Below, piece after piece: positions 1 to 64,000 of a stretch of 64,000 nucleotides of DNA. The stretch spans positions 366,230-430,229 of IMG/VR virus record IMGVR_UViG_3300044796_000657; one strand, written 5' to 3'. The position numbers were made by a program, and so were the translations under genes. Numbering within the stretch: the first letter of the stretch is position 1; each line of letters starts with the position of its first letter. The notes under the pieces were generated by a model. That model was not told the origin of the DNA. It made no database searches and saw nothing but the letters and a program-made list of their open reading frames with translations.

Positions 1-533
1 TCCAATCTAAGATCACTGGTGTACAATTCATTCCTTTGACACACTTACAGATAAACCTTGCGTCGGCATGTGTGAGGCTCTTGGCTGTTTTGAGTGTCTT
101 AGCCAAATAGTGAATTAGTACAAATGGTTTATCTGGCAGAGTTTTGATGAAATCGTCAGCTAATTGATGCTCATGAGGCTGGATTGTAATATCGTAGCCT
201 TCATAGAGCTTTTCAATTGGCTTAACTTTTAATACGTGCTTCAAAAATTGCGTAGGCTTAGTGGAAGGTAAATTACTGCAACAACTCTTTGGAATTGGCC
301 AAAGAATATCTAAAATTTCGTCATAAGAACGACTTTCATATTGATCAATTTTTCTACGAAAGATGTTTCCGACTTTGCCTAGAAAGTAAGATTCCTTTCC
401 GGAGCCGACTTCAATATCCAGATTCCAATGAGGAAAGTAATGTGCAATATGCCGCATCACAATTGAAAATTGGGCATTGTCGCCCAAACCGTGCCTCATC
501 TTAAACAAAACTCGCATACTCTATGAAAGTAAG

Positions 534-1520
534 TTAAATCATATTCGGCGAACCACCGAGAAAATGTCTAACTCTTTGCCCTCTCATAAGACCGTCATAT
601 ATCTCCTTATTGATCATATCCTGTAGCTGATATGGAGTTCCTCGCCAATCTTCGTGCGGGCCAATGAAATCACTATCTTTCATTGGTGGCAACGCAAGCA
701 ATGGCGGACGACTCAATCCAAGGGTTTTTTCGCCAAATGCTAAATCATCGATGTGTTCACCGAGTATTGAAATTTCTGCCGTAAACTTTTCCCGCATCCG
801 TGGTTTACTATTAAAGATTTTCGGTTGCGGCAAATTGGAAAGAGGATCGGCATCAACACCCAATAACCGACATCGTAATATATTCCATTCGTCCAACGGC
901 ATTTCGTTGACGTTGATACGGTAATCATTTGTGAAAAGGTCTAATGTTGGTGCAACATCGGGAGCACAATTATGAATTAGATCGTAAGTTAAACAAATCG
1001 CTACTCCCATCCAAAAGTTGGGATTGTTCAACGGAAACACTTTTTGGTTACGAGTGATCTTATCGAGTATGGTTGGCGGGCTGCGGTGATACGTTTTAAC
1101 ATATCGACATTGCCCGTGCAATAAATTCCGATAGTGATGACTTAGATCACGGATACTATGAAATTGGTGTTGGGCGAGATGTTCACTTTTGCCAAAGATT
1201 GCCCAAGGAATTACGCTGACGCTACGACTTCCCGCAACAAAAAGTGTGCGATATGACAAAAAGCCGTTAACTCTATCAAACATATCACATACCGTTTCAC
1301 CCCATTCACACCAATGCTGCCGACGGCGGAAGCGGGAATCTTCGGGGTACGTATCGATATGCGCAAAGTATTTTTTCAAGAAAAAGGTTTTCTTGAGAGC
1401 GCCTTTCGGTATAGCGAACTCCAGAACGTGATATTCGGTATCATCGACTACTTCGATGCTTGATGAGACATTGCCGTTATGGAAGGCTTCTTTTGGTGTC
1501 ATAATGTTGCTATTTTGCAA
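534..1520 (-). CDS. hypothetical protein (328 aa)
   Basis: Long ORF; no recognisable motif. Confidence 0.75.
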   Translation of the reverse strand: MQNSNIMTPKEAFHNGNVSSSIEVVDDTEYHVLEFAIPKGALKKTFFLKKYFAHIDTYPEDSRFRRRQHWCEWGETVCDMFDRVNGFLSYRTLFVAGSRSVSVIPWAIFGKSEHLAQHQFHSIRDLSHHYRNLLHGQCRYVKTYHRSPPTILDKITRNQKVFPLNNPNFWMGVAICLTYDLIHNCAPDVAPTLDLFTNDYRINVNEMPLDEWNILRCRLLGVDADPLSNLPQPKIFNSKPRMREKFTAEISILGEHIDDLAFGEKTLGLSRPPLLALPPMKDSDFIGPHEDWRGTPYQLQDMINKEIYDGLMRGQRVRHFLGGSPNMI

Positions 1521-1540
1521 ATTTAAGGTATACTAAACCC

Positions 1541-2425
1541 ATGAGCAAATTTCTAATTACCGGTGCTAGTGGTTTCATAGGATCAAATCTAGTAAATAAC
1601 TTACTAGACATGGGGCATGAAGTCACATGCATCGGAAGAATAGACGAACAACCAGTTCGATGTCTATCATACACTTTCCATGACATTAATTGGAAGAGCA
1701 TTGGGCAGATTGATGGTATATTTCATCAAGCGGCAATCACCAATACGCTTCATCCCAACAAAACAGATTTTAACTTAATAAACTTTGAATACACGAAGTC
1801 ACTGTTTGAGGCGGCTAAGCATAATGTCAAATCTATTGTGTACGCAAGTTCCTGTGGCGTTTACGGCGATGTTCCCACCCCATTTAGGGAAGATGGCCCC
1901 ACCAAGCCACTCAATCTGTACAGTCAATCTAAATTGGATCTTGATCAATGGGCAATGAAATGGTCTCTTGCAAATCGTGTTAAGGTCGTTGGCCTCAGAT
2001 ATAGCAACGTGTACGGTGCTGGCGAATCACACAAGGGCAAGAGTGCCAGTATGATTTACCAATTGGCCAAAAGTATCAGTCGGGGAATTCGTCCTAGATT
2101 ATTTGAACATGGCGAACAAAAGAGAGATTTCGTTTACATTGAAGATGTCATGACAGCAAATCGTTTGGCTTTAAGTGCTCCGTCCGGTGTCTACAATGTT
2201 GGCTCTGGATCAGCTACCTCGTTCAATGATATTGTTAATCATCTAAATGCCACCTTAAGCACAGATGTTAAACCTGAATACTTCCCCAATCCACATCAAT
2301 CAGTTTACCAAAATTCTACATTGTGCGATTTGAGTTTATCAAAAGATCGTTTGTGCTATTTCCCTCTGTACGACATTGCTTCTGGCATCAAAGCATATCA
2401 CCAATCGGGAAAGCTAGTCTCTTAA
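1541..2425 (+). CDS. NAD-dependent epimerase/dehydratase (ADP-heptose 6-epimerase-like extended SDR)
   Basis: ITGASGFIGSNL Rossmann motif, FHQAA, YASSCGVYG, YSQSK (YxxxK), RYSNVYG, RDFVYIEDV. Confidence 0.9.
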   Translation: MSKFLITGASGFIGSNLVNNLLDMGHEVTCIGRIDEQPVRCLSYTFHDINWKSIGQIDGIFHQAAITNTLHPNKTDFNLINFEYTKSLFEAAKHNVKSIVYASSCGVYGDVPTPFREDGPTKPLNLYSQSKLDLDQWAMKWSLANRVKVVGLRYSNVYGAGESHKGKSASMIYQLAKSISRGIRPRLFEHGEQKRDFVYIEDVMTANRLALSAPSGVYNVGSGSATSFNDIVNHLNATLSTDVKPEYFPNPHQSVYQNSTLCDLSLSKDRLCYFPLYDIASGIKAYHQSGKLVS

Positions 2426-3268
2426 GCCGCTGGTCGTATTAATAGCAACCGGCAAGCCCATAATTTTGACGCCGAATTTGTCCGGATGAACCGGCAGAGT
2501 ACCTTGCGACACTTCTCTTTTTATCCAAATCGGCAATATGTCACCCGGTAACATTGTCCCAATTTCCAATGGTTCACGACGAGCATTGGTGTCAAACACA
2601 ACGCCAGTTGGTGGATTGTTTGATATTCCTATGTTCGGAGCAGTGCTGTTAATTGGCCCGCCATAGCCGATACGTGTAATCCGAACATTCAAACCTTGAT
2701 CATCAACTACTCTAAGCAATTCTTGCGCTCGCCCTTTTGCGGTACCCGAAAACGTAATAATAAAATCATATGAATCGCTTGTTCTTTGGCCCAAACAAGT
2801 CACGCCTGTCAAATTCCCCAGAGAGTTGATTAGAGCCGCAATCCGTTGAGACATAAATGCGGTGTCTGGTACCCATAGAATATCCCGTGTTTGGGTAGTT
2901 TTTGTACCTTGTGCAGAAGATTCTGTATAAGCCAATCGGAATGAACCACCAACTGGACTTCCGGGTATTGTAATGGCTTGTACATCATTGGTAAAAGCAA
3001 ATCCTAATTCAATATCAGCACCTTTATCTGCTTCTTTGGTCAAAAATACACTGGCATTTTTGAGTTTTTCAATAGAAGACAAGAGTTTAACATAGATACA
3101 ACGGTAATCAATTGAACCATCAATTGTTTGCTCTCTGGTTACGTCATCGAATAAATTGTTAAATATTTTTTTGACTGGCGAGCGAGATGGTTCACCGCCA
3201 ATAGATAACAATGGATCTGAATTGTGCTGTCCGCCGGATAGCATAAACTCAATGTCTTTTTCAGTCAT
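2414..3268 (-). CDS. putative virion structural protein
   Basis: N-terminal FMLSGGQHNSDPLLSIGG resembles motifs I recall from phage structural proteins; beta-rich G/T/S composition. Confidence 0.45.
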   Translation of the reverse strand: MTEKDIEFMLSGGQHNSDPLLSIGGEPSRSPVKKIFNNLFDDVTREQTIDGSIDYRCIYVKLLSSIEKLKNASVFLTKEADKGADIELGFAFTNDVQAITIPGSPVGGSFRLAYTESSAQGTKTTQTRDILWVPDTAFMSQRIAALINSLGNLTGVTCLGQRTSDSYDFIITFSGTAKGRAQELLRVVDDQGLNVRITRIGYGGPINSTAPNIGISNNPPTGVVFDTNARREPLEIGTMLPGDILPIWIKREVSQGTLPVHPDKFGVKIMGLPVAINTTSGLRD

Positions 3269-3369
3269 TTGGTCTATATACCTTTATAGAAATTTGTAGC
3301 CTTGTGTATATATGTCATATCGTTGCAAGTGCCGATTGTACATTGGGTTGACTAGGAGAATACAGAAAC

Positions 3370-4386
3370 ATGATGAATTATCAAACATACAAACTCCTTA
3401 ACGAAACTTTGGGTTTGTCGGCTCTTGGTGTTAAGTCCCCCCACAACTTGGGAATTGGCGCAGCACCATCGGGCTGGAGTGAAGCGGGTATGCTGCCTCC
3501 AGTGGGTGGGGCACTTAGCGGTGGCAATCCTTTTGGCGGCGTTGGTGGTGGCGGTGAAGCCCCTGCTCCCGGTGCCGATGATATGGGCGGCGATGACATG
3601 AATGCTGATCCTGATGCCGGTGACGATCAAGGTGATCAAGGTGATAAAGATCCAGCCGATATGTCTCACGAAGAATTGGTTGCTGCTTTAACTGATTTGG
3701 GACACGAAGAAGACGAACTTGAAGGCAAAGAAGACGACGAACTCCGTGATATGCTCGTCCAAGCCCAAGCCGAACAAGGCGATGATAGTGGCGACGGCGA
3801 AACCGATGCCGATCTGGATGCCGATCACGGCGACGATATGGGTGATGCTTCAGCGGGTAGTGGTGATGACAATCTCGTACCTAATAAGAAGCCAGTTAGC
3901 CCATTCATGAAGGCTTTTATGAAGAAAGAAGCCGCTGAAGCTAAGGCCAATGACAAAGAAGACAAAAAGGGCAAAGACGACGGCAAGCCTACTTTCATGA
4001 TGAAGAAAAAGTGCGGTTCCGGCATGGATGATAAGAAGATGGTTATTGGCAGCAAGAACTGCAAAGGGTGCAAAGACAATATGAAGAAAGAAAATACCGC
4101 TGGTGATTACGCTCGTCCAAAGAGTTACGATGGCAGCGAAGCGGCCTTCAAGAAGAGCATTCGTGAACAACTCGCTGCTACCAATGTTAATCAAAAATTC
4201 AACGATGGTATGCGAGATTTCAAAAAGGAAGATTTGCTGATTATGCCAAATCCCCTTGAAACCCCTGCTATGTCTCAACCCGGCGAAGCAGGTTTTGCAC
4301 CACAGGGCAAGATTGGTGACTTAGGATTTACTGCGGAAGCCGTTGCCAGTATGATGAAGCGAATTGAAAAATTGGAAAAGAAATAA
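3370..4386 (+). CDS. low-complexity acidic/Lys-Met-rich protein, possible head-internal or scaffold protein
   Basis: 338 aa with Gly/Asp-rich then Lys-rich tracts; followed by terminator. Confidence 0.6.
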   Translation: MMNYQTYKLLNETLGLSALGVKSPHNLGIGAAPSGWSEAGMLPPVGGALSGGNPFGGVGGGGEAPAPGADDMGGDDMNADPDAGDDQGDQGDKDPADMSHEELVAALTDLGHEEDELEGKEDDELRDMLVQAQAEQGDDSGDGETDADLDADHGDDMGDASAGSGDDNLVPNKKPVSPFMKAFMKKEAAEAKANDKEDKKGKDDGKPTFMMKKKCGSGMDDKKMVIGSKNCKGCKDNMKKENTAGDYARPKSYDGSEAAFKKSIREQLAATNVNQKFNDGMRDFKKEDLLIMPNPLETPAMSQPGEAGFAPQGKIGDLGFTAEAVASMMKRIEKLEKK

Positions 4387-4391
4387 CTCAT

Positions 4392-4425
4392 CAAAAAAAG
4401 CCCGCATTTGCGGGCTTTTTTATTT
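4392..4425 (+). terminator. intrinsic terminator (probably bidirectional)
   Basis: aaaaaaagcccgc-attt-gcgggctttttt. Confidence 0.85.
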
Positions 4426-4580
4426 GGGTTCACAATATTATACTACTGTGCAAGTTAATACAAGGAAAATATGGACAAGACGAGATATTTGAATTTTTGG
4501 CTCTTGAGAGCTGAAATAAGGAGACGATTAGTAGAAGAAAAAACCAAAGAAGTTAAAGTGGTCTACAAAAAGTCTTGATA

Positions 4581-4607
4581 CAAGCCCCGCTAAGCGGGGC
4601 TTTTTTA
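4581..4607. terminator. intrinsic terminator hairpin
   Basis: aagccccgc-taa-gcggggctttttt. Confidence 0.75.
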
Positions 4608-5213
4608 TTTGCATTTCCATTGATTACGGCAAACAATCTCTTTCCAATCTTCTTTTTTCTTTGGTAATTTTTTTTCAAGAAGCCAAGAGGGATCAAAAAT
4701 AGGTGTCTTTTTCAAGAGCTCTAATGTCCAAGTTTGAGTTTCTTGATAGGGCAACTTGGATGTTTCGTGGATTGATCCCGGCCCCACAAAGAGGCCACCG
4801 TCGCCTCGAATGTCCAAGTTATATTTAACGCCGTCTTTGACTATTTTTTGAACATTACGAATACTTCTGTTCATTGGATGCCGATAAATGTAATGTGTAC
4901 CGTGTCCGGAACCGCTGACCTGCATGAGTGGTGTAGGTGGACATGCTTTTTGTACGACTTGCTCAGCGGCCTCATCGTCGGCATCTACAACGATAATACC
5001 AGAAATTTTGCCTGTGATAATGGCATAATTCAAACCGGCATACCTTTGATACCAATAAACAATTTGGTCTAAGCTGGCTCGTTCTGATTGATAGGGCTTC
5101 CATCGTTCTACGGTACACCCTTTGTTGGATGCTCCCTTAACGAGTGGCGGTGATATGGAGAAGCCGAGATTGCATAATCGCAAAGCATTTTCAAAGATCA
5201 GTCTATGATTCAT
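4605..5213 (-). CDS. bifunctional DNA primase/polymerase N-terminal (Prim-Pol) domain protein
   Basis: NYAIITGKISGIIVVDAD, SGSGHGTHYIY, LDIRGDGGLFVGPGSIH; start placed at ATG 5213. Confidence 0.85.
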   Translation of the reverse strand: MNHRLIFENALRLCNLGFSISPPLVKGASNKGCTVERWKPYQSERASLDQIVYWYQRYAGLNYAIITGKISGIIVVDADDEAAEQVVQKACPPTPLMQVSGSGHGTHYIYRHPMNRSIRNVQKIVKDGVKYNLDIRGDGGLFVGPGSIHETSKLPYQETQTWTLELLKKTPIFDPSWLLEKKLPKKKEDWKEIVCRNQWKCK

Positions 5214-5353
5214 AAATATGATATGGGTTCTTTCAAAAAATGGCTTGAGTCTGCTGATCAACAACGACAAAAAGATAAGGCTTCCCTCGCTCTGAAAAAA
5301 CCAGAAGTGAGAGATAGCCTAATATCTCGTTACGGTGGATTTTTGAAGAAAAC

Positions 5354-6031
5354 TTAATACATGTCTTCCCCGACGTTTTCGTTTTCAATGACTTCGTAAT
5401 CATCGTAGTAACCGAATCGTTTTGAGAAAAAGTCTCTCAGTAATCTAACGTCCAGATGGGATACTTGATGCCCACCGTGGTATCTTTCTACAAAGTCCAC
5501 TGGATATTTTTGCTTTTGAAGTGCCTTTTGCATTGGTACATATCGTTCGTCCCACTTGAAACAATTATCATCCATGTTGTGTTGGACGATGAGCGGCGCA
5601 CCGGTAGGGCATTTTGGCAATTGTTTCGGATTGAGAATTGCACCAGCCAAACACACACCACCTGCCAATGGCTCAACGCTATGTGCCATGACGTTAATTG
5701 TCATAACACCACCTGCCGAGAAGCCCATAATGCCGATTTCGTTTCGCTTAAAGCCCCAACCGTTTTGGATGGTACTAATTGCCTTTTCGATCACGGCACG
5801 GGCAGCAGGCAAGCCTTCTACAGCGTCGTTTTGATCGTGGATGCCGTTTGGTTGAGGGTACCATTCAAGATTGTTTGGCTCTAGAATGACGGCCATACTT
5901 CGCCATAAGCCACTATGCTCGAAGATGGATTCCATGTAAGAAGTGGGAATTCCACGCCCCGGCAAAGCCAACATACAACCCACTGGCTTTGTACCAGAAA
6001 CGGGTTCAATAACCGTCCATTTAGAAAGCAT
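5354..6031 (-). CDS. phospholipase/carboxylesterase (alpha/beta hydrolase)
   Basis: GFSAGG nucleophile elbow (GxSxG), late Asp and GGH His. Confidence 0.85.
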   Translation of the reverse strand: MLSKWTVIEPVSGTKPVGCMLALPGRGIPTSYMESIFEHSGLWRSMAVILEPNNLEWYPQPNGIHDQNDAVEGLPAARAVIEKAISTIQNGWGFKRNEIGIMGFSAGGVMTINVMAHSVEPLAGGVCLAGAILNPKQLPKCPTGAPLIVQHNMDDNCFKWDERYVPMQKALQKQKYPVDFVERYHGGHQVSHLDVRLLRDFFSKRFGYYDDYEVIENENVGEDMY

Positions 6032-6097
6032 GACAACTCCGAAAATATGTACGTATTAAGGCCACCGATCAAAAGATCGGTGGCTTAGAGACGACGA

Positions 6098-7060
6098 TTA
6101 GAAACCCCATGCCGTTGCGAGGTCAGTCCACGTTGCGGTGCAGTGTCGCTTGCCGTTGATGGGTTCGCAAGCCAACAGCAATTCTTCGTACAGCTTGGCG
6201 GGCATGTACTTCTTCACCAACCCGTTCAAGAAGGTTTTGCCCAACTTCTTGTCGGAATTGTTAATTGCGTTTTTGAGGTCTTCCACCTTGTAGGCGGTGC
6301 AGGTCTGTTCATCTTTCCAGAGTTCCAGATGCTTCTTTTCGGCGACGAAATCGACCGTGAACTTGCTCAACCGATAAATCAGTTGAACGAGGGCCGGACT
6401 GCGGAGCCAGAAGTTGCCGGTTGCTCGGTATTCAACGCCGTAATCCTTCGGACGGTGGGTACCGGCGTTCCCATAGAGCTTCCGACGAGCGGCGCTGGTT
6501 GGGTCTTGATCCATCCACAGGGAGGGAATGCCGACGAACAAATCCATCATGCGTACCACCCACACCCGACCCCAAGGGCGTGCTTGGCCTTCGTCTTGGT
6601 CTTCCGGGGCAGTTAACGGGTACACTTGGTCGGCAAAGCCCAAGTGGATGTGCCCGCCCGCCGAACGGAATGTGGTTTCGCAGCTCGGTGCTTGAACCAT
6701 TGCCATTTCGTAGGCATCGAATTCGGGTTCGCAGCCGAAGACCAGTGCGTCGGGGTGTTGGCATTCCGATTTCGGATATTCGCCCGAAGCACGCAGTTCC
6801 AATTGATATGGGTACACTGCCTTGGAAAGACGATACAAGCAATCCTTGATGGTAGCGACCAGTGCGGCATCGCTATCAGCGGGATTGATGTTAACTTCGA
6901 CGTTCACGTTGTCCGGAAACGCCTTGCCGCCGTTCCCCAAATCGAGTTTCTTTTCCTTGTTACCGTGAATCACGCCGATGGCGGATTTCAGGTAGCCGGT
7001 TTTGGGATCGCAGAGCATCATCTCCGGATCGGTGCCCACAAGCAGTTTCGTCTTCGCCAT
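6098..7060 (-). CDS. phiEco32-like COOH-NH2 ligase type 2 (putative amidoligase)
   Basis: VGTDPEMML, DNVNVEVNI, FGCEPEFDAY, RSAGGHIHLG, RRKLYGNAG, YGVEYR; noticeably GC-richer than flanks. Confidence 0.8.
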   Translation of the reverse strand: MAKTKLLVGTDPEMMLCDPKTGYLKSAIGVIHGNKEKKLDLGNGGKAFPDNVNVEVNINPADSDAALVATIKDCLYRLSKAVYPYQLELRASGEYPKSECQHPDALVFGCEPEFDAYEMAMVQAPSCETTFRSAGGHIHLGFADQVYPLTAPEDQDEGQARPWGRVWVVRMMDLFVGIPSLWMDQDPTSAARRKLYGNAGTHRPKDYGVEYRATGNFWLRSPALVQLIYRLSKFTVDFVAEKKHLELWKDEQTCTAYKVEDLKNAINNSDKKLGKTFLNGLVKKYMPAKLYEELLLACEPINGKRHCTATWTDLATAWGF

Positions 7061-7073
7061 GACTGTCGCTCCC

Positions 7074-7898
7074 TTAAGGTTTAATCGCCGTAGTAGTCGC
7101 ACCGACCATCGATGAAACTACCTTTTCTTCCACCTTTTTCTTTTCGTCAATACTCTTTCGTGTCCAATACTTGCACACGTTTTGCGTTGCGCCACTGGCA
7201 AAACCGCAAATCCCGGCACTGTTGTGCATAGTACTAATTGGCACTTTCGCCGGGTAATTCTTCTGAGTATCGATGAAGAAGAACTTACGATAACCCATCT
7301 TTAGTATCTTTTCTATCCCTTTCAACGCCTGCGAAACCTGATGCTGATCGTTAGTTTGGTATGCGGGTATTTTTCCTGAACCCACGCCTCTTAACGTTAC
7401 CATAAAGTCAGTGCCGGGCTTATGTACGAAGCCAACTCGCAACATAAGGCTGTACATGCTAACCATGACCGGTGAATTGAACCACTTGCCCGATCCGCTA
7501 ATGCGATATGCACCCGTTTTAGCGTATCTTGAAGGGGGATTCGATACCTTCCAAATTCTGGTCGGCTTTAATTTGAGTTTTTGTTCTACCTGATTTAGAA
7601 AATCAAGCACCCCCTGAATTTTTTCATTGAATTTCTTATCACGAGAATTAACCACCACCAACCGAATCCTATCCATCGATATTTTCGGCATTGTGGCCGG
7701 GTTATAGGTAAAACCGTAAATGGATGCCGTGCGGTTATTCAGATGCCCTTGAACGGCATCTTGAATAAAGTCCTTGCAGAAAACAAAAGGATGGCATTGC
7801 TCATTGTTCGCATTGACCAAACAGTACTGCAGTCCCGTGTCATAGATTTCGGAAATGCTCTGACTCGTTTTCAGCCACTTGATTTCAATTTCCTTCAT
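7074..7898 (-). CDS. hypothetical protein, paralog of 51976-52740
   Basis: Shared QCHPFVFCKDFIQDAV...YGFTY block; start at ATG 7898 after GGGG. Confidence 0.7.
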   Translation of the reverse strand: MKEIEIKWLKTSQSISEIYDTGLQYCLVNANNEQCHPFVFCKDFIQDAVQGHLNNRTASIYGFTYNPATMPKISMDRIRLVVVNSRDKKFNEKIQGVLDFLNQVEQKLKLKPTRIWKVSNPPSRYAKTGAYRISGSGKWFNSPVMVSMYSLMLRVGFVHKPGTDFMVTLRGVGSGKIPAYQTNDQHQVSQALKGIEKILKMGYRKFFFIDTQKNYPAKVPISTMHNSAGICGFASGATQNVCKYWTRKSIDEKKKVEEKVVSSMVGATTTAIKP

Positions 7899-7947
7899 TT
7901 GATTTCCCCCAATTACAGAATTCAGTCTCCCAACAATACATACGAAT

Positions 7948-8259
7948 ATGGACAGTTTCAAGCTATTCGAGACAGTAGAACGACATACAGAACACGAAGT
8001 TCTCAACATGTACTACAGCCGAAACCAATACAAAATTGCCGACATTAGTGAATTAACTGGCCTCTCCACCGCTGGCATTTATCGCATCCTTCAAAAACAC
8101 GAAATTGTACCACAACGACGTACAGCCAATGCTGGTCAATATGAAACCATTTATCATTTTGCCGATACAGGAGTTCCCGCTAAGAGAATTGCTGAGTTAT
8201 CAGGTTATTCTTTGAGACAAGTTTACAATATCTTAAATTCCCGCACCCAATCAATTTGA
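7948..8259 (+). CDS. tandem helix-turn-helix DNA-binding protein
   Basis: Two HTH-like repeats: IADISELTGLSTAGIYRIL and AKRIAELSGYSLRQVYNIL. Confidence 0.75.
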   Translation: MDSFKLFETVERHTEHEVLNMYYSRNQYKIADISELTGLSTAGIYRILQKHEIVPQRRTANAGQYETIYHFADTGVPAKRIAELSGYSLRQVYNILNSRTQSI

Positions 8260-8296
8260 TATTACTTTATTAGAGTAAATCAACAGATTGGAAAAT

Positions 8297-9370
8297 ATGT
8301 CTATTTGTTTAACGATGATCGTCAAAAACGAAGGCGCTATTATTGAGCGAGCGTTGGCATCGGTTAAAAATCACATTGCTCATTACATCATTTGTGATAC
8401 CGGTAGCACAGACGATACAGTAGTAAAAATTAAGCAAGTTTTACATGACGTACCGGGCCAAATTTTACATCACGATTGGGTTAACTTTTCGCACAATAAA
8501 AATCTTGCAATTGATATAGCTGCCACTACGAGATGTGACTGGATTTTACTTTTAGATGCCGATGAAGCTCTTATTGTTAACAATAATACCCTAGATCAGC
8601 TTTTGGACAAAGAAGTTGATAGTTATTTGGTTACATTGAAGACCATGAACACCAATAACGTCTACAAAAAACGTAAAATCTTACGCTCCAACTCACAGTG
8701 CCGCTTTGAGGGCGCAACGCACGAAGTATTGGTAAAAAAAGAATTTGTTAAAGATGCTGATTTGATAGGTGCTGAAATTGCCGAATTCAATGATTCTTCA
8801 AGGCGTTTGGGTGGCTTGAAATACATTGACGATTTAATGATTTTGGAAAAGGACTTCAATACAAATCCAACGCCAAGAAAGTGCTTCTATTTAGCACGTA
8901 CATATTACGATATGGGATTTTACAATCCTGCTGCTTTGTATTTTGAAAAAAGAATTAAGATGGGAGAATGGGAAGAAGAAGTTTATTATTCGATGTACCA
9001 ATTAGCCAATTGTCAATGGAATCTTACGCACGACATTTGGAAGTGCTTTGATTTGTTTATAGCGTCGTACAACTACCGCCCCAGTCGATCTGAGGCTTTG
9101 GCTGATCTTGCACAATATTTAGAACAGGCGAAGATGTGGAATACGTTGTACCATGTGACGAAAGGGGAATTCGCCTTATCACAAGATATGTTATTTGTAA
9201 ACAGCTCAGCCCATTGGCGGATCATCGAAAAGCACGCTTTCGCTGCTTATTACTTAGGTGATCGCCAAAAGGCTAAAATGTTATTACAGCGAATTATTGA
9301 TTCTCAAACTTTGGATGCCAATCAAGCCCAAACCCTTGCTAAGAATTTGGCTATTATGAATTCGGTCTAA
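8297..9370 (+). CDS. glycosyltransferase family 2 with C-terminal TPR repeats
   Basis: CLTMIVKNE, ICDTGSTDDT, WILLLDADE, then TPR-like FYLARTYYDMG. Confidence 0.9.
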   Translation: MSICLTMIVKNEGAIIERALASVKNHIAHYIICDTGSTDDTVVKIKQVLHDVPGQILHHDWVNFSHNKNLAIDIAATTRCDWILLLDADEALIVNNNTLDQLLDKEVDSYLVTLKTMNTNNVYKKRKILRSNSQCRFEGATHEVLVKKEFVKDADLIGAEIAEFNDSSRRLGGLKYIDDLMILEKDFNTNPTPRKCFYLARTYYDMGFYNPAALYFEKRIKMGEWEEEVYYSMYQLANCQWNLTHDIWKCFDLFIASYNYRPSRSEALADLAQYLEQAKMWNTLYHVTKGEFALSQDMLFVNSSAHWRIIEKHAFAAYYLGDRQKAKMLLQRIIDSQTLDANQAQTLAKNLAIMNSV

Positions 9371-9815
9371 TTGTTAACGTATAACCGAATTCTTCCCCGT
9401 AATAAATGTTGGCTTTCGGGATCTTCGTATTGGACGCCTTGTAATTCTTGGCTTGCCCTTGAAGGAACGAAAGCGTGTCACGGAAATTCTTAAATGTCGT
9501 TTTCGTCCCATCCAGTAATTGAAGGTTGATGGTATCGTCGGCCATCACTGTAACCTTGAATCTCTTTTCTTCTTCTTCCTCTCTGTCGTTAATACTGAAA
9601 GGAAGGTCGCCATCCGTTGCCTCTGTCAGAATTTCTTTCGTCTTATTCTCAGTGGTGGAATAGACGATGTGCTTGCCTGCTTTCCTTTGATCGACAATAT
9701 GACTCACAAGGTTGAGGCCAAGAATAATGACTTCGTGTTTACCCATTCCCATGCTTGAAGCAAGGTTTGTGATTCTGTTGTCTTCTTCCGTAATCGCTAT
9801 GATGATCTTTCCCAT
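9354..9815 (-). CDS. hypothetical protein, possible ribbon-helix-helix N-terminus
   Basis: ORF 153 aa. Confidence 0.55.
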   Translation of the reverse strand: MGKIIIAITEEDNRITNLASSMGMGKHEVIILGLNLVSHIVDQRKAGKHIVYSTTENKTKEILTEATDGDLPFSINDREEEEEKRFKVTVMADDTINLQLLDGTKTTFKNFRDTLSFLQGQAKNYKASNTKIPKANIYYGEEFGYTLTIRPNS

Positions 9816-9946
9816 GTCTTTTGTCCCTGCTGAATAGAAAGTTAATTTGATAAATCGCTACGGATTTCGCAATTCGCACATAATACCACCATATTTTTTG
9901 TAATCAACACCACTCTAATAGTTAATCTTCTCGTTAGGGTGAAAAA

Positions 9947-10462
9947 TTGAAAATCGCTTACTTCATTTTGGGGCCGGAAAGCAGCGGCACTCGCATGATC
10001 ACCAAGGCTTTTTGTTCGCTTGGCATTTATGGCGACCACAAGCATCGCCAAAGAATGGATGATCTGAATTTTGCTAAGACGCCTGCGAGCATCGTCTTAA
10101 GACGGAGCTTGCCTCACGGTGAACTTTGGCCCGCTATTGCCGATACAATCACATTGATGAAACGTGGCGGCTACCAGCATGTCGTGCCTATCTTAATTAT
10201 TCGTGACAAAGACGCCACTGTTAAATCTCAACTTCGCCATGTTCACGAAAAGGACGAAGAAGTCTCTCGTAACAATGTTGCTTATAGCATCGATCACACC
10301 TATAGAGACTTGGCCAAGATCGGCTTACTGCCGACCATAATTTGCTATGAACCATTTGTTAAATATGAACATGTCCGAAAACTATTCTTTGACAGCTTGG
10401 GTTTGCCAAATCCGGTCATGGATTTTTATGACGCAAACGAGCAATACAAGGAGGGCGAATGA
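9947..10462 (+). CDS. sulfotransferase/P-loop-like protein (paralog 1)
   Basis: FILGPESSGTRM resembles the PAPS 5'-PSB loop; IIRD; YEPFV. Confidence 0.6.
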   Translation: MKIAYFILGPESSGTRMITKAFCSLGIYGDHKHRQRMDDLNFAKTPASIVLRRSLPHGELWPAIADTITLMKRGGYQHVVPILIIRDKDATVKSQLRHVHEKDEEVSRNNVAYSIDHTYRDLAKIGLLPTIICYEPFVKYEHVRKLFFDSLGLPNPVMDFYDANEQYKEGE

Positions 10463-10980
10463 AAAGAGCGTTCTTTGTAATTGGACCAGAAAGTAGCGGC
10501 ACACGAATGATGACGAGAGCGTTCATTAAATGTGGTGCGTACGGCAGTGGTGGACATCTTCAAATACTGGACGAAGAGGGTTTTAAAGGTGGACACGAAA
10601 TGATCGTTTTTCGTCGGAGTGTTCCTCATGGAAAATTCATGCCCAAGTTGTCCAGACTCGTTGGGCGTATGACAAAAAACAATTACGTTATTACCCCCAT
10701 AGTCATTTTGCGAGATAAGGATGCTTGTGCTGCATCTCAAGTCAAAAATAAACATGCTAAAAATTTAGAAGAGTCTCGTTTGAGTATTGAAGAAGCAGTT
10801 AATCATATTTACTCGGAATTGTCTTCTGTCGAGCTCCATCCCATCATCATTCATTATGAACCATTCGTGAAAAATCAGGATGTTCGTAAGGCTTTTTTCA
10901 CATCGTTAGGTCTCTCAGTACCTCAGATGGAATTCTACGATGGTAACGAACAGTACAAAGAAAATAATGAGAGTGACTAA
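10459..10980 (+). CDS. sulfotransferase/P-loop-like protein (paralog 2)
   Basis: FVIGPESSGTRM, ILRDKDA, YEPFV; tandem paralog. Confidence 0.6.
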   Translation: MKRAFFVIGPESSGTRMMTRAFIKCGAYGSGGHLQILDEEGFKGGHEMIVFRRSVPHGKFMPKLSRLVGRMTKNNYVITPIVILRDKDACAASQVKNKHAKNLEESRLSIEEAVNHIYSELSSVELHPIIIHYEPFVKNQDVRKAFFTSLGLSVPQMEFYDGNEQYKENNESD

Positions 10981-11008
10981 TTTAAGTTATTCTCATTTAG
11001 GAATCATT

Positions 11009-11785
11009 ATGCCAATTCGTTTAAAGACTCATTCAACAATTAATCGTGGTTACGGCTGGAAGCGTGGACTCCCCGACCAAAGAAAACCATTCTGTAATAT
11101 CACCTTTGCCGGTGATCTGCCTTCTAAGGTAGATTTGCGTGACAAGTGTCCGGCAGTTTACGATCAAGGCGACTTGGGCAGTTGTACAGCAAATGCTCTC
11201 GCTGGCCTTTCCGAATTCTTAATGATCAAACAAGGTTTGACTCCTTATGTCCCTTCAAGATTGTTCATTTATTATAATGAAAGAGCGATTGAAGGCAGCA
11301 TTAGTGACGATGCCGGTGCTTCGTTAAGTGACGGCGCTTCGGTCATGGGAACCTTCGGTGCTCCTCATGAATCGTTGTGGTGGTACAATACCGCCAAGTT
11401 CAAAACCAAACCCAATAAGTCTGTTTATACAGACGGTGCCAAACATCGACTTCACGAAGTTACCCGTGTTCAACAGAATCTTGATGCTTTCCGCAAAGTA
11501 CTAGCTAGTGGCGTACCTTTCGTCGGCGGCTTCACTGTTTACAGTAGCTTTGAATCACCTTCGGTAGCTGCCAATGGCATTGTTTCAATGCCTAGCGTTG
11601 ATGAAGACGTTTTAGGTGGACACGCAATTCTAATTGTAGGATACGATGATGTGGCCCGCCACTTTATCGTACGCAACAGTTGGGGATCAGGTTGGGGCGA
11701 TAAGGGTTATTTCTATATGCCTTACGACTACCTGCTCAGTAGCGATCTGGCAGATGATTTTTGGACTGCGAGCAAGATAGATTGA
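11009..11785 (+). CDS. papain-like cysteine peptidase (C1)
   Basis: YDQGDLGSCTANA, GGHAILIVGYDD, RNSWGSGWGDKGYF. Confidence 0.92.
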   Translation: MPIRLKTHSTINRGYGWKRGLPDQRKPFCNITFAGDLPSKVDLRDKCPAVYDQGDLGSCTANALAGLSEFLMIKQGLTPYVPSRLFIYYNERAIEGSISDDAGASLSDGASVMGTFGAPHESLWWYNTAKFKTKPNKSVYTDGAKHRLHEVTRVQQNLDAFRKVLASGVPFVGGFTVYSSFESPSVAANGIVSMPSVDEDVLGGHAILIVGYDDVARHFIVRNSWGSGWGDKGYFYMPYDYLLSSDLADDFWTASKID

Positions 11786-11819
11786 GTCCAGAAATCACTT
11801 CTAGTGTCTACATAATTAT

Positions 11820-12389
11820 ATGAAAATAGCAATTGAAGACATTGATTTTGAATTTATTCTCAATGATAAGATGTTTTTGGGAACTCTTTGTAAACGTGGA
11901 CATGATTACGAAAATACCGGCAAGAGTCCGAGGTATAAAAAAGTACCCGGCTCTTGTCGTATTTGTCATGAAATTCGTCGGCGACAATGGTTGGTAGAAA
12001 ACTCTTCAAGAATGAAGGAGCTTCAACGCACATGGAATTCTTCGCATAAAAAACATCATGCTGAGTGGAAGAGAAAATTCCGTAAACAAAAACCATTTTT
12101 GAGATATTTGGGTCGGGCGAGACGTGTATCTCACATAAAAGAAAATTTAATTGATGCTTCTTATCTAGAGGAGCAATGGTTCAAACAAGATGGCAAATGC
12201 TATTGGCTAAAAGTTAACTTAGAAATTGAAGCAGCGTCAAATTCACTTACAAAAGCCACACTTGATCGCCTCATTCCAGAAATGGGCTATACAAAAGAGA
12301 ATGTCGTATGGGCAAGCAGATTCGCCAATATTGGTAGAGGCAATGTTCCCGTTAAAGATTTCACGGCATTCTTGCAAGTAATTTTATAA
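11820..12389 (+). CDS. putative HNH/EndoVII-like endonuclease
   Basis: CKRGH..CRIC N-terminus; CYW...TLDRLIPEMGYTKENVVWASRFANIGRG. Confidence 0.65.
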   Translation: MKIAIEDIDFEFILNDKMFLGTLCKRGHDYENTGKSPRYKKVPGSCRICHEIRRRQWLVENSSRMKELQRTWNSSHKKHHAEWKRKFRKQKPFLRYLGRARRVSHIKENLIDASYLEEQWFKQDGKCYWLKVNLEIEAASNSLTKATLDRLIPEMGYTKENVVWASRFANIGRGNVPVKDFTAFLQVIL

Positions 12390-12427
12390 TAAATCGAGAT
12401 TTTATAGGTTTGGTTGATAGATAATGT

Positions 12428-13117
12428 ATGAAAAATAAATTAATGACAATTGGCGAATTGGCCGAAAGGTTATCCGTGAGTCCTGATGCAATCCGCAAAT
12501 GGGAGCAGCGAGGATTGGTTAACTCAGCAAAAACTATGGGTGGTCATAGAAGATATACTGAATATGAAGCAGAGCGACTGCAACATCAAATGAACTTTCC
12601 ACTTGAAAAAGGATTTTTTTCTGAAGTGACTGATGCTTGGCATCGAAAATCGAAATTTATTTCTTGGAAAAAGTTTGTTGCCTCTCACGATTCCGAAGAA
12701 AAAAATAAACTCGGTAAGTGTCAAGGCTCTAAGATGGCTTTACTTGCTTTAGAAAAATTGGCTGACGCAGATTGGGAATCTATCGACAAAATAGATGAAG
12801 CTTTAGAACCAATTTATGATTGGTATCGTCAAAATAGAGAATACTATTGGGAAACATTTTGTATTGGGTTACCCATGACACCAGAAAGACAAAATGTTGG
12901 GTATCAACTAGACGGCATATATCAAACTCTTTGGGGTATGCTTGGTATAGCAAGCAATGGTGAAAAAAGTGTTTTAGAAGGCAACGGGTCATTTCCACAT
13001 GAAAGAGATCGCATTAAGCTTGCCATTAAAAATGGATGGGACGGCAAAGGCAGTATTCATGATTGGCAGCAAAAACGTCTCTTTGAAAGAATTAAGCAAT
13101 ATGGTGAGCAAAATTGA
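12428..13117 (+). CDS. MerR-family HTH protein with unknown C-terminal domain
   Basis: MTIGELAERLSVSPDAIRKWEQRGLV...GGHRRY. Confidence 0.8.
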   Translation: MKNKLMTIGELAERLSVSPDAIRKWEQRGLVNSAKTMGGHRRYTEYEAERLQHQMNFPLEKGFFSEVTDAWHRKSKFISWKKFVASHDSEEKNKLGKCQGSKMALLALEKLADADWESIDKIDEALEPIYDWYRQNREYYWETFCIGLPMTPERQNVGYQLDGIYQTLWGMLGIASNGEKSVLEGNGSFPHERDRIKLAIKNGWDGKGSIHDWQQKRLFERIKQYGEQN

Positions 13118-13123
13118 CTAAAA

Positions 13124-13159
13124 CAAAAAAAGCCCGGCAATGCCGGGCTTTTTTTTTAT
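13124..13159. terminator. bidirectional intrinsic terminator
   Basis: aaaaaaagcccggca-a-tgccgggctttttttt between convergent genes. Confidence 0.85.
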
Positions 13160-13710
13160 TACTCATCACTCTCTTCTGAACCACCCGAACTTGATGAAAT
13201 GCCTTCTTCATCCTCTTCTTCCAATTCCGCTAATTCTTCCGTTGGAACTTCAACATCGTCGGACATCACTTTGAACTCTTCGCATTGAGGAATGGATTTG
13301 CTCTTCAGCCAATCGTGGAATACCATTAACAATTGTTTCCATACTTCTTCGGTCATTGCCATATAGACTTCGGAAGACACGATCAAGTTAATGGCGTCGT
13401 ATCTCGCTTCATCTTCTTCCGACAAATAAGCCTGGCCGGGAACAAAGATTGCGCCGTGAGTATCGGCCAATAGTTTTTCGTCAGTTGTTTCTTTGAACCA
13501 CAACCAAGGAAAATACCATTCACCTGTCTTTGTCTTCAATCGCCCTACGTATGACTCTTCGGGATTAACATCAGGCTCCATTTCGCCCGTTACAGTAAAG
13601 ACGATTTTACCGCAAAAGTAATTTTCATCATCTGTAGTGATATTGAAAAAATCCACAGGATAGTCATAATCACCTATCTTGAATGTTCCGCTACCAGTTG
13701 TTTCGCTCAT
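13159..13710 (-). CDS. acidic hypothetical protein
   Basis: ORF 183 aa with Glu-rich tail. Confidence 0.65.
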   Translation of the reverse strand: MSETTGSGTFKIGDYDYPVDFFNITTDDENYFCGKIVFTVTGEMEPDVNPEESYVGRLKTKTGEWYFPWLWFKETTDEKLLADTHGAIFVPGQAYLSEEDEARYDAINLIVSSEVYMAMTEEVWKQLLMVFHDWLKSKSIPQCEEFKVMSDDVEVPTEELAELEEEDEEGISSSSGGSEESDE

Positions 13711-13754
13711 TGTTATTTACCTTGTGTATTTGACCTCAATAACAAAGTGTCATC

Positions 13755-14504
13755 GTGCAAAATCTCACCGAAACTCGAATGACTTTTGAACAGGCATACA
13801 AAAATGCCATCATGAACTCCGCTCTTTACGAACTAAAGGAAAATTCCAAAGGGCAGCAACCATCCCTCGCAGCAGTAGAAGCAGCAGCAAAGCAAGATGC
13901 TGCTACGATCCACGGCTTAGTTGATGATCTTTGTAAAGATATGACACTTTTGTTTGGTAAACCTTTTAAGCGGCAGAGCATGTTACATGTTTTCACCTCT
14001 TTTATGTTTATAGGTGTTGGTCAACCACTTAACTATGCGATCAATAACTACAACACATTTTTATCTGGATACATGAACGGCGTTATACAAACCATATCCC
14101 ACTATCGTAAATTGAAATGGGTTGGGTCAGATGTTTTGATCGACAATATCGTGATCAAAAATGCCGAAATTAATGTTTCTAAAAATTTGAATGGTAATTT
14201 ACAGAAAACGAAATTTAATTATGAACCTTATGTTCTCCAAGGCGAAAACAAAAAATCTGTTGTTGCGATCCGCTTCGGGTCAGCATGGAGCAAGATCGGT
14301 CTCGTAAAAAATATTCAGAAAATGTATTACTTCTGGATGGGCTTGCCATTAAGTGGTGCAGCATTTACAATTTGGCTGCTGACGAAATTTGAAGATTCTG
14401 TTGTAGTACTGATGTTGAGTATTATCAGCCTGCTTTGCGTGTCATTGACGGTATTGATGGGCATCAATATCTATCAGAAAAACCACAGCCCCATTAAGGT
14501 TTAA
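13755..14504 (+). CDS. membrane protein with two C-terminal TM helices
   Basis: Two hydrophobic segments near C-terminus. Confidence 0.65.
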   Translation: MQNLTETRMTFEQAYKNAIMNSALYELKENSKGQQPSLAAVEAAAKQDAATIHGLVDDLCKDMTLLFGKPFKRQSMLHVFTSFMFIGVGQPLNYAINNYNTFLSGYMNGVIQTISHYRKLKWVGSDVLIDNIVIKNAEINVSKNLNGNLQKTKFNYEPYVLQGENKKSVVAIRFGSAWSKIGLVKNIQKMYYFWMGLPLSGAAFTIWLLTKFEDSVVVLMLSIISLLCVSLTVLMGINIYQKNHSPIKV

Positions 14505-14505
14505 G

Positions 14506-15255
14506 ATGTTCAACTTCCTGAAAAACAAAGTTAATTCCATCAACACCGAAAAGGTGTTTGCTGTTTGCCGATGGTTCAACATTAAGCTTTGTTCGGCCTT
14601 TGGGATCGTGACGACCATTCACTGGTCTGTTCTCGCATTCATATTGGGCCTTGTAGTGTTCAGTGGCACCGAGACAGCGTGGATTTTCGGTATTGCTATG
14701 TTGAGCGTCGTACCGCACGAATACGGCCACTCTTTGGCTGCACTCTATTACGGCATCAAGACTCAACGCATCCTTATTTATCCAGTCGGTGGCGTAGCAC
14801 TTATAGAGAAGATGCCGCCTAAATGGTACCAAGAAACTGTTGTGTCATTGGCAGGCCCGGCAGTGTCACTAGCACTGGCATTGATAGGGTTTTTAGGTGC
14901 GTGGGCCGAAGGCAAAACCAAACTCGTATTACATGATGGTGAGTTGGGAACCACATATGACATACGCAGTTTTTGGTGTGCGTTGTTTTTAGTAAATATC
15001 GGACTCTTCCTCTTTAACATGCTTCCGGCATTCCCAATGGATGGCGGGCGAGTTTTACGATCAGTCTTATCGAGCTTCTTGGGCTTCTTCCGAGCAACAC
15101 AGATCAGTCATTATGTTGCTATGGCATTAGCTGCTTTGATGGGTGTCGTCGGTTTACTAACTGGCGGATTTGGCTTGATAGTGACGGGAGTGCTGGTATA
15201 CTACATGTCGTCGCAGGAGTACAATTCTGCGAAGGCCCAAAGAAATATTTATTGA
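14506..15255 (+). CDS. site-2 protease (M50 intramembrane metalloprotease)
   Basis: HEYGH, AGPAVS, NMLPAFPMDGGR. Confidence 0.92.
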   Translation: MFNFLKNKVNSINTEKVFAVCRWFNIKLCSAFGIVTTIHWSVLAFILGLVVFSGTETAWIFGIAMLSVVPHEYGHSLAALYYGIKTQRILIYPVGGVALIEKMPPKWYQETVVSLAGPAVSLALALIGFLGAWAEGKTKLVLHDGELGTTYDIRSFWCALFLVNIGLFLFNMLPAFPMDGGRVLRSVLSSFLGFFRATQISHYVAMALAALMGVVGLLTGGFGLIVTGVLVYYMSSQEYNSAKAQRNIY

Positions 15256-15280
15256 AAATACAAAAAGGCCACTATATAAT
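15252..15280 (+). promoter_or_regulatory. sigma70-type promoter
   Basis: TTGAAA-17 nt-TATAAT. Confidence 0.75.
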
Positions 15281-15314
15281 CTTGTTGTTGGAACACCGTT
15301 TTAGAGAATTACAA

Positions 15315-15486
15315 ATGTCATCGAGCTACGAGCATAAATCTGGAAATCAAGGCTGGCACATCGCCAAGCGTCCAGAATGCGCACAGCCTACCACCAACAC
15401 ATAGTCTCAGGTCTTATATGAACCTGAGTTAAACACTCGGTTCAGTAAAAACTTTTTTACCCATCCGAGTTCCGGATGGGTTTTTT
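15315..15486 (+). promoter_or_regulatory. putative leader peptide plus attenuator
   Basis: 29-aa ORF 15315-15404, then mutually exclusive hairpins and terminator acccatccg-agttc-cggatgggt-tttttt. Confidence 0.55.
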
Positions 15487-15514
15487 GTTTTGTATATGGT
15501 AAACTGGTTAGACC

Positions 15515-16894
15515 ATGATACCAGAATTGAAAATCGTGAGATGCATTAGTCCACAGCAAGAAACTGTGGACATGCGACCCCAAGAACTTTTAGAAGTTGT
15601 CTTGGTGGGACATAGCAATGCGAGGTGGGCGTACTTAAATCCGTCTAACACCAGCTTGCCAAGACTGAGAGTTGTAAGACAAGAAACCTCCGTAGATGAT
15701 GGTTTCAAAAGAGGCGGCAGATTGAACTTTAAGGTTCAAAGAGCAGCCCGAAAGCCTTGTGAATGGCAACATCATTTTTGGTTCCGTATAGAGCCAAGTG
15801 ATGTACGAAAACTGGAAGACGCTCTCGAAGGCAGAGGTTCATTTGAGATAGCTCATTTGATGTTCTCGGTAATGGTTAACGACAAACTGAGAACGGTTGC
15901 GGATTTGCGGGTGAATGTTATAGCCGAAAAAGAAGACAAAGAGGAATACTTTGAACTTCTTAACGGTACGAACTTCGCAGGCAAAGATCCGATTTTGAAT
16001 GAGGGTTTGTCAAGCGGATCAAGCGGTAGAGTCTTCAAACTTGAAGATGGTTACATGCTCAATCCTTCGAATGAGCAAGTGATTTTTGAGAGAAATGAGC
16101 AACAGATGCTCGCTGAATTTGCTGCACCACCCAAGCATCAAATTAAGAATAGACGATGGGTGTATAGAGCCGAAAATCAATGGGATGGAATGTCGGTCAA
16201 TGAATTGCCTCCGAGGCAAATCAATGGCCAAATCATTCAAAGGTTCATGATTCAGAATTTGAATAGCTCCGCTTTGATCGGAGTCGCCTGCCGCAAGATG
16301 GGCAAGATTCTGTTTACCATAGTTGATGGCGAAAATGCTCGATATTCCGCTTTTGATCGGAAGCTCGATGTGATCGTCACAAACCAGCGGGAGCTTGGAC
16401 AAGAGTTTGTAGCCACGGAAGACGATGACTTACTTGAGTTAACAGAGAACGTTGCCAAAGAGGCATGGTTAAGTAAGTTCGCAAGAGACTACAAGGAGAG
16501 ACGTACCGCTCGATCAAAAGTCGTGATCGATGAGCTTGAATGCTTCAATCATGACTTAGGACACGGACTGTATGTAAAAAGTTTGGAAAGTATGGACTTG
16601 AAAACAGTCTTTGATGCAAGGGATTTGGATGTAATCTATCTTCCAGAACATCAGGATTTGTTGATCATCCTACCGTCCAATCCGGATGCAAGATGGATGC
16701 TTGAAAACCAAGAGCAATTTCTAAAAACTTTGCTTGCTTTGAATGATGGGAATCGACAACGATTTACTTTCTGTCATAATGACAAAAAGGGCGAGTGTAA
16801 TAATTTGACTTTCCGTGTAGGGAAGATAACGAGACGAGTTTACGTCAGAAGGAAACGAGAAACGGTTTACGATGTAGACCGATACCCAGACTAG
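15515..16894 (+). CDS. hypothetical protein (459 aa)
   Basis: Long ORF directly after the attenuator-like leader. Confidence 0.8.
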   Translation: MIPELKIVRCISPQQETVDMRPQELLEVVLVGHSNARWAYLNPSNTSLPRLRVVRQETSVDDGFKRGGRLNFKVQRAARKPCEWQHHFWFRIEPSDVRKLEDALEGRGSFEIAHLMFSVMVNDKLRTVADLRVNVIAEKEDKEEYFELLNGTNFAGKDPILNEGLSSGSSGRVFKLEDGYMLNPSNEQVIFERNEQQMLAEFAAPPKHQIKNRRWVYRAENQWDGMSVNELPPRQINGQIIQRFMIQNLNSSALIGVACRKMGKILFTIVDGENARYSAFDRKLDVIVTNQRELGQEFVATEDDDLLELTENVAKEAWLSKFARDYKERRTARSKVVIDELECFNHDLGHGLYVKSLESMDLKTVFDARDLDVIYLPEHQDLLIILPSNPDARWMLENQEQFLKTLLALNDGNRQRFTFCHNDKKGECNNLTFRVGKITRRVYVRRKRETVYDVDRYPD

Positions 16895-16905
16895 AGGTAA
16901 AAGCC

Positions 16906-17184
16906 ATGAAATTCAGCAAAGTTGAAACTTATGAAAATTGGTGTAATATCGACAGACTGAACGACAAGGAATTCGTCAACGGTGAAGCAGTAGAAGTTCA
17001 ATGGCCGGATGGAACCACGACAACCGAAAAGATCGTGTACGATAAAGACTCAAAGGTACTCAATGACGCAGGGGAAGATTACCTTGCCAGAGACTACAAA
17101 GCCTTTATTAAAGCGGATGTGCGAGGCAGCAAAGTTAAAGTTCCACTTCGGAAATCAGACATCTTGCTGAGACGCTTGGGATAA
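16906..17184 (+). CDS. hypothetical protein
   Basis: ORF with GAGG SD. Confidence 0.65.
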   Translation: MKFSKVETYENWCNIDRLNDKEFVNGEAVEVQWPDGTTTTEKIVYDKDSKVLNDAGEDYLARDYKAFIKADVRGSKVKVPLRKSDILLRRLG

Positions 17185-17190
17185 ACAACC

Positions 17191-17258
17191 GGGTCTACTT
17201 GCGGGCAAGCTCTGGGTTTTGCAAATCCGGCAACGGGGTTCAACTCCCCGTAGATCCA
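17191..17258 (+). tRNA. atypical tRNA-Ala(UGC)-like, compact D-arm
   Basis: Acceptor gggtcta/tagatcc with G3:U70 and A73; loop tt-tgc-aa; T-arm cgggg-ttcaact-ccccg. Confidence 0.6.
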
Positions 17259-17272
17259 CTAGGAGAAGAAAA

Positions 17273-17467
17273 ATGTTTCACGTATTCAAATGCGACAATG
17301 GAACAGTGATTGCGGTTCATGTTAATAAGTATGGGGACATTAGTGTTTACGATAAGGTGAACCCTAAAGAACTCAAAGAGGTTGGAACATTTGAAGCAGA
17401 TGGTGTTTCAGATTTCAATCACGGCATGAGGCGGGCAATAGAAGTAGCAATGGATGAAGGGGCATAA
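17273..17467 (+). CDS. small hypothetical protein
   Basis: AGGAG SD then ATG 17273. Confidence 0.6.
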   Translation: MFHVFKCDNGTVIAVHVNKYGDISVYDKVNPKELKEVGTFEADGVSDFNHGMRRAIEVAMDEGA

Positions 17468-17472
17468 AACAT

Positions 17473-17545
17473 GCCTTCGTAACTCAACTGGCAGAGTAGC
17501 GGTCTTTTAAACCGAAGGTTGTGGGTTCGACTCCCACCGATGGCA
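17473..17545 (+). tRNA. tRNA-Lys(UUU)
   Basis: Cloverleaf, loop ct-ttt-aa. Confidence 0.9.
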
Positions 17546-17597
17546 CTAACATTCAATCGAAAGATTGAAGTTCTTTGACAACTTAGTTTTTATTTTT

Positions 17598-17665
17598 GAA
17601 CCATCCGGCGGATCGGCGCTAAGTTTGCGAAATTTGGATGGCAAGTTCGACTCTTGCATGGTTCA
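17598..17665 (+). tRNA. atypical tRNA-Arg(GCG)-like, compact D-arm
   Basis: Acceptor gaaccat/atggttc; loop tt-gcg-aa; T-arm gcaag-ttcgact-cttgc. Confidence 0.55.
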
Positions 17666-17811
17666 CTTTGACTAACTCTGTGAAGCGGAGCGGTAGCATA
17701 ACCCCTACCGGTTTAATGAGTGTAGGCTGTGGCAGGCGAAATAACGCTAAGGCCAATGACACTTAACCTTTATCGTGACATTAAGATGATGATAAAGTGA
17801 ATGTCGAACAT

Positions 17812-17884
17812 GCTCTCATAGCTCAACTGGAAGAGTACCTCGTTTCGACCGAGGCGGTTGTAAGTTCAACTCTTACTGAGAGTA
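17812..17884 (+). tRNA. tRNA-Arg(UCG)
   Basis: cctcg-tt-tcg-ac-cgagg. Confidence 0.9.
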
Positions 17885-17955
17885 CTAAGGCGACGACTGC
17901 CTTTCAAATGATAGAGCCTTCAACGGTTTAGTGCCTTTTGATAAATGTCGTAATT

Positions 17956-18028
17956 GATCCCGTCGCCAAGAGGCTCAAGGCATCGATCTGCAAAATCGAC
18001 ATCGTAGGTTCAAATCCTACCGGGGTCT
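17956..18028 (+). tRNA. tRNA-Cys(GCA)
   Basis: tcgat-ct-gca-aa-atcga; U73. Confidence 0.9.
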
Positions 18029-18055
18029 CTGTTAACTTTTCAACTAGGAATAACC

Positions 18056-18271
18056 ATGAACGACATTCAACTTCGAACATTAATCGGTCAAACTGTTGGC
18101 GATGCCGAACTTATTGTAATCGCTAATGGATTTACCCCTATGATTTTTGAAGTTAACGAAATCAGAATTAGTTTGGGTTATTCAGCCAATGTGGTAACAT
18201 TAGAACATCAAGACAACATTGTCGTCGGTGCGTACACACAAGCTACCATTGACAGCCAGTACAGGAAATAA
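18056..18271 (+). CDS. small hypothetical protein
   Basis: AGGA SD; ORF fills the gap between tRNAs. Confidence 0.6.
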   Translation: MNDIQLRTLIGQTVGDAELIVIANGFTPMIFEVNEIRISLGYSANVVTLEHQDNIVVGAYTQATIDSQYRK

Positions 18272-18277
18272 CATAAT

Positions 18278-18350
18278 GCCACCGTAGCTCAATTGGCAGA
18301 GCAAGTGTCTCTTAAACACGAGGTTGTGGGTTCGACTCCCGCCGATGGCA
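18278..18350 (+). tRNA. tRNA-Lys(CUU)
   Basis: gtgt-ct-ctt-aa-acac. Confidence 0.9.
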
Positions 18351-18370
18351 CTCAACACAAGAGGTTAACA

Positions 18371-19045
18371 ATGTGGGATTTAGAAACGATCAAAAGGATC
18401 AATAAAATCGCACTAGCAAAAGGTAGAAAATCTATGCTTCCTCAAGAAAACGTTTCGGTAGTTGACAAAATTTTGGCATCTACCGAAAAAGCAACCAAAG
18501 GTTATTCCAAGCAAGATAAGGCTTTGGTTTGCTTAATGGCTAAGAATGGATTCTTGAAAGCGTTTTTGGCAACTGCTTCGCTCAAAGAGAAAAGTCTTTG
18601 GCATAAGATTGTTTACAACCTTTTGATGAACGACGTTTATCCGTACATTGAAGAAATGGGCTTTGAAAGATTATACGCTGACACTATTCCCGATTTGATG
18701 AAAGATGATGTTCAAGACATCGCATTTTTGAGATTGCTCAAACTCATCAATGCACAACAAGCTCATCAAATGGTGCGGGATAGTTGGTATCTTGGCGACA
18801 GTCATCAGGCATTGTTCGCCTTGAAGTTAAACGACGATGCCGGTGATGATGAACTTTTGGAAATCATCAAAACCGTTATCGCAGGTAGCGGCAAAGTAGT
18901 CGCTGATTATTATGGTGGAAAAGCTGCTGCTGCTAATAGCTTGTTGGGTCAAACGATCAAGCGAGCAAAAGAAGCAGGCAAGAATACAGACCCGACAAAG
19001 ACCAAAGAGTTAATTGTTAAAACCTTAGATGAGACAAAACCATGA
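18371..19045 (+). CDS. GatB C-terminal/YqeY-like domain protein
   Basis: C-terminal VVADYYGGKAAAANSLLGQTIKRAKEAGKNTDP resembles the GatB tail; start moved past tRNA-Lys. Confidence 0.65.
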   Translation: MWDLETIKRINKIALAKGRKSMLPQENVSVVDKILASTEKATKGYSKQDKALVCLMAKNGFLKAFLATASLKEKSLWHKIVYNLLMNDVYPYIEEMGFERLYADTIPDLMKDDVQDIAFLRLLKLINAQQAHQMVRDSWYLGDSHQALFALKLNDDAGDDELLEIIKTVIAGSGKVVADYYGGKAAAANSLLGQTIKRAKEAGKNTDPTKTKELIVKTLDETKP

Positions 19046-19230
19046 TTTTAGTAGAACTAGATCCGAAAGTCACGCCGAAGTTAGGCGATGCGCAATCAAT
19101 GGGCAGTGTTCAATTGGTGGACATGAAAGATGGTACACACCAAGTAGTTGATCATCTTAAGCGATCTGAACAAAACCTTGCAGACGATCTTCGCAAATGT
19201 GGCGATGTTCGTACCGTCAAGGTAATATGA
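19042..19230 (+). CDS. small hypothetical protein
   Basis: ATGA overlap with the upstream gene. Confidence 0.55.
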   Translation: MILVELDPKVTPKLGDAQSMGSVQLVDMKDGTHQVVDHLKRSEQNLADDLRKCGDVRTVKVI

Positions 19231-19237
19231 AACAAAT

Positions 19238-19307
19238 AGGACGTATTGCGTGGGAGTAACATCGAACTCCAAATCCGAATGAGACGGTTCGAATCCGTCA
19301 CGTCCTA
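19238..19307 (+). tRNA. tRNA-Trp(CCA), shortened D-region
   Basis: aggacgt/acgtcct; loop ct-cca-aa; T-arm gacgg-ttcgaat-ccgtc. Confidence 0.7.
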
Positions 19308-19323
19308 CTTAGAAAAGAGGAAA

Positions 19324-19689
19324 ATGTCTTCACAAGATTGGAAAGATAGCAATGCTGACAAATTACGTCTTTATCGACGTGAGTGGTATCATCGCAACAA
19401 AGAAAAAGAAATTGAAAGGATAGTTGCTCGCAAAAAAGAAATGCGAACTTGGTTAAATGAATACAAATCTAATCTTGCTTGCAAAGCTTGTGGTGAAAAT
19501 CATATAGGATGCTTGGAATTTCATCATAAAAATAGCGAAGATAAAGATGTAGCTATAGCAATTGCTATGCAGCGTGGGTACAGTAAAAAAAGAATTATGG
19601 AAGAAATGGCCAAATGCGAAGTACTATGTGCAAATTGTCATAGAAAATTACATTGGGAAAATGGGAAAAAGGGCCAAATCGAATATTAA
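19324..19689 (+). CDS. HNH endonuclease
   Basis: CKACGENHIGCLEFHH...KCEVLCANCHRKLH. Confidence 0.85.
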   Translation: MSSQDWKDSNADKLRLYRREWYHRNKEKEIERIVARKKEMRTWLNEYKSNLACKACGENHIGCLEFHHKNSEDKDVAIAIAMQRGYSKKRIMEEMAKCEVLCANCHRKLHWENGKKGQIEY

Positions 19690-19703
19690 CCAAAAGGTGC
19701 TTT

Positions 19704-20108
19704 ATGAGACTTGTCGCTATATTTCATTATCCGGGCTGTTGGGAATGCAGTGGACATGATGAAGTACGCCCGATGGTCTACGAGAGCGCCGAAGCCTTAC
19801 TCGTTCATTTTGACGATAAAATGAAAGCGTACATTGCGGCACAAGAAGCCCAAAAGAAGGCTTATAAGGCATGGGAGAAATTAAAACCGAAGCCTCGCAA
19901 ACACAAACAGCCTTTAACGGAATACGATGAGGCGTTTACCAAATGGTACCAACAACAGCCTAGAAACATGCCGGGTAGTTTGCACATTGAAATTGGCGGC
20001 TATACTTTCTATGCTGAAGACCTGATGAGCGATGGAAAATATCAACTGCCGACGATCTTGACAGTGGATGAATGGTTTGAACAATGGACGATTAGTTCGC
20101 AAGATTGA
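19704..20108 (+). CDS. hypothetical protein
   Basis: ORF with AGGTG SD. Confidence 0.6.
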   Translation: MRLVAIFHYPGCWECSGHDEVRPMVYESAEALLVHFDDKMKAYIAAQEAQKKAYKAWEKLKPKPRKHKQPLTEYDEAFTKWYQQQPRNMPGSLHIEIGGYTFYAEDLMSDGKYQLPTILTVDEWFEQWTISSQD

Positions 20109-20357
20109 GTTAATAAACGAGTTTGGTTGAATCGAGAAAATGATTTGGTATGATGGAGAAAGACTCGTAAGTGATCTTTTTATGTTGGCTTTCACGGAAT
20201 GAAAGTCGCATAAGGGTGAACAGGTGGGTGGCCTTTTCCTCGATGACACCTGCTTCACCTGCGGAACCGGACGGCTCAAGGAGGTAGTTCACACCAGACG
20301 AGGTTTGTCGCCGACCCGTCGCTATGCCGTCCGGTTAACCGCAAATGGAATAATTGA

Positions 20358-20609
20358 ATGCCAGTAGAAAACGTGATGATTTGGGTGTTAACTATTGTTG
20401 CTGTTTTGTCGATGTTTGGAGCAGTAGCAGTAGTTTTAAACGTAGCAGAAAAGATTTCTCGCCGACGACAACGAAAAAAGTGTGAAATTGTTTTTGGTGG
20501 ACACTCTTACATTGAACTCTCTCATGGTAGACATTGTTGTTTTAGGTGTTTGACACTTCGAAGCAAATTACCCATTAGAGCCAAAATTGAAATCTTGATA
20601 GAGAAGTAA
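20358..20609 (+). CDS. small membrane protein
   Basis: N-terminal TM helix. Confidence 0.5.
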   Translation: MPVENVMIWVLTIVAVLSMFGAVAVVLNVAEKISRRRQRKKCEIVFGGHSYIELSHGRHCCFRCLTLRSKLPIRAKIEILIEK

Positions 20610-20610
20610 T

Positions 20611-20934
20611 ATGAGATGCCCATTATGTAACGCATTGTTAATTATTAAGGTCATTAAAAAGCGTGATATTGATCTTCAATGTCATAATTGTGATTTTGTT
20701 TGGGGAAATTGTTCTCGCAAAATTCCCGATGAAATGAATGAATTCTATACTTGCGGCAACGTAGAGTGGACAAGAGAGGAATTGTCTCTTATTGGCCAAG
20801 CAATGAAAAGAAGTTATCTTTTTGATGATGACAGAAGGTTTTTCAAAGGCAGAAAAACTTATAGTGTTTGGCGTGAAAACGATAAGATAATTAACGTCTT
20901 TGATAAATGTGAAGAACTAATCAAAGACATTTAG
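20611..20934 (+). CDS. zinc-ribbon protein
   Basis: CPLC...CHNC. Confidence 0.6.
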   Translation: MRCPLCNALLIIKVIKKRDIDLQCHNCDFVWGNCSRKIPDEMNEFYTCGNVEWTREELSLIGQAMKRSYLFDDDRRFFKGRKTYSVWRENDKIINVFDKCEELIKDI

Positions 20935-21114
20935 TGGAGATCGTCATGCAGTGTATTAATTGTAATAAAGAATGTGAATTTGATAGTCCTTATTTTCTTT
21001 GTCGTGAACACTGGATTGAATGGTTTGCCGAAAATACGGCAGATGATGAAATTCAATTAACACCACAAGAAATCATTGAATTCAAAAAAGAATTACAAGA
21101 AACAATTTGATTTT

Positions 21115-21188
21115 CGGGCGGTAGCTCAATTTGGTAGAGCGCCTGGTTTGGGACCAGGAGGTTGCAGGTTCAATTCCTGTCCGCCCGA
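21115..21188 (+). tRNA. tRNA-Pro(UGG)
   Basis: cctgg-tt-tgg-ga-ccagg; C1:G72. Confidence 0.92.
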
Positions 21189-21526
21189 CTGACTTTTACA
21201 GAATTTCGTATGTAACTACATTTTTAGGCAATGAATTGTTACATACACTACTCGTCAGTAAAAGTCTATTTTCTCATACCACCCTGATGTTGCAAAACGT
21301 GGCGGGTGGAATTTGTGAGACCGCTATCTTAATGTGTGATAGCAAAGAGAGTGAAAAGTGGAAGCCTCATAAGCGTTCATGCTCTGAAGTTAATAACTCA
21401 GATATAATAACTCTCTAATACGACGGGATGGCATCCTGTCGTGTGACAACATCTCAGAAACCTTAAACAAGTGGTCTGGCTTGCCCGCAAGGGAAGATCG
21501 GTTCAATTCCGATGTAGTTGTTTTTA

Positions 21527-21600
21527 GGCTCGTTCGTCTACGTTGGCTAGGACCGTTGTTTTTCAGGCAACAGAAGGCGGATCGTCACCGCCACGAGTCA
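21527..21600 (+). tRNA. tRNA-Glu(UUC)
   Basis: gttgt-tt-ttc-ag-gcaac. Confidence 0.85.
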
Positions 21601-21703
21601 TCGACCGAAAGGTCACAATACTGAGTTCTGTCACACAGAATACAACACCCGGAAGGGGAAGGGAAGTTAATAGCTTTCGCTCGACAATTTTTTGAGGTGC
21701 GTT

Positions 21704-21931
21704 ATGGAAGTAATGGTAATTGTTGAAGATGATTTTCATTGTCAATCTGTTGCTGGTGAATTGGCAAAGATCGGCATGGTAATCACAGAAATTTTGCCAG
21801 CAGTCGGTGCTGTAACGGGAAGCATTATGCCTCCTCTCACACTGTCAGACTTGAAAAAAGTTAACGGTGTTCTGGATGCCGAAGAAACGGTAATTTCAAC
21901 TACAAACCATAAGTACGGTTGCTGTGGATAA
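21704..21931 (+). CDS. small hypothetical protein (ferredoxin-like/ACT fold possible)
   Basis: GAGGTG SD; alternating beta-alpha pattern. Confidence 0.5.
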   Translation: MEVMVIVEDDFHCQSVAGELAKIGMVITEILPAVGAVTGSIMPPLTLSDLKKVNGVLDAEETVISTTNHKYGCCG

Positions 21932-22187
21932 TAAAATCTTAACTGTTGAACATGTGATGAGATGCAAAGGCACTCAACTCATTGGCAAACTTGAATGCGA
22001 TGTTAAGGTAAACGATCAAGTTAACATCAAAAATAACACTGTTCGTATTTTTGCTATCCTTAAGGGTATGTCACAAGACCTTCAAGACTTTGCCAGCAAG
22101 GGTGACCATGTAGTATTAATGTTTAGAAATATACCACATGTTCCAATTAGTCCCGGCGATGAAGTCTTGACTGCTCCCAATACATAA
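21924..22187 (+). CDS. stand-alone EF-Tu domain II-like beta-barrel protein
   Basis: GTQLIGKLECDVKVNDQV...FASKGDHVVLMFRNI...ISPGDEVL parallels the EF-Tu domain II pattern. Confidence 0.55.
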   Translation: MDNKILTVEHVMRCKGTQLIGKLECDVKVNDQVNIKNNTVRIFAILKGMSQDLQDFASKGDHVVLMFRNIPHVPISPGDEVLTAPNT

Positions 22188-22190
22188 GGC

Positions 22191-22772
22191 ATGGAAACCT
22201 TTAAGCAGTTTTTTGAAGTTCAAAGTGGTGTCATTGTAGCTTATCACGGAACGCCCCACGGACTTTTTGATAAATTTGACGCATCAAAGCGTGGTGAAGG
22301 CGCTGACCAAGGCGACTTTGGCAATTATGGTAATGGTTTTTATTTTACCATTGATAAAGCAATGGCAATAAGGTATGCTAAAAAACTTACTGAACGCCAA
22401 ATTGGTAATCAGCCATATTTGTACACTGTCAATTTGAGAATATTCAAACCATTCTCTTTTGACAGGTTGCGTAATTATGAAAAAGACTTTTGGGATACAA
22501 TTAAGGCTAATCATGCGGCAGGAATGAAACACGGTTTGATAAACATTTCAAGTGAGCAAGAAAATGCTATAATGAAAAAGTATCAGACGACAGAAGATGA
22601 AATTGAGTTTATGAAGTGGTTAGAGTCGAAGATGAATGACAATTGGGAAGATGTGAACTTCGCACAAATATTGAAAAAGAAAAGATATGATAGTGTTGTG
22701 ATCAAAGGCGGCGAAGAAATAGTCGTCTTTGACGAACATCAAATACAGATAATCAAAAGAGAACCAGTATGA
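22191..22772 (+). CDS. ADP-ribosyltransferase-like protein
   Basis: AYHGT, FDKFD, YGNGFYFT, C-terminal EEIVVF. Confidence 0.7.
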   Translation: METFKQFFEVQSGVIVAYHGTPHGLFDKFDASKRGEGADQGDFGNYGNGFYFTIDKAMAIRYAKKLTERQIGNQPYLYTVNLRIFKPFSFDRLRNYEKDFWDTIKANHAAGMKHGLINISSEQENAIMKKYQTTEDEIEFMKWLESKMNDNWEDVNFAQILKKKRYDSVVIKGGEEIVVFDEHQIQIIKREPV

Positions 22773-23041
22773 GCAAAAAAGTATATTACAGACAGTGTCG
22801 GTTAAGTAAGCCGGGTTATTTGGATCAAGTAAGTTGGATTCCTGAAACCTTCGCCGAAGCTGGCAAGATAGTCAAGTTGAAGAATGAAGGAACAGAGGAT
22901 TGGGCGAATGGATGGTCAGTTAAGTCCGTTGGTTTGACAAGACTTGCTGAAACGCCTCATACCGAAGGATTGATTCGCAATCACAGAAATGCGACTGGCG
23001 ACTCAATGCCAAAGAAGGCAAATGTCGTTGTAGCGGAATAA
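22769..23041 (+). CDS. hypothetical protein
   Basis: ATGA-coupled ORF. Confidence 0.6.
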   Translation: MSKKVYYRQCRLSKPGYLDQVSWIPETFAEAGKIVKLKNEGTEDWANGWSVKSVGLTRLAETPHTEGLIRNHRNATGDSMPKKANVVVAE

Positions 23042-23055
23042 ATAAGAAGTAAAGA

Positions 23056-23126
23056 CGGCCCGTAGCACAATGGTAGTGCAAAGTTCTGATAAAGCTGAGA
23101 CAAAGGTTCAATTCCTTTCGGGCCGA
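23056..23126 (+). tRNA. tRNA-Ile(GAU)
   Basis: cggcccg/cgggccg; loop ct-gat-aa. Confidence 0.85.
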
Positions 23127-23266
23127 TTTGAGTTATGTTTGGTTAACCAGCATCGTTTGGAAGCAACGAAGCATAACTTGATTTTTTGTCCAACGTCAGT
23201 GATTAAAAAGTAGCTAAGCCCGATGCGAAGAGGCAAACGCTTACTGTTCAGACGTTGTGCTTTTTT

Positions 23267-23287
23267 GCGGGGATAGCTCAATTGGTA
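23267..23287 (+). pseudogene. 5' fragment of a tRNA
   Basis: gcgggga-ta-gctc-aattggta, then no continuation. Confidence 0.55.
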
Positions 23288-23321
23288 TATTGGTTGTTAG
23301 AAAAGCTTTAATAGATTTGAG

Positions 23322-24164
23322 ATGTTTAATATGAAATCGGCGATTAACGAAGACTTTGTTTGGAAAACAACAGTCGTAAAACCGGTAGACATTCTTGATG
23401 CCATTAAAACTATTGATGGCGATGGCTTGGAGTTGAGCTTAGTTCCAGAAAATTGGGCTAATGCTCATTTGTACCTAAGTTGGGCAAAAGCGGAACTTGA
23501 GAATGATAACCCGTTCGGATGGGAAAAGGTTGTGAATTACGCCAAGAAGACAGTATGTCGACTTATAGACGGTCTACTCTTGAACAATTACTTCGGAAAA
23601 TATCTTGGATCGAATTATCCAAAAAAAATTAAATTACTACAGACTCTCGGAATTGAAATTCCTGACCTAGTCCATGATTGGATCATTCATAAACGAAATA
23701 AAATCGAACACGACTATCAGTTGGCGGACAAAAAACAAGCAAAGAATGCCGTAGAAATTGCTGGACTATTCCTCGCAGCAACAACGGGAGATGCGGCTCG
23801 CAAACCATTCCTAATTGGCGGTACATCAATTGTGTGCCGTTTTGGAAGTGGATGGCCTGGGGATCATGTAGAAAAATTGAATAGAATGAGGGTGAACGGA
23901 AATCCATTTGTTTTCTTCGATTCTCATGAAGATCACAAAAAATCAATTGTTAAAATTATTTATCCTATTGATATGGAAATTCGATCTTCTCAAATAAAAG
24001 AATTTTCAGAAGTGGAAATGATTGAATTTTCTAAGATTATGCGAAAATATAAGTTTTTTCTTGAATTTGCAAAACCAATGATAGAAAATTCGGGATTGTC
24101 TCTGGAGAGTGTGATGAATTATCAAGTTATGGAAGCATTCAAAAAACGATTAAATGTTGATTAA
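23322..24164 (+). CDS. hypothetical protein, AT-rich probable insertion
   Basis: 280 aa; KRNKIEHDY resembles the HEPN Rx4-6H motif. Confidence 0.7.
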   Translation: MFNMKSAINEDFVWKTTVVKPVDILDAIKTIDGDGLELSLVPENWANAHLYLSWAKAELENDNPFGWEKVVNYAKKTVCRLIDGLLLNNYFGKYLGSNYPKKIKLLQTLGIEIPDLVHDWIIHKRNKIEHDYQLADKKQAKNAVEIAGLFLAATTGDAARKPFLIGGTSIVCRFGSGWPGDHVEKLNRMRVNGNPFVFFDSHEDHKKSIVKIIYPIDMEIRSSQIKEFSEVEMIEFSKIMRKYKFFLEFAKPMIENSGLSLESVMNYQVMEAFKKRLNVD

Positions 24165-24181
24165 TGAAAGCGGTTCAATAA

Positions 24182-24580
24182 ATGAAAAAATGTTGTATGT
24201 GTCAGAAGGAACTTGATAAAATAAATTTCAAGACAAACAAAAGACGATTGGATGGATTACAATCTCAATGTATTAACTGTCATAAAGAATACCGTCGTCA
24301 GCACTACTTGAAGAACCGTGAAAAATACATTAAGTTAGCTGCTGACGGTGGTGATAATTTTAGAACATGGTGGGCAGAATACAGAAAACAATTTGTTTGT
24401 TCCTGTGGTGAAAGTCATCCCGGTTGTATAGATTTTCATCATCCAAACGATAATAAATCTGCCAATGTTTCAAAACTTGTTATTGATAAGTGCAAGACAA
24501 AACTTTTGACGGAAATTGAAAAATGTATTCCATTATGTGCTAACTGTCATAGAAAACATCATTGGAATGAGAGAAATTAA
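24182..24580 (+). CDS. HNH endonuclease
   Basis: CCMC..CINC; CSCGESHPGCIDFHH; KCIPLCANCHRKHH. Confidence 0.85.
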   Translation: MKKCCMCQKELDKINFKTNKRRLDGLQSQCINCHKEYRRQHYLKNREKYIKLAADGGDNFRTWWAEYRKQFVCSCGESHPGCIDFHHPNDNKSANVSKLVIDKCKTKLLTEIEKCIPLCANCHRKHHWNERN

Positions 24581-24651
24581 GCGGAATTGGCATATCGGTT
24601 GTGCTCCAGCCTTCCAAGCTGGCCAGACGGGTTCGACTCCCGTATCCCGCT
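24581..24651 (+). tRNA. tRNA-Gly(UCC)
   Basis: ccagc-ct-tcc-aa-gctgg; U73. Confidence 0.9.
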
Positions 24652-24653
24652 CT

Positions 24654-24733
24654 GAATATAGGTCGTTTTAAGTCAGTTAAGACTCCGTCAATCGTCTGTT
24701 GCCGGAATAGAGGTTCAAATCCTCTCCTATTCA
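24654..24733 (+). ncRNA. tRNA-like RNA with extended anticodon arm
   Basis: T-arm agagg-ttcaaat-cctct; bulged acceptor gaata(ta)gg/cctattc; 13-nt anticodon region. Confidence 0.45.
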
Positions 24734-24832
24734 CAAACGCAATGGCCGAGGGGTCTAAGCCCCCCATAAACTAGGTAGCGATCCCTAAATTCTGGGACGA
24801 CTTGCTCCGAGTGCCTATGCTGATCAAATTGT

Positions 24833-24905
24833 ACGGGCTTAGAGAAACGGTTATCTCACAACCCTCATAAGGTTGAAATAGGTGGTTCGACTCCATCAGT
24901 CCGCA
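24833..24905 (+). tRNA. tRNA-Met/Ile2(CAU)
   Basis: caacc-ct-cat-aa-ggttg; 1:72 mismatch but no three G:C pairs. Confidence 0.85.
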
Positions 24906-24906
24906 T

Positions 24907-24935
24907 TGATTTTGTAAATTAAATATGATACTATT
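24907..24935 (+). promoter_or_regulatory. sigma70-type promoter
   Basis: TTGATT-17 nt-TACTAT. Confidence 0.5.
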
Positions 24936-24958
24936 GTCGTATCAGAAAGGTTAGTCAG

Positions 24959-25300
24959 ATGCATTACACGCTTTGTAAATATGGGAATGTGTCAGAGAGG
25001 TTGCTGGACACGACATATCCACTGACTTTAACCCCCGATGAAGTTGAGAATATGTTTGACTGCGGTGGCAACCCTCCCGTCCATTGTTACAGCGTCACTC
25101 ACATGCATGTGGTAGATCGTCTGAAAAAAGACCTTCCTGATTACAAATTTAATTTCAATCGGTGTTCGTATATGATTGAAGCGGGTGCCGATGTTTGGAA
25201 CGAGCAATACGAAGGTTTGTATCCTGCTCCCGATGAATTCACGCAAGGCATTCCAGATAGTTCGCCGTTAAATTCAGCGGTTGCTGTTATGCCCGGTTGA
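24959..25300 (+). CDS. hypothetical protein
   Basis: ORF with AAGG SD. Confidence 0.65.
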   Translation: MHYTLCKYGNVSERLLDTTYPLTLTPDEVENMFDCGGNPPVHCYSVTHMHVVDRLKKDLPDYKFNFNRCSYMIEAGADVWNEQYEGLYPAPDEFTQGIPDSSPLNSAVAVMPG

Positions 25301-25310
25301 TGGAAAATTT

Positions 25311-25382
25311 TGCCTTATAGCTCAACGGTAGAGCGGCGTGCTGTTAACACGAAGGTTGAAGGTTCAAATCCTTCTAGGGCAG
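25311..25382 (+). tRNA. tRNA-Asn(GUU)
   Basis: cgtg-ct-gtt-aa-cacg; G73. Confidence 0.9.
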
Positions 25383-25422
25383 CTTGGTTTGTATTTTTTG
25401 GAAACTCTGTCTAAAGGTCATC

Positions 25423-25731
25423 ATGAAAACGACGCAAAACTTCATCACGTGTAAGCTGGTTTTCGGCTTCGGGTTTAAGAAGGAAGATGTTGTGGCGTTG
25501 TTGGCCAAGTACACGCAAGATGGTGTCATTGCCAATTTCGTTGAAGACATCCATATCGGCTGCAATCGCTTGGCTTTTGCCGTCGTGGACATTCCTGCCT
25601 CTGTTAGCCACCAGTTGGTTAACGATAACGTAGTGAAGGAAATGGATATGCTTGCTTCATATGGCAAGCCTCTATCAATGGCCGAAAACTGCGGGGCTGG
25701 CGGATGCTGTGGTGGTGGTTGCGGACCTTAA
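25423..25731 (+). CDS. hypothetical protein with Cys/Gly-rich tail
   Basis: Ends CGAGGCCGGGCGP. Confidence 0.6.
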   Translation: MKTTQNFITCKLVFGFGFKKEDVVALLAKYTQDGVIANFVEDIHIGCNRLAFAVVDIPASVSHQLVNDNVVKEMDMLASYGKPLSMAENCGAGGCCGGGCGP

Positions 25732-26018
25732 TATTGATGGGGCTTAGATCGCCTTAATGTTGTGAAAGAGAAGACTTATGATAAATGTAGAGACAAATGC
25801 TGAGATTAGAGTAAGAGTAGAAAATGCTCTGCGTCGTCGCAATTTGTGGGACGTATTCAAGCAAGAAGGAATAATGGAAGAAGTGATTTCCGATATAACG
25901 AAAATACAAGGCGGTAGAAGTCCGTTATTGTGGTCGCAACTTGAAGATTTCTTGATAGGTTGGAGGGGCTAAAGTGGGCCTCGCCTAAGCCCCCATGTCG
26001 TATTCAGGGAAACGAATC

Positions 26019-26258
26019 ATGGCAACAGTAAAGTTCCAATTTGAAGCTGGCATGGTTGTGCGAAGTGATGTTCGCTCAATCATTAAAAAGTATTGCTTTC
26101 GGTGGAATTATGATTTGGCCATTGAAGAGGATGCCGGATTTTTTTCTACGACTTTTTATTGTAAGGTTAAGTGTCCAGACTCACAAAGCAAACTGGCCAA
26201 GGAACGAATCAATACATTGTTGATCGCATTGAAAAATCAACTTGACAACGGCAAATAG
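26019..26258 (+). CDS. small hypothetical protein
   Basis: ORF. Confidence 0.55.
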   Translation: MATVKFQFEAGMVVRSDVRSIIKKYCFRWNYDLAIEEDAGFFSTTFYCKVKCPDSQSKLAKERINTLLIALKNQLDNGK

Positions 26259-26579
26259 GTGTGTATAATGGGTGAAATGTCGCCATTCGCCTCTCGTGGA
26301 AGGGGCTTAGTTAGACAGGGTGTTAAACCTATTTATAACTATGTGAGTGGCCCGTTCGCAACTTACATACAAGCGGACACGTATCGGCGAAATTGTTGTC
26401 ATATGGGGTTTGAGATAGTGACGTTGGATGCGGTGACGGGCGGCGGATTTCGTCCCCCGAACTATCCATCCTACGGTTTCTATATTGTTCACCATCTGAA
26501 TAAACATCCACAAACGCCACCACCCGAACCAGTTGTTAAATCAACTTTCAAAACCTACTTTCGTGAGGCAAAAAAATGA
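26259..26579 (+). CDS. hypothetical protein
   Basis: Its stop overlaps the ATG at 26576 (ATGA). Confidence 0.55.
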   Translation: MCIMGEMSPFASRGRGLVRQGVKPIYNYVSGPFATYIQADTYRRNCCHMGFEIVTLDAVTGGGFRPPNYPSYGFYIVHHLNKHPQTPPPEPVVKSTFKTYFREAKK

Positions 26580-27305
26580 CTATGGTGTTACTTTGGCTCT
26601 AAGAACCTTTGCGGTTTGCGTCCTACGGGTCGCCTTCATATCGGTCACTACTTCTCGGTAATCTTGCCGGGTCGTGATGGGGCTGAAGTCCTCATAGCCA
26701 ATTATCACGCTCCGCAAGAAACCAACTTGGAGGAGCTTGTTAAAGTTCTCAACAAATTCGGTGTAAACCAAATCAGAATGCAGCGTGATGTATTCAATGC
26801 CGAACTTTACTTCCGCCTTCTCTCAATTGCCGGTTTTGGCGATTTAGCCAGAATGCCGCAATTCAAATCGGCTGATGAAGACAAACAAACTGGTCAACTA
26901 CTCACCTATCCAGTCTTGATGACACACGATGTCGTCGGCTATGAGAACGTGTTGGTAGGTGAAGATCAGAAGGTGCATTTGGAATACGCTCGTAGGCTAA
27001 TTCGCAAATACAACAAAACCTTTAATGAAGAAGTTGTTTTGCCTCGTCCGATGATTGTTGGCGGGAAAGTTAAGGACTTGCGGAAGCCGACTGAAAAGAT
27101 GAGCAAGTCGTCACCTGATGGTTGTTTGTTCCTTGACGATACGCCCGACGATATTCGTACAAAATTGAAGGCAGCAACCACGACACCGGAAGGGATAGAG
27201 AACCTTTCTACATTGTACACTCATTTTGTTGGGCCTACAGTGCCTTCTATGAATTCTGAGCTTAAGTCTCAGTTGGCAGATGCTTTGATTGAGGCTTTTA
27301 AATAA
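26576..27305 (+). CDS. trpS: tryptophanyl-tRNA synthetase, shortened; probable +1 frameshift at 26591-26597
   Basis: GLRPTGRLHIGHY (HIGH), LTYPVLMTHDV, VGEDQKVHLE, KMSKS; no in-frame ATG before the Rossmann strand. Confidence 0.85.
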
Positions 27306-27324
27306 TCTTGGCAAAGGAAACGCC

Positions 27325-27507
27325 ATGCAAACCGCACCGTTAGGTCATTGGATAGCATTTTTCCTTTCCATGATCACATTGATATTTTTATCAGTGGTTC
27401 CAGCAACCGATTTATCAGTTAATCAAAAACTGATTACTGCTGTTTATTTATTTCTATTTGGCCTTATTGGATTTCTAATTGGGCGAATTGGAACAAAAAA
27501 AGATTGA
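27325..27507 (+). CDS. small two-TM membrane protein
   Basis: Two hydrophobic helices. Confidence 0.55.
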   Translation: MQTAPLGHWIAFFLSMITLIFLSVVPATDLSVNQKLITAVYLFLFGLIGFLIGRIGTKKD

Positions 27508-27532
27508 CTTTCTGTAATGATGCGGGTATAGT
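27504..27532 (+). promoter_or_regulatory. sigma70-type promoter
   Basis: TTGACT-17 nt-TATAGT upstream of the GlyRS-like gene. Confidence 0.65.
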
Positions 27533-27584
27533 ATCTCTATGAAACCCGGCTAGACCAAGGCCGATACTTTATGAGGATTTTGCG

Positions 27585-28310
27585 ATGGAAGCGTTGTATG
27601 ACAAAAATGGCTTAATGTTTTATTCGGAGCGGGAAGTCAAGTTGCGGGAACAGTTCCGTGATTACTTTGCGGATCGAATGAGGGAAACGTTGTTAGCGAC
27701 GAATCCTATGTGGCGGTTTTTGATGGTGGAAGCACCTCTGTTAACGCCCAACAAACACATCAACAAGAATTACACTGCCGAAGATGTATTCGTGTGTGAC
27801 GATCTAACCTTAAGGCCGGAAACGACGCCGGGTACTTATCAGTGGATTCGTTCCAAGTTTGATGACAGCAACAGTGGTTTTCGTCCCCCGATTTGCGTTT
27901 GGCAATACGGCAAGAGTTTTCGGCAAGAACAGGATCAAGTATCAAAGCATTGCCGGTTCAAAGAGTTTTACCAGCAGGAATTCCAGTGCGTCTTTACGTC
28001 GGATACTGCGAATGATTATCACACGGTTTTACAAAAACCGGTTGAAAAGATGATTCGTGATATGATTGGCTTGCCGACTCGGTTGGTGGTTAGTGATCGG
28101 TTGCCGGATTACAGCAAGAGTACAATGGATATCGAAGTAGACAACGGCGACAAGTGGATGGAAGTTTGTAGTATGAGCCTGCGAACCGATTTTCCCGGTA
28201 CGGTCAGTTTCACGACCAAAACGAAGGTTGTGGAAAGGGATCTGTTGGTTGCGGAGGTTGCCATCGGTTTAGATCGGTGTGTTTACAATTTCCTGCAAAG
28301 GGTAGATTAA
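27585..28310 (+). CDS. class II aaRS catalytic core, GlyRS (alpha2-type)-like, lacking anticodon-binding domain
   Basis: LRPETTPG, GKSFRQE..RFKEFYQQEFQ (motif 2), WMEVCS, EVAIGLDRCV (motif 3); ends soon after motif 3. Confidence 0.8.
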   Translation: MEALYDKNGLMFYSEREVKLREQFRDYFADRMRETLLATNPMWRFLMVEAPLLTPNKHINKNYTAEDVFVCDDLTLRPETTPGTYQWIRSKFDDSNSGFRPPICVWQYGKSFRQEQDQVSKHCRFKEFYQQEFQCVFTSDTANDYHTVLQKPVEKMIRDMIGLPTRLVVSDRLPDYSKSTMDIEVDNGDKWMEVCSMSLRTDFPGTVSFTTKTKVVERDLLVAEVAIGLDRCVYNFLQRVD

Positions 28311-28576
28311 TGCGTGATTTTATTCGCTGGTTATTAGCTGGCATTTGCTTGATTATTGCCTTGAACTGCATAGTAGAGGTTTACTTTGTTATGCGGGCGG
28401 CAGAGAGCTTGAAGCATTACACCAAAGTTAAGTTTTATGTTCCTTCGGGATGTGATCTTTACATTGAGGGGCAGAAAAGCAGGTTGCCAGTCTACTTGAA
28501 TAAAGAACACGTGTACAAGATGGAATTTCGGCGTGGTGATGTTGTTGAGAAGCAGTGGGACTATAAACCAGAGTGA
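28310..28576 (+). CDS. small membrane-anchored protein
   Basis: N-terminal TM helix. Confidence 0.55.
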   Translation: MRDFIRWLLAGICLIIALNCIVEVYFVMRAAESLKHYTKVKFYVPSGCDLYIEGQKSRLPVYLNKEHVYKMEFRRGDVVEKQWDYKPE

Positions 28577-28784
28577 TTTATGTGTTTAGACTTTTTAGCC
28601 TTTTGTGTTGTTCTTTTCCTTTTGCTAAGTGTAACAGGACGACCGCACGATCAAAAGAATGATGCTCTTTTCCCGAAACCAAAACCTGTGTCGCCCCGCA
28701 AAGGTCGCAGATTGGAACGAGAGTTATTTCAATGGGTGCGTATAAACTCAATGCGGTTTCACCATTGGCTTTGTGGAATTTTGA

Positions 28785-28857
28785 TGCGATGTCGTCTAGG
28801 CCGGTAGGACAACTGTCTCTGAAGCAGTTTACGAAGGTTCAAATCCTTCCGTCGCAA
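28785..28857 (+). tRNA. tRNA-Gln(CUG)
   Basis: actgt-ct-ctg-aa-gcagt; U1:A72. Confidence 0.9.
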
Positions 28858-28884
28858 CTTTTTACTTAACTAAATAAACTAATC

Positions 28885-29121
28885 ATGAATGTAATCCGTA
28901 GTAAATATTTTTACCAAATCAGTCACTTTATTTCTGGCTCGCCGGAAAATATGCAAAAAGTTGATGAGAACTTTCTGAGGCAAATCGAAGAGATAGCCGG
29001 GATACAGGAAGAGGATGTTTATTCGTGGAGATTCGATGTATACTCACAATACCTCCAAGGGCGTTGTCAGTTGGTCGATGAAAGAATGGGACATGTACTT
29101 GCCGACATAGGACAAGTATGA
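28885..29121 (+). CDS. hypothetical protein
   Basis: ORF between the Gln tRNAs. Confidence 0.55.
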   Translation: MNVIRSKYFYQISHFISGSPENMQKVDENFLRQIEEIAGIQEEDVYSWRFDVYSQYLQGRCQLVDERMGHVLADIGQV

Positions 29122-29194
29122 TGGGGTTTCGTCTAATCTGGTAGGACAACTGTCTTTGGAACAGTCTGTGAAGGTTCAAATCCTTCAACCCCAA
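29122..29194 (+). tRNA. tRNA-Gln(UUG)
   Basis: actgt-ct-ttg-ga-acagt. Confidence 0.9.
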
Positions 29195-29212
29195 TTATAG
29201 GGAGGCGTATAT

Positions 29213-29611
29213 ATGATATGTGAAAGAATGTGGCGCAACTGCATTATTAAGCATCTGAATATTGCTAATATTTGGCGAAATGCTGACGCAGATCGTATCA
29301 AGCCTGCCAAGCAAGACATATTTTGGGTAGAGGCTTCATTGGCCGATGCTTCTTATCTTATGTCTTACGTACACGATGAAGATCATATTAGCCGTATTCG
29401 GTTTGCTATCAAAGGGGTTCAGGTGTCCCCTCGCAAAATGAACTTCATTGTTTCTCGAAATGGGCTTTTTGTTCAATACTATCCGATGTTAAGTTTTGAT
29501 TCGCCGGGGATAAAATGGGAAAAAGTTCATCCATTTTCATTTTCCAGTTTTGCTGAAATGAACAAGAAGATTCCTGTAGTTGCGGAAAAGATTTATTGTG
29601 GTGATTTGTGA
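29213..29611 (+). CDS. hypothetical protein
   Basis: GGAGG SD. Confidence 0.65.
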   Translation: MICERMWRNCIIKHLNIANIWRNADADRIKPAKQDIFWVEASLADASYLMSYVHDEDHISRIRFAIKGVQVSPRKMNFIVSRNGLFVQYYPMLSFDSPGIKWEKVHPFSFSSFAEMNKKIPVVAEKIYCGDL

Positions 29612-29614
29612 TAG

Positions 29615-29688
29615 GGCAACGTGGTGTAGTGGTTTCTGCATGTCTGGTTGTCAACCAGTTGGTGCGAGTTCGATTCTCGTCGTTGTCG
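29615..29688 (+). tRNA. tRNA-Asp(GUC)
   Basis: ctgg-tt-gtc-aa-ccag; G73. Confidence 0.9.
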
Positions 29689-29702
29689 TTTTTAGGTGAA
29701 AG

Positions 29703-29993
29703 ATGAAGAGTTTATCCGAAATATACTCGGAAGTTAAGAAGGTGCCTTTTCGGGTGCGAAATGTTGAGACGAATGAAGATTGGTTTATTGTGATGGTAAC
29801 TTTGGCACAAAATCGTCCGGTGATAATGTCGGCAATAAGATTAGAGGGATGTTCGTTTACGAAATATCAATATTCAGCTAGTCATAAAGTATATGCTTTG
29901 TTATCATCAAAAGAAGAATGTGTTTTTTGGCAAGGCTTAAGTCATCAACAGGCTACTTTCAGGGCTAAATCCTTTTATCGCAGGGCATCATGA
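29703..29993 (+). CDS. hypothetical protein
   Basis: PFRVRNVET motif shared with the next gene. Confidence 0.55.
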   Translation: MKSLSEIYSEVKKVPFRVRNVETNEDWFIVMVTLAQNRPVIMSAIRLEGCSFTKYQYSASHKVYALLSSKEECVFWQGLSHQQATFRAKSFYRRAS

Positions 29994-30358
29994 CACCGAA
30001 AAGTATTGCCCAATTATGGGTAGAGCTTAATGGCCCAACATCTTTTCGAGTGAGGGATATTAATACATTGGAAGACTTTGTAACTTGTTACAAATATGAA
30101 TGGAAATGTGAAAATGGCGTTCCAGTATTAGTGGCTTTGGAAGCTGCCGATAATATGGAAAAGTCCATGATCAAAATAGATGCTAATGAAAAAAGATTTG
30201 CATTACTTTCAACGCTGCCTGAAATTAAGAAATACACAGAAATGCCTCCGTCAACTTGTGTATACTTTGTAAAAGGTGAATATCGTAAAGCAAAAGAAAA
30301 GATTGCGAAAGAAGCGAGACAACCTGTTCATAGCACTTATGAGCATGATTATAGTTAA
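29990..30358 (+). CDS. hypothetical protein
   Basis: SFRVRDINT motif; possible tandem paralog of the previous gene. Confidence 0.55.
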   Translation: MTPKSIAQLWVELNGPTSFRVRDINTLEDFVTCYKYEWKCENGVPVLVALEAADNMEKSMIKIDANEKRFALLSTLPEIKKYTEMPPSTCVYFVKGEYRKAKEKIAKEARQPVHSTYEHDYS

Positions 30359-30361
30359 TAT

Positions 30362-30434
30362 GGTGGATATGGTGTAGTGGTCTGCACAAATGTTTGTGAA
30401 GCAAAAGGTGCGAGTTCGATCCTCGTTATCCACC
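30362..30434 (+). tRNA. tRNA-His(GUG)
   Basis: loop tt-gtg-aa; encoded G-1:C73. Confidence 0.88.
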
Positions 30435-30454
30435 CTTTTTTATAGAGAGAAATC

Positions 30455-30889
30455 ATGCGATATACTAAAAAGTTCAGCAGTGTTGCTGCCGAAGAAGTAA
30501 AGGCCAGAGAGAGCATAAGAAAAATGTTTCATAAGGACATCAAATCAGATAAGATATTCAAAAGAATAATCAAAAAACAAGCTACTGCAATTTCGGAAGC
30601 AGAGCATGCACTTAGACTTGCTAGACTTTCAAGAGCTGGACTCAGTGCCCAAGCTAGTCGGATATTACAAGTTAATAATTTGTTGCCTGTATCAATGGTG
30701 GTGTTGAATAACGCTGTCATTGGAAAGACGGTTGCCAATGCCGAATCGGAGTTGAAAAAAATGGGTTATGAAATGCGAGTCGTCATGGATGATGGGGAAA
30801 GATTGGTTGTGACGGAAGACTTGCATAATCGCCGGGCGAATGTTGAAAAGCTCAACAACACGATCATGAGAGTTATTGACGTACGTTAA
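30455..30889 (+). CDS. hypothetical protein with possible I78/potato-inhibitor-like C-terminal domain
   Basis: GYEMRVVMDDGERLVVTEDLHNRRANV. Confidence 0.5.
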   Translation: MRYTKKFSSVAAEEVKARESIRKMFHKDIKSDKIFKRIIKKQATAISEAEHALRLARLSRAGLSAQASRILQVNNLLPVSMVVLNNAVIGKTVANAESELKKMGYEMRVVMDDGERLVVTEDLHNRRANVEKLNNTIMRVIDVR

Positions 30890-30996
30890 CTGGTTGTAGT
30901 TTATCGACGGTTAAAATTACAATTAGGGAAAACGTGACTAATCCAAGTTATGTTGCCCATATAATTGAGAAACGGGTTCAAATCCCGTCAGCCAGA
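30890..30996 (+). ncRNA. tRNA-like RNA with long extended anticodon arm
   Basis: ctggttg/cagccag acceptor, D-loop GG, T-arm acggg-ttcaaat-cccgt, long irregular middle stem. Confidence 0.65.
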
Positions 30997-31024
30997 TTTT
31001 TGATAGTTTTCACTAACTTAAGTT

Positions 31025-31276
31025 ATGGAATCAATCAAACAAAAACACGTTGACCCTGTTTGGGGTGAATGTACTCTAATTTTCGCACCAGAAGCCGCCC
31101 AAGATATGGCTATGTACCAAATGATGTCCGACATGCCAAGATCGGGTGAAATTAGGGAACAAGAGGTAAAAGATTGGCGAACAATTAATAGTTTGATTTC
31201 AGAATTGTACTGGACAACAGATTTCAAATATGGTAGTATTGATGGGGAATTAGACCCCTTTGGATACTACGAATGA
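31025..31276 (+). CDS. hypothetical protein
   Basis: ORF coupled to nadD. Confidence 0.55.
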   Translation: MESIKQKHVDPVWGECTLIFAPEAAQDMAMYQMMSDMPRSGEIREQEVKDWRTINSLISELYWTTDFKYGSIDGELDPFGYYE

Positions 31277-31836
31277 AAATCAGTATTTTGGGTCTGTCAG
31301 CCAATCCAGTTACAAATGGGCACATAGGTGTTTCTGAACTTATTGTAGCTTCGGGTGCTGTTGATGAAGTATGGTTTTTGCCTTGCTATCATCACATGTA
31401 CGGCAAAGACTTGATTGATTCGTCGCATCGGCTCAAAATGTGCGAGTTGGCAGGAGTTAAGGTTTGTGATTGGGAAGTCAAAAATGGAAAATCTGGTAAG
31501 ACCTACGAAACTGTCGTCGGTTTGAAGAAGGAATTTCCCGAACATGAATTCTCTTGGATTATTGGCTCTGACAACGCAGACACAATACACAAATGGTACA
31601 ACTACGAAGAATTGGTGAATACAATTCCGTTCCTAGTTGTCCAAAGAGCGGGTAGTCCACTAAAAGGCGGCTGGTACGATTATCCCCCGCACAAAGTCAT
31701 TCCCACGAAATGGGTAAATGAAATAAGCTCCACTTTGGTGAGAGCAATGGTCAAGAGTGGCGATCCCAAAGTTGTTGATCTTGTACCGGCGAGTGTCCTA
31801 GATTACATTCGCAAACACAATTTTTACAAAGGTTAA
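31273..31836 (+). CDS. nadD: nicotinate-nucleotide adenylyltransferase
   Basis: GLSANPVTNGH, RLKMCEL, WIIGSDN, EISSTLVR. Confidence 0.88.
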   Translation: MKISILGLSANPVTNGHIGVSELIVASGAVDEVWFLPCYHHMYGKDLIDSSHRLKMCELAGVKVCDWEVKNGKSGKTYETVVGLKKEFPEHEFSWIIGSDNADTIHKWYNYEELVNTIPFLVVQRAGSPLKGGWYDYPPHKVIPTKWVNEISSTLVRAMVKSGDPKVVDLVPASVLDYIRKHNFYKG

Positions 31837-31837
31837 T

Positions 31838-32185
31838 ATGAAAGTCACCATCACCCCCAAAGCCGTTGCCGAAGTTCGTCGTATTATTACCGAACAATTG
31901 GCAGAAGAAACCAAAGAAAACGAAAAGACTTATCTGCGGATTCGGGTTCAAGGCGGTGGCTGTTCTGGCTTCCAACACAAATTGGATTTGTCCAGTGAAA
32001 TCAACGAAAAGATCGACACCGTCATGGTTGTCGAAGGCGTTGATGTGGTTATTGATAAGAGAAGTGCCTTGTATCTGGATGGCGTGGTTGTGGATTTCTT
32101 GGATGAAATTAACAACCGTGGATTCAGTGTCAAAAATCCGAATTCCAAAGGTACATGCGGTTGTGGTAGCTCCTTCACAATGTAA
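31838..32185 (+). CDS. iscA: HesB/IscA-type Fe-S cluster carrier
   Basis: VQGGGCSGF and KGTCGCGSSF. Confidence 0.92.
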   Translation: MKVTITPKAVAEVRRIITEQLAEETKENEKTYLRIRVQGGGCSGFQHKLDLSSEINEKIDTVMVVEGVDVVIDKRSALYLDGVVVDFLDEINNRGFSVKNPNSKGTCGCGSSFTM

Positions 32186-32194
32186 GGCGATCCA

Positions 32195-32467
32195 ATGAGC
32201 AAGTTAAAAAAAGGCAGAACCATTTATTTGGCTTGTTCTGCCACAGTGGCTTACTTGGATAAAAATAAAACGTACTATTTCAGTGGCACTTGGTCGGTTG
32301 AGCCGTTTGAAACTCATTGGAGTGCTGACGAATATCTCAAGACCTTGAAAGCAAAATACAAGGATAGGATTTGGGAGCCGTTAACTGTTCAGGGTCGTAA
32401 GGGTATCGGCAGTTGGGCACATGGAGATTGTTGGTTTTTATTCGTTGACACCAAAATAATGAAATGA
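32195..32467 (+). CDS. hypothetical protein
   Basis: ORF in operon. Confidence 0.55.
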   Translation: MSKLKKGRTIYLACSATVAYLDKNKTYYFSGTWSVEPFETHWSADEYLKTLKAKYKDRIWEPLTVQGRKGIGSWAHGDCWFLFVDTKIMK

Positions 32468-32473
32468 GTCACA

Positions 32474-32725
32474 ATGAAAATCACAAAAGAAAACTTGTTG
32501 GCTTTTGGGTTCAAAGAACTTGAAGGTCGTGAAGACTGCTACAGTTTACAATCCAAGGATACATCTTTTTTGATTATGCTTTTGAGGGATGGATGGGATT
32601 TCAGTGGGCATATCGTTACTGAAATGGCCGAATTGGTTTCATGGGCATATCAAGATGGATGGATAGATGGTAAATACAGAGTAGAAGCAAAATTGGCGGC
32701 GTTCATGGATTTGGATAAGGAATAA
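32474..32725 (+). CDS. hypothetical protein
   Basis: ORF in operon. Confidence 0.55.
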   Translation: MKITKENLLAFGFKELEGREDCYSLQSKDTSFLIMLLRDGWDFSGHIVTEMAELVSWAYQDGWIDGKYRVEAKLAAFMDLDKE

Positions 32726-32726
32726 T

Positions 32727-33056
32727 ATGGGTTTTGGAGTTTTTGGTTGTTGTTGTAAAGATTGTAGTGCCGAATGGAATGTCGTTACTACCGATCATTT
32801 GAATGACCACTTCTGCCCAAATTGTATCTCGGAGAATGTTAATGTTCTCAACAGGTCTGTTCCTTTCTGCGTGAATGACGGTTTGCCGCCCGATCATGTC
32901 TATAACTGTATTTGCGGTAAAGTTTTTCAACGTCAACCCGATGCGGACTTCGATCCGTTCGTTAAAGATGTTGAAAAAATAAGAAAACAATTATGTGTTC
33001 AATGCCCTTACTGCAAAAGGCGTAATGATCACGAATTGGGTTGGTATGTACCATAA
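32727..33056 (+). CDS. Cys-rich zinc-finger protein
   Basis: Several CxxC pairs. Confidence 0.6.
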   Translation: MGFGVFGCCCKDCSAEWNVVTTDHLNDHFCPNCISENVNVLNRSVPFCVNDGLPPDHVYNCICGKVFQRQPDADFDPFVKDVEKIRKQLCVQCPYCKRRNDHELGWYVP

Positions 33057-33137
33057 GGATCTGCTTACTAAGTGGGATTAGTACCCGGCTGTAACCCGGT
33101 TGCCAAGTGCTAAGGAGTTCAATTCTTCACAGATCCA
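33057..33137 (+). tRNA. tRNA-Tyr(GUA)
   Basis: ccgg-ct-gta-ac-ccgg; long variable arm. Confidence 0.85.
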
Positions 33138-33207
33138 TTTGATTTCGGTTGAGCAAAAGTAGGTTAATTTCTTCAAAAAAATGCATACATACCACAGGAG
33201 GTTTGTG

Positions 33208-33600
33208 ATGCATAAAAAAAGAAAAAACCTAATGGGACGTATGAAGCACAACGTCGCAGAAGCAGCTGCCGGTCAATGCCCCGATTCTAACGAATTGAAG
33301 GGTGATAATATTCCAGACCATAAGATGTTTCACAAAGCCCCTAAAGCTAAAAAAGGCAAAAAGGGTAAGATGAAAGCTAAGATGGGCAAGAAAGCCCATA
33401 TGAAGCGGAATGTTAAGGCTAAGATGAAACGTCGTAATGCTAAGGCTAAAATGAAGCATCGTAATGCTCAAGCCAGTCAATGGCATTTAGTCAAGAAGAA
33501 TAATGGCGAATGTAAGTGTACACAAAACTTACGTCGTCGTCTCTCTTTGAGGAAATTTACTACGCAGAGCGAATGTGAAAATCATCGCAGCGGTTGCTAA
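33208..33600 (+). CDS. Lys-rich basic protein with C-terminal 4-Cys domain
   Basis: AGGAGG SD; KAKMK repeats; paralog of 55602-55919. Confidence 0.7.
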   Translation: MHKKRKNLMGRMKHNVAEAAAGQCPDSNELKGDNIPDHKMFHKAPKAKKGKKGKMKAKMGKKAHMKRNVKAKMKRRNAKAKMKHRNAQASQWHLVKKNNGECKCTQNLRRRLSLRKFTTQSECENHRSGC

Positions 33601-33612
33601 ATTGCTTCTACA

Positions 33613-33640
33613 AGGGAGGCTGAGTCCTCCCTGTTTTATT
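33613..33640 (+). terminator. intrinsic terminator
   Basis: agggagg-ctgagt-cctccct-gttttattt. Confidence 0.6.
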
Positions 33641-33644
33641 TAAC

Positions 33645-33718
33645 GGGCCTATAGTTCAACCGGGGAGAACATCCAACAGGAATGTTGGAAGGTCGAGGTT
33701 CAAATCCTCATAAGCCCA
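33645..33718 (+). ncRNA. tRNA-like RNA with GGAA-capped 7-bp arm instead of a 7-nt anticodon loop
   Basis: gggccta/taagccc, D-arm gttc/gaac, tccaaca-ggaa-tgttgga, T-arm. Confidence 0.7.
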
Positions 33719-33722
33719 CTTT

Positions 33723-33793
33723 GCTTTCATAGTATAATGGTATTACCCTAATTCGGTAAATTAGAAACCTGCGTTCGATTCGCAGTGAAAGCT
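33723..33793 (+). tRNA. tRNA-Thr(GGU), C33
   Basis: ctaat-tc-ggt-aa-attag. Confidence 0.8.
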
Positions 33794-33798
33794 CTCTC

Positions 33799-33869
33799 GC
33801 TTCCATAGTATATTGGTATTATTCTTCCTTCGTACAGAAGAGATAGTGGTTCGATTCCACTTGGAAGCC
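33799..33869 (+). tRNA. tRNA-Thr(CGU)
   Basis: loop tt-cgt-ac. Confidence 0.8.
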
Positions 33870-33881
33870 CTTGGTTAATTT

Positions 33882-33954
33882 GCCTCAGCAGCACAAAGGC
33901 AGGTGCACCGCTCTTGTAAGGCGGAACTTGTGGGTTCGACTCCCACCTGTGGCT
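33882..33954 (+). tRNA. tRNA-Thr(UGU)
   Basis: ccgct-ct-tgt-aa-ggcgg. Confidence 0.88.
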
Positions 33955-33956
33955 CT

Positions 33957-34550
33957 ATGAAGATGTCAAGAAGTGATGCGGGCAAGTTAGGACACTTAGC
34001 ATCCAAAGAAATACAACAAAAAAATAGAGATTTAATCGTTAACCAATACGAGCAACATCCTAATCTATGTTTGTATTGTCAAGAAGCATTGCCTTATAAA
34101 AAAAGATTTAATGTTTTTTGTAATCATTCATGTTCTGCTAAAAAGAATAATCGCAACATCGATAAACCTTGTTTGAATTGCAATACAATAACTAAAAATC
34201 CTGTATATTGTACAAAAAAATGCGCCAATGAATATCGCTGGAATGTGATATATCAAAAAATCACAACAGAAGGCAAGCTCTTGAATATTCCTAGTGGTTA
34301 TGGCTATAATGCCGTAGTCTCTAAAAGATATTTAGTAGAAACCCGTGGTCATTGTTGTGAAATATGTAAAGGCGATACTTGGATGGGTAAACCAATGCCA
34401 TTAGTTTTAGATCATATTAACGGTAATCCTACTAATCATAATTTGGACAATGTTAGGCTTGTTTGTGGAAATTGTAATATGCAGCTTCCAACCTTTTGTG
34501 GTAAAAATATAGGCAATGGCCGAACGAAACATCGTGAGACGAATAAATGA
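33957..34550 (+). CDS. HNH endonuclease with N-terminal Zn-binding repeats
   Basis: CEIC..LVLDHINGNPTNHNLDNVRLVCGNC. Confidence 0.88.
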   Translation: MKMSRSDAGKLGHLASKEIQQKNRDLIVNQYEQHPNLCLYCQEALPYKKRFNVFCNHSCSAKKNNRNIDKPCLNCNTITKNPVYCTKKCANEYRWNVIYQKITTEGKLLNIPSGYGYNAVVSKRYLVETRGHCCEICKGDTWMGKPMPLVLDHINGNPTNHNLDNVRLVCGNCNMQLPTFCGKNIGNGRTKHRETNK

Positions 34551-34837
34551 TTACTTGTCATGGCTGCGGGATACTGAAAGATCAAACTATTCTGGAAATC
34601 TATCCATATCCAGAAGAAGATAGTTTGTGTGATGAGCCAATAGAGCCGACACTTGAATTGGATTGTTGTCCTAATCCGGGCAGTACTGGTGATCGTGGTT
34701 GGAAGAAAGTAACGGTTTGTCACGAGTGTTTTCACAAGTTGCAACCTGATATGTGGATTAGTGAACAGTGTTGGGAGAAGATTAACCCAACAACATTATT
34801 TGATCAGTTGCCACCATTGTACGGGACTTTAGCATAA
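34547..34837 (+). CDS. Cys-rich hypothetical protein
   Basis: CHGC, CHEC; ends GTLA inside a tRNA-derived repeat. Confidence 0.6.
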   Translation: MITCHGCGILKDQTILEIYPYPEEDSLCDEPIEPTLELDCCPNPGSTGDRGWKKVTVCHECFHKLQPDMWISEQCWEKINPTTLFDQLPPLYGTLA

Positions 34838-35165
34838 CGGCAGTGTTCAATTTCTTTATCAACTTTGAAAGTTAATGTGATTTATGGCTCGTCCTCCTGA
34901 ATTTGATAAACACGCAGAATTAATTACTGATTACATTCGTAAGATGGGACTTTACGGGGTAACGCAAGAAATTCGCTTTGCTTTAACTGCTATTTTTGTC
35001 AACGATATTAATGATGATGAATTGTTTCATAAAGTAATGAAAGCATTGGAATCTTTCCAAGACGAATTAGGTAAAATTCAAGAAGATCGTATGAGTAATA
35101 GGAAAAAAGATCAACCTATTTATCCAATTGGGACAGTTATCGGGACTTTAGCATAACGGCAGTGT
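34822..35165 (+). repeat. 25-bp direct repeat of a tRNA 5' end (34822-34846 and 35141-35165)
   Basis: cgggactttagcataacggcagtgt occurs twice. Confidence 0.9.
34884..35156 (+). CDS. hypothetical protein between the repeats
   Basis: Ends GTLA in the second repeat. Confidence 0.6.
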   Translation: MARPPEFDKHAELITDYIRKMGLYGVTQEIRFALTAIFVNDINDDELFHKVMKALESFQDELGKIQEDRMSNRKKDQPIYPIGTVIGTLA

Positions 35166-35223
35166 GTTCCGGTAAGACCTACGTGGTTCCGGAATGGTAA
35201 GAGTTCGACTCTCTTAAGTTCCA
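35142..35223 (+). ncRNA. tRNA-like RNA with enlarged anticodon region
   Basis: gggactt/aagttcc, D-arm, ttccgg-16 nt-ccggaa, T-arm aagag-ttcgact-ctctt. Confidence 0.7.
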
Positions 35224-35244
35224 CTAGAACGAATAGATACATCT

Positions 35245-35448
35245 ATGAAAGATAATCTTGTGGCAAATGCCGTCGTTCCTACTATCACACTCAAACAGTT
35301 AAAGCTTAAGAATAATTATGATGACTCTCGTAAGCATCTTGGGCAATACGCAGAAGGTTTTTGGTTTCAGGACAACGTGTACAGATTGCCTTTTTTGAGA
35401 CAGTCGTACGAGGGGAATTATGTTTCCCCGACATTAAATGGAAAATAG
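35245..35448 (+). CDS. small hypothetical protein
   Basis: Stop lies within the 5' end of tRNA-Ser. Confidence 0.45.
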   Translation: MKDNLVANAVVPTITLKQLKLKNNYDDSRKHLGQYAEGFWFQDNVYRLPFLRQSYEGNYVSPTLNGK

Positions 35449-35526
35449 GTAAATGCTGGTTTGTTACGTCAATTTGCTAAATTGATCCGGTTAACCCCGG
35501 CAGAGGTTCGATTCCTCTATTTTCCG
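35440..35526 (+). tRNA. tRNA-Ser(GCU)
   Basis: tcaat-tt-gct-aa-attga; long variable arm; G73. Confidence 0.88.
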
Positions 35527-35529
35527 CTT

Positions 35530-35616
35530 GGAAGGGTTTGCACATTGGTAAGTCAGCTTGTTTGGAAAACAAGTCGACCGTAAAAGGTCGTGCAGGTTCG
35601 ATCCCTGTTCCTTCCG
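35530..35616 (+). tRNA. tRNA-Ser(GGA)
   Basis: cttgt-tt-gga-aa-acaag; long variable arm. Confidence 0.9.
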
Positions 35617-35638
35617 CTCATATTTAATAGGAGTACAG

Positions 35639-35809
35639 ATGAAAGGTAACTTGACTCTGGAAGAGAAATTGGTAATAATACAGAAGGAAATTTTAGATTA
35701 TAAACCTGCTACTAAATGGGAGGCAGCTAATGATCGTACCCTAAAACAGCTCCACGCTGAACAACAGCGACTTGAACGAGCAATTGAAAGAAGAGAACAA
35801 AACGCTTAA
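35639..35809 (+). CDS. small coiled-coil protein
   Basis: AGGAG SD. Confidence 0.55.
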   Translation: MKGNLTLEEKLVIIQKEILDYKPATKWEAANDRTLKQLHAEQQRLERAIERREQNA

Positions 35810-35839
35810 TGTCCATAGTGGCTCTCAACGAGGATTGTA

Positions 35840-36523
35840 GTGAGCAGCAAAAAATCCGCCCGCCGACGAGCTAAGCAACTTCAGCAAATGGCTGATGAGC
35901 AAGTTCGTAAAAATAACAATCAAAATAATCCTCCTCAGCCACAATCAAATCATCCCAAACCAAAACCGAAGCCGAAACAAGCTAATCCGCAACCTCAACC
36001 GCCCAAAAACATTCCGACAGCTAAAGTCGTGGCAATCAGGTGTTTTGAAATTAACTTTCAACTCATTGATGTTGAAGTTCGCAAGACGAGGGATATTCGG
36101 CAGTGGTTTTATCAGCCGGAAGGTCAGCATAGGGCTATTCTTGATACATTGAGATTTGTTGTTAGTGAATCAGAACGATGTATCAAAGCTAGTAATCGTT
36201 TCAAGATGGTGGTAGACGAAGTTAAGTTGTATGAGTGGACTTTGGCAAAGCCCACTATGGATGGTGAAATAGCCACAAAGAAAAACGGTTTACCGATTTT
36301 TGAATGGCATCACCGAAAACAAATTGTCAAGATGCCGGAATCTTTGACAAAAAAGCAACAAAGACAAATTGGCTATGTTGCTGCTACCTTGGACAAATAT
36401 CGACCACTGAAAATTAAGGTCGAGATCGAAGAAATAGGCCAAGAGCTCACCAATGAAGGTGCGGTACCCTTGCATCAAGACAAACAAAAGCAACTTGCCT
36501 TGATGACTGCTGGTGCTTTATAA
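35840..36523 (+). CDS. hypothetical protein with N/Q/P-rich linker
   Basis: 227 aa; GAGGA SD. Confidence 0.7.
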   Translation: MSSKKSARRRAKQLQQMADEQVRKNNNQNNPPQPQSNHPKPKPKPKQANPQPQPPKNIPTAKVVAIRCFEINFQLIDVEVRKTRDIRQWFYQPEGQHRAILDTLRFVVSESERCIKASNRFKMVVDEVKLYEWTLAKPTMDGEIATKKNGLPIFEWHHRKQIVKMPESLTKKQQRQIGYVAATLDKYRPLKIKVEIEEIGQELTNEGAVPLHQDKQKQLALMTAGAL

Positions 36524-36541
36524 TCTCACAAGGAGCGTTTT

Positions 36542-36736
36542 ATGCAATGCCAAATCACGGTTGATGGTGGTAAAGACAAAAAGGCCAAAGAAGTAGCCAC
36601 CCTTCTTGAGTCGGTAATTGCCGAGTACATGTGGAAAAACGCCGACAAATTTGTTGGTATGGAAAATGAAGCAATGAATTTGAAGGTCGTCTTTGGCAAC
36701 AGGGCCATTGACACGAACGTTGGCGAAGTTAGCTAA
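36542..36736 (+). CDS. small hypothetical protein
   Basis: AAGGAG SD. Confidence 0.6.
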   Translation: MQCQITVDGGKDKKAKEVATLLESVIAEYMWKNADKFVGMENEAMNLKVVFGNRAIDTNVGEVS

Positions 36737-36745
36737 GGAGAAGAC

Positions 36746-36970
36746 ATGAGCGAGAAAAACGTACAGGTGCGTTGTCCTGTCTGTGGCATCGTCATGTTGT
36801 GTGATAGCAGTAAGATGCCAGAACACGTTAATCGAATGGATACAAAGAAGCAAACTTGCTATGGAAGCAAGTTGCCTGTGATGGCGGGTTTGTACGGCGA
36901 TTTTTTTCCGGGGGAACTAATTTATCCTAACCCCAATCGTCGTAACAACCCCGCTCAGGGTGGATATTGA
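36746..36970 (+). CDS. small zinc-ribbon protein
   Basis: CPVC; AAGGAG SD. Confidence 0.6.
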   Translation: MSEKNVQVRCPVCGIVMLCDSSKMPEHVNRMDTKKQTCYGSKLPVMAGLYGDFFPGELIYPNPNRRNNPAQGGY

Positions 36971-37038
36971 CGCAATCGTACGGGGTACAGTTGGTTCTCA
37001 TAAGACTAATTTGCTGAGTTCGAGTCTCAGGTTTGCGA
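36971..37038 (+). tRNA. atypical tRNA(CAU), compact D-arm
   Basis: cgcaatc/gtttgcg; gtac-ggg-gtac mini arm; loop ct-cat-aa; T-arm ctgag-ttcgagt-ctcag. Confidence 0.6.
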
Positions 37039-37052
37039 TTTAGGAGAATGTT

Positions 37053-37304
37053 ATGGTGAAGTTTTTAGCAGGCTTAATTCTTGGCCTGATATTGACCGTT
37101 TCAGTGCATACGTATTTCGTTTCAAAAGCGTCACAAGAAAGAATGCCGGGCGTTACGGAAGAAGATGTTCAACAACTTCCGCCCGGTGCTAAAAATCTAA
37201 AAAGTTTGGGGAATCGATGGTTGACTTTCGAAATGGAAGACAAGACCTATTACATGCACAGAGCGTCAAGCACGAATTTGGCACCAATGATCTTTCCGAA
37301 GTAA
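37053..37304 (+). CDS. small membrane-anchored protein
   Basis: N-terminal TM helix; AGGAG SD. Confidence 0.6.
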   Translation: MVKFLAGLILGLILTVSVHTYFVSKASQERMPGVTEEDVQQLPPGAKNLKSLGNRWLTFEMEDKTYYMHRASSTNLAPMIFPK

Positions 37305-37540
37305 TAGAAGTCAATTACAAATCTCAAAAATTAAATCAAAAAAATCGCTGGCACACATGCCCAAATTGTCGTCGCCACAATAGCTTGCTGTACACACCTA
37401 TAACCATCAACAATGTGCTATTTACCAAAATAAAATGTATGGGTTGCGAGTGTTATTCAAACGTCCGCAATTGATCTTCAGTTGATAAATTGTCCCTTTT
37501 TGTTATACTCATCTTATTAGTACTCAAGCGGTGAGAACAC

Positions 37541-38056
37541 ATGCCTAAGATCAGCGACCAAGTAGTTCAGGGTAATAGCCCTGAAGAATTTGACTGCTCA
37601 ACATTGAATCATTCGGTGTTTCCAGTTAACATGCGATTGTTTAATGTCAGTCCATTCTATCGCCAGATCATTATGGACTGTATCCAATACATGGAGAGTC
37701 ACCTTAACATGCACTTTGATGATTACCACAATCACCGTGGAATCAGTGGTGCTGAGTTAGGCTTACCTTGGAATATCATCGCTTACAAACACGGCCAAGT
37801 TAAAAAATATTGTATCAACCCAAAAATCATTAACGTCTCAAAAGACGGCGTAGAAACCGAAACCAAGTGTGGTGCTTTGAAACTCGATAAGGCCGTTAAG
37901 GTTTTTCGGCATTCATTCATTGACTTGGAATATTACGATCTTAAGGGTGGTCATATTGTTGAACGGAATATTGGTCGTACTGAAGGCGGATTTACAATTC
38001 AGCACGAAATCGATCACAACAACGGCATCAGTATCCTCGACAGGGAGATAAAGTAA
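37541..38056 (+). CDS. def: divergent peptide deformylase
   Basis: GISGAELG, INPKI, ETKCGAL, IQHEIDHNNGI; motifs 1 and 2 degenerate. Confidence 0.75.
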   Translation: MPKISDQVVQGNSPEEFDCSTLNHSVFPVNMRLFNVSPFYRQIIMDCIQYMESHLNMHFDDYHNHRGISGAELGLPWNIIAYKHGQVKKYCINPKIINVSKDGVETETKCGALKLDKAVKVFRHSFIDLEYYDLKGGHIVERNIGRTEGGFTIQHEIDHNNGISILDREIK

Positions 38057-38457
38057 TGTTCTGGAACAACGAAAAAAACACCAAGCTGGCAACGGTTGGT
38101 GCGAAGACTACGGCGATTGCGGAAGCGGTCATCGCTTCGCCGACTGACATTACGATCCATCGGGGGCCATCTTCTTTGTCGCCCCGTGCGCCCAGTAATT
38201 CACTGGTACAGTTTCGTAGCAAAGCAATTATGATTGCTGGCCAAGAAGTTAAGATCGATCCTTATCAATTGATTCGGGCCATCAAACGTGTTACTCAGCA
38301 AATCGGTGAGTACAAAGATAACGACGATATTTTTTCTCTCGTCTCGGCTAACGCATTCCGCAAAGCCCGTGGTGATCTAGTTAACAAACTGGAAGTTCAC
38401 TTCCATATCCACTGGCACATTGACAAAGAAACCGGCGAATCTGTCTTTTACATGTAA
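38056..38457 (+). CDS. hypothetical protein
   Basis: ORF in operon. Confidence 0.6.
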   Translation: MFWNNEKNTKLATVGAKTTAIAEAVIASPTDITIHRGPSSLSPRAPSNSLVQFRSKAIMIAGQEVKIDPYQLIRAIKRVTQQIGEYKDNDDIFSLVSANAFRKARGDLVNKLEVHFHIHWHIDKETGESVFYM

Positions 38458-38465
38458 GGGAAACT

Positions 38466-38780
38466 ATGCTCAAAGTCACTGGTGGGAAAAAGGGAAGTTC
38501 CAATGATCCTATGCTGGCCGCTTTGGAAAAATTGCGGTTAGCAGAAAAGGAAGTCGAAGAACTGAAAAAAACGAACGGTTGGACTCCAAAGTCTTTGGAG
38601 TCGTACACTGCCGCTGAAAAAACGGCTTGGTTTGACACGATGTACTCTTCGGCCTTGCAGCACTTTAACGAACGTAAGGCTGGAAAGTTTTCCGAAGATG
38701 ATGATGACGCACGATACACTTTTGAGAACGTCATTGAATTGCTTGGCAAGGATGTATGGGATACCCTCAATAAGTTTTAA
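38466..38780 (+). CDS. hypothetical protein
   Basis: ORF in operon. Confidence 0.6.
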   Translation: MLKVTGGKKGSSNDPMLAALEKLRLAEKEVEELKKTNGWTPKSLESYTAAEKTAWFDTMYSSALQHFNERKAGKFSEDDDDARYTFENVIELLGKDVWDTLNKF

Positions 38781-38785
38781 TGTGA

Positions 38786-39109
38786 GTGATAATGATATTT
38801 CGGTATTTGTCGGTATTCTTTCTGTTGAATCTTGTAGATGGATTTATCACGCAGTATCTTCTTGCGAATGATTACGAAGTTGACGAGTTCAATCCAGTTA
38901 TTAACTACACGGTAAATCATTGGGGATGGACTGGCTTTTGGATTTACAAAGCCCTCATTTTGCCCCTTTTGATGTCTGGCGTTTTCTTTTTCTTTCGTGG
39001 TGAAAAGCGTTTGCGAATAATTAAGTGGTCGTGTATCGGTTTTGGCGTTCTGGTTTTTTACATGACTATTTTGTTTTTGATACAGATTTTAGGAGTCGGC
39101 CATGTATAA
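38786..39109 (+). CDS. membrane protein (DUF5658-like)
   Basis: LNLVDGFITQY..EFNPVI; multiple TM helices. Confidence 0.55.
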   Translation: MIMIFRYLSVFFLLNLVDGFITQYLLANDYEVDEFNPVINYTVNHWGWTGFWIYKALILPLLMSGVFFFFRGEKRLRIIKWSCIGFGVLVFYMTILFLIQILGVGHV

Positions 39110-39377
39110 GGTCGCAGATGTCAGAAAAGCAATAGAGTACCACAAAGCTCGTCAATTACGTACGGACTTCGTACTTGAACATTACGAAGCCATTGCTTGT
39201 GATGCCTCACATCCGGCAATTCGGTTTGGTATGTTAAAGAACATAGCAATTCTGCGTGAACAAAACACGCTTGCGAGAGCCAAAAATCGGCGTGAAATTG
39301 CTATGTTAGAACACCTCTTGGCTGAAGATGAAGCAGCCAATTTCTGGAAAGGTGAAGATCGGTTGTTAGACATATGA
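39102..39377 (+). CDS. hypothetical protein
   Basis: ORF in operon. Confidence 0.55.
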   Translation: MYKVADVRKAIEYHKARQLRTDFVLEHYEAIACDASHPAIRFGMLKNIAILREQNTLARAKNRREIAMLEHLLAEDEAANFWKGEDRLLDI

Positions 39378-39904
39378 ATGAAATGTTAATGCCAGACGAA
39401 GGCTTTCAAAAACTGTGCGATGAATTTCTTACTCCCGATTCTATGGTTGTTGAAATCGGCGCTTACAAGGGTGGCAATTCTGTATTTCTGTCAGCAAATT
39501 GTCTCGTATTAGCCTGTATTGATGAATGGCGAGATTACGAAGACAATGGTGTTTCATATAAGGAAATGGTAGAATCGGAAGCATACTTTGATGTGCAGGT
39601 TGCTCATTTGGACAATGTACACAAATTTAGAACGAGCAGTCGAGTAGCGGCGAGTATGTTTGGGAACAGGATTGTTGATCTTGTGTACATAGATACAAGA
39701 ACCACTTATGCGTCCATCAAAGAGGATGTTGAGAATTGGTGGCCGAAGGTTAAGTTTGGCGGGACGATAAGCGGCAGTCATTACAATCTTCCAGAAGTCA
39801 AAAAGGCAATCGATGAAATATTCGAAAAAGCCGATAGGGTCTACAGTGATAATTCGTGGGCTATTATGAAATTTCCGGGTCGGTGGCAAGAAAACGAGAA
39901 GTAA
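39374..39904 (+). CDS. class I SAM-dependent methyltransferase
   Basis: VVEIGAYKGGNS, DLVYID, WWPKVKFGGTISG. Confidence 0.8.
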   Translation: MNEMLMPDEGFQKLCDEFLTPDSMVVEIGAYKGGNSVFLSANCLVLACIDEWRDYEDNGVSYKEMVESEAYFDVQVAHLDNVHKFRTSSRVAASMFGNRIVDLVYIDTRTTYASIKEDVENWWPKVKFGGTISGSHYNLPEVKKAIDEIFEKADRVYSDNSWAIMKFPGRWQENEK

Positions 39905-39912
39905 AGTGCTCC

Positions 39913-40086
39913 ATGCCTAAAAAAGATGATGTCTGCCATTGCCCGTGTCATTCTTCGCCGACAACGATTATCCACATAATGGCTTGTTGTTACAAATGCC
40001 CCAAGTGTGGTCAAAATATTAAGAACGAGTGTTATGATGAACATGTCAAAAAATGCGGAAAAGAAAAACCGGCTGATCGACATTGA
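39913..40086 (+). CDS. small Cys/His-rich metal-binding protein
   Basis: CHCPCH, CCYKCPKC. Confidence 0.5.
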   Translation: MPKKDDVCHCPCHSSPTTIIHIMACCYKCPKCGQNIKNECYDEHVKKCGKEKPADRH

Positions 40087-40381
40087 TGGTACGGTGTGTG
40101 AAGACATCGCAAATGAAAACTCTCATTTGTATCCAACTGCCAAACTTTGGCCCGGTTCGGTTCAGAAAATCAACTTTTTTTATGATCAAGGCGATTTCAT
40201 TGTGTTCTTTACGGCACGTGAAGAAAAGGATAGAAAAGTTACTGAAGATTGGTTACAATCCAATGGCTTCAAGTATCACGCCCTAATAACTGGAAAGCCC
40301 AGAGGCGGCAATTACCAGTGGATAGACAATCTCAAAGGGGAGTTTGTTCTATTTGAGGGCGATTGGGAGAAAATCCTGTGA
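40043..40381 (+). CDS. HAD-superfamily phosphatase-like protein
   Basis: LIDIDGTV, FFTAR, GKPR, WIDN; start approximate. Confidence 0.75.
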   Translation: MSKNAEKKNRLIDIDGTVCEDIANENSHLYPTAKLWPGSVQKINFFYDQGDFIVFFTAREEKDRKVTEDWLQSNGFKYHALITGKPRGGNYQWIDNLKGEFVLFEGDWEKIL

Positions 40382-40614
40382 AACCTTTCGGCATCATCTT
40401 AATGTTGATCGCTTTTGGAATGCTAATTGGTGGATTTTATGACTCTCATGATTTGCGTTGGGAATTTCCCGATGCGACTGAGCGTCGATTGTGGATTGAC
40501 CATTCGGATCGTTTGATGATGCAATGCGGATTGTTATTCGGCGGTTTCGTTGTTGGTTTCATAGGCTATCTTTTGATGGCACTTGATAACAGAAGATATT
40601 AACTAACATCACAA

Positions 40615-40950
40615 ATGAGAACTTCTATGAAATGGCTTCAAGACAAAATTGTTAAGTTGTTATTCAAGAAGCCGTATTACACCGGTAATTTTGCAACAAA
40701 CCTGATTTATTTCTTTTGTCATTTGTTCGTGTCGCCGCCGTATTTACAAGGTCGCTTTTTGACCTTTACCAAAGAGGCTTTACAGAGCAACCCTCATTGG
40801 AAATATCAGCACGGACAGACTCTTATTGTACAACGCCGTGAGTGGATACCGGCAAAGTATAATTTGATACCGGGCTACCATTATCATTTAGAGCGATTCG
40901 ATGGAAAAACCATTATTTTCCACGAGAATTGGTTAACACTCCTAAGATGA
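40615..40950 (+). CDS. hypothetical protein
   Basis: ORF in operon. Confidence 0.55.
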   Translation: MRTSMKWLQDKIVKLLFKKPYYTGNFATNLIYFFCHLFVSPPYLQGRFLTFTKEALQSNPHWKYQHGQTLIVQRREWIPAKYNLIPGYHYHLERFDGKTIIFHENWLTLLR

Positions 40951-40953
40951 GGA

Positions 40954-41304
40954 ATGATCATGAGCCTTTACGGACTTCAAAAACAGTTTGAGTATTATCG
41001 TGATGTGGATCAGCAATTGGACGATTACAGTGCCGCTCAGACGAAAAGGCGTGCCGTGATTCTTCCCGAAGCGGAACTTCAAGTGGAAGCAACGGAACTT
41101 CACGGCAAAATTCTGAATACGATGATGAAACACGCCCGCAACGGCTGGTCAAATGTTCCTTTGAAAACCCATCCGGAATGTGTCATTAACCGGGTGATTG
41201 CCATGTTAGCCGAAAAAGGCATCAAGGCAAAACATTCTTACAATGAACATACCCCCAAATACGACCATTTGGGGATTGATTTGAGTACCGTGAAGGTAGG
41301 GTAA
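40954..41304 (+). CDS. hypothetical protein
   Basis: GAGGA SD. Confidence 0.6.
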   Translation: MIMSLYGLQKQFEYYRDVDQQLDDYSAAQTKRRAVILPEAELQVEATELHGKILNTMMKHARNGWSNVPLKTHPECVINRVIAMLAEKGIKAKHSYNEHTPKYDHLGIDLSTVKVG

Positions 41305-41603
41305 TGAGCAATTGTAAAGCACAAGCTGAGAGGTTGTTGAAGGGCGAGACGGTGAAGTTTCGCCCTGTTGGTAATTCAATGCGGCCCAAAATTGAAAGCA
41401 AGGCATTAGTTACTGTTTCGCCTGACATTGAAGAGATTGTTAAAGGTGACATTGTTCTTTGTAAAGTAAACGGTTATTATTGCGTACATCTGGTGGGTGC
41501 CGTCAAAGGAAACCAATATCAGATTACCAATGCCAAAGGCTATGTGAATGGTTGGATTACCAAAAATGGCATTTACGGCAAAGTAATCGAAGTGGAAAAT
41601 TAG
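41304..41603 (+). CDS. S24/S26 peptidase-like protein
   Basis: FRPVGNSMRPKI, GDIVLCKV. Confidence 0.6.
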   Translation: MSNCKAQAERLLKGETVKFRPVGNSMRPKIESKALVTVSPDIEEIVKGDIVLCKVNGYYCVHLVGAVKGNQYQITNAKGYVNGWITKNGIYGKVIEVEN

Positions 41604-41673
41604 GCCCGGTCGTCTATCGGCAGGACATCACATTCTCAATGTGAGAAGAAGAGTTCAATTCTCTTTCGGGTCA
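41603..41673 (+). tRNA. tRNA-Glu(CUC)
   Basis: tcaca-tt-ctc-aa-tgtga. Confidence 0.88.
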
Positions 41674-41691
41674 CTTAATTTCAATGGGGCA

Positions 41692-42252
41692 ATGATGACT
41701 AAGATTCTCATCGGAAAATCTGGCGGACAAGAAGCTAAGTTATCAACGCTAATCAATCCAAGTATGGATTTTACCGGAACGAGACCAGATTTAACGAAAT
41801 TGTTTACCGGTACCCGCATGACAAGGGAAATGGGTAATATAATTTCCTCGTCTAGTAGAATGCCTAGAATCTTATTGTCTAGCGACTATTCTAAGCCGAT
41901 GACCAGACAAGCGTTAATTGAAAAATTCTTGGCCAAAGGTTGGTTGACGGAAAAACAAGAAGATGGAATGAAGCCGTGGATTCGTGACATGCTCAATGAG
42001 TTTGCCATTGAAATCTTGCTTCATGCTAAAAATGGTGGTATTGATCAATTATTATCGGAAATCAACTTGCCTCAAAAAAGACCAAGTGTTATTCCATTAA
42101 AAATTATATCGTCACCACCTGTCAAGCCAACAAAAAGCACAATCGCCATTAATGAAATCGATGGTGATTTGTTGGGCGGTGAAAAAACGGTTAAGTTACA
42201 AGATGTTGTTTTAAAAAACCCAAATGAGGATGATCACTATGGTTGTTGTTAA
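41692..42252 (+). CDS. hypothetical protein
   Basis: Start moved past tRNA-Glu. Confidence 0.6.
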   Translation: MMTKILIGKSGGQEAKLSTLINPSMDFTGTRPDLTKLFTGTRMTREMGNIISSSSRMPRILLSSDYSKPMTRQALIEKFLAKGWLTEKQEDGMKPWIRDMLNEFAIEILLHAKNGGIDQLLSEINLPQKRPSVIPLKIISSPPVKPTKSTIAINEIDGDLLGGEKTVKLQDVVLKNPNEDDHYGCC

Positions 42253-42427
42253 TTGTTTGAAGCGTAGCGGACGTTGGCTCATTGGTCGCATCCGTTGGTC
42301 TTGTGGTAAGTGTCCAAATTGCGGCCACGTTTTTGGAACAGATACGCATAAATGCGATCTTTGCAGGGATGCTCAAAATGCCGACTTGAAGTTGTGGGTC
42401 GATTTTGGACACAGCTTACATAAATAA
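42224..42427 (+). CDS. small zinc-ribbon protein
   Basis: CPNC..CDLC. Confidence 0.5.
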   Translation: MRMITMVVVNCLKRSGRWLIGRIRWSCGKCPNCGHVFGTDTHKCDLCRDAQNADLKLWVDFGHSLHK

Positions 42428-42434
42428 AAACTAA

Positions 42435-42521
42435 GGAAGGTTTAGTACATTGGCAAGTCAGCCGGTCTTGAAAACCGTTACACCTGAAAGGGTGTTGTCA
42501 GTTCGACTCTGACACCTTCCG
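42435..42521 (+). tRNA. tRNA-Ser(UGA)
   Basis: cggt-ct-tga-aa-accg; long variable arm. Confidence 0.9.
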
Positions 42522-42542
42522 CTTGAATTTTCGTAAAAATAA

Positions 42543-42613
42543 GCCGTTTTAGTGTAATGGTAGCACGCTGGCCTGAAAACCCGGTAGTCTAAGTTCAAAT
42601 CTCAGAGACGGCA
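42543..42613 (+). tRNA. tRNA-Phe(GAA)
   Basis: loop ct-gaa-aa; gccgttt/agacggc. Confidence 0.82.
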
Positions 42614-42648
42614 CTTTATTAAACATTAACTTTTTTAGGAGATGCATC

Positions 42649-42996
42649 GTGTTTGTTATGACTGCATGTGTCTTCCATGAAGACGATGAAAGTCCAGAAT
42701 TTTTCCTGAATGAAGATGTAGCTTTAGGGTTTCTGGAACTTCTGGATAAAATTCCATTCGCTTTTTCCGATTACGCAACCTCTGACGCATTCATTGACAA
42801 TCGCCCACTGGGATTTAGCGGTTACGAAGTTAACGATGCCGAATCTGGTAATTATTGGGAAATTCGTGGTAAAACCGTATTCAAATTTGATACTAAGGGT
42901 GTTTGGTTAGGTAATGACGATGAAGAGATCCTAGAAGCATTTTTGTACAATCACATCACCGAGCCGATCATCAAGGCACTCGCTACCAAATCCTGA
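42649..42996 (+). CDS. acidic hypothetical protein
   Basis: AGGAG SD. Confidence 0.6.
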   Translation: MFVMTACVFHEDDESPEFFLNEDVALGFLELLDKIPFAFSDYATSDAFIDNRPLGFSGYEVNDAESGNYWEIRGKTVFKFDTKGVWLGNDDEEILEAFLYNHITEPIIKALATKS

Positions 42997-43564
42997 CCGC
43001 TTTGTAAAGATTGTAAGAGTTTTGGGGTCTGCCCGAAATGGTCATACCTAAGCGGTGGTATACACGACCGTCACCGTCAATATCTGCCCATCTGTTAACC
43101 ATTTTGTTGCGAGTGATAAAGCTGCGGCGGCGCTTAACGTAAGGGTCTTCGAAAAAGATGTATTTTTCGTCATATCCAATAGCAATAACCCAATGGCCAC
43201 ACCAAATCAAGTCACGATAATAGCGGTGTGAGCCATATGCTTGTATGGCGCACATAACAGGGTTGCCATTGTCCAGTGAAGTTAACAATTGATCCAGTTC
43301 TAGGTTTTTTTCAACACGGACAGTTAATCCAAGATTTCGTAAGCCAGATACGATATTAATTGGCTTAGTTCCATCAGCTTTATCAGTACTTAGCAATTTG
43401 CCCCAAGCGGCCTCTCCTTGTGGCCCAACACCATAATAACGGCCTAAAGTACGACAGGCAGCGGCTCCGCAGCTATGCCATGTTGATTGCTGGTAGTGCG
43501 GTAGTGGAACTAAAATCCCGGTTGGATTTATGTTGATCTGGTTTTTTTCGAACCATTCTTCCAT
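42983..43564 (-). CDS. C39-like cysteine peptidase
   Basis: QQSTWHSCGAA, GHWVIAIGYD, EDP. Confidence 0.8.
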   Translation of the reverse strand: MEEWFEKNQININPTGILVPLPHYQQSTWHSCGAAACRTLGRYYGVGPQGEAAWGKLLSTDKADGTKPINIVSGLRNLGLTVRVEKNLELDQLLTSLDNGNPVMCAIQAYGSHRYYRDLIWCGHWVIAIGYDEKYIFFEDPYVKRRRSFITRNKMVNRWADIDGDGRVYHRLGMTISGRPQNSYNLYKAVRIW

Positions 43565-43598
43565 GACTTAACTTAGTAAGACACAATATGAGGTATTT

Positions 43599-44099
43599 AT
43601 GACTCTTCTCGCAGACCTTAGAACAAAACTTGTAGTGGCCTTAAAAGCCAAAAAAGAAACTGAAAAATCGATCATTCGTATCGTTTTGGGTGAAGTGGCG
43701 ACACATCAAGGCCGTACTGGAAAAGAACCGTCAGATGATGATGTCAAGCGTATTATCAAAAAATTGATTCAAAGTAATCAAGAAACAATGAATTTTTATG
43801 AAGATGAAATAGGTGGGTGTTTAGACGCCCAACGCAAATGGGACACCCTTGCCGAAGAAAACTTGATTTTATTAAGTATTGTCCCACCTGCTAGGAAGTT
43901 GGATGCTAACGGCATTTACAACACTGCTTTGCTTGCTGGCGAACCGATATTTAACAACCTCAAAGATGCCAAATCGGAAGGTCAGGCAATTGGGCTTTGT
44001 TTTAAATATCTTAAGAGTTATAATTGGGAGTCTGAACCCGATGATGTATTACAGGCAGTTAAAAGGATTCGCTCTGAAGGACATATCCTCAGCATTTAA
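43599..44099 (+). CDS. GatB/YqeY domain protein
   Basis: LRTKLVVALKAKKETEKSIIRIVLGEV..DDDVKRIIKKLI. Confidence 0.75.
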   Translation: MTLLADLRTKLVVALKAKKETEKSIIRIVLGEVATHQGRTGKEPSDDDVKRIIKKLIQSNQETMNFYEDEIGGCLDAQRKWDTLAEENLILLSIVPPARKLDANGIYNTALLAGEPIFNNLKDAKSEGQAIGLCFKYLKSYNWESEPDDVLQAVKRIRSEGHILSI

Positions 44100-44107
44100 G
44101 GTATCTA

Positions 44108-44569
44108 ATGGAAGTTCACATCAGATCGCATAAAGAAGCATTGGCAATGATTGTTGCCAAGCCGAATACGTACGATGTGATTTTCATCAATGAGCCGTAT
44201 TTCGGTGTTGATGCGATATTTAAACAAAAATCTCGCAGCTTAACAACTCACTTTTTCCATGATCTTGAAAGACCTATCAAGGGAAGAAGGATGCCAAAAT
44301 ACAACGACGTTAAGGCAATGTTGGATTTTGTAGATAAGAAATCCAACATTCTCTGCTGTTGTCCAAGTGGAATTTCTCGCAGCGCAGCCATTGGGTATGC
44401 TGTTACGTGTATGAAATTTTACAACCCCGAAGCGGCCTTGAAAATTTTAGATTATGATAAGCATATTCCCAATGTATTAATTTCACAATACGCAAGTGAA
44501 ATTTTACAAAAACCAGACATACTCGGTCGCATCAATCGGTTTAGAGAAGGTGTTTTTTCCACCCTATAA
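44108..44569 (+). CDS. protein-tyrosine/dual-specificity phosphatase-like protein
   Basis: CCCPSGISRSAA (Cx5R), FFHD, HIPN. Confidence 0.8.
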   Translation: MEVHIRSHKEALAMIVAKPNTYDVIFINEPYFGVDAIFKQKSRSLTTHFFHDLERPIKGRRMPKYNDVKAMLDFVDKKSNILCCCPSGISRSAAIGYAVTCMKFYNPEAALKILDYDKHIPNVLISQYASEILQKPDILGRINRFREGVFSTL

Positions 44570-44582
44570 AGGCAAGATTAAT

Positions 44583-45863
44583 ATGTCCATGCTCGCCGAA
44601 GCTAAACAGCAATTAGAAGCCGCTTACAAATATGCTTCCATTGATCCTGAATCGTGGGAGCGTCTTCAACACCCCCAAAGAACCATACAATGTGCCATTC
44701 CTATGAGGCACGATGATGGGGTACTTCAAGTTTACAAAGCGTACAGATGTCAATACGACACGACATTGGGGCCAGCAAAGGGCGGCATTCGCTACCATCC
44801 ACACGTTGACCGTGACCATTGTGAAGCATTAGCCTTCTGGATGACTTTCAAGTGTGCTGCTGTTAAGATTCCTTTCGGTGGGGCAAAAGGTGGAATTGCC
44901 GTTGATGCCAAGAGTCTTTCCCACCGAGAATTGGAACGATTGAGCAAAGCTTACATTGATGCTTTCGCCGATGTGATTGGCCCGGACATTGATATTCCGG
45001 CACCTGATATGTATACCGACGAACGGACGATGGGTTGGATGTACAGCGAATACCGCAAGATCAAGGGCGGTCATCCCAAAGATATGATTACTGGTAAGCC
45101 GACTGCTTTGGGTGGCATTGAAGGCCGACACAGTGCTACAGGATACGGTGGCTTTTTCGTCTTGGATACAATTCTGAAGCAATACGCAAGTCAAATCAAT
45201 TTGAAGTTAAGTGAAGGCCAAAAAACCATTGCCTTACAGGGATTTGGTAAGGTCGGTACTTGGCTTGCCGAAAAGGCTTGGGAGCAAGGATACAAAGTTG
45301 TTGCGATCACTAATGAATTTGGCGGTGTATATGAACCCAAACACGGTTTACATATTCCTACTGCCAAAGCCGCACAAGAAGAATCGGGCGGTAAGAGTTG
45401 GGGTGTCCACGCAGCGGAAACATCTGTTATCACCAATGAAGATTTGTTAGCTTTGGATGTTGACGTTCTTGTCCCTGCCGCAATGGAACGAGTGATTACA
45501 GACAAGAATGCGAATGCTGTACAGGCCAAGATTATTTTGGAGCTTGCCAACGGCCCGACTACGAATGCGGCTGATACCATTTTGAATGATCGTGGAATTT
45601 TTGTTATCCCAGACATTTTGGCGAATGCCGGTGGGGTGGTTGTCAGTTATTTTGAATGGGTGCAAAACAGAGGTGGCATCGTTAAGTCACTAGAAGAAGT
45701 GAATAAGGAATTACGTACGGTTATGTTGGGAGCAACGAACAAAGCGATGGATCGATTACTGGAATTCAAAATCCCGCTTAGGACAGCAACGTACGCATTA
45801 GCTTTGAAGCGTATCGGAATGGCTAATGAGAGCCTTGGCGTGAGGCAGTATTTCAGGAAATAA
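44583..45863 (+). CDS. gdhA: Glu/Leu/Phe/Val dehydrogenase (glutamate dehydrogenase)
   Basis: GPAKGGIRY, GGAKGG, DIPAPD, ITGKP, QGFGKVG, ELANGP, ANAGGV. Confidence 0.93.
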   Translation: MSMLAEAKQQLEAAYKYASIDPESWERLQHPQRTIQCAIPMRHDDGVLQVYKAYRCQYDTTLGPAKGGIRYHPHVDRDHCEALAFWMTFKCAAVKIPFGGAKGGIAVDAKSLSHRELERLSKAYIDAFADVIGPDIDIPAPDMYTDERTMGWMYSEYRKIKGGHPKDMITGKPTALGGIEGRHSATGYGGFFVLDTILKQYASQINLKLSEGQKTIALQGFGKVGTWLAEKAWEQGYKVVAITNEFGGVYEPKHGLHIPTAKAAQEESGGKSWGVHAAETSVITNEDLLALDVDVLVPAAMERVITDKNANAVQAKIILELANGPTTNAADTILNDRGIFVIPDILANAGGVVVSYFEWVQNRGGIVKSLEEVNKELRTVMLGATNKAMDRLLEFKIPLRTATYALALKRIGMANESLGVRQYFRK

Positions 45864-45866
45864 CTT

Positions 45867-46220
45867 ATGGTTGATTTTAGAAGCACTAGGAATTATCATT
45901 TGAATGGTCGCAACGTAATACCGTGTAGTGGTTTTTTCTTTCAATTGATCCAATCTCAACAAGTTGGCTCATTTGTAGTCGCTCAAATCAAGTACACAAC
46001 ATGTACTACTTTTGACGGCAATAAAATCATCGTGTTTGATGGAATGAAAATTGACGATTTGATGAAGTTAAAAACCATCGATCCTCATTTTTCCGAAGAA
46101 GTAAAAAATTGCCATCCAATAGCAAGGTTCATGCCAACGCCTGAAGGATGGAATCACGCAATAAAGTTTTGCGAAATGTTAAGTGTTGAACAGTCGGCTT
46201 GTCCACAATATTCTTTTTGA
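45867..46220 (+). CDS. hypothetical protein
   Basis: ORF in operon. Confidence 0.6.
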   Translation: MVDFRSTRNYHLNGRNVIPCSGFFFQLIQSQQVGSFVVAQIKYTTCTTFDGNKIIVFDGMKIDDLMKLKTIDPHFSEEVKNCHPIARFMPTPEGWNHAIKFCEMLSVEQSACPQYSF

Positions 46221-46229
46221 GGTTTTTCT

Positions 46230-46418
46230 ATGAAGTCTTTTCTTATTGGTTTGGTAATTTTGGCTATTGGTTTCGGTGGAGGCTTATATGCTTCCAAGTT
46301 TGATTGTGTTCGCTCATGTCCTTGTCTCGGCAAAGTTTGCGGTGCCAAGGAGTGCCCATGCCCATGTCCACCTGCTAAGGGTGATGTTGCCGGTGACTGC
46401 TGCGTTCCAAAGAAGTAA
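46230..46418 (+). CDS. small secreted Cys-rich protein
   Basis: Signal/TM segment then multiple Cys. Confidence 0.55.
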   Translation: MKSFLIGLVILAIGFGGGLYASKFDCVRSCPCLGKVCGAKECPCPCPPAKGDVAGDCCVPKK

Positions 46419-46427
46419 ATTGAATCC

Positions 46428-46462
46428 AATTAAGCAAGCCTTATAATGAGGCTTGCTTAATT
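46428..46462. repeat. perfect 13-bp inverted repeat
   Basis: aattaagcaagcc-ttataatga-ggcttgcttaatt. Confidence 0.8.
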
Positions 46463-46484
46463 CACTAAACCCTTTCAGGAGATC

Positions 46485-46763
46485 ATGATGGCTCTTACGC
46501 TAATTCAAGTTAAGGATGTCTGCCAAGCACAAGCGAGCAATAAGTCTCCGTGGTCTTGGGGAACGCCAAATACAACTTGTAAATACCTTACCGGCGAAAT
46601 AGTTGGCAAACAGTACAAACAACTCTGTATGAAGTTGGCGCCGGGTGTGGTTGAAAAGAAGAGAAAAGATGGTATGCTGGCTCATGACTTTGATAAGTTG
46701 CCCGATAACTGTCCCGGCTACTCATACCTGAAGTATAAGGATCAAGGATACGACGTTCCTTAA
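46485..46763 (+). CDS. hypothetical protein
   Basis: AGGAG SD. Confidence 0.65.
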   Translation: MMALTLIQVKDVCQAQASNKSPWSWGTPNTTCKYLTGEIVGKQYKQLCMKLAPGVVEKKRKDGMLAHDFDKLPDNCPGYSYLKYKDQGYDVP

Positions 46764-46780
46764 CTTCTCTTCTTGAAAGA

Positions 46781-46990
46781 ATGAAAATGAGCAAGACATC
46801 CGAAAGCATCGCAATGGCTGAGTATGAAAAATACAAAGCCCAAATGACGAGTTTGGAAACACAGGGCGACACCACAAGCAAGAATGCCATCTCAATTCGA
46901 ACGATGCTCTTTCAATTGTGGAATAAGTTAACGCCAGAGCAACAAAGAGAAATAGCAAAGAAGTACATTCCTTCCGGAAGTTTTTCATAA
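46781..46990 (+). CDS. small hypothetical protein
   Basis: ORF in operon. Confidence 0.55.
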   Translation: MKMSKTSESIAMAEYEKYKAQMTSLETQGDTTSKNAISIRTMLFQLWNKLTPEQQREIAKKYIPSGSFS

Positions 46991-47000
46991 AAGGTAAGCC

Positions 47001-49838
47001 ATGAATCTTGACCCTAACACTCGTGAACAAGAAGTTCTCAAATTGTGGAAGGGTCAAGATACGTTTCAGGCGATTCAATTTCGTCGGAAATCGGCTAAGC
47101 CTTTTGTGATGTTTGAAGGCCCGCCAACCGCCAATGGCAAACCCGGCATCCATCACGTTCTCACCCGCACATTTAAAGATGCAATCGCACGCTTCCAAAC
47201 CATGAAAGGCCGTTACGTTGAACGACGGGCCGGATGGGATGAACACGGATTGCCAGTAGAATTAGAAGTCCAAAAAGCCTACGGACTCCCCACCAAAGAA
47301 TCCATTCTCGATTACGGTGTTGCTGAATTTAATAACAACTGCCAAGTCAGCACCCGCAACTTCATCGCCGATTGGGAAAAATTAACCCACCGAATGGGTT
47401 ATTGGCTCGATTTTGAAAACGCCTATAACACATCAGATCCTAGTTATATCAACAAAGTTTGGACAGTCTTAGATAATCTCATGGCTAATGATGAGATTTA
47501 TCAAGACTATAAAATCGTGCCTTGGGCTTGCGATTCCCAAACCGTCTTATCCAATTCAGAATTAGAACAAGGTTATAAAGAGGTTGAACACAATACGATG
47601 ACGGTTAAATTCCGCATCGATGATGACACCAATACCTATCTGATCGCATGGACAACTACCCCTTGGACATTGCCAGCTAATATGGCTTTAGCAGTCAATC
47701 CTTCGTTAACATATTACGAAACCATTGACTCAGAGGGGTGCCATTGCATTAGCCTCAAAAAAACCGAACCCTCATTACCAATCAGTGGCCACAAACTTGT
47801 CGGCCTAAAATATCGTCACCCATTTATCTCTGGTAAGGTCTGTCAAGTCTATGGCGACAACTTCGTTAGAGGCGATACAGGAACCGGAATTGTACATATC
47901 GCACCTGCTTTTGGCATTGATGATTACGCTCTTTGGAAAAAGAGTATGGCCCTTGAGCCAATCATCTGTCACGTAAATCCGGATGGTTCTTTCAACGCAG
48001 CAGCTCCAGACTTGCTGCGAGGCATCAATTTGTTGGACAGAAATTTCAAAACTGTTAACTCTTTAATTCATGCCCACTTGACTTCGGCAGGAGCAAACTA
48101 CGAAAATCAATCCTTCAAGGATTCGGGATTTACACATCAATACCCGCACAATTGGCGAACGGGTAAGCCTCTTATCTATATGTTTAGACATAGTTGGTTC
48201 GTGAAAACAACCGGCCTCAAACTTCGTCAAGTTAACAAAGAAGAAGTGACTTGGTATCCTAGTAATATCAAAGAAGGTAGATTTGGACAATGGCTTGATG
48301 GTGGCAAAGATTGGGCAATTTCCCGTGAACGATTTTGGGGTACACCGTTGCCCTTTTATCGTGATGCTGACAATAACGTCTCTTTCCAAGTCCCTCAATA
48401 TTATCACAAGCCGGGTTCTGATACGCCCATCGTCAAAGATAGAGTAATCTGGAAACGAACCTCAGAAGTTTTGGACTGCTGGTTCGATAGTGGCGCAATG
48501 CCGTTTGCCGCTTATGAGAAGTTCCAGCCAGCCGATGTAATTTGTGAGGGCATCGATCAAACCCGTGGGTGGTTCTATTCGTTAATGGTTATTGGTGTTG
48601 CTCTCACAGAACATACGCCATTCAAGGCAGCGATTTGCCTCGGCCATGTTCTGGATAAGAACGGCGTGAAAATGAGCAAGTCCAAAAAGAATGCTGTTGA
48701 TCCTTGGGAAGTTTTTGAGCGAGAAGGCGCTGATGCCGTTCGTTGGTACATGCTCAAAACACCAATCGGACAATCTCTTTTGTGGAATGAAGCCGAAGTT
48801 AAAAAAGTCAATCAAACATTCTTCAATCGCTTGCTTAGCTCTCTTGACTTTTACGAGCAACAACAAAACCCCGACAAGCCTCATCGATCTAGTAATGGGT
48901 CAAAAGATGCTACGGATATTTGGATGATGGCACGCCTACACAGTGTTGTTAACAGCGTATCCCAATATTTGGAAGATTATGAATTTGCCAAAGCGATTGA
49001 AGCCATTGAGCTTTTTACCAACGATCTTTCTAATGTTTGGATTAGAACAAATCGATCACGATTCCTTGCTGATGGTGCCCATGTTCCTAACGGTATTTTG
49101 AAAAACTGCCTAAAAACACTAACATTGTTAATTGCACCGTTGGCGCCGATGTTGGCTGAACATGTCTGGTATCGTTTGTGTCCAGAAAACATTGTTTATG
49201 GAAGCATGGGTTCGGTACATGCTACCGATTGGCCTAAACCAGAAGATAATACGTGGGACGCATTCTCAAAAAATATTGTTATTCTTGAAGCCATGAAAGA
49301 AGCTCGTCAAGTTATCACTGAAGGCTTGAAACAGAGAGACAAGCGGAATATCCGTTTGAGGCAACCGATCAAAGCAGTGCGGGTGCCTCGTAACATCAAT
49401 CCACAACTCATTCAATTCGTCAAGACGGAGTTGAATGTTAAAGACATCATCGTTGATGCTAAGGGGGAATCCGTGGAAATGGATTTCAACCTTACGGATG
49501 AACTTGTAGCGGAAGGTATGGCAAGAGATTTGATGCGGGCTATTCAAGTTCGCCGCAAAGATTTAGGTTTGAAGCGTGGTGAACCAATTCGTATCGTATT
49601 GGAAGTCGATAAAAAGACCAGATCCATGCTTGAACCACATATGAGTGAGTTGATGTTAAGTGTGACTTGTGGTGATCTGCGATACAAAGAAGTCGCAGAT
49701 ACAGCATCGCCGATTGTAATGGAAGTCACAAAAATGGAACCGGCTAACCCAGATGGCTATAAGGAATTCGGAAAAGCCACAACAAAACTGACTTCTGCTG
49801 AAATCGCCAAAGTGATATTGACAAATCGTGTCGGTTAA
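47001..49838 (+). CDS. ileS: isoleucyl-tRNA synthetase (type 2-like)
   Basis: FEGPPTANGKPGIHH, GWDEHGLP, WTTTPWTL, GTGIVH, DWAISRERFWG, EGIDQTRGWF, KMSKS. Confidence 0.93.
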   Translation: MNLDPNTREQEVLKLWKGQDTFQAIQFRRKSAKPFVMFEGPPTANGKPGIHHVLTRTFKDAIARFQTMKGRYVERRAGWDEHGLPVELEVQKAYGLPTKESILDYGVAEFNNNCQVSTRNFIADWEKLTHRMGYWLDFENAYNTSDPSYINKVWTVLDNLMANDEIYQDYKIVPWACDSQTVLSNSELEQGYKEVEHNTMTVKFRIDDDTNTYLIAWTTTPWTLPANMALAVNPSLTYYETIDSEGCHCISLKKTEPSLPISGHKLVGLKYRHPFISGKVCQVYGDNFVRGDTGTGIVHIAPAFGIDDYALWKKSMALEPIICHVNPDGSFNAAAPDLLRGINLLDRNFKTVNSLIHAHLTSAGANYENQSFKDSGFTHQYPHNWRTGKPLIYMFRHSWFVKTTGLKLRQVNKEEVTWYPSNIKEGRFGQWLDGGKDWAISRERFWGTPLPFYRDADNNVSFQVPQYYHKPGSDTPIVKDRVIWKRTSEVLDCWFDSGAMPFAAYEKFQPADVICEGIDQTRGWFYSLMVIGVALTEHTPFKAAICLGHVLDKNGVKMSKSKKNAVDPWEVFEREGADAVRWYMLKTPIGQSLLWNEAEVKKVNQTFFNRLLSSLDFYEQQQNPDKPHRSSNGSKDATDIWMMARLHSVVNSVSQYLEDYEFAKAIEAIELFTNDLSNVWIRTNRSRFLADGAHVPNGILKNCLKTLTLLIAPLAPMLAEHVWYRLCPENIVYGSMGSVHATDWPKPEDNTWDAFSKNIVILEAMKEARQVITEGLKQRDKRNIRLRQPIKAVRVPRNINPQLIQFVKTELNVKDIIVDAKGESVEMDFNLTDELVAEGMARDLMRAIQVRRKDLGLKRGEPIRIVLEVDKKTRSMLEPHMSELMLSVTCGDLRYKEVADTASPIVMEVTKMEPANPDGYKEFGKATTKLTSAEIAKVILTNRVG

Positions 49839-49876
49839 GTTAGACTATCTGACCGATACAAATAAAGGGCGATTTT

Positions 49877-51313
49877 ATGAAAAAGGCAGAATTAGTAGAA
49901 GCAGGCATTCCCGTGAATTGCCATGCTGCTGCCATTAAGGTCATTCAAGATGGCTTCCGGCACAAAATCTTCCCTTCCAACAAAGGGGCACGGGAAGCTT
50001 TAACGAGAGTGGCCGCTGCGCCTGAAATGCACCTCGGCGCAGACGACTTCTACCGAGAATTGGCAAGCACCATCATTGCCACCCGCAAACAGCACGTTGA
50101 AGACGAAGCTCTTTACGCCAAAAACAGCATTGGTACAAGCCAATCGTTTGCCTCTTGGGGTGCCGACATTGAACAAGGTGCCATTGATCAAATGCAAAAT
50201 GCGGTATCCCTGCCAGTTTCAGTGGTCGGCGCCATGATGCCCGATGCCCACAGTGGGTACGGTTTGCCCGTAGGCGGTGTTCTGGCCACATACGACAGCA
50301 TCGTTCCTTATGCGGTAGGCGTCGATATTGGTTGCCGGATGCGTTTTACGTTCACCGATATCGATCCATCACTCCTCAAGGATTCTCACGACAAGAAGGC
50401 GACTCCGCTCTGTAAAGCCTTGCGTGAAGGAACGGTTTTTGGCGTCGGCGGTCAACACGAAATTAAGATGAACCATCCAGTCATGGACAAGGATTGGAAC
50501 ATCACGGCTGTCACAAAAGCCGCCAAAGATAAGGCATGGCGGCAGTTGGGAACCAGCGGTTCCGGCAATCACTTCGCCGAATGGGGCATTGTGACGTTAA
50601 CTCAAAAAGAATTCGGTTTAGAGCCGGGGAAATACGTCGCTCTCATGACTCACAGCGGCTCCCGTGGTTCGGGTTCTGATGTTTGTAGTTACTATACCGA
50701 CGTTGCCGCTTCCAAGCTGCCAAAGGCTTATGAGAAATTCGGCAAAATGAAATTGGCGTGGTTGCCAATGGCTTCCGAAGCTGGCCAAGAGTATTGGGCA
50801 GCTATGAACCTTATGGGTGATTATGCCGCTGCCAATCACTACGTCATTCACGAATTGGTTCTCAAGAATATGGGAGCAACGGCCCTTAAAGTGATTGAGA
50901 ACCACCACAATTTCGCATGGAAAGAAGATTACAAGGGAACCGAAGTGTACGTTCACCGTAAAGGTGCTACACCTGCCGGAAAGGGCGTACTGGGTATTAT
51001 CCCCGGTAGTATGGCCACTTCCGCATTCGTCGTACGAGGCAAGGGCAATCCTGAAAGCTTGATGTCGGCTTCTCACGGTGCCGGGCGGGCAATGAGCCGC
51101 ACCAAAGCTAAGGAACAGTTTAACTGGAGCACATGGAAGAGCCAAATCCAAAATGCCGGTGTACGACTATTGAGCGGCGGGATTGATGAGGTTCCCGGTG
51201 CTTACAAAGACATTCACAAAGTCATGGCTCAACAAACCGACTTGATTGATGTTGTGGCAGAATTCATGCCCAAAATCGTCCTCATGGGTCAAGATGGTCG
51301 GAGCGAAGATTAA
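49877..51313 (+). CDS. rtcB: RtcB RNA ligase
   Basis: PDAHSGYGLPVGG, GVDIGC, GSGNHF, HSGSRG, HHNFA, HRKGAT, PGSM, SASHGAGR, DEVPGAYK. Confidence 0.95.
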   Translation: MKKAELVEAGIPVNCHAAAIKVIQDGFRHKIFPSNKGAREALTRVAAAPEMHLGADDFYRELASTIIATRKQHVEDEALYAKNSIGTSQSFASWGADIEQGAIDQMQNAVSLPVSVVGAMMPDAHSGYGLPVGGVLATYDSIVPYAVGVDIGCRMRFTFTDIDPSLLKDSHDKKATPLCKALREGTVFGVGGQHEIKMNHPVMDKDWNITAVTKAAKDKAWRQLGTSGSGNHFAEWGIVTLTQKEFGLEPGKYVALMTHSGSRGSGSDVCSYYTDVAASKLPKAYEKFGKMKLAWLPMASEAGQEYWAAMNLMGDYAAANHYVIHELVLKNMGATALKVIENHHNFAWKEDYKGTEVYVHRKGATPAGKGVLGIIPGSMATSAFVVRGKGNPESLMSASHGAGRAMSRTKAKEQFNWSTWKSQIQNAGVRLLSGGIDEVPGAYKDIHKVMAQQTDLIDVVAEFMPKIVLMGQDGRSED

Positions 51314-51723
51314 TGGACGCAACACAACAACAACGGTTAACTGAATTGCGAAATAGGCAACGAATATGCCTTATGAGTCGCACCGTTCTTTCGTCGGACG
51401 AAAAGACGGAGTTGAAGAATTTATCACAACAAGAAAAACGGGAAATGATTGAATTTGTTGGGCAAGAGCTTTACGAGTGGGCAACAGAAATGTTATTTCG
51501 TCATGACCCTATTGGGTTGGGCGGTATGGATTGTCCAAAAAACGAATATTCCTTGGAAGCAAGATGTATTATGTCTCGTGTCAAAAATATGACATCGGTT
51601 GATAAGATACACGAAATTGTTTGGAATGTATTTCTGCAAATGTTTAGTGAACATTGTGCTGGTGAAAAAGAAAAATATCTCCCAATTGCTCAAGATATTC
51701 TCAAAAAGTTAACGGATGCATAG
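51313..51723 (+). CDS. hypothetical protein
   Basis: ORF coupled to rtcB. Confidence 0.6.
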   Translation: MDATQQQRLTELRNRQRICLMSRTVLSSDEKTELKNLSQQEKREMIEFVGQELYEWATEMLFRHDPIGLGGMDCPKNEYSLEARCIMSRVKNMTSVDKIHEIVWNVFLQMFSEHCAGEKEKYLPIAQDILKKLTDA

Positions 51724-51725
51724 CC

Positions 51726-51971
51726 ATGAGCGAAAAAGGCATTTCAAGAGTCATCATCGGCCTATTTGTGCTGTTTGGCGGCATCATTGTATGTTATTTT
51801 GGTGCTATGCAACTTGGGCCAATGCAAGCGAAACCTGAACACCTACAAGCTCTCAAAGCAAATAAGATGGGCGATTTCAGCGACAGTTATGGCGGCTCAC
51901 GATACAAGCTTTGCCGTGTTGATTTGCCCGATGGATCTTGGTACGTAGTCGCTATACCCACTACTAGGTGA
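51726..51971 (+). CDS. small membrane-anchored protein
   Basis: N-terminal TM helix. Confidence 0.55.
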   Translation: MSEKGISRVIIGLFVLFGGIIVCYFGAMQLGPMQAKPEHLQALKANKMGDFSDSYGGSRYKLCRVDLPDGSWYVVAIPTTR

Positions 51972-51975
51972 GTCC

Positions 51976-52740
51976 ATGAAAGTTGCGAAATGGTTTACGA
52001 AACATTATACACTCGCACAAACCTTTGACACGGGCATTCAGTATGCTTTTTTGTCAGCGGATAACGAACAGTGTTTCCCATTGGTGACTTGTAAGGAATT
52101 TTTGATTGACGCCGTTCATGCGTTAATTCATAACAAGCCTACGTTCCTCTATGGGTTTACGTACAGTATAGCCAACAACCCGCCGATCTGTCTTGACCCT
52201 TGTCGTCTACTTCTTTCTACCAATAGCAAAAAAAACAAAGCCACATTTTACGAAGATGCGGTTCGACTGAAATCCTTTTTAAATCTCCTTGAACAAAAAA
52301 TGGGATGCGAAAACGAGTCAGAAATTGAAGTGGTAGAAAATCATCCCCCTCTACCTTACATCAAACAGCCTATGGTTTTGTTAACCAGTCCGGCCTTGTG
52401 GATGCTTTCACCGCCAATGCTTTCGTTATTCGCCCTACTCATTCGGGTGGGGTTCTACTACAACGGCAAAGAAACAGCATGGGGTCACTGTCAAAAAGTC
52501 CGTGACAAAAAGATCATCACCGATCATCCACGAAACGGCGAGTATCTTAAGTCGGCTTGGAAAACCATAATGGATTTGGTGGAATCGGGCGGTATGTGCC
52601 GGTTCAAACCAGATATGAAAGATAATTGGCCACTATTCGCTCAACAATGGCAGTTGCACGAATGGTCAGGAATTGTATCGCTGGCCAAGGGAACAACGAA
52701 AAATCTCTGTCCACAATGGTATCCCAAATCTACATCTTGA
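51976..52740 (+). CDS. hypothetical protein, paralog of 7074-7898
   Basis: QCFPLVTCKEFLIDAV...YGFTY; SPPMLSLFALLIRVG vs SPVMVSMYSLMLRVG. Confidence 0.75.
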   Translation: MKVAKWFTKHYTLAQTFDTGIQYAFLSADNEQCFPLVTCKEFLIDAVHALIHNKPTFLYGFTYSIANNPPICLDPCRLLLSTNSKKNKATFYEDAVRLKSFLNLLEQKMGCENESEIEVVENHPPLPYIKQPMVLLTSPALWMLSPPMLSLFALLIRVGFYYNGKETAWGHCQKVRDKKIITDHPRNGEYLKSAWKTIMDLVESGGMCRFKPDMKDNWPLFAQQWQLHEWSGIVSLAKGTTKNLCPQWYPKSTS

Positions 52741-52749
52741 GGGACTACA

Positions 52750-54741
52750 ATGAACAGTCAATTTGGTTTTGTCTGCGTTGGAGCAGGTTCGTCACGTGTT
52801 TCAGTCGGCAACCCCGTCTATAACGCCGATGAAACCATTGCTCTGATACGCAGAATGAAAGATTGTGATATTGTGGTTCTCCAAGAGTTGGGGATCACTG
52901 GCTACACTTGTCGCAATCTTTTCAGTCAAGAGCTTCTTATTAACTCTGCTGCACAGCAGGTTCAACGTGTCGCCGAAGCAACCAATTGGGTCAAAAATGG
53001 GATTCCCCCTCAATTGGTCTTTGTAGGCTGTCCCATATACGTTAACAACAATCTGTACAATTGCGCCGTAGCGATCCAAGACGGCGAAGTGATCGGTATC
53101 GTCCCGAAGCAGCACCTTCCCAATTACAAGGAATTTGAAGAAACTCGTTGGTTTCAACCCGGTTCTTCTAAGTTGCCACAATCCATTAAGTGGCAAGGCG
53201 AAACCGTCCCATTTGGCACTGATCTCCTATTTGACTTCGGCAACAATGTTGTCGTCGGTGTGGAAATTTGTGAAGATTTGTGGATGCCTATTCCGCCTAG
53301 TTCCCATCAGGCACAAGCGGGCGCAACCATTTTAGTTAACCTTTCGGCGTCCAATGAAACGGTTGCCAAAGCAGACTACCGTCGTGATTTGGTAGTTGGA
53401 CAATCTGGCCGATGTATTGCCGCATACGTTTATTCGTCTGCCGGGCCTTCCGAATCGACAACAGACTTGATTTTCGGCGGTCACTGTATGATTGCCGAAA
53501 ATGGGAGCCTCTTGAAACAGTCCAAGAGAGTTGGCGATGGATCAAAGCTGTCGTTCAATTCGCACTTCATCATGGGTGATGTTGATGTGCAAAAGATTAT
53601 GTTTGAGAGACGGCAAACTACAAGCTATGGCCAAGAAGTCAGGTTGAACTACCGCAGAATTAACGTTCGCTCACGACAAAAAACCAAAACATTACATCGC
53701 ACCATTGACAGTATGCCATTTGTTCCCAAAGACTCTGGTAAACTCAATGAACGATGTACGGAAATTTTCGCCTATCAAGTGGCCGGTCTTGCTTGTCGTC
53801 TCAACAGAATAGGACGCTACAATCCTGTGATCGGTGTTTCGGGTGGTTTAGACTCCACTTTGGCGTTGCTTGTGTTAGCGAAAACGTTCGAAGCTCTTGG
53901 TATTGATCCCGGCAAGATCCAAGGAATCACGATGCCCGGTTTCGGTACCACCAGCCGGACGCTTGACAACGCTAAAAAGCTGATGGATCAATTGAAAATC
54001 AGCCAAACGACCATTGACGTTTGTCATTTGAGTTTGGAAACATTCCGTCAGATGGGACACAAACCTTTCGGACTTTCGCCTTATCTGGAAATGGATAAAT
54101 TTAAAGAAGCACTCAAAGGTTTAAAGAAACAAGATCGTCATGATCTTGTTTTTGAGAACGTTCAAGCGAGAGTGCGAACCCACTTCCTAATGAATCAGGG
54201 CTTCGTCGTTGGCACTGGCGACTTAACCGAAGCAGCGTTGGGTTGGTGCACGTTCAATGCTGACCATATGAGTATGTACAACCCCAATTGCTCTGTACCA
54301 AAGACATTGGTCAAGTTCCTAGTCAAATGGGCCGCTGAAAACGAATTCGACGGCAAAACACAAAAAACCCTGCTCGATATTGTTGATACGGAAATTTCGC
54401 CCGAATTGTTGCCGGTGGACAATGAGGGGAAAGCTCAATCTACCCAAGATACGTTGGGGGCTTTTGAGTTACATGACTTTTTCCTATTCAACATTATTCG
54501 GAATGGATTTTCACCGGATAAAGTGTTATTCTTAGCGGAATATGCCTTTGACGGTGCTTACAAAAAAGAAGTTATTCACAAGACGTTGAAGTTATTTTAT
54601 GAAAAATTCTTCCGCAATCAGTTCAAACGAAATTGCGTTCCCGATGGTGTTAAAGTTGGATCTGTGAGTTTGTCGCCCCGTGGTGATTGGCGAATGTCTT
54701 CCGACTCCGATCCCACTCTTTGGCTTAAGGAGCTACAGTAA
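52750..54741 (+). CDS. nadE: glutamine-dependent NAD+ synthetase
   Basis: Nitrilase-like domain (QELGITGY, PKQHLPNY, EICEDLW), GVSGGLDSTL, ENVQARVR, GTGDLTE. Confidence 0.95.
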   Translation: MNSQFGFVCVGAGSSRVSVGNPVYNADETIALIRRMKDCDIVVLQELGITGYTCRNLFSQELLINSAAQQVQRVAEATNWVKNGIPPQLVFVGCPIYVNNNLYNCAVAIQDGEVIGIVPKQHLPNYKEFEETRWFQPGSSKLPQSIKWQGETVPFGTDLLFDFGNNVVVGVEICEDLWMPIPPSSHQAQAGATILVNLSASNETVAKADYRRDLVVGQSGRCIAAYVYSSAGPSESTTDLIFGGHCMIAENGSLLKQSKRVGDGSKLSFNSHFIMGDVDVQKIMFERRQTTSYGQEVRLNYRRINVRSRQKTKTLHRTIDSMPFVPKDSGKLNERCTEIFAYQVAGLACRLNRIGRYNPVIGVSGGLDSTLALLVLAKTFEALGIDPGKIQGITMPGFGTTSRTLDNAKKLMDQLKISQTTIDVCHLSLETFRQMGHKPFGLSPYLEMDKFKEALKGLKKQDRHDLVFENVQARVRTHFLMNQGFVVGTGDLTEAALGWCTFNADHMSMYNPNCSVPKTLVKFLVKWAAENEFDGKTQKTLLDIVDTEISPELLPVDNEGKAQSTQDTLGAFELHDFFLFNIIRNGFSPDKVLFLAEYAFDGAYKKEVIHKTLKLFYEKFFRNQFKRNCVPDGVKVGSVSLSPRGDWRMSSDSDPTLWLKELQ

Positions 54742-55013
54742 TGCAGATAGGCGATTTAATTGTTTTCAAAGAATCCAAATACTTCAAAGACCCATTTGTT
54801 GTGATGAGGGGCTTTAAGAACCAGAATGGCATTAATTATTCAGTTTCATCATTCGACGCTCGAATGATGATGACCATTCTTGAGCGTGAGTCCAAAAAAG
54901 TTGGACAAATAGACGGTGACTCATTTTATGAAATCAAATCAAAGTGGGGCCACACGATTAGTGCTTATGCCACTTCGATGGTGTACCTAAGCGAAATCAC
55001 ATTCTCAGATTGA
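54741..55013 (+). CDS. hypothetical protein
   Basis: ORF coupled to nadE. Confidence 0.55.
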   Translation: MQIGDLIVFKESKYFKDPFVVMRGFKNQNGINYSVSSFDARMMMTILERESKKVGQIDGDSFYEIKSKWGHTISAYATSMVYLSEITFSD

Positions 55014-55038
55014 TTTAACTGACGATTTAAGTTATAGT
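55010..55038 (+). promoter_or_regulatory. sigma70-type promoter
   Basis: TTGATT-17 nt-TATAGT. Confidence 0.55.
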
Positions 55039-55068
55039 AGTACCATCTACTCGGCGAAAGGGATTTAT

Positions 55069-55605
55069 ATGAGCGAACCCAAACCAAAAACGTGGCAGGA
55101 TTACTTGCCAGCAGAGGAACGTCGCAAGTATGAAGAAGAGCGACGAGAACACCTTAAGCGATTGGACGATGAAACCTTTCGTGAAATTCAAGCATTGGTT
55201 GACGGTTTACCCGATAAAAAAGGTGAAAAAGTGAGTCCATTTTATACGCCAAACATCGCTAAGACTTACCCCTATGCGGAAGCAAGGGTGGCTGTGGAAG
55301 AAACAGCAAAAGAAGAAAAAGTTAAGCCTTCTCTCACCATGAAGATGATGCAGGAAGCAAAGGAATTGTCGAGTAAGGGGATGAGCGAACATGCCATCTC
55401 AAAGCAAATTGAAAAATCAGAAGGTTGGGTCAAAGGAAGTTTGTTAATTCTTAACAAACTTCCGCCATCTGTTCATCAAGCAATTGAAAGCAATCAATTG
55501 AGCAGAATTGCTGCCCTACAATTGCTTTTGTGTCCTCCGGATAAACTTGAAAAAGTTGTCGAGGGACTTGTGAAATTGTATGCCATAGAAGGCACGAAAC
55601 TTTAA
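55069..55605 (+). CDS. HTH protein (ParB/KorB-like helical region)
   Basis: GMSEHAISKQIEKSEGWVKGSLLILNKLPPSVHQAI. Confidence 0.6.
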   Translation: MSEPKPKTWQDYLPAEERRKYEEERREHLKRLDDETFREIQALVDGLPDKKGEKVSPFYTPNIAKTYPYAEARVAVEETAKEEKVKPSLTMKMMQEAKELSSKGMSEHAISKQIEKSEGWVKGSLLILNKLPPSVHQAIESNQLSRIAALQLLLCPPDKLEKVVEGLVKLYAIEGTKL

Positions 55606-55919
55606 CCCATCATGCCCATGCCCATACCCATAAGTCGCCTGCGTCTTCCACGAAGCATTTTCTTCGCTGGTGTTAAGGGCATCTTCATGAAGAACGACGA
55701 ACAATCACCAACAAACTTGGTGCATTCTGCCTGTGTTGAAAACGAATTGATTGCTATCCATTTGGCTGTTGGCAATTTATTCTTGAAGCACTGACACTTA
55801 TTGTTGTCGTCTGGGTTGTTGCCTAGAATCCAAGGTTTGAGTTGAGCCTTTTTCATTTGGGCCTTCATCTTACCTTTTTTCATCTTGGCTTTTTTCATTC
55901 GCTTTTTCTTAGGCATCAT
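55602..55919 (-). CDS. Lys/Met-rich basic protein with 4-Cys domain
   Basis: KKAKMKKGKMK repeats; AGGAGG SD; paralog of 33208-33600. Confidence 0.7.
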   Translation of the reverse strand: MMPKKKRMKKAKMKKGKMKAQMKKAQLKPWILGNNPDDNNKCQCFKNKLPTAKWIAINSFSTQAECTKFVGDCSSFFMKMPLTPAKKMLRGRRRRLMGMGMGMMG

Positions 55920-55965
55920 AAGCCTCCTGTTTCGTAAAAATATATACGGTAGAAAGTATCAAAAC

Positions 55966-56436
55966 ATGAAAGACGACATCGAGAAGGCTGGAAGTGTTAA
56001 CGAAGCATTGGAGATTTTGTTCAGTGGTGGAGCATTGCCTACTCCCCAATCAACGCAAATCAATGAACTTAAAGACTCAATTCTTGTGTCTGCTGTTCAA
56101 ACATTCATTCAAATGATGCCAAGATTTCTGTCGCTGACAGACGATCAGAAGAAGGAATTTATCGGCGCATTAATGTGCTATCATTCCCAAGAAACTGATC
56201 CCATCGTCAGAAATGAGGCATTCTATGTCTTGTACGAATATCTGCTCGATGCCCCACCAGCAGCACAAGAAGAGATACCTGAACCGCAAAAAACCATAGA
56301 GCGTTTTGAAGCGTCAACAACGCCATGCGAAGATTGTCAAGAAATCCCAACCAACAGAATTAAGTTCACTGAAAAGAACCGATCAGAAGAGCATTTCTTG
56401 TGCGAAAGATGTGAAGAATCAACACGACACGAATAA
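55966..56436 (+). CDS. hypothetical protein with C-terminal zinc ribbon
   Basis: CEDC..CERC. Confidence 0.6.
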   Translation: MKDDIEKAGSVNEALEILFSGGALPTPQSTQINELKDSILVSAVQTFIQMMPRFLSLTDDQKKEFIGALMCYHSQETDPIVRNEAFYVLYEYLLDAPPAAQEEIPEPQKTIERFEASTTPCEDCQEIPTNRIKFTEKNRSEEHFLCERCEESTRHE

Positions 56437-56445
56437 GGATGTTCC

Positions 56446-56631
56446 ATGAAAGATTTTCTAAAGGCTTGCAAACTTTCCTTGGGATGTTTAGGATTTTATT
56501 TCTGGTGTGTATTAATTGCGTTGCCGATTTTTGGATTGAATAACTTTGGAAACTATGGTATAGTGATGTTCGTACTTTGTGCTTTGATGTTTCCCTTACA
56601 AGTGTTAAACAGGCTCAAATATGGCGACTAA
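56446..56631 (+). CDS. small two-TM membrane protein
   Basis: Hydrophobic helices. Confidence 0.55.
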   Translation: MKDFLKACKLSLGCLGFYFWCVLIALPIFGLNNFGNYGIVMFVLCALMFPLQVLNRLKYGD

Positions 56632-56854
56632 ATTTTTATGCATAGGTGGCCCACTAGATAAGGTGCGAGCAACCAGCGAAGAATTAGCAATACGGATGCC
56701 AGAATATAACTCAGTGTATACTTCTTATAACTGTAGTTATCGCATTCGTCGTCCCAATAAAAAAATGATCGAGAATGCCAAAGAATCTGGCAGACCGGTG
56801 TTAACTTCCGCAATTATGGTTCACAATAGTGTGTTCCAAGTAAAGCCCATGTGA
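56621..56854 (+). CDS. hypothetical protein
   Basis: FLCIGGPLD; stop inside tRNA-Leu. Confidence 0.55.
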   Translation: MATKFLCIGGPLDKVRATSEELAIRMPEYNSVYTSYNCSYRIRRPNKKMIENAKESGRPVLTSAIMVHNSVFQVKPM

Positions 56855-56928
56855 TGGAACTGGCAGACTTCACGGTTCGAGAAGCCGTGGCTCTTTTGAG
56901 CGTGCAGGTTCGAAGCCTGTCATGGGCA
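56845..56928 (+). tRNA. tRNA-Leu(GAG), C33
   Basis: acggt-tc-gag-aa-gccgt; variable arm gctc-tttt-gagc; A73. Confidence 0.82.
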
Positions 56929-56957
56929 CTGTTTTCCCCTTTTATCGGAGTATGATT

Positions 56958-57248
56958 ATGAATCTTGAACTTTGCGCCTCGTTCGCCGAAGCTGTGTTTC
57001 CCGCCGACGCTGTCGCCCGTGAGAACCTTTTCGAAAACGCCAAGTTGGGCCGCTTCAAAGACTTCGATGAAGCCATCATGCAGCAAGCTGTGGACTTCTA
57101 TGCTGAAGGCGTCAGATCGGGTGGTGTTAAGTTCCCCACTCTGTTCTGCCAAGATGTTCAGGCCGCTCTCCCAACCCACGACAAACAGAACTTCAAGATC
57201 CTTGCGCACGTCGCCCAATGCGAATGCTGCCAGCAAAAAGTCAGCTAA
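56958..57248 (+). CDS. hypothetical protein
   Basis: GGAG SD; GC-richer codon usage. Confidence 0.6.
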   Translation: MNLELCASFAEAVFPADAVARENLFENAKLGRFKDFDEAIMQQAVDFYAEGVRSGGVKFPTLFCQDVQAALPTHDKQNFKILAHVAQCECCQQKVS

Positions 57249-57252
57249 GTAG

Positions 57253-57381
57253 GTATCCGGTGTGAGCATGGGACTCACTCCTGTAGGTATTACTGGACTT
57301 GGGATAGACCCAAGCTGCTCGAAAGGCGGAAGACCGGTGCAACTCCGGAAATGACAAAAGGTTCGATTCCTTTCGGATGCT
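57253..57381 (+). ncRNA. tRNA-like RNA with multi-hairpin insert replacing the anticodon arm
   Basis: gtatccg/cggatgc, gtgag/ctcac D-like arm, three internal hairpins, T-arm aaagg-ttcgatt-ccttt. Confidence 0.6.
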
Positions 57382-57385
57382 ACTT

Positions 57386-57691
57386 ATGAAACCTCGCATC
57401 ATGTATGTTGAAAACAAAGCGACCGGCGAAGCTCATATCGGAAGAGTGAGCTTTTCTAAAACCGGTCGCACGGTTTACTACAACAGCAAAAGCCTATCCA
57501 ATCTTGGCGGAAGAGGCTTTAAAGCCAATCACTACGACATTGACACACACGAAGAGTATTGGGTGTCCGGGCCTCACAAAGATGGCAATGACAAACTGTA
57601 CGGTGGACAGAAGGGCGTTGTAATAGACGCCGACGTTTGGGACGAGTATTGGATAGAGATAAGGGGATTGAAAGAGATTCCCAAACGTTAA
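57386..57691 (+). CDS. conserved-looking hypothetical protein
   Basis: RIMYVENK..GRVSFSKTGRTVYY..YWVSGP. Confidence 0.65.
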   Translation: MKPRIMYVENKATGEAHIGRVSFSKTGRTVYYNSKSLSNLGGRGFKANHYDIDTHEEYWVSGPHKDGNDKLYGGQKGVVIDADVWDEYWIEIRGLKEIPKR

Positions 57692-57700
57692 TATGTTTGA

Positions 57701-57774
57701 GTCGGGGTAGCCCAACGGCAGGAGGCGACACACTCAAAATGTGTACAGTGTGGGTTCGAATCCCACCCTCGATA
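57701..57774 (+). tRNA. tRNA-Leu(CAA) with short variable loop
   Basis: acaca-ct-caa-aa-tgtgt. Confidence 0.82.
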
Positions 57775-57880
57775 TTATGAAGAAGTTTATTAAATACACT
57801 TGTAATGTTGCTCGCAATGCGGTTTGTCTTTATTTTCGTCCGATCACGGCAACAATTCAATTTGTCAAAAAGAAGTTAAG

Positions 57881-58063
57881 ATGAAACCAACAGATAAAGA
57901 ACATGAATGTTTTACCAAATTAGATAATGGATCAATACCGGCGGGTAGAGATGTTGATGTTTATCGTATTGACGACAAAACAATTTTTGTCAGCTTCCCA
58001 AATGGTGGGCATATTAGGATTGTAAGCGAAACACCAATTAAGACATTTTGCAAACCTGAATAA
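57881..58063 (+). CDS. small hypothetical protein
   Basis: ORF. Confidence 0.5.
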   Translation: MKPTDKEHECFTKLDNGSIPAGRDVDVYRIDDKTIFVSFPNGGHIRIVSETPIKTFCKPE

Positions 58064-58220
58064 CAAAAGAAGTTAAAATGATTACCGCAATGGTTATTTG
58101 TTTTGTTTGTATGGTTATTGGAGCGGCTACTGATAGCGATTTGGCAACGCTGGCTTTCATTATTTTTATGATTTTATTGGGCATAAAAATAATTAGTTTT
58201 ATTAATTCTTAATATAATTT

Positions 58221-58296
58221 GGTCTCGTAACATAGTCTGGTCTAATGTGCCGATCTTATAAGTCGGATATCGAAAGTTCAAATCTTTCCGAGACTA
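58221..58296 (+). tRNA. tRNA-Ile(UAU)
   Basis: ccgat-ct-tat-aa-gtcgg; A73. Confidence 0.88.
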
Positions 58297-58297
58297 C

Positions 58298-58369
58298 TGT
58301 CGTTTAGCTGAGTGGTAAAGCGTCTGTACGACATGCAGAAGATCATCGGTTCAATTCCGGTAACGACAA
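58298..58369 (+). tRNA. tRNA-Val(GAC), C33
   Basis: tctgt-ac-gac-at-gcaga. Confidence 0.8.
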
Positions 58370-58373
58370 CTTT

Positions 58374-58445
58374 GGCTCGTTAGTATAACGGATAGTGCGG
58401 TTGTTTCCTAAACGACAAGCAGAGGTTCGACTCCTCTACGGGCTA
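58374..58445 (+). tRNA. tRNA-Arg(CCU)
   Basis: gttgt-tt-cct-aa-acgac. Confidence 0.88.
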
Positions 58446-58450
58446 CTTAT

Positions 58451-58526
58451 GCCTTCGTAATGGCCCCGGTTTCTACCCGGAAGGTGCATAACTGGAATTA
58501 TACAGGTTCGACTCCTGTCGAGGGTG
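58451..58526 (+). tRNA. D-armless tRNA-Arg(UCU)-like with long variable arm
   Basis: gccttcg/cgagggt; 7-nt linker; ccgg-tt-tct-ac-ccgg; T-arm acagg-ttcgact-cctgt. Confidence 0.6.
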
Positions 58527-58545
58527 CTGGTTTCAATTAACGGAG

Positions 58546-58836
58546 ATGATTATTATGATGAAGAATATTTTGATCGCATTGGCAGTTATCGCAGGTGTGG
58601 CATTCACCACTTCTGCTGCTTCCGCACAACATCGCTATCCCCCAAGAGGTGGTGCTGTTGTTGTAGTTAGACCGCCAGTATATGCCCCACCTGTCGTTGT
58701 AGTTCGCCCACCAGTTTATAATTATAACTACAATTATGGCTATAACTACAACTATGGTTTCTACAATCCGTACTATAATCCATTCATATACGGCAATTCT
58801 TTTTACGGTAGTTCCTTTTTCTTCCGTATTCGTTAA
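58546..58836 (+). CDS. small secreted Pro/Val- and Tyr/Asn-repeat protein
   Basis: Signal peptide, VVVRPPVY repeats, YNYNY tract. Confidence 0.7.
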   Translation: MIIMMKNILIALAVIAGVAFTTSAASAQHRYPPRGGAVVVVRPPVYAPPVVVVRPPVYNYNYNYGYNYNYGFYNPYYNPFIYGNSFYGSSFFFRIR

Positions 58837-58841
58837 ACTTC

Positions 58842-58870
58842 AAAAAACCCGGTTTTAGCCGGGTTTTTTT
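58842..58870 (+). terminator. intrinsic terminator
   Basis: aaaaaacccgg-ttttag-ccgggtttttttt. Confidence 0.85.
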
Positions 58871-58885
58871 ACTTCATGGTGATAT

Positions 58886-59152
58886 ATGGAAATTGTTTGG
58901 ATATTGGCTTATTTGGTCTTTAATTTCACAATGGTGTTGTTTTTAGTTCGCTATAATTTAATTTCTAAAAAAGATTGCCTTCCGGTGTTATTAGCGTGGC
59001 CGTATTTAGTTTTGATGACAGTTGTTACGATATTAGCGGTCTTGATATCGATGCCATTTATGGTATTATATAGCTTAACAGCTCAACGTTGGTTGGGCGG
59101 CATTAATGATGTCTTATGGCGACTAGGAAGTCGTCATTCTGATCAAGGATAG
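58886..59152 (+). CDS. small membrane protein
   Basis: Hydrophobic helices. Confidence 0.55.
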   Translation: MEIVWILAYLVFNFTMVLFLVRYNLISKKDCLPVLLAWPYLVLMTVVTILAVLISMPFMVLYSLTAQRWLGGINDVLWRLGSRHSDQG

Positions 59153-59155
59153 CAA

Positions 59156-59842
59156 ATGGCGATTCAACTTGCCCGATCCACCCAATCGGTACCAGTCAAA
59201 ATGGTAAAGGTTAAGTTCAATTACAAAATTGGCGAAACGGTCACATTCAAGTTGTGGAAAACAAGACACTACGGAATGATCCTTGCCCGTGAACAAAATT
59301 GGCACGGCGGCTTGAAAGTCTACAAAGTTCAAGTAGACAAATACAGAAGCCATTACGTTTACGAATCTGAAATACGTCGTACAAAACGTCGTCCTAAATA
59401 CATCGTCAAAATTACTGAGATCCAATTCGAATCTTTGGGTGAAGGTTTACACATTTTCCCAAATCGCTGGATCAACTTAAACAAATCTGCAAGTAAATTC
59501 GGCTCGCTCATTCGCAGGGCAATTCCACTTCGTCCAACATTGGATGATATTAAACTCCCCCCTCGTGTCCCCGAACCACGCATCGGCATTCCATACAGCA
59601 ACATTGAAGACATGGACAAAAATGCCGGTGTCTTAGTGATGGCTGTTTCTCTTGAAGGACCGGCATGGAAGGGTGGTTTGAGAGAGTGGGACATTATCGT
59701 TAAGATGGGCAGTCAAATTGTCCATAATAGAGCGGAATACACAATCGCACTCAGACACATGTACATCGGTCAGGCAATGGAAGTGACTGTGATACGTGAT
59801 AAACAGCCTGTTCAATTGGTCATTGTCATTGAAGGGTTCTAA
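59156..59842 (+). CDS. protein with C-terminal PDZ domain
   Basis: GVLVMAVSLEGPAWKGGLREWDIIVKMGSQIV..IGQAMEVTVIRD. Confidence 0.75.
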   Translation: MAIQLARSTQSVPVKMVKVKFNYKIGETVTFKLWKTRHYGMILAREQNWHGGLKVYKVQVDKYRSHYVYESEIRRTKRRPKYIVKITEIQFESLGEGLHIFPNRWINLNKSASKFGSLIRRAIPLRPTLDDIKLPPRVPEPRIGIPYSNIEDMDKNAGVLVMAVSLEGPAWKGGLREWDIIVKMGSQIVHNRAEYTIALRHMYIGQAMEVTVIRDKQPVQLVIVIEGF

Positions 59843-60098
59843 TCGTGTTTTTGCCAAAGCCAACATGCGACGAATTCTTGCCAGAAGAAGAACCTAAGCC
59901 CAAACCCAAATTTGATTGGCGAAAGGTTCAAGAAGAAAAATTTAACACCAAAAAAGTTCCGCCTGAAATGTATCTCTCACAAGACGATCAGGGGGAATTT
60001 TCTTTTTGGCGATAAATTTTTCCATAATTTCTCTTGCTATTTGAAACAGGATGTGATACACTCATTTGGCGTTCACAACTTTCTTTCAAGGGGAAATC

Positions 60099-60701
60099 AT
60101 GTTCGACAAATTCGGAAAATTGGTGGTGTTGGGATGCGGCGGGTTAATTGCGAGCGTTGTAGTCGTCGGCATCATCTTTGGCATCTGGTATTTCGGCACA
60201 TTCAACAAGCAAGCAAGATTCGTCGCTCAAATTTCGGGCGAACAAGACGTATGCAAGATCAGCTACGACAACACATGGAAGGTCATTCAAGAAATGGCCC
60301 AAGTTCCCGATGCCTACAAAGACGGCTTCAAGGAATCATGGGGTGTGATTGTTAACAGCAGTCCTAGCAAAACCGCTGGCCTCGTAAACGCCTACGTCAC
60401 TCGCTTCAACCCCAAATTTGACAGCAAGTTGTATGAAAAGCTTATGGTCACCATCGAGCATCAGCGGAAATCATTCGCAGAAGCCCAAAAGAAGCTGCGG
60501 GCACTGAAAACCGAACACGACGCTTTCCGAACAACCATGCCCGTTGACAGCATGTTGGGCCGAATGCTCTTCGGCACTTTCCCGCCAATCGAAGTCCAAC
60601 TCGTTCTCTCGGAAAAGACCGACAACGCCTTCGAGACCGGTCGAGACGACAAGATCAACGTCTTTGACCGCAAACCCGCCACCGTTCCTACCGCCAGTTG
60701 A
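60099..60701 (+). CDS. membrane-anchored coiled-coil protein (LemA-like possible)
   Basis: N-terminal TM helix then helical domain; GC-richer. Confidence 0.6.
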   Translation: MFDKFGKLVVLGCGGLIASVVVVGIIFGIWYFGTFNKQARFVAQISGEQDVCKISYDNTWKVIQEMAQVPDAYKDGFKESWGVIVNSSPSKTAGLVNAYVTRFNPKFDSKLYEKLMVTIEHQRKSFAEAQKKLRALKTEHDAFRTTMPVDSMLGRMLFGTFPPIEVQLVLSEKTDNAFETGRDDKINVFDRKPATVPTAS

Positions 60702-60803
60702 TCCGCCGATGTGGGCAGTATTGATGACTTACGGCGTGACATTTCTAGCCAACGTCGGCATCGTTTTGGGATTTAGTTTGAAGAAAGACTGAATAGATAA
60801 TGA

Positions 60804-61190
60804 ATGACTTTCAAAGAATTTATAGCAAAGCATGATATCGACTTTTCGCCAGTCGTTAACTTGATCGATAAGGCTTTGCTATCTATCAAGAGAGTTGAAC
60901 CACAAATCGATCATCCGCTTTGGATGCAATCAAAACAACATCTGAGTGGATATGAGGATGTTGTTCAATTCTTTTACAACAGTTTACATTCATTGCGGGA
61001 ATGGGTGAGCCGAGGCGCTCACAACAAGAAGTTATCTCAGACGATAAAGCCATTGTACAATAAGATTTTGAAAGATGTGTCTAGGCTTGTAGCGAAGAAA
61101 GAAACGCATCCTACGCTTCAACAATTCAATGTACAGAACACTTTTGACTCAATTCAGAAGATGATTCAAGACATAACTTCTAGTGTTTGA
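60804..61190 (+). CDS. hypothetical protein
   Basis: Starts MTFKEFIAK. Confidence 0.6.
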   Translation: MTFKEFIAKHDIDFSPVVNLIDKALLSIKRVEPQIDHPLWMQSKQHLSGYEDVVQFFYNSLHSLREWVSRGAHNKKLSQTIKPLYNKILKDVSRLVAKKETHPTLQQFNVQNTFDSIQKMIQDITSSV

Positions 61191-61344
61191 CTTGGCCTTG
61201 GCTCGTCTGCATATGGATGAACATACCAAGTATGATCACTTACTTGATAAGCCTCAATTTTGTCAAGAAATTGCTCTCGTTCTTCTTCGGTAGCAGATTG
61301 CCACCATTTAATAGCTTCTTCCATTTTATCTCTTACGATTTGAG

Positions 61345-61417
61345 TGGGCGTTGAGGGATTCGAACCCCCGGCTCTTTCCGTGTAAAGGAAATACTCTGGC
61401 CTCTGAGTTAAACGCCC
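61345..61417 (-). tRNA. tRNA-Val(UAC)
   Basis: Reverse strand tttcc-tt-tac-ac-ggaaa; only minus-strand tRNA seen. Confidence 0.92.
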
Positions 61418-61468
61418 ATTTGTATTTAGATATTAAAGTATTTGCCCGTCGGTTTCAATATATAAAGT

Positions 61469-62548
61469 ATGCATCGTAGAAAAAGATTAGCAGCAAGAGC
61501 AGAAAGTTTCGGCGGAAGTTTAAGTTTAAGTTCCGCAGCAGCAGCGTCCTCTTCATTGGCTCCACAGAAAAAAATGGGCATGGGTATGGGCATGAAACCC
61601 CCCGGCAACGGCATGGGTATGGGAATGGGTGGTGGCCCCGGTCCCGGCCCCGGAGGGCCGGGTGGTCCAGGTGGTGGTGGTGGACCGGGTAACGGTGGTC
61701 CCGGCCCCGGAGGGCCGGGTGGTCCAGGGCCGGGCATGGGAAAAACAACTAGCTCTCACGATTCTCAATCAAGTCACGCACCCACCATTCCATCGGCCCC
61801 ACCAACTGGCCCCTTACCAGCAGGTGGTGGCCCCACAAACTGGCAAGTAGATTTCATTAACAATAGCAATGCGGTAACTGATGCCGATCTGCAAACTTGT
61901 ATTGCCGCTCTACAAAAACAGGTTCAATTCCATTTTGGCCCGGTTTGGAACATTAATGCCGATCTTAAATTTAGCACTCAATTAAACTTCAATCCTACAA
62001 TCTTCGTTCTGGATTATTCGTCCGATGTTAGCATTTTGGGTTATCACGACATAACACAAGCTGGTATTCCAGTAGGATTCGTATTCGCACAATCTTCAAT
62101 TGATTCAGGTGAGTCTTGGCAAGTCACAGCAAGCCATGAACTTTTGGAACTATTAGGCGATCCTTATGTTAATTTGGCTTGCCAAGGTCAATTTGCCGGG
62201 CAGAACGTATTCTTTGCCTATGAAACTTGTGATGCAGTAGAAAATGACGTTTATCAGATTGACGGTGTGGATGTATCTAACTTCCAATATCCATCATGGT
62301 TTGTCAATCAAAACTCTGATCGTTATGATTATATGGGAGTTTTAGATGCACCATTCACAATTTCTTCTGGTGGTTATTTAACGTATTTTCGAACAGTAGG
62401 CGACTGGATTGATGTATCTTCCAATGGTTTGCTACCACTGAATAAGCCGAAATTCACCAGACATTTCCGAAGACGCAAACTTGCCAACCCGCTTTACTCA
62501 GTACCATTAGAAACCCCGATCAATAGGCACAACCATGTCAAAGATTAA
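61469..62548 (+). CDS. Gly/Pro-rich N-terminus plus zincin-like metallopeptidase domain
   Basis: GPGGPG repeats; ILGYH; TASHELLELLGDP; ETCDAVE. Confidence 0.65.
   Translation: MHRRKRLAARAESFGGSLSLSSAAAASSSLAPQKKMGMGMGMKPPGNGMGMGMGGGPGPGPGGPGGPGGGGGPGNGGPGPGGPGGPGPGMGKTTSSHDSQSSHAPTIPSAPPTGPLPAGGGPTNWQVDFINNSNAVTDADLQTCIAALQKQVQFHFGPVWNINADLKFSTQLNFNPTIFVLDYSSDVSILGYHDITQAGIPVGFVFAQSSIDSGESWQVTASHELLELLGDPYVNLACQGQFAGQNVFFAYETCDAVENDVYQIDGVDVSNFQYPSWFVNQNSDRYDYMGVLDAPFTISSGGYLTYFRTVGDWIDVSSNGLLPLNKPKFTRHFRRRKLANPLYSVPLETPINRHNHVKD
61640..61728 (+). repeat. 32-bp intragenic direct repeat
   Basis: ggtcccggccccggagggccgggtggtccagg at 61640 and 61697. Confidence 0.85.
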
Positions 62549-63137
62549 TATGAAGTTCAAACATTGGTTAGAAGATACGAATGTTCCCGATCAGCATATC
62601 GATATTGATATTCCGCCAACTCACCAACAGAAAGATTATTCTTGTGGTGCTGCCTGTCTGCGAGCCATTAGTACTTACTTTAAAGTCGGCCCGAAAACCG
62701 AACAAGAATTCATGAAGGATTGTAATACCAAACATGATAAAGGGACGCACCCAGAGAACCTAGAAAGGGTCGCCAAACAGTATGGTTTGAGTGTACAAGC
62801 CAAAAAGAACATGACATTGAGTGAACTGCAGAACTATTTAAAGAACGGTGTACCAGTCATTTGCGTGATGCAGGCTTGGGGAGATCCAAAAGATTATCAT
62901 AACGAAGATAGCGGCCATTATGTAGTGGCTATTGGATTCAATGAAGTTAACATTTATTTTATGGACCCACTCATTGAGGATGCAGCACGTGGTCATTTGT
63001 CTCACTCAGAATTTGTGAAAAGATGGCACGACCATGCACCAGATGGTGAAAAATATATAAGATTTGGTATTGCCATGTGGAAGAATGTTAATTCGCCCAA
63101 AGCCGAAAAATTACATACGACTCAAAAGATCAAGTAA
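62535..63137 (+). CDS. C39-like cysteine peptidase
   Basis: QQKDYSCGAACL, SGHYVVAIGF, MDP. Confidence 0.85.
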   Translation: MSKINMKFKHWLEDTNVPDQHIDIDIPPTHQQKDYSCGAACLRAISTYFKVGPKTEQEFMKDCNTKHDKGTHPENLERVAKQYGLSVQAKKNMTLSELQNYLKNGVPVICVMQAWGDPKDYHNEDSGHYVVAIGFNEVNIYFMDPLIEDAARGHLSHSEFVKRWHDHAPDGEKYIRFGIAMWKNVNSPKAEKLHTTQKIK

Positions 63138-63653
63138 TTATTTTCTTGGTGTCCAATTTGTATCCCAAGGGTGTTTGATATTGGCATTTCGACATCGAAG
63201 CATTGTGAAGCAGAAGCTATAACTTGCATTTTCGGTTATTTCATCTTCTTCACTGGCTTGAAGCATACGTTCAATGTATTGGGCATCATTACTGTTAACG
63301 ATCAATCCTCGCCATTTGGCAATTTGAACAATATACTCGGTTAGTTCTTTATTTTTCATTATGCGTTGGCTTTCTTTTTCCGAAACGACAAGATCGTCTT
63401 GGAAGTAAAAAGATACAGCTTCCCACAATGGAAAATCTCTACGAATCATACAAAGGTCTGTATAACGATGATTTAAAATTTGTTCTACCCGCCATTGAAC
63501 TTCGGGATTTGACGATGTTTTGAGTATTTCTATAAGTTGAGGCACAACGACAAAACCCGCCTGATCGAGTCCTTTGGTCGCAAATTCTCGCATTTGATAA
63601 CTTGGACTGTCTAGGTTTTGTAAGAAAAACGATAAAAGAATTGCGGTTAACAT
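63138..63653 (-). CDS. secreted HEAT-repeat-like protein
   Basis: NLDSPSYQMREFATKGLDQAG..LIEILKTSSNPEVQWRVEQIL. Confidence 0.6.
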   Translation of the reverse strand: MLTAILLSFFLQNLDSPSYQMREFATKGLDQAGFVVVPQLIEILKTSSNPEVQWRVEQILNHRYTDLCMIRRDFPLWEAVSFYFQDDLVVSEKESQRIMKNKELTEYIVQIAKWRGLIVNSNDAQYIERMLQASEEDEITENASYSFCFTMLRCRNANIKHPWDTNWTPRK

Positions 63654-63664
63654 ATAGTTATAAA

Positions 63665-63698
63665 TAAAAAACGCCGGATTTTTATCCGGCGTTTTTTA
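63665..63698. terminator. bidirectional intrinsic terminator
   Basis: aaaaaacgccgga-tttta-tccggcgtttttt. Confidence 0.8.
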
Positions 63699-63700
63699 CA

Positions 63701-64000
63701 TTAAATCTTTTGGCGAGCGGTTGGTGGATGCTCGGTGATATGGCTCTTAAGTTCTCGGACGGTGAACTTGTAGTAATCACTACGAGTCTTGCCCTTCCAT
63801 TGAGCCAGAACCTTAGTCGTTACTGGCAATTTCAAAAGTTCTTCTGCCGTATAAACGACATCAACCTTCATTTGAGTCTTACCGGGCGTCATCACCACGA
63901 AAGGATGCTGCTTTTGAATCCGATTATTGCGAAGACCTGAATCTTCGAAGTAGTGGCGGTTAGCAACACGAACATTCTTACCATTGGTCAATCTAATCAT
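63701..64000 (-). CDS. hypothetical protein (may start beyond the window edge)
   Basis: ORF reaches the window end. Confidence 0.5.
   Translation of the reverse strand: MIRLTNGKNVRVANRHYFEDSGLRNNRIQKQHPFVVMTPGKTQMKVDVVYTAEELLKLPVTTKVLAQWKGKTRSDYYKFTVRELKSHITEHPPTARQKI

Follow-up and report, generated by a model that had tools for sequence, protein, structure and literature searches.

As judged from its sequence and predicted structure, the huge-phage gene examined here encodes a catalytically competent, core-only derivative of an alpha2-type glycyl-tRNA synthetase (GlyRS), referred to below as mini-GlyRS, which keeps the predicted glycine-activating site but is devoid of the modules with which GlyRS holds its tRNA. 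The gene lies in the window, a stretch of 64,000 nucleotides that makes up the last 64 kb of a 430,229-bp IMG/VR virus record (97% complete according to CheckV), the record itself being part of a 614,480-bp JGI metagenome contig. Activation of glycine followed by charging of tRNA-Gly, with recognition of no more than the acceptor stem, has in our estimate about an even chance of being right, and a tRNA is the most likely acceptor of the glycine, as judged from genomic context and precedent. The original prediction had described a protein of 241 amino acids with class II motifs 2 and 3 and an LRPET motif, all of which can be read directly from the sequence (Table 1), and as a whole its reading of the gene was partly supported.

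Table 1. Coordinates of the mini-GlyRS gene, its upstream signals, its motifs and two neighbouring genes (positions in the window)
Feature	Position	Strand	Basis
tRNA-Gly(UCC), the only tRNA-Gly in the 430-kb record, candidate substrate	24581..24652	+	tRNA search
Shortened TrpRS-like gene, 229 aa, neighbour (context, not part of the enzyme)	26616..27305	+	
Sigma-70-like promoter candidate TTGACT-17-TATAGT	27504..27532	+	10/12 match
Shine-Dalgarno GAGGA, 7 nt 5' of the mini-GlyRS ATG	27573..27577	+	sequence inspection
CDS, stand-alone catalytic core of alpha2-type glycyl-tRNA synthetase (mini-GlyRS), 241 aa	27585..28310	+	ATG start
Motif 1 RFLMVEAPLLTP, residues 44-55, core of the predicted dimer interface	27714..27749	+	sequence
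LRPET, residues 76-80, in which E79 opens the glycine-binding glutamate triad	27810..27824	+	sequence
Motif 2 and loop, GKSFRQE...RFKEFYQQE, residues 109-133	27909..27983	+	sequence
Lid-like segment LPDYS, residues 173-177, Y176 at the GlyRS lid tyrosine position	28101..28115	+	alignment
Motif 3 EVAIGLDRCVYN, residues 224-235, with E224, A226, G228 and R231	28254..28289	+	sequence

The N-terminus of mini-GlyRS aligned with the N-termini of its homologues, and the next gene begins at the mini-GlyRS stop codon (TAATG, 28310). A promoter candidate is located in the 77-nt gap 5' of the gene, the TGA inside its TTGACT hexamer being the stop codon of an upstream 72-aa ORF. The gene had been predicted to possess a promoter of its own, and position 27504 is indeed where the −35 hexamer of this 10/12 site lies, but the enrichment of such sites was only moderate: the coding strand had 17 sigma-70-like sites matching at 10/12 or better and the opposite strand 5, for 9.8 ± 2.7 expected from Markov shuffles. 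From this coding-strand enrichment, a sigma-70-like promoter belonging to mini-GlyRS is therefore plausible. A local 3.5-kb scan found promoter-like and terminator-like sites at a frequency no higher than in shuffled sequence, and the hairpin at 27547-27563 is for this reason not claimed as a feature. PHROGs contained no family matching the protein, and no published phage near-identical to the source of mini-GlyRS was found.

Mini-GlyRS possesses a class II synthetase catalytic domain, with a match to Pfam PF00587 (tRNA-synt_2b) above the cut-off (E = 2.4e-11, 44.5 bits versus 29.3 bits), motifs 1 to 3 and the corresponding fold. In the HMM comparison that the original prediction had called for, the best NCBIfam model was glycine--tRNA ligase PRK04173 (E = 1.2e-13), although its 50.7 bits fall far below the 312-bit cut-off; TIGR00389 scored 21.8 bits against a cut-off of 243.3, and the curated NCBIfam equivalog cut-off for alpha2-type GlyRS was not reached. 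Sequence and profile searches of the PDB ranked alpha2 GlyRS first (profile E = 1e-13), which together with PRK04173 as best model bears out the predicted GlyRS-like identity. An AlphaFold2 model built on 51 homologues (pLDDT 93.2) found its best fold match in Nanoarchaeum equitans GlyRS (VIA Z 23.6, rmsd 2.2 Å over 229 of the 241 residues), with human GlyRS at Z 21.8 and Mycobacterium GlyRS as the top Foldseek matches. Lower matches were class IIa cores or truncated paralogues, including ProRS, SerRS, ThrRS, HisRS, Bll0957 and HisZ. Within the motifs, E49 and P51 of motif 1 are conserved in 89% and 82% of the family, and E79 of LRPET, aligned with E165 of Mycobacterium tuberculosis GlyRS (MtbGlyRS), is kept in 100 of 104 sequences. 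The motif 2 segment holds R113, E115, R124, F128, Q130 and E132 and is followed by Q134, while Y176 of the lid-like segment, aligned with MtbGlyRS Y264, is conserved in 98% of family members. Motif 3 residues E224, A226 and R231 align with E324, A326 and R331 of MtbGlyRS with identical spacing.

The predicted homodimer of mini-GlyRS scored 0.86 against 0.00 for the best control, the mark for this score being one that is reached by 20 of 30 solved pairs and by 1 of 23 single chains. Three dimer runs shared at least 95% of their contacts, with a partner pLDDT of at least 89, and the predicted interface, like that of GlyRS, is built from motif 1 (residues 46-55), the 69-76 hairpin and the N-terminal segment. 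Judged from this modelling, mini-GlyRS is probably a class II homodimer. The passing score may itself stem from the model's memory of solved class II dimers.

The active site was then compared with that of MtbGlyRS, in which 14 residues contact glycyl-AMS or ATP (PMC12208437). R197, E199, T209, F212, Q214 and R331 of that enzyme touch the adenylate, and E284 contacts the ribose and a metal ion; the glycine amine is gripped by a glutamate triad (E165/E216/E324), E324 being oriented by E218, while A326 keeps out larger side chains and Y264 is the lid tyrosine (PMC12208437). Two alignments were used, one made with HMMER (chain index equal to the Mtb number plus 13) and the other a direct MAFFT alignment with 14 canonical alpha2 GlyRS from bacterial and archaeal genomes. 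Thirteen of the 14 named contact residues have a counterpart at the aligned position in mini-GlyRS, and the aligned pairs (Mtb/mini-GlyRS) are E165/E79, R197/R113, E199/E115, the [H/R] position/R124, F212/F128, Q214/Q130, E216/E132, E218/Q134, Y264/Y176, E284/E193, R291/R200, E324/E224, A326/A226 and R331/R231; the sole mismatch among the named residues is Mtb T209, which is F125 in mini-GlyRS. Of the residues that hold glycyl-adenylate or ATP, mini-GlyRS retains the whole glutamate triad and all but one of the 11 others. Among 103 full-length representatives with 26-60% identity to the window protein, the aligned active-site positions are 88-99% conserved, the position of A226 being occupied by Ala in 80% and by Ser in 15% of the family; for the positions of R113, E115, F128, Q130, R231, E193, the glutamate triad, Q134 and Y176 the range is 95-99%. 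The residues expected of the glycyl-adenylate site of an alpha2-type GlyRS (E79, E132, E224, R113, R231, F128 and Y176) are all found in mini-GlyRS and are 96-99% conserved. Loss of catalysis, named in the original prediction as a possible refutation, was sought in silico, and the catalytic residues appear intact and nearly invariant across the family. Because the active-site residues are both aligned and nearly invariant, we strongly infer glycine activation; that mini-GlyRS would bind ATP and glycine and make glycyl-adenylate is well supported by the alignments and the model.

As had been predicted, the protein ends just after motif 3 and possesses no anticodon-binding domain: the stop codon comes 10 residues past R231, whereas canonical enzymes run on for another 115-121 residues, and everything in that stretch, the beta-hairpin linker as well as the HGTP anticodon domain, is missing. 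No anticodon domain lies 3' of the mini-GlyRS ORF. The original prediction missed that the GlyRS insertion domain is absent too, as it also missed how large and conserved the family of the protein is. Mini-GlyRS has some 20 residues between motif 1 and LRPET, compared with 91-129 in the canonical enzymes shown alongside it. The insertion domain of GlyRS is situated at the acceptor-arm site, and a Phe at its base stacks on A76 (PMC12208437); mini-GlyRS contains neither the domain nor the A76-stacking Phe. With the insertion and anticodon domains absent, both tRNA-holding modules of GlyRS are therefore gone, and the N-terminal YxG loop is partly missing. In the short segment that replaces the insertion domain, Y63 is 78% conserved and position 69 is aromatic in 86% of members, and one may speculate that these two residues substitute for the lost insertion-domain contacts. 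Within the family, residues 116-122 at the tip of the motif 2 loop are variable, and in some members the insertion-domain site is occupied by an unrelated helical insert of about 70-90 aa.

A separate partner supplying the anticodon domain, the other possible refutation named in the original prediction, was sought in silico and none was found. Neither PF03129 (the HGTP anticodon domain) nor PF02092 (the GlyS beta subunit) was found in the 430-kb record, which covers 430 kb of the 614-kb source contig, and a PF00550 PP-binding carrier protein was likewise not found in the record. PF03129 is absent altogether from 14 of 23 related huge-phage genomes, and its 10 matches in the other nine all fall inside ThrRS or ProRS genes. 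On the basis of the 430 kb searched and these related genomes, we rejected a split synthetase with a free-standing anticodon-binding or GlyS-like partner. We also considered that a GatB/YqeY protein (18371-19045) might help in trans by binding tRNAs in general; being present in just 5 of 24 genomes carrying mini-GlyRS, however, it is not an obligate partner. A conserved partner role for the small ORF that overlaps the gene downstream was likewise discarded, because the ORFs found there in five phages are unlike each other.

A word search retrieved 1523 relatives, the 120 listed being 231-347 aa long and coming from contigs of up to 614 kb. Word searching cannot see longer relatives, and an exhaustive profile search was chosen for this reason, yielding at least 857 clusters at 50% identity (E ≤ 1e-3), 117 of them with E ≤ 1e-30. 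Full-length members among the best 150 representatives span about 205-352 aa; since all of these 150 are at most 352 aa long, none of them has an appended anticodon domain. In the phylogenetic placement, also suggested by the original prediction, the family, which occurs in huge phages and, nested among them, in a few Alphaproteobacteria, was monophyletic on a long branch with canonical GlyRS as the outgroup (100% SH-aLRT). By these sequence comparisons mini-GlyRS is neither a fragment nor a pseudogene. Cultured carriers include Sinorhizobium phage Phosso, Xanthomonas phage XbC2, the Brevundimonas vB_BpoS phages and CcrBL9-like phages of Caulobacter, in which the annotation of the protein ranges from serine-tRNA synthetase, RNA synthetase class II and aminoacyl-tRNA synthetase to hypothetical. 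The literature searched yielded no account of a core-only GlyRS family. The only trace of it that we found is a remark in the supplement of Al-Shayeb et al. 2020 on a class II synthetase "of unresolved specificity" in one huge phage, the same phage having a CRISPR spacer that targets the host GlyRS.

The phage gene is embedded in a translation-related neighbourhood. The window contains 33 tRNA genes (37 in the whole record), and a tRNA-like gene with a four-base anticodon is found there too. The tRNA-Gly(UCC) has G1:C72, C2:G71, G3:C70 and U73, with CCA not encoded; this is the bacterial acceptor identity set, which phage tRNA-Gly genes carry. Besides tRNAs and the TrpRS-like gene, the neighbours of mini-GlyRS encode a GatB/YqeY-domain protein, an ADP-ribosyltransferase, an NMN-adenylyltransferase-like protein, an Fe-S assembly protein and a peptide deformylase, and elsewhere in the record there are a full-length TyrRS and a compact monomeric PheRS of the mitochondrial type. 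Related phages encode a ThrRS without its N-terminal domains and a ProRS without its insertion, and in Phosso-like phages mini-GlyRS is found between CysRS and Pth2, near an RNA ligase, an R2K ATP-grasp protein and a kinase-phosphatase. Among 75 IMG/VR loci, tRNA-Gly was the commonest tRNA type within 10 kb of the gene (15 of 41 tRNA-bearing loci) and lay within about 30 bp of it in three loci, but it is not clearly enriched there (15 loci versus 13 for tRNA-Arg). No neighbouring gene is conserved across phages. Of the two substrates that the original prediction had left open, acceptor stems or something other than tRNA, the genomic context favours the former.

Mini-GlyRS is also carried by bacteria, at 40 loci in species genomes, of which about 30 form one compact clade of Alphaproteobacteria (Phenylobacterium, a Caulobacter sp., Devosia, Pseudaminobacter and Rhizobiaceae). 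The GC content of the copies in this clade matches that of their hosts, and they sit amid ordinary chromosomal (metabolic) genes that differ between Devosia and Phenylobacterium, with no neighbour conserved between these genera. No riboswitch or leader was found 5' of the bacterial copies, the only Rfam matches being unrelated 6S RNAs. Only 3 of 151 sampled Caulobacteraceae species have the gene, and all five isolates tested contain glyQ together with a single copy of mini-GlyRS. In both trees the alphaproteobacterial clade is nested within phage diversity, as sister to loci L050 and L033 (98% and 97% SH-aLRT), and this nesting in the sequence trees suggests that the bacterial gene was acquired from phage and afterwards retained. 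Retention beside the normal GlyRS is compatible with a second, special-purpose GlyRS and equally so with a function other than on tRNA.

Mini-GlyRS resembles canonical alpha2 GlyRS (M. tuberculosis 8u2p/8t5n, Thermus thermophilus 1ati and N. equitans 5z5e) in its fold, three class II motifs, glutamate triad, lid tyrosine, ATP-binding residues and predicted dimer interface. Q130 is the equivalent of Mtb Q214, a position at which glutamine is typical of bacterial alpha2 GlyRS (PMC12208437), and A226 is the equivalent of Mtb A326, which is Ser in human GlyRS. By contrast, the canonical enzymes aligned here are 436-582 aa long, about twice the size of mini-GlyRS, which differs from them by the two absent domains, the shortened YxG loop and its separate long-branch clade. 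A core-only class II enzyme is also represented by the PylRS without N-terminal domain of Methanomethylophilus alvus (275 aa, 6jp2), which ignores the anticodon and matches mini-GlyRS in Foldseek (E = 2e-11) and weakly in sequence over the N-terminal half (E = 2e-5). By analogy, it may serve as the best model for tRNA charging by a core alone, although it belongs to another subclass, has an amino-acid pocket without the glutamate triad and serves a dedicated tRNA of unusual shape. Naturally occurring cores that still act on tRNA are further exemplified by a CysRS variant without anticodon domain and by Glu-Q-RS (YadB); unlike mini-GlyRS, both are class I and each is bound to one special tRNA or tRNA modification.

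Amino acid:[carrier protein] ligases (Bll0957, 3mey) are, like mini-GlyRS, truncated class II cores without a tRNA-binding domain, some of them activate glycine, and Bll0957 is a structural match at Z 20.9. However, their ancestry lies in methanogen-type SerRS, and their partner is a protein of the acyl-carrier type. The original prediction had pointed to such ligases, an idea that did not gain support: the protein is GlyRS-like rather than SerRS-like, its closest sequences and profiles being those of GlyRS, and we rejected this identity with no PF00550 protein in the record. GlyQ, the alpha subunit of the alpha2beta2 GlyRS, is a catalytic-only class II subunit of about 300 aa that activates glycine, but it is of an unrelated subfamily and needs the tRNA-binding beta subunit GlyS, which was not found in the record. 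Identity with GlyQ was rejected as well, mini-GlyRS giving no match to PF02091 (tRNA-synt_2e), a model that does find glyQ in five bacterial genomes.

If tRNA-Gly is the substrate, a homodimeric class II core would bind ATP and glycine to form glycyl-adenylate, and the glycine would then be passed to the 3' end of the tRNA. Because the anticodon-binding and insertion domains are absent, recognition would have to depend on the acceptor stem and discriminator alone (G1:C72, C2:G71, G3:C70 and U73), and the phage's own tRNA-Gly, having all of these elements, fits such recognition. The enzyme would provide the phage with a compact supply of Gly-tRNA, independent of the anticodon and of the host GlyQS. 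In favour of tRNA charging, the gene lies in a 33-tRNA island with translation genes and other phage synthetases are reduced as well; the 275-aa PylRS (6jp2) is a precedent for a core-only synthetase that charges tRNA. A CysRS variant without anticodon domain also charges tRNA (PMC9437257). Against it stand the loss of the acceptor-arm insertion domain with its A76-stacking Phe, the variable tip of the motif 2 loop, the lack of clear tRNA-Gly enrichment and the presence of bacterial copies beside glyQ. Canonical GlyRS, moreover, uses C35 and C36 of the anticodon as major identity elements, and this too argues against charging by the core alone.

A serious rival, though one that we hold to be less probable than tRNA charging, is a glycine-adenylating ligase whose acceptor is not tRNA but the side chain of a protein, a carrier thiol, a nucleotide or some other small molecule. 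It would parallel EpmA/PoxA, AsnA, the amino acid:carrier-protein ligases and Glu-Q-RS, synthetase cores recruited for modification or biosynthesis, and a review of synthetase paralogues contains many such recruitments. The absence of both tRNA-holding modules, the close structural match to Bll0957 and the host-GC copies kept among metabolic genes by about 30 alphaproteobacterial species, with glyQ in 5 of 5 isolates, all agree with it. By contrast, the 430-kb record yielded no PP-binding carrier, neighbours are conserved neither across phages nor between bacterial genera, no riboswitch precedes the bacterial copies, the sequence is that of a GlyRS and not of a SerRS, and the phage gene is surrounded by tRNA and translation genes, not by biosynthesis genes. 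In a stricter version, which we regard as unlikely, the entire family would be a GlyRS-derived glycyl-transferase and not a tRNA synthetase, using Gly-AMP to modify a non-tRNA target such as a protein, a nucleotide or a different cell component, both in huge phages and in a few Alphaproteobacteria that would have gained it from them and keep it next to their GlyQS.

A missing anticodon domain would also permit glycylation of unusual RNAs regardless of anticodon (suppressor tRNAs or tRNAs of altered anticodon, tRNAs damaged in the anticodon loop, or RNAs resembling tRNA), with the result that glycine is inserted at non-glycine codons or that attacked tRNAs are kept usable. This has some appeal given that the CysRS variant without anticodon domain serves a special tRNA, that a tRNA-like gene with a four-base anticodon is present in the window and that in one phage clade (L020-L029 and Phosso) the gene is preceded, at a distance of 53-1875 bp, by a solitary CUA tRNA. 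However, the linkage is confined to this single clade and may for that reason represent one historical event; the CUA tRNA is absent from the window's own record, and gene calls of the clade look normal under the standard code. The CUA tRNAs moreover have G73 and variable 2:71 and 3:70 pairs, with bodies most like tRNA-Lys, and we consider this explanation improbable. That the linked tRNA(CUA) is a tRNA-Gly in disguise was rejected, given its G73 and tRNA-Lys-like body. Least probable is an inactive or regulatory relic, be it a truncated pseudogene, a regulatory subunit of the HisZ kind or one that would poison or hijack the GlyRS of the host. Although the protein is truncated relative to canonical GlyRS and both HisZ and the polymerase-gamma accessory subunit occur among its fold matches, the frame is intact, length is consistent among members, and catalytic residues are nearly invariant over at least 857 clusters; on the same ground of retained catalytic residues, a HisZ-like regulatory paralogue was rejected. 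The hosts of the cultured phages (Caulobacter, Brevundimonas, Sinorhizobium and Xanthomonas) use the unrelated alpha2beta2 GlyRS, with glyQ confirmed in five alphaproteobacterial genomes, which makes it unlikely that mini-GlyRS forms a mixed dimer with the host enzyme.

If charging of tRNA-Gly by mini-GlyRS holds true, the enzyme, with subunits of 241 aa, would be about the smallest aminoacyl-tRNA synthetase in nature and a natural counterpart of the engineered core fragments made for studies on the origin of the genetic code, and it would mean that glycine identity can depend on the acceptor stem alone. A compact glycine-charging enzyme blind to the anticodon would be useful for genetic-code engineering. 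If the target is instead not a tRNA, the family would represent a new recruitment of a synthetase core. In either case the family is large and conserved, and its occurrence in cultured phages and bacteria makes it readily open to experiment. Finally, if it does charge tRNA, mini-GlyRS would account for the class II synthetases "of unresolved specificity" of huge phages and for the way in which such phages could gain independence from the GlyRS of their hosts (Al-Shayeb 2020).

Chromosomal members of the mini-GlyRS family were found in Phenylobacterium, Devosia, Pseudaminobacter and a Caulobacter sp. (among the species-genome loci L098-L137, e.g. L105, L118, L120 and L123), where the gene has a host-like GC content and is accompanied by a normal glyQ. 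These bacterial copies are nested inside phage sequences in the trees. A 5.7-kb contig assigned to a Nitrosotalea MAG, but probably a phage fragment placed in the wrong bin, encodes the nearest relative of the mini-GlyRS (65% identity). Because the 430-kb IMG/VR record, classed as 'provirus', is a portion cut from a 614,480-bp JGI contig, the phage genome may extend beyond the sequence covered by the search.

In phage Phosso and the Phosso-like clade (L020-L029), a lone tRNA with the amber-reading CUA anticodon is located 53-1875 bp 5' of the mini-GlyRS gene. This tRNA possesses discriminator G73, and its body most closely resembles that of tRNA-Lys, not tRNA-Gly. The tRNA island of the window itself contains a predicted tRNA with a four-base anticodon, followed immediately 3' by three tRNA-Thr genes, together with two protein-coding genes listed in the table.

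Features of the tRNA island, the phage record and phage Phosso (L004 and L007, loci cut from elsewhere in the 430-kb record G000:C1; L001, Phosso locus)
Feature	Location	Strand	Remark
GatB/YqeY-domain protein, free-standing, 224 aa	window 18371-19045	+	inside tRNA island
ART-PolyVal ADP-ribosyltransferase	window 22191-22772	+	inside tRNA island
Shortened TrpRS-like gene, 229 aa	window 26616-27305	+	immediately 5' of mini-GlyRS gene
tRNA with four-base anticodon GGAA	window 33645-33719	+	ARAGORN call
PheRS, monomeric, mitochondrial-type, 341 aa	G000:C1:270235-271260 (= L007:1306-2331)		TIGR00469 match
TyrRS, full-length	L004:1141-2298 (-)		
CUA-anticodon tRNA of Phosso	L001:5594-5669		

Two further synthetases, a TyrRS and a PheRS, are encoded elsewhere in the record. 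The PheRS scored 330 bits against its TIGR00469 model, exceeding the cut-off, and also hit the 'PheS-related mystery ligase SrmL' model with a score under that model's cut-off. By contrast with typical bacterial TrpRS, which extends ~130 residues beyond KMSKS, the TrpRS-like protein (213 or 229 aa, depending on the gene caller; PHROG match phrog_37857) retains both HIGH and KMSKS while only ~64 residues remain C-terminal to KMSKS. The TrpRS-like gene is a second reduced synthetase in the mini-GlyRS island. ThrRS genes in related huge phages (L088-L097) are missing the editing and TGS region at the N-terminus; the ProRS genes there have no insertion domain. Synthetase reduction seems to be a general habit among these huge phages.

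Follow-up and report, generated by a model that had tools for sequence, protein, structure and literature searches.

A tRNA-like gene of a phage tRNA array whose anticodon arm is replaced by a long irregular hairpin

The tRNA cluster of bacteriophage T4 encodes a stable, Northern-verified RNA, rnaC, which has remained unexplained in its role after decades (PMC3014915, PMC9697503); for this RNA, also termed species 1 RNA, no role has been known since the 1970s. The tRNA genes of Lak megaphages carry 'enigmatic introns', described there as possibly common in large phages (Devoto et al. 2019, PMC6784885), and some jumbo phages encode Y RNAs alongside a Ro-like (TROVE) protein (PMC7824862). Two of these old puzzles, i.e. 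the tRNA-like stable RNAs encoded in phage tRNA clusters and the 'enigmatic introns' in tRNA genes of megaphages, meet in the 107-nt element analysed here.

The window, i.e. the whole 64-kb stretch of DNA under analysis, forms the end of an IMG/VR virus record of 430,229 bp. Its DNA is present in four assemblies from separate samples, its own record and three others, one of these being the 614,480-bp JGI contig Ga0480561_0000004 in which it is embedded; all four are 100% identical, leaving no variation to analyse, and the runs containing window DNA are peat metagenomes. The 430-kb 'provirus' record is itself a cut of the 614,480-bp contig at an offset of 239 nt, with the window at the cut edge, and this trimming may be a boundary-calling artefact on a phage of more than 600 kb or may mark a real host flank. 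Gene content suggests a prokaryotic virus, probably of bacterial host type, based on its PHROG DNA polymerase and helicases, peptide deformylase and a NadD with bacterial named relatives; beside NadD and peptide deformylase the phage encodes NAD synthetase and glutamate dehydrogenase. ARAGORN reports 33 tRNA genes in the window, 32 of them on the + strand and interleaved with small ORFs, and 37 in the whole 430-kb record. Inside the array we also observed a translation/RNA-repair set consisting of a truncated TrpRS-like protein of 229 aa (26616-27305 (+)), a Gly/His-like class II aminoacyl-tRNA synthetase (aaRS) core of 241 aa (27585-28310 (+)), an isoleucyl-tRNA synthetase (IleRS) and the RNA ligase RtcB. 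The element, its parts and the genes relevant to its interpretation are, in window coordinates:

30455..30889 (+), upstream ORF of 144 aa, its stop codon abutting nucleotide 1 of the element
30890..30996 (+), tRNA-like gene of 107 nt, with an RF00005 match, an ARAGORN -i call and a whole-element fold z of -3.2
30890..30896 (+), 5' strand of the acceptor stem, CTGGTTG, pairing with 30989-30995 (7 bp including one G.U)
30899..30917 (+), D arm with the stem GTTT/AAAT and an 11-nt loop containing the equivalents of A14, G18, G19 and A21
30920..30967 (+), middle arm of 48 nt in place of the anticodon arm
30925..30955 (+), 31-nt insert at tRNA positions 31/32 as placed by ARAGORN -i, preceded by U and with G as last base
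30956..30962 (+), anticodon-loop remnant CCCATAT, with CAT at 30958-30960
30972..30988 (+), T arm ACGGG/TTCAAAT/CCCGT
30989..30996 (+), 3' strand of the acceptor stem and discriminator A73 (30996), without an encoded CCA and followed by a T-run
31025..31836 (+), downstream ORFs, i.e. an ORF of 83 aa (31025-31276) and NadD (31273-31836; PF01467, NadD homologues)
47001..49838 (+), IleRS; TIGR00392 with 697.8 bits against a cut-off of 621.4
49877..51313 (+), RtcB RNA ligase; phrog_1075 8.8e-101, NCBIfam RtcB models, PDB RtcB 5.5e-35

The original prediction of a tRNA-like RNA with a long irregular hairpin replacing the anticodon arm is borne out by Rfam, by the intron mode of ARAGORN and by RNAfold, and all pairings it had proposed for the acceptor stem, the T arm and the middle arm are found in the sequence at the positions given. 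Its description of the remaining arms as normal holds for the acceptor and the T arm but not quite for the D arm, which is followed by 2 nt instead of 1 before the middle arm starts. Read from the sequence, the acceptor, D and T stems are free of mispairs, the D stem consisting of 4 bp (three Watson-Crick pairs and G10.U25) and its loop including GG, the T loop fits TTCRANY, and the conserved tertiary nucleotides U8, A14, G18, G19, A21, G53, T54, psi55, C56, A58 and C61 are all present. The middle arm is built, in this order, from a 6-bp helix (CAATTA/TAATTG), an ATA bulge on the 3' strand, a GGG/CCC helix, an internal loop of AA versus G (2x1), a 9-bp helix including two G.U pairs and a 6-nt terminal loop, AATCCA, and the minimum-energy structure of RNAfold reproduces the middle arm as originally drawn exactly.

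A local scan with Rfam RF00005 scores the element at 32.4 bits against a gathering score of 29 (E 5.6e-5, model positions 1-71), with 50 nt of the element placed at the 18-nt anticodon-arm site of the model. Whole-window Rfam scans lost the element to their speed filters, it being absent from their output, and standard ARAGORN, with introns disallowed, does not call it; the intron mode of ARAGORN returns a complete cloverleaf, read as tRNA-Met(CAT), in which CAATT is followed by an insert of 31 nt and CCCATAT forms the loop. As transcribed, the element lacks the 5-bp stem, 7-nt loop, U33 and exposed anticodon of a canonical tRNA, with CAU located in helix and bulge. The middle arm alone folds on the + strand with -14.9 kcal/mol (z -4.44, 0 of 200 shuffles as good), whereas its reverse complement yields -6.4 kcal/mol (z -0.66), so that the helix, owing to its two G.U pairs, belongs to the sense RNA and is not a DNA palindrome. 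The element occupies a 135-nt gap, starting immediately after the stop of ORF 30455-30889 and ending 28 nt ahead of ORF 31025-31276, and in packing and strand it matches the 32 other + strand tRNAs of the array, being as tightly placed as the neighbouring tRNA-His. The upstream ORF is, judged by the relatives of its C-terminal domain, a real gene. Both the placement and the folding of the element exceed chance expectation.

The remnant CCCATAT aligns with CTNATAA loops, i.e. those of the phage's own Ile and Met tRNAs (CTGATAA and CTCATAA) and that of a Streptomyces-phage tRNA-Ile(TAT). In the latter case CCCATAT-AATTG-AGAAA aligns column-wise with CTTATAA-ACTGG-AGAAAG, and the alignment with Ile/Met-type tRNAs spans the anticodon loop, the 3' stem strand, the variable loop and the T arm; the 3' half of the element is 85% identical to the Streptomyces-phage tRNA, but at an E-value of 0.6, making this identity a hint only. 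Judged by its aligned loop remnant, the element is a CAU-family (Ile2/Met-type) tRNA gene interrupted between nucleotides 31 and 32. Within the arm, CCC of the remnant pairs with GGG of the insert, ATA forms the bulge, and the partner of T38 is the base with which the insert begins. C33 and T38 (U38) are departures from the CTCATAA loop common to the phage's three other CAT tRNAs, and since each of them adds pairs with the insert, the helix and the loop look mutually adapted, which suggests co-adaptation of the insert helix and the old loop. We rejected the insert as a repeat or mobile hairpin, because it is single copy in the 430-kb record. An origin by partial copying of the T arm was rejected as well, local alignment giving p = 0.24 and the similarity of the insert to the rest of the gene not being significant. 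Complementarity of the arm to the rest of the genome does not rise above chance level, and no function could be read from the arm.

Homologues of the element were found neither by blastn against INPHARED phages nor by exact and gapped patterns in IMG/VR and JGI metagenomes. A covariance model detected ordinary tRNAs only, at 34 bits or less, both in 80 NadD-linked loci, which together with the window and two further loci amount to 886 kb, and in 25 whole huge-phage records. Close kin of the phage itself were not found via the 144-aa ORF, IleRS or the DNA polymerase, the search with the Fe-S protein led to one locus, which is without tRNAs, and the nearest NadD relative with NadD-IscA synteny has 52% identity and no such element upstream of NadD. 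By these searches the phage is an orphan lineage, which can explain why the element appears without homologues.

The array contains further aberrant tRNA genes. A second non-decoding tRNA-like gene lies at 24656-24733 (+), 4 nt after tRNA-Gly, and scores 26.8 bits against the model of the element; its T arm is normal, its D stem has 7 bp and the place of the anticodon arm is taken by two 4-bp helices that are separated by a 1x1 loop and capped by a 5-nt loop. The 68-nt tRNA-like gene at 17191-17258 (+), missed by ARAGORN and seen by Rfam just as a 25-bit mascRNA match, shows G3.U70, A73, the loop TTTGCAA (anticodon TGC) and a miniature D hairpin, and is probably the otherwise missing tRNA-Ala of the phage. 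The tRNA at 33645-33719 (+) has an 8-nt anticodon loop, CAGGAATG, to which ARAGORN assigns an anticodon of four bases. At 36971-37038 (+) lies a CAT tRNA of 68 nt, unreported by Rfam, the D arm of which is a stub. Intron-mode candidates of ARAGORN are a Leu(AAG) with an 11-nt insert at 35142-35224 (+) and an Arg(GCG) with a 54-nt insert at 167306-167455 (-) of the 430-kb record.

Inserts are also found in tRNA genes of other huge phages. Among the other loci that we fetched, insert-bearing tRNA genes above the Rfam threshold are L030:4610-4728, L030:4746-4879 and L051:10390-10504. The genes at L030:4610-4731 and L051:10390-10505 (and likewise L031, L052, L118 and L130) share an insert of ~44 nt in different phages and tRNAs, composed of an A-rich lead, a 6-bp hairpin and the exact 12-mer TTCAGCAACCAA; it is positioned in the anticodon loop in one case, whereas in the other, a tRNA-Asp(GTC), it lies within or ahead of the 5' strand of the anticodon stem, and it looks like a mobile mini-insert family. 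EndA was not found in either of the two other insert-bearing phage records and RtcB in only one of the two; co-occurrence of RtcB with insert-bearing tRNAs, thus seen in 2 of 3 records, is uninformative and was dropped. The oversized candidate L030:4746-4879 reaches 34.6 bits against the Rfam tRNA model, and ARAGORN and RNAfold indicate further oversized candidates in huge-phage arrays at L027:285-393, L054:3532-3665 and L068:9062-9243, as well as one at L038:9993-10264 (-) with a 197-nt insert that is probably a group I intron.

Whether the insert could be removed from the transcript depends on signals and enzymes. The intron reading, originally put forward as speculative, stays speculative: ARAGORN reproduces the removal of 31 nt and the CAT anticodon, and the loop aligns with real Ile/Met loops; on the other side, neither a known splicing signal nor a known endonuclease was found and the RNA contig is unspliced. 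The accompanying statement that the bulge geometry is not a canonical bulge-helix-bulge (BHB) proved correct: instead of bulge(3)-helix(4)-bulge(3) with the splice sites in the bulges, the arm offers a bulge of 3 nt separated by just 3 bp from an internal loop of the 2x1 type, and of the two ARAGORN splice sites one falls inside a helix and the other at a helix end. BHB re-drawings by hand were rejected, as cuts at the bulges leave a 9-nt nonsense loop, and a K-turn was rejected by hand check, tandem G.A pairs being absent. A group I intron was rejected because 31 nt compare to a catalytic core of ~200 nt or more and Intron_gpI is unmatched; ribozymes, riboswitches and Y RNA were rejected since a local Rfam scan gave no match up to E 10, and tmRNA in view of G3:C70 instead of G3:U70 and a negative ARAGORN -m result. 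The U at -1 and the G at the end of the insert (CAATT/A...G/CCC, slashes marking the insert boundaries) fit the group I convention, with a chance of 1 in 16 per site.

EndA (TIGR00324) gave zero matches in the 430-kb record, the control being positive in four archaea, and neither RNase III nor TilS was found in the phage record, in which RtcB is the sole splicing/repair enzyme detected. A ligase suited to a protein-spliced intron is encoded: the RtcB-type enzyme at 49877-51313 of the window lies ~19 kb downstream of the element and adjoins the full-length IleRS, so that the sealing half of a cut-and-join pathway exists. Two ORFs after RtcB were considered as archease or endonuclease, but a link did not emerge, the one of 136 aa having no PDB or family match and the one of 254 aa having relatives that adjoin a COOH-NH2 ligase, not RtcB. 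At the RNA level, a metatranscriptomic run contains 77% of the sampled words of the region, and a 1065-nt metatranscriptome contig (30571-31635) crosses the element unspliced and gapless, with zero joints reported among the assembled contigs; the gene is 100% identical in this contig, which carries a SNP 216 nt downstream. Assembled RNA contigs drop rare forms, leave mature ends and abundance invisible and may stem from precursors or from contaminating DNA; the contig establishes no more than the presence of the unspliced form in an RNA library. An argument against splicing from the weak anticodon stem and C33 was dropped, because both features occur in other tRNAs of the phage (C33 in 3/37, anticodon stems with one GC pair in 6/37). 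The codons concerned are already covered by three other CAT tRNAs and a tRNA-Ile(TAT) of the phage.

We tentatively rank first a model according to which the element is an unspliced, non-decoding tRNA-like RNA, i.e. a tRNA mimic. The 31-nt insert at 31/32 would pair with the old anticodon loop, resulting in a continuous irregular 18-bp arm that buries CAU, and the tRNA 'top half' and elbow, comprising acceptor stem, T arm and D loop, are intact. From this intact top half it is predicted that the transcript would be released by RNase P and 3' processing and obtain its CCA as do the neighbouring tRNAs. As none of the known excision signals is present, the RNA most likely would stay unspliced and accumulate as a stable non-decoding tRNA mimic; its counterpart in T4 would be rnaC (species 1 RNA) with its tRNA-like 3' domain. 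The likeliest role would be that of a look-alike bound by enzymes recognising the tRNA body and unusable by the ribosome, possibly serving as a decoy or as a module for processing or punctuation. We infer these steps, from the intact top half via a processed and stable RNA to a mimic or decoy. The model is placed first based on a tRNA body above the Rfam gathering score, on the lack of any known excision signal and of EndA and RNase III in the record, on the middle arm, which looks selected as an RNA helix and co-adapted with C33 and U38, on the unspliced RNA-run contig, on the T4 precedent and on the presence of a second non-decoding gene in the array. Against it speak the encoded RtcB, a spliced product that would be acceptable among the phage's own tRNAs, the failure to find homologues, an RNA record consisting of assembled contigs, an arm from which no function can be read and a resemblance to rnaC that is architectural.

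A true short tRNA intron is a possible but doubtful explanation. In this case the 31 nt would be excised by a phage or host endonuclease leaving a 2',3'-cyclic phosphate and a 5'-OH, and the exons would be sealed by the phage RtcB at the junction ...ACAATT/CCCATATAATTG..., resulting in a 76-nt tRNA(CAU) with the loop CCCAUAU and C33 that would read AUG, or AUA after host lysidine modification. The cloverleaf being complete in ARAGORN once exactly 31 nt are removed, the remnant aligning with real Ile/Met loops, the pairing of insert and anticodon loop, as in pre-tRNAs, and the RtcB encoded beside IleRS are consistent with excision, and by the standards of the phage's other tRNAs, with their C33 and weak anticodon stems, the product would be acceptable. 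Precedents point in the same direction, i.e. megaphage tRNAs with 'enigmatic introns' (PMC6784885), insert-bearing tRNA genes above the Rfam tRNA threshold in other huge-phage arrays and the ~44-nt module common to two such genes at different tRNA positions. Excision is disfavoured by the absent BHB and the non-equivalent contexts of the cut sites, by the nonsense loop that BHB-type cuts would produce, by an insert size far below that of group I/II introns with ribozyme families unmatched, by EndA being found neither in the record nor in the two other insert-bearing phages, one of which is without RtcB, by the redundant codon coverage and, as weak evidence, by a spliced joint not seen in the RNA-run contigs. 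It is still somewhat less probable that the element exemplifies a new bacterial-virus tRNA intron of 31 nt at 31/32, neither BHB nor self-splicing and processed by an endonuclease and the phage RtcB, with the L030 and L051 genes as further examples; if true, tRNA(CAU) would be made only while the splicing pathway is active.

About equally likely as the RtcB-sealed intron is a tRNA pseudogene, according to which an Ile/Met-type gene was recently killed by the 31-nt insertion, e.g. of a hairpin-forming sequence or of a group I intron since deleted down to a remnant, and has not yet decayed or been lost, any transcript being roleless. Confinement of the element to one lineage, redundant codon coverage, the other aberrant tRNA-like genes in the array, the U before and the G at the end of the insert, as for group I introns in tRNA loops (chance 1 in 16), and the closest NadD-IscA relative (52% identity) lacking the element upstream of NadD all fit such a history. 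A dead gene is harder to reconcile with every stem and conserved tertiary nucleotide of the tRNA body being intact, with an arm far stabler than its shuffles on the sense strand only, with the changes to C33 and U38 strengthening the helix, with 100% identity of the gene across the other three assemblies, which stem from separate samples, and in the RNA-run contig despite its nearby SNP, and with the tight intergenic slot in a densely packed genome. The intact acceptor/T-arm half with A73 would also suit a dedicated acceptor RNA charged or modified by the truncated aaRS-like proteins encoded in the same array 2.6-4.3 kb upstream, i.e. the 229-aa TrpRS-like protein and the 241-aa class II core, the shortness of which suggests that the anticodon-binding domain is missing; this we regard as very unlikely, as the connection is one of proximity alone, a precedent was not found and the element has neither G3:U70 nor a long variable arm. 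Least probable is a chance tRNA-like match beside a chance hairpin, i.e. no RNA gene at all. The silence of the whole-window Rfam scans and of standard ARAGORN would agree with it, and it is contradicted by the local Rfam score above the gathering threshold (E 5.6e-5), by acceptor, D and T arms all at correct spacings, by the arm z of -4.4 and by an element on the strand of a 33-gene tRNA array that exactly fills an intergenic gap within it.

The element provides a clean test object, combining visible tRNA ancestry, nucleotide-precise insert boundaries, a synthesisable arm and a phage RtcB. Splicing of the element would make it the first case of a bacterial virus with a tRNA splicing pathway that depends on proteins; if it is unspliced, it would reveal an evolutionary route from phage tRNA genes to tRNA mimics that do not decode. 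For now it is a curiosity confined to one lineage.

The element was compared with several known systems. Bacterial Y RNAs are linked with RtcB operons, and the element resembles YrlA/bacterial Y RNA in being non-decoding and in combining tRNA-like acceptor, T and D modules with a long stem. The topology, however, is reversed: YrlA has its two ends at the base of the long stem and a loop on its 'acceptor', whereas the ends of the element form the acceptor stem. RF02553 is unmatched at the locus. With group I introns of tRNA anticodon loops the element shares the position of the insert at the loop edge, the U at -1 and the final G, and tRNA-Ile2(CAU), to the family of which the element would belong, is a classical host of such introns; unlike these, the 31-nt insert has no catalytic core and no Intron_gpI match, so that it cannot self-splice and would be at most a deletion remnant. 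Archaeal and eukaryal BHB introns, processed by EndA and RtcB, are likewise short inserts in the anticodon arm that pair with the loop, and the element agrees with them in an encoded RtcB-family ligase and in having, on the 3' strand, a bulge of 3 nt next to a short helix of G-C pairs. It differs from them in a central helix of 3 bp instead of 4, in a second 'bulge' that is a 2x1 internal loop, in EndA not being found in the record and in a bacterial-type gene content (peptide deformylase, NadD with bacterial named relatives).

With the Lak megaphage tRNAs the element shares several traits: it is likewise an oversized tRNA gene in the array of a phage of >400 kb, recovered only in intron mode, invariant within its lineage and with a mechanism that is not known. 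One Lak example, a tRNA-Tyr(GTA), has an insert of ~93 nt just 3' of the anticodon, compared to 31 nt at 31/32 in the element (PMC6784885), and unlike in this example the insert of the element forms one continuous helix with the loop; sequence similarity between the two is absent. The closest counterpart is the 3' domain of T4 rnaC, the 3' 93 nt of which (L088:2909-3001 (-)) comprise an acceptor stem, a long hairpin and a T arm and appear tRNA-like against a tRNA-derived covariance model. Both RNAs are located in a tRNA cluster on the strand of the tRNAs, have a 7-bp acceptor stem and a canonical T arm, carry a long hairpin (10 bp in rnaC) at the position of the anticodon arm, capped in both by a loop of 6 nt, and lack a decodable loop and an encoded CCA. 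Against the single-sequence model of the element, full-length rnaC scores 21.4 bits, second-best in the T4 tRNA region and on par with real T4 tRNAs; as this is the same range as that of unrelated T4 tRNAs, the resemblance is best described as architectural. T4 rnaC differs in an extra 46-nt 5' domain, in a degenerate D region and in failing the Rfam tRNA model, whereas the element passes this model and keeps a loop remnant, so that its tRNA ancestry, unlike that of rnaC, is visible.

Follow-up and report, generated by a model that had tools for sequence, protein, structure and literature searches.

We propose that an element at positions 58451-58526, on the plus strand of a 64-kb stretch of viral DNA (the window), is probably a huge-phage gene for a functional elongator tRNA-Arg(UCU) with a rewired D-arm, and that it comes from a widespread and largely unannotated class of such genes. 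This proposal draws on sequence comparison. We describe the D-arm as rewired, not lost, because the connector, which joins the acceptor stem to the anticodon stem, base-pairs with the extra region, and because a D-loop-like motif lies in that region. The initial annotation had already called the element a tRNA-Arg(UCU)-type gene, and with the anticodon TCT at 58472-58474 and the acceptor stem and T arm in place we arrive at the same assignment. We also agree that its layout is unusual for bacteria and phages; to our knowledge, almost all tRNAs outside organelles have the four-arm cloverleaf.

The window is the final 64 kb of a 430,229-bp IMG/VR virus record (G000). We take this record to be a huge phage because ARAGORN finds 37 tRNAs and a tmRNA in the 430,229 bp, GC content is even over the whole record, and the window encodes a class I aminoacyl-tRNA synthetase and an RtcB RNA ligase. 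Matches in sequencing runs indicate peat as the sampled habitat. The tmRNA lies outside the window (131045-131411 of the record, minus strand) and has the tag VEPELRMAA. The synthetase (Ile/Val/Leu type, 945 aa; 47001-49838) and RtcB (49877-51313) are cell-like genes located between tRNA arrays, as are a glutamate dehydrogenase (44496-45863) and an NAD synthase with a nitrilase domain (52750-54741). A single tRNA of the window, tRNA-Val(UAC) at 61344-61417, is on the minus strand, and the other 32 are on the plus strand. Two tRNAs are short, Arg(GCG) at 17598-17666 (69 nt) and Met(CAT) at 36971-37038 (68 nt); both have D stems reduced to 3 bp and anticodon stems of 6 bp, and both are called by ARAGORN and score under the Rfam gathering score. 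The tRNA at 33645-33719 has an 8-nt anticodon loop, CAGGAATG, for which ARAGORN reports the four-base anticodon GGAA (Rfam tRNA, 46.9 bits). This may be a tRNA of the frameshifting kind or one that is odd in some other way, and three tRNA-Thr genes lie directly downstream of it.

As first annotated, the element closes a tight cluster of four tRNAs. The three upstream members are on the same strand and are canonical by both ARAGORN and the Rfam tRNA model: tRNA-Ile(UAU) at 58221-58297 (62.7 bits), tRNA-Val(GAC) at 58298-58370 (60.0 bits) and tRNA-Arg(CCU) at 58374-58446 (51.1 bits). The gaps along the cluster are 0, 3 and 4 nt, the last being the distance from tRNA-Arg(CCU) to the element. Since the element ends a tight same-strand cluster, its co-transcription with the three upstream tRNAs is plausible. 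Beginning 20 nt past the element is an ORF (58546-58836) whose 96-aa product is hydrophobic at its N-terminus and has a repetitive tail rich in Asn, Tyr and Gly (NYNYNYGYNYNYG...).

The outer parts of the element are those of a tRNA. The acceptor 5' strand GCCTTCG (58451-58457) pairs at 7/7 positions with CGAGGGT (58519-58525), two of the pairs being G-U, and the 3' strand is followed by the discriminator G58526; both can be read directly, and CCA is not encoded after G58526 in this copy. The T arm, ACAGG-TTCGACT-CCTGT (58502-58518), is paired at 5/5 positions. Between the acceptor and anticodon stems there is no D hairpin. Instead, a linker of 7 nt, TAATGGC (58458-58464), stands where the D-arm should be, which bears out the first description. 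It consists of U8 A9 A10 (58458-58460), of which T8 and A9 never change across the family (alignment A2), and of TGGC (58461-58464), which, by homology, would be one strand of a relocated D-like helix at the site of D-stem positions 22-25, just before N26. The anticodon arm (58465-58481) had been described as normal. This is correct for its UCU loop, TTTCTAC (58470-58476, with U33 and a purine at 37), but not for its stem, which has 4 bp (CCGG/CCGG) and a C27:A43 mismatch; position 27 is paired with 43 in only 30/54 relatives. The extra region that follows is 20 nt long (58482-58501). It contains GTGCA (58484-58488), the putative partner strand of the D-like helix, which corresponds to D-stem positions 10-13 and is assigned from family pair counts. 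Next comes the D-loop-like motif TAACTGGA (58489-58496), which by analogy would represent A14 A15 .. G18 G19 A20, and then a connector ATTAT (58497-58501), whose final T (58501) is a Y48-like base.

Standard tools do not recognize this arrangement. ARAGORN in bacterial mode made no call for the element, and the Rfam tRNA model RF00005 gave no match to it, even at E up to 10. The tRNA-Sec model (RF01852) gave 16.1 bits (E = 2.1) against a threshold of 47 bits. When ARAGORN was also run with introns, with lowered thresholds and in mitochondrial mode, only the options '-mt -ps90' called anything: an mtRNA-Ser(GGA) that we rejected as a poor fold, its D-loop being 3 nt long and its anticodon stem mismatched. 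For some relatives of the element RF00005 is marginal (29.5-38.7 bits, threshold 29), and others are missed.

Folding of the single sequence was equally uninformative. The fold of the element is not above shuffles (z = -0.41). The minimum free energy structure (-22.4 kcal/mol) was not adopted: its hairpin is not conserved in relatives and would destroy the anticodon loop. Here the anticodon-stem 5' strand CCGGTT (58466-58471) is complementary to AACTGG of the D-loop-like motif (58490-58495). Nearest-neighbour energies are -17.0 kcal/mol for the rewired model, -17.6 kcal/mol for the variable-region hairpin of the initial annotation and -18.4 kcal/mol for the core alone; they are undecided between the models and do not favour the long-range helix. 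RNAalifold recovers the acceptor stem, the 4-bp anticodon stem and the T stem only, and predicts neither the 3-bp connector helix nor a variable helix.

The relatives of the element provide the comparative evidence. A pattern scan of viral contigs for an anticodon arm followed 18-40 nt later by GGTTCGA returned 89 stretches, about 50 of which have a perfect 7-bp acceptor stem, a 5-bp T stem and a connector of exactly 7 or 8 nt, while their acceptor and anticodon stem sequences differ strongly. We built a covariance model (R1) from 31 relatives, with the window copy in the seed alignment; run over the fetched loci, it gave 69 matches, representing 54 distinct members. On the 430-kb genome R1 finds the element at full length with 82.9 bits as the sole strong match, canonical tRNAs scoring at most 30 bits. 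As the window sequence sits in the seed, its own score is partly by construction. A position-anchored parse that is independent of R1 also places all of the elements in register.

Most members are found in metagenomic phage contigs, and others in cultured phages: the Streptomyces phages Gilson and Mildred21 and some 40 related phages, Microbacterium phage Pumpernickel, Sinorhizobium phage Phosso, Stenotrophomonas phage SOVA965, and Pseudomonas phages TC6 and PA11. When the 361-nt cluster was compared with cultured phages by BLAST, nothing matched; short queries did yield relatives. In a pattern scan of bacterial and archaeal genomes, 0/80 loci among the matches listed was a family member; these loci fit the pattern by chance, and the sample is too small to speak for prophages. 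In the cultured-phage records the genes are mostly unannotated, and three are mislabelled. Mildred21 86379-86453 is entered as 'tRNA-OTHER'; Mildred21 91367-91442 is labelled tRNA-Phe(gaa), its loop CTTCGAA giving the anticodon UCG; and EGole 75265-75341 is labelled tRNA-Leu(UUA), its loop CTGATAA giving GAU. These database entries suggest that the genes have been glimpsed, not understood.

The same layout occurs with the anticodons Arg(UCG), Arg(ACG), Ile(UAU) and Ile(GAU), and ACG-UCG-UCU-UAU-GAU form a chain of single-base steps. Loci with these other anticodons are L005:4529-4606, L027:4231-4307, L032:3597-3673, L086:8013-8092, L077:4358-4437, L022:3146-3222, L045:5360-5436 and L025:8810-8891, and, in Mildred21 (MF155946), 73703-73779, 91367-91442 and 94857-94933. 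In three cultured phages an HNH/homing endonuclease gene ends within a few nucleotides of the 5' end of a rewired tRNA or overlaps it (L094 946-1482 in SOVA965, L095 1038-1490 in TC6 and L225 1-393 in Mildred21). This association may be non-specific because HNH genes also adjoin canonical tRNAs in Mildred21.

The family alignment argues that these are maintained structures. In alignment A2, 96.3% of cells are paired and 17/20 pairs have changed on both sides; 0/500 shuffles were as good, and slid controls reached 39-51%. Acceptor-stem cells are paired in 98.6% of cases and T-stem cells in 100%, and there are compensatory changes at all 7 acceptor pairs and in all four anticodon-stem pairs. The helix that defines the layout, which we call Hb, is formed by the 3 connector nucleotides before N26 and the 3 nucleotides just 5' of a motif UA(A/G)n(0-4)GG. 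In a parse anchored on position, not on complementarity, 144/162 Hb cells are paired, versus 35-65 for slid partner positions. With the window's own subfamily left out, 118/123 cells are paired, in 12 strand combinations, among them CGG/CCG, ACC/GGT, CCC/GGG, CTC/GAG, CGC/GCG, CGA/TCG and CAG/CTG, and double changes occur at all 3 pairs.

Within the window's subfamily (TAATGGC/GTGCA) the helix is less straightforward. The simple register gives T-A, G-C and G:G, and with G58486 bulged there are 4 pairs. The Hb bases of this subfamily are otherwise unvarying; the one informative substitution, C for T58485 in L069, keeps the pair with G58463. Since a G:G or a bulge is needed and the bases do not vary in the subfamily, Hb in the window copy rests on homology. 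A local D-arm-like hairpin (CAT..ATG) can be drawn in only about half of the subfamily, and we did not adopt it. In the subgroup with an 8-nt connector there is a second helix, in which A9-N-N pairs with the 3 nucleotides after GGA (11/11 paired; AAC/GTT, AGC/GCT and AGT/ACT) and which stacks on the first. In the 7-nt-connector group A9/N10 and the bases after GGA show no covariation, and we claim the second helix for the 8-nt group only.

The UA(A/G)n(0-4)GG motif is present in 54/54 members, and its form UAACUGGA matches the D-loop of tRNA-Arg (A14 A15 .. G18 G19 A20). The motif's third position covaries with the nucleotide directly preceding the T stem (A..T in 50 members, G..C in 3 and G..G in 1), and by analogy this resembles a Levitt-like R15-Y48 pair. 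The further equivalences, U8-A14, the contact of G18/G19 with the T loop, and A20, would hold by position only. The new joins appear sterically plausible because the positions concerned are already neighbours in the canonical L-shape: 8-9 lie beside the top of the D helix, 43-45 beside 10, and 21 beside 48. The genome also has a canonical tRNA-Arg(UCU), 411 kb away at 13191-13264 of the record, and the octamer AACTGGAA is shared exactly between its D-loop and the element.

Several features of the family are those of a translating tRNA. The members share the strand of the tRNA arrays in which they lie, and the gaps to adjacent genes are often 0-5 nt; CCA directly follows the discriminator in 28/54; and the family has a TTCGA T loop, U33 and a purine at 37. 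A weak piece of evidence is a metatranscriptome assembly in which the locus recurs without a sequence difference, in contigs at even depth for which DNA carry-over is possible and RNA ends are not shown; in all, the locus is present in contigs from one DNA run and one RNA library.

The sequence also contains candidate determinants for arginine. In bacteria ArgRS recognizes A20, C35 and U/G36, A20 being established for E. coli ArgRS. C35 and U36 are present in the element, and at 58494-58496 it has GGA, with an A directly after GG that by analogy would be equivalent to position 20. This A is found in 51/51 members with Arg anticodons, the 3 Ile(UAU) members having U or G there, and the two Ile(GAU) copies that we read have U. 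By this analogy, the A after GG fits A20 as an ArgRS determinant. Additionally, the anticodon loop TTTCTAC is the same in the element and in the canonical tRNA-Arg(UCU) of the genome.

There is demand for such a tRNA. AGA is the second most used Arg codon in the genome (23.7% of Arg codons, 10.9 per 1000 codons). In the glutamate dehydrogenase gene 2/3 AGA codons fall where PDB 3k92 has a conserved Arg, so the codon is read as Arg. As the canonical tRNA-Arg(UCU) coexists with it, the rewired copy is an addition and is not strictly needed for AGA here. Canonical Arg(UCU) is absent among 219 ARAGORN tRNAs in 46 member loci, and SOVA965 has 4 canonical tRNAs, without any other Arg tRNA. In the tRNA region of Mildred21, CCU is the only canonical Arg tRNA annotated, and UCU, UCG and ACG are all rewired (3/4 Arg isoacceptors).

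We considered four other explanations. The initial annotation regarded the element as D-armless in the animal-mitochondrial sense, with a floppy 7-nt replacement loop and a class-II-like hairpin in the variable region of roughly 20 nt. Such a hairpin can be drawn, with 4 A-U pairs (38-41 with 48-51) at about equal energy (-17.6 kcal/mol), and the weak mitochondrial-mode call of ARAGORN at a lowered threshold points the same way. However, the hairpin adds no stability and is not conserved: over 31 relatives 58.9% of its cells are paired, 413/500 shuffles equal this, and there are 0 compensatory changes. The connector covaries with the extra region instead, and the T loop and GG motif, features typically lost in mitochondrial D-armless tRNAs, are conserved. 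No full D-arm was found in close relatives either; they share the rewired layout. We therefore consider a truly D-armless tRNA improbable, and the mitochondrial comparison does not stand. A slightly less improbable alternative, though still an unlikely one, is a tRNA-like RNA that acts outside translation, either in regulation or by soaking up, as decoy or sponge, host anticodon nucleases or other defences aimed at tRNAs. The coexisting canonical tRNA-Arg(UCU) would suit such a role, as would the tRNA repair genes that are frequent in carriers (RtcB in the window; RNA ligase and polynucleotide kinase in Mildred21). Against it, the features for charging and decoding are conserved, namely the 7-bp acceptor stem, the discriminator, the encoded CCA of the 28 members, an A20-like base that tracks the anticodon, U33 and R37. 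Moreover, in many arrays and in SOVA965 the rewired gene is the only Arg(UCU), and a decoy need not fill that slot so regularly.

The remaining two explanations seem to us very improbable, and to the same degree. That the element is a decaying pseudogene, which lost its D-arm and gained an insertion, would account for its rejection by standard tools, for the mismatch in the anticodon stem and for a fold that is not above shuffles, but not for a family of 54 distinct members that has kept all its helices by compensatory changes across unrelated actinobacterial and proteobacterial phages, nor for a window copy that is among the best R1 scores. A recoding tRNA, in which the long extra region makes a substrate for SerRS or LeuRS and AGA is read as another amino acid, is suggested by the superficially class II-like length of that region; allo-tRNAs with non-Ser anticodons do exist (PMC5389517). 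This explanation conflicts with the lack of a conserved variable hairpin, with the A20-like base that follows Arg anticodons and with the alignment of AGA codons with conserved Arg in glutamate dehydrogenase, and AGA is too common in this genome for a harmless ambiguous reading.

Based on these comparisons, we favour the rewired tRNA-Arg(UCU) and propose a model for its structure and use. The RNA would begin with the acceptor 5' strand, U8 A9 N, one strand of the D-like helix, N26, the anticodon arm and a short spacer. It would then continue with the second D-like strand, the UA(A/G)..GGA segment, a few nucleotides to the Y48-like pyrimidine, the T arm and the acceptor 3' strand. The predicted secondary structure is a three-way junction, in which the D-like helix may be able to stack on the anticodon stem and the GG may be able to reach the T loop, forming the elbow. 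The gene would be transcribed together with the three upstream tRNAs, and the tRNA would be excised by RNase P and a 3' nuclease. Nucleotidyltransferase would add CCA, and ArgRS would charge the tRNA through C35, U36 and the A20-like A after GG. The element would then decode AGA. Splicing or ligation back to the canonical order was rejected; three cuts and three joins would be required. The rewired RNA most likely works as transcribed, because no simple cut-and-join restores the order and because there are 46-50 kb carriers without an annotated ligase. As to why the layout is kept, our guess is that it escapes host factors that target canonical tRNAs.

Compared with known systems, the closest is the canonical tRNA-Arg(UCU) of the same genome, which shares with the element the TTTCTAC loop, the octamer, the TTCGA T loop, the 7-bp acceptor stem and the 5-bp T stem. 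The canonical D-loop caps a 4-bp stem between 9 and 26, part of a four-way junction, whereas in the rewired family one D strand precedes N26, the other strand and the loop are 3' of the anticodon arm, the junction is three-way, and 27:43 is often unpaired. The D-armless tRNA-Ser(GCU/UCU) of animal mitochondria, like the element, has no hairpin between the acceptor and anticodon stems and an anticodon that reads AGN. In mitochondrial D-armless tRNAs the replacement loop is short and unpaired, the variable loops are short as well, and the elbow nucleotides of the T and D-loops are degenerate (PMC7609411; PMC4013460), whereas the rewired family retains GG and TTCGA and pairs its connector, with covariation. 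Class II tRNAs (Leu, Ser and bacterial Tyr) and tRNA-Sec also have about 20 extra nucleotides between the anticodon and T arms, but they have their own D-arm and a conserved variable stem-loop, and the rewired family is without a conserved variable helix. In the circularly permuted tRNA genes of Cyanidioschyzon merolae the order of segments is non-canonical, and a circular intermediate leads to a canonical tRNA; in the rewired family, too, segment order departs from the canonical one. Finally, the allo-tRNAs have 8/4 or 9/3 acceptor/T branches, were mined from metagenomes, occur in some phages and keep the D-arm (PMC5389517), whereas the rewired family keeps the 7/5 acceptor/T arrangement and rewires the D-arm.

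In our literature searches no phage or bacterial tRNA of the rewired layout was described, with incomplete coverage that makes an earlier description possible, and phages go unmentioned in a 2020 review of non-canonical tRNAs. We are evenly divided on the broader claim that these genes form a new class of tRNA. In this class the D-arm connectivity would be permuted (9->22, 43->10 and 21->48 in place of 9->10, 21->22 and 43->44) with the contacts of the L-shape (GG with the T loop, R15-Y48 and A20) kept, and the class would be restricted to phages and tied to the chain of Arg and Ile anticodons. It may serve to escape host nucleases that attack tRNAs, or other factors that recognize a canonical D-arm, while satisfying ArgRS or IleRS, EF-Tu and the ribosome.

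If our model is true, an L-shape can be built with an altered strand order as long as the tertiary contacts are kept, and bacterial ArgRS and IleRS, EF-Tu, RNase P and ribosomes accept the new topology. The rewired layout may also offer a scaffold for orthogonal tRNAs. Carriers exist in culture, so direct testing is feasible. For the phages themselves, the tRNA sets of many are undercounted or mislabelled, and analyses of codon usage and host prediction are distorted by this.
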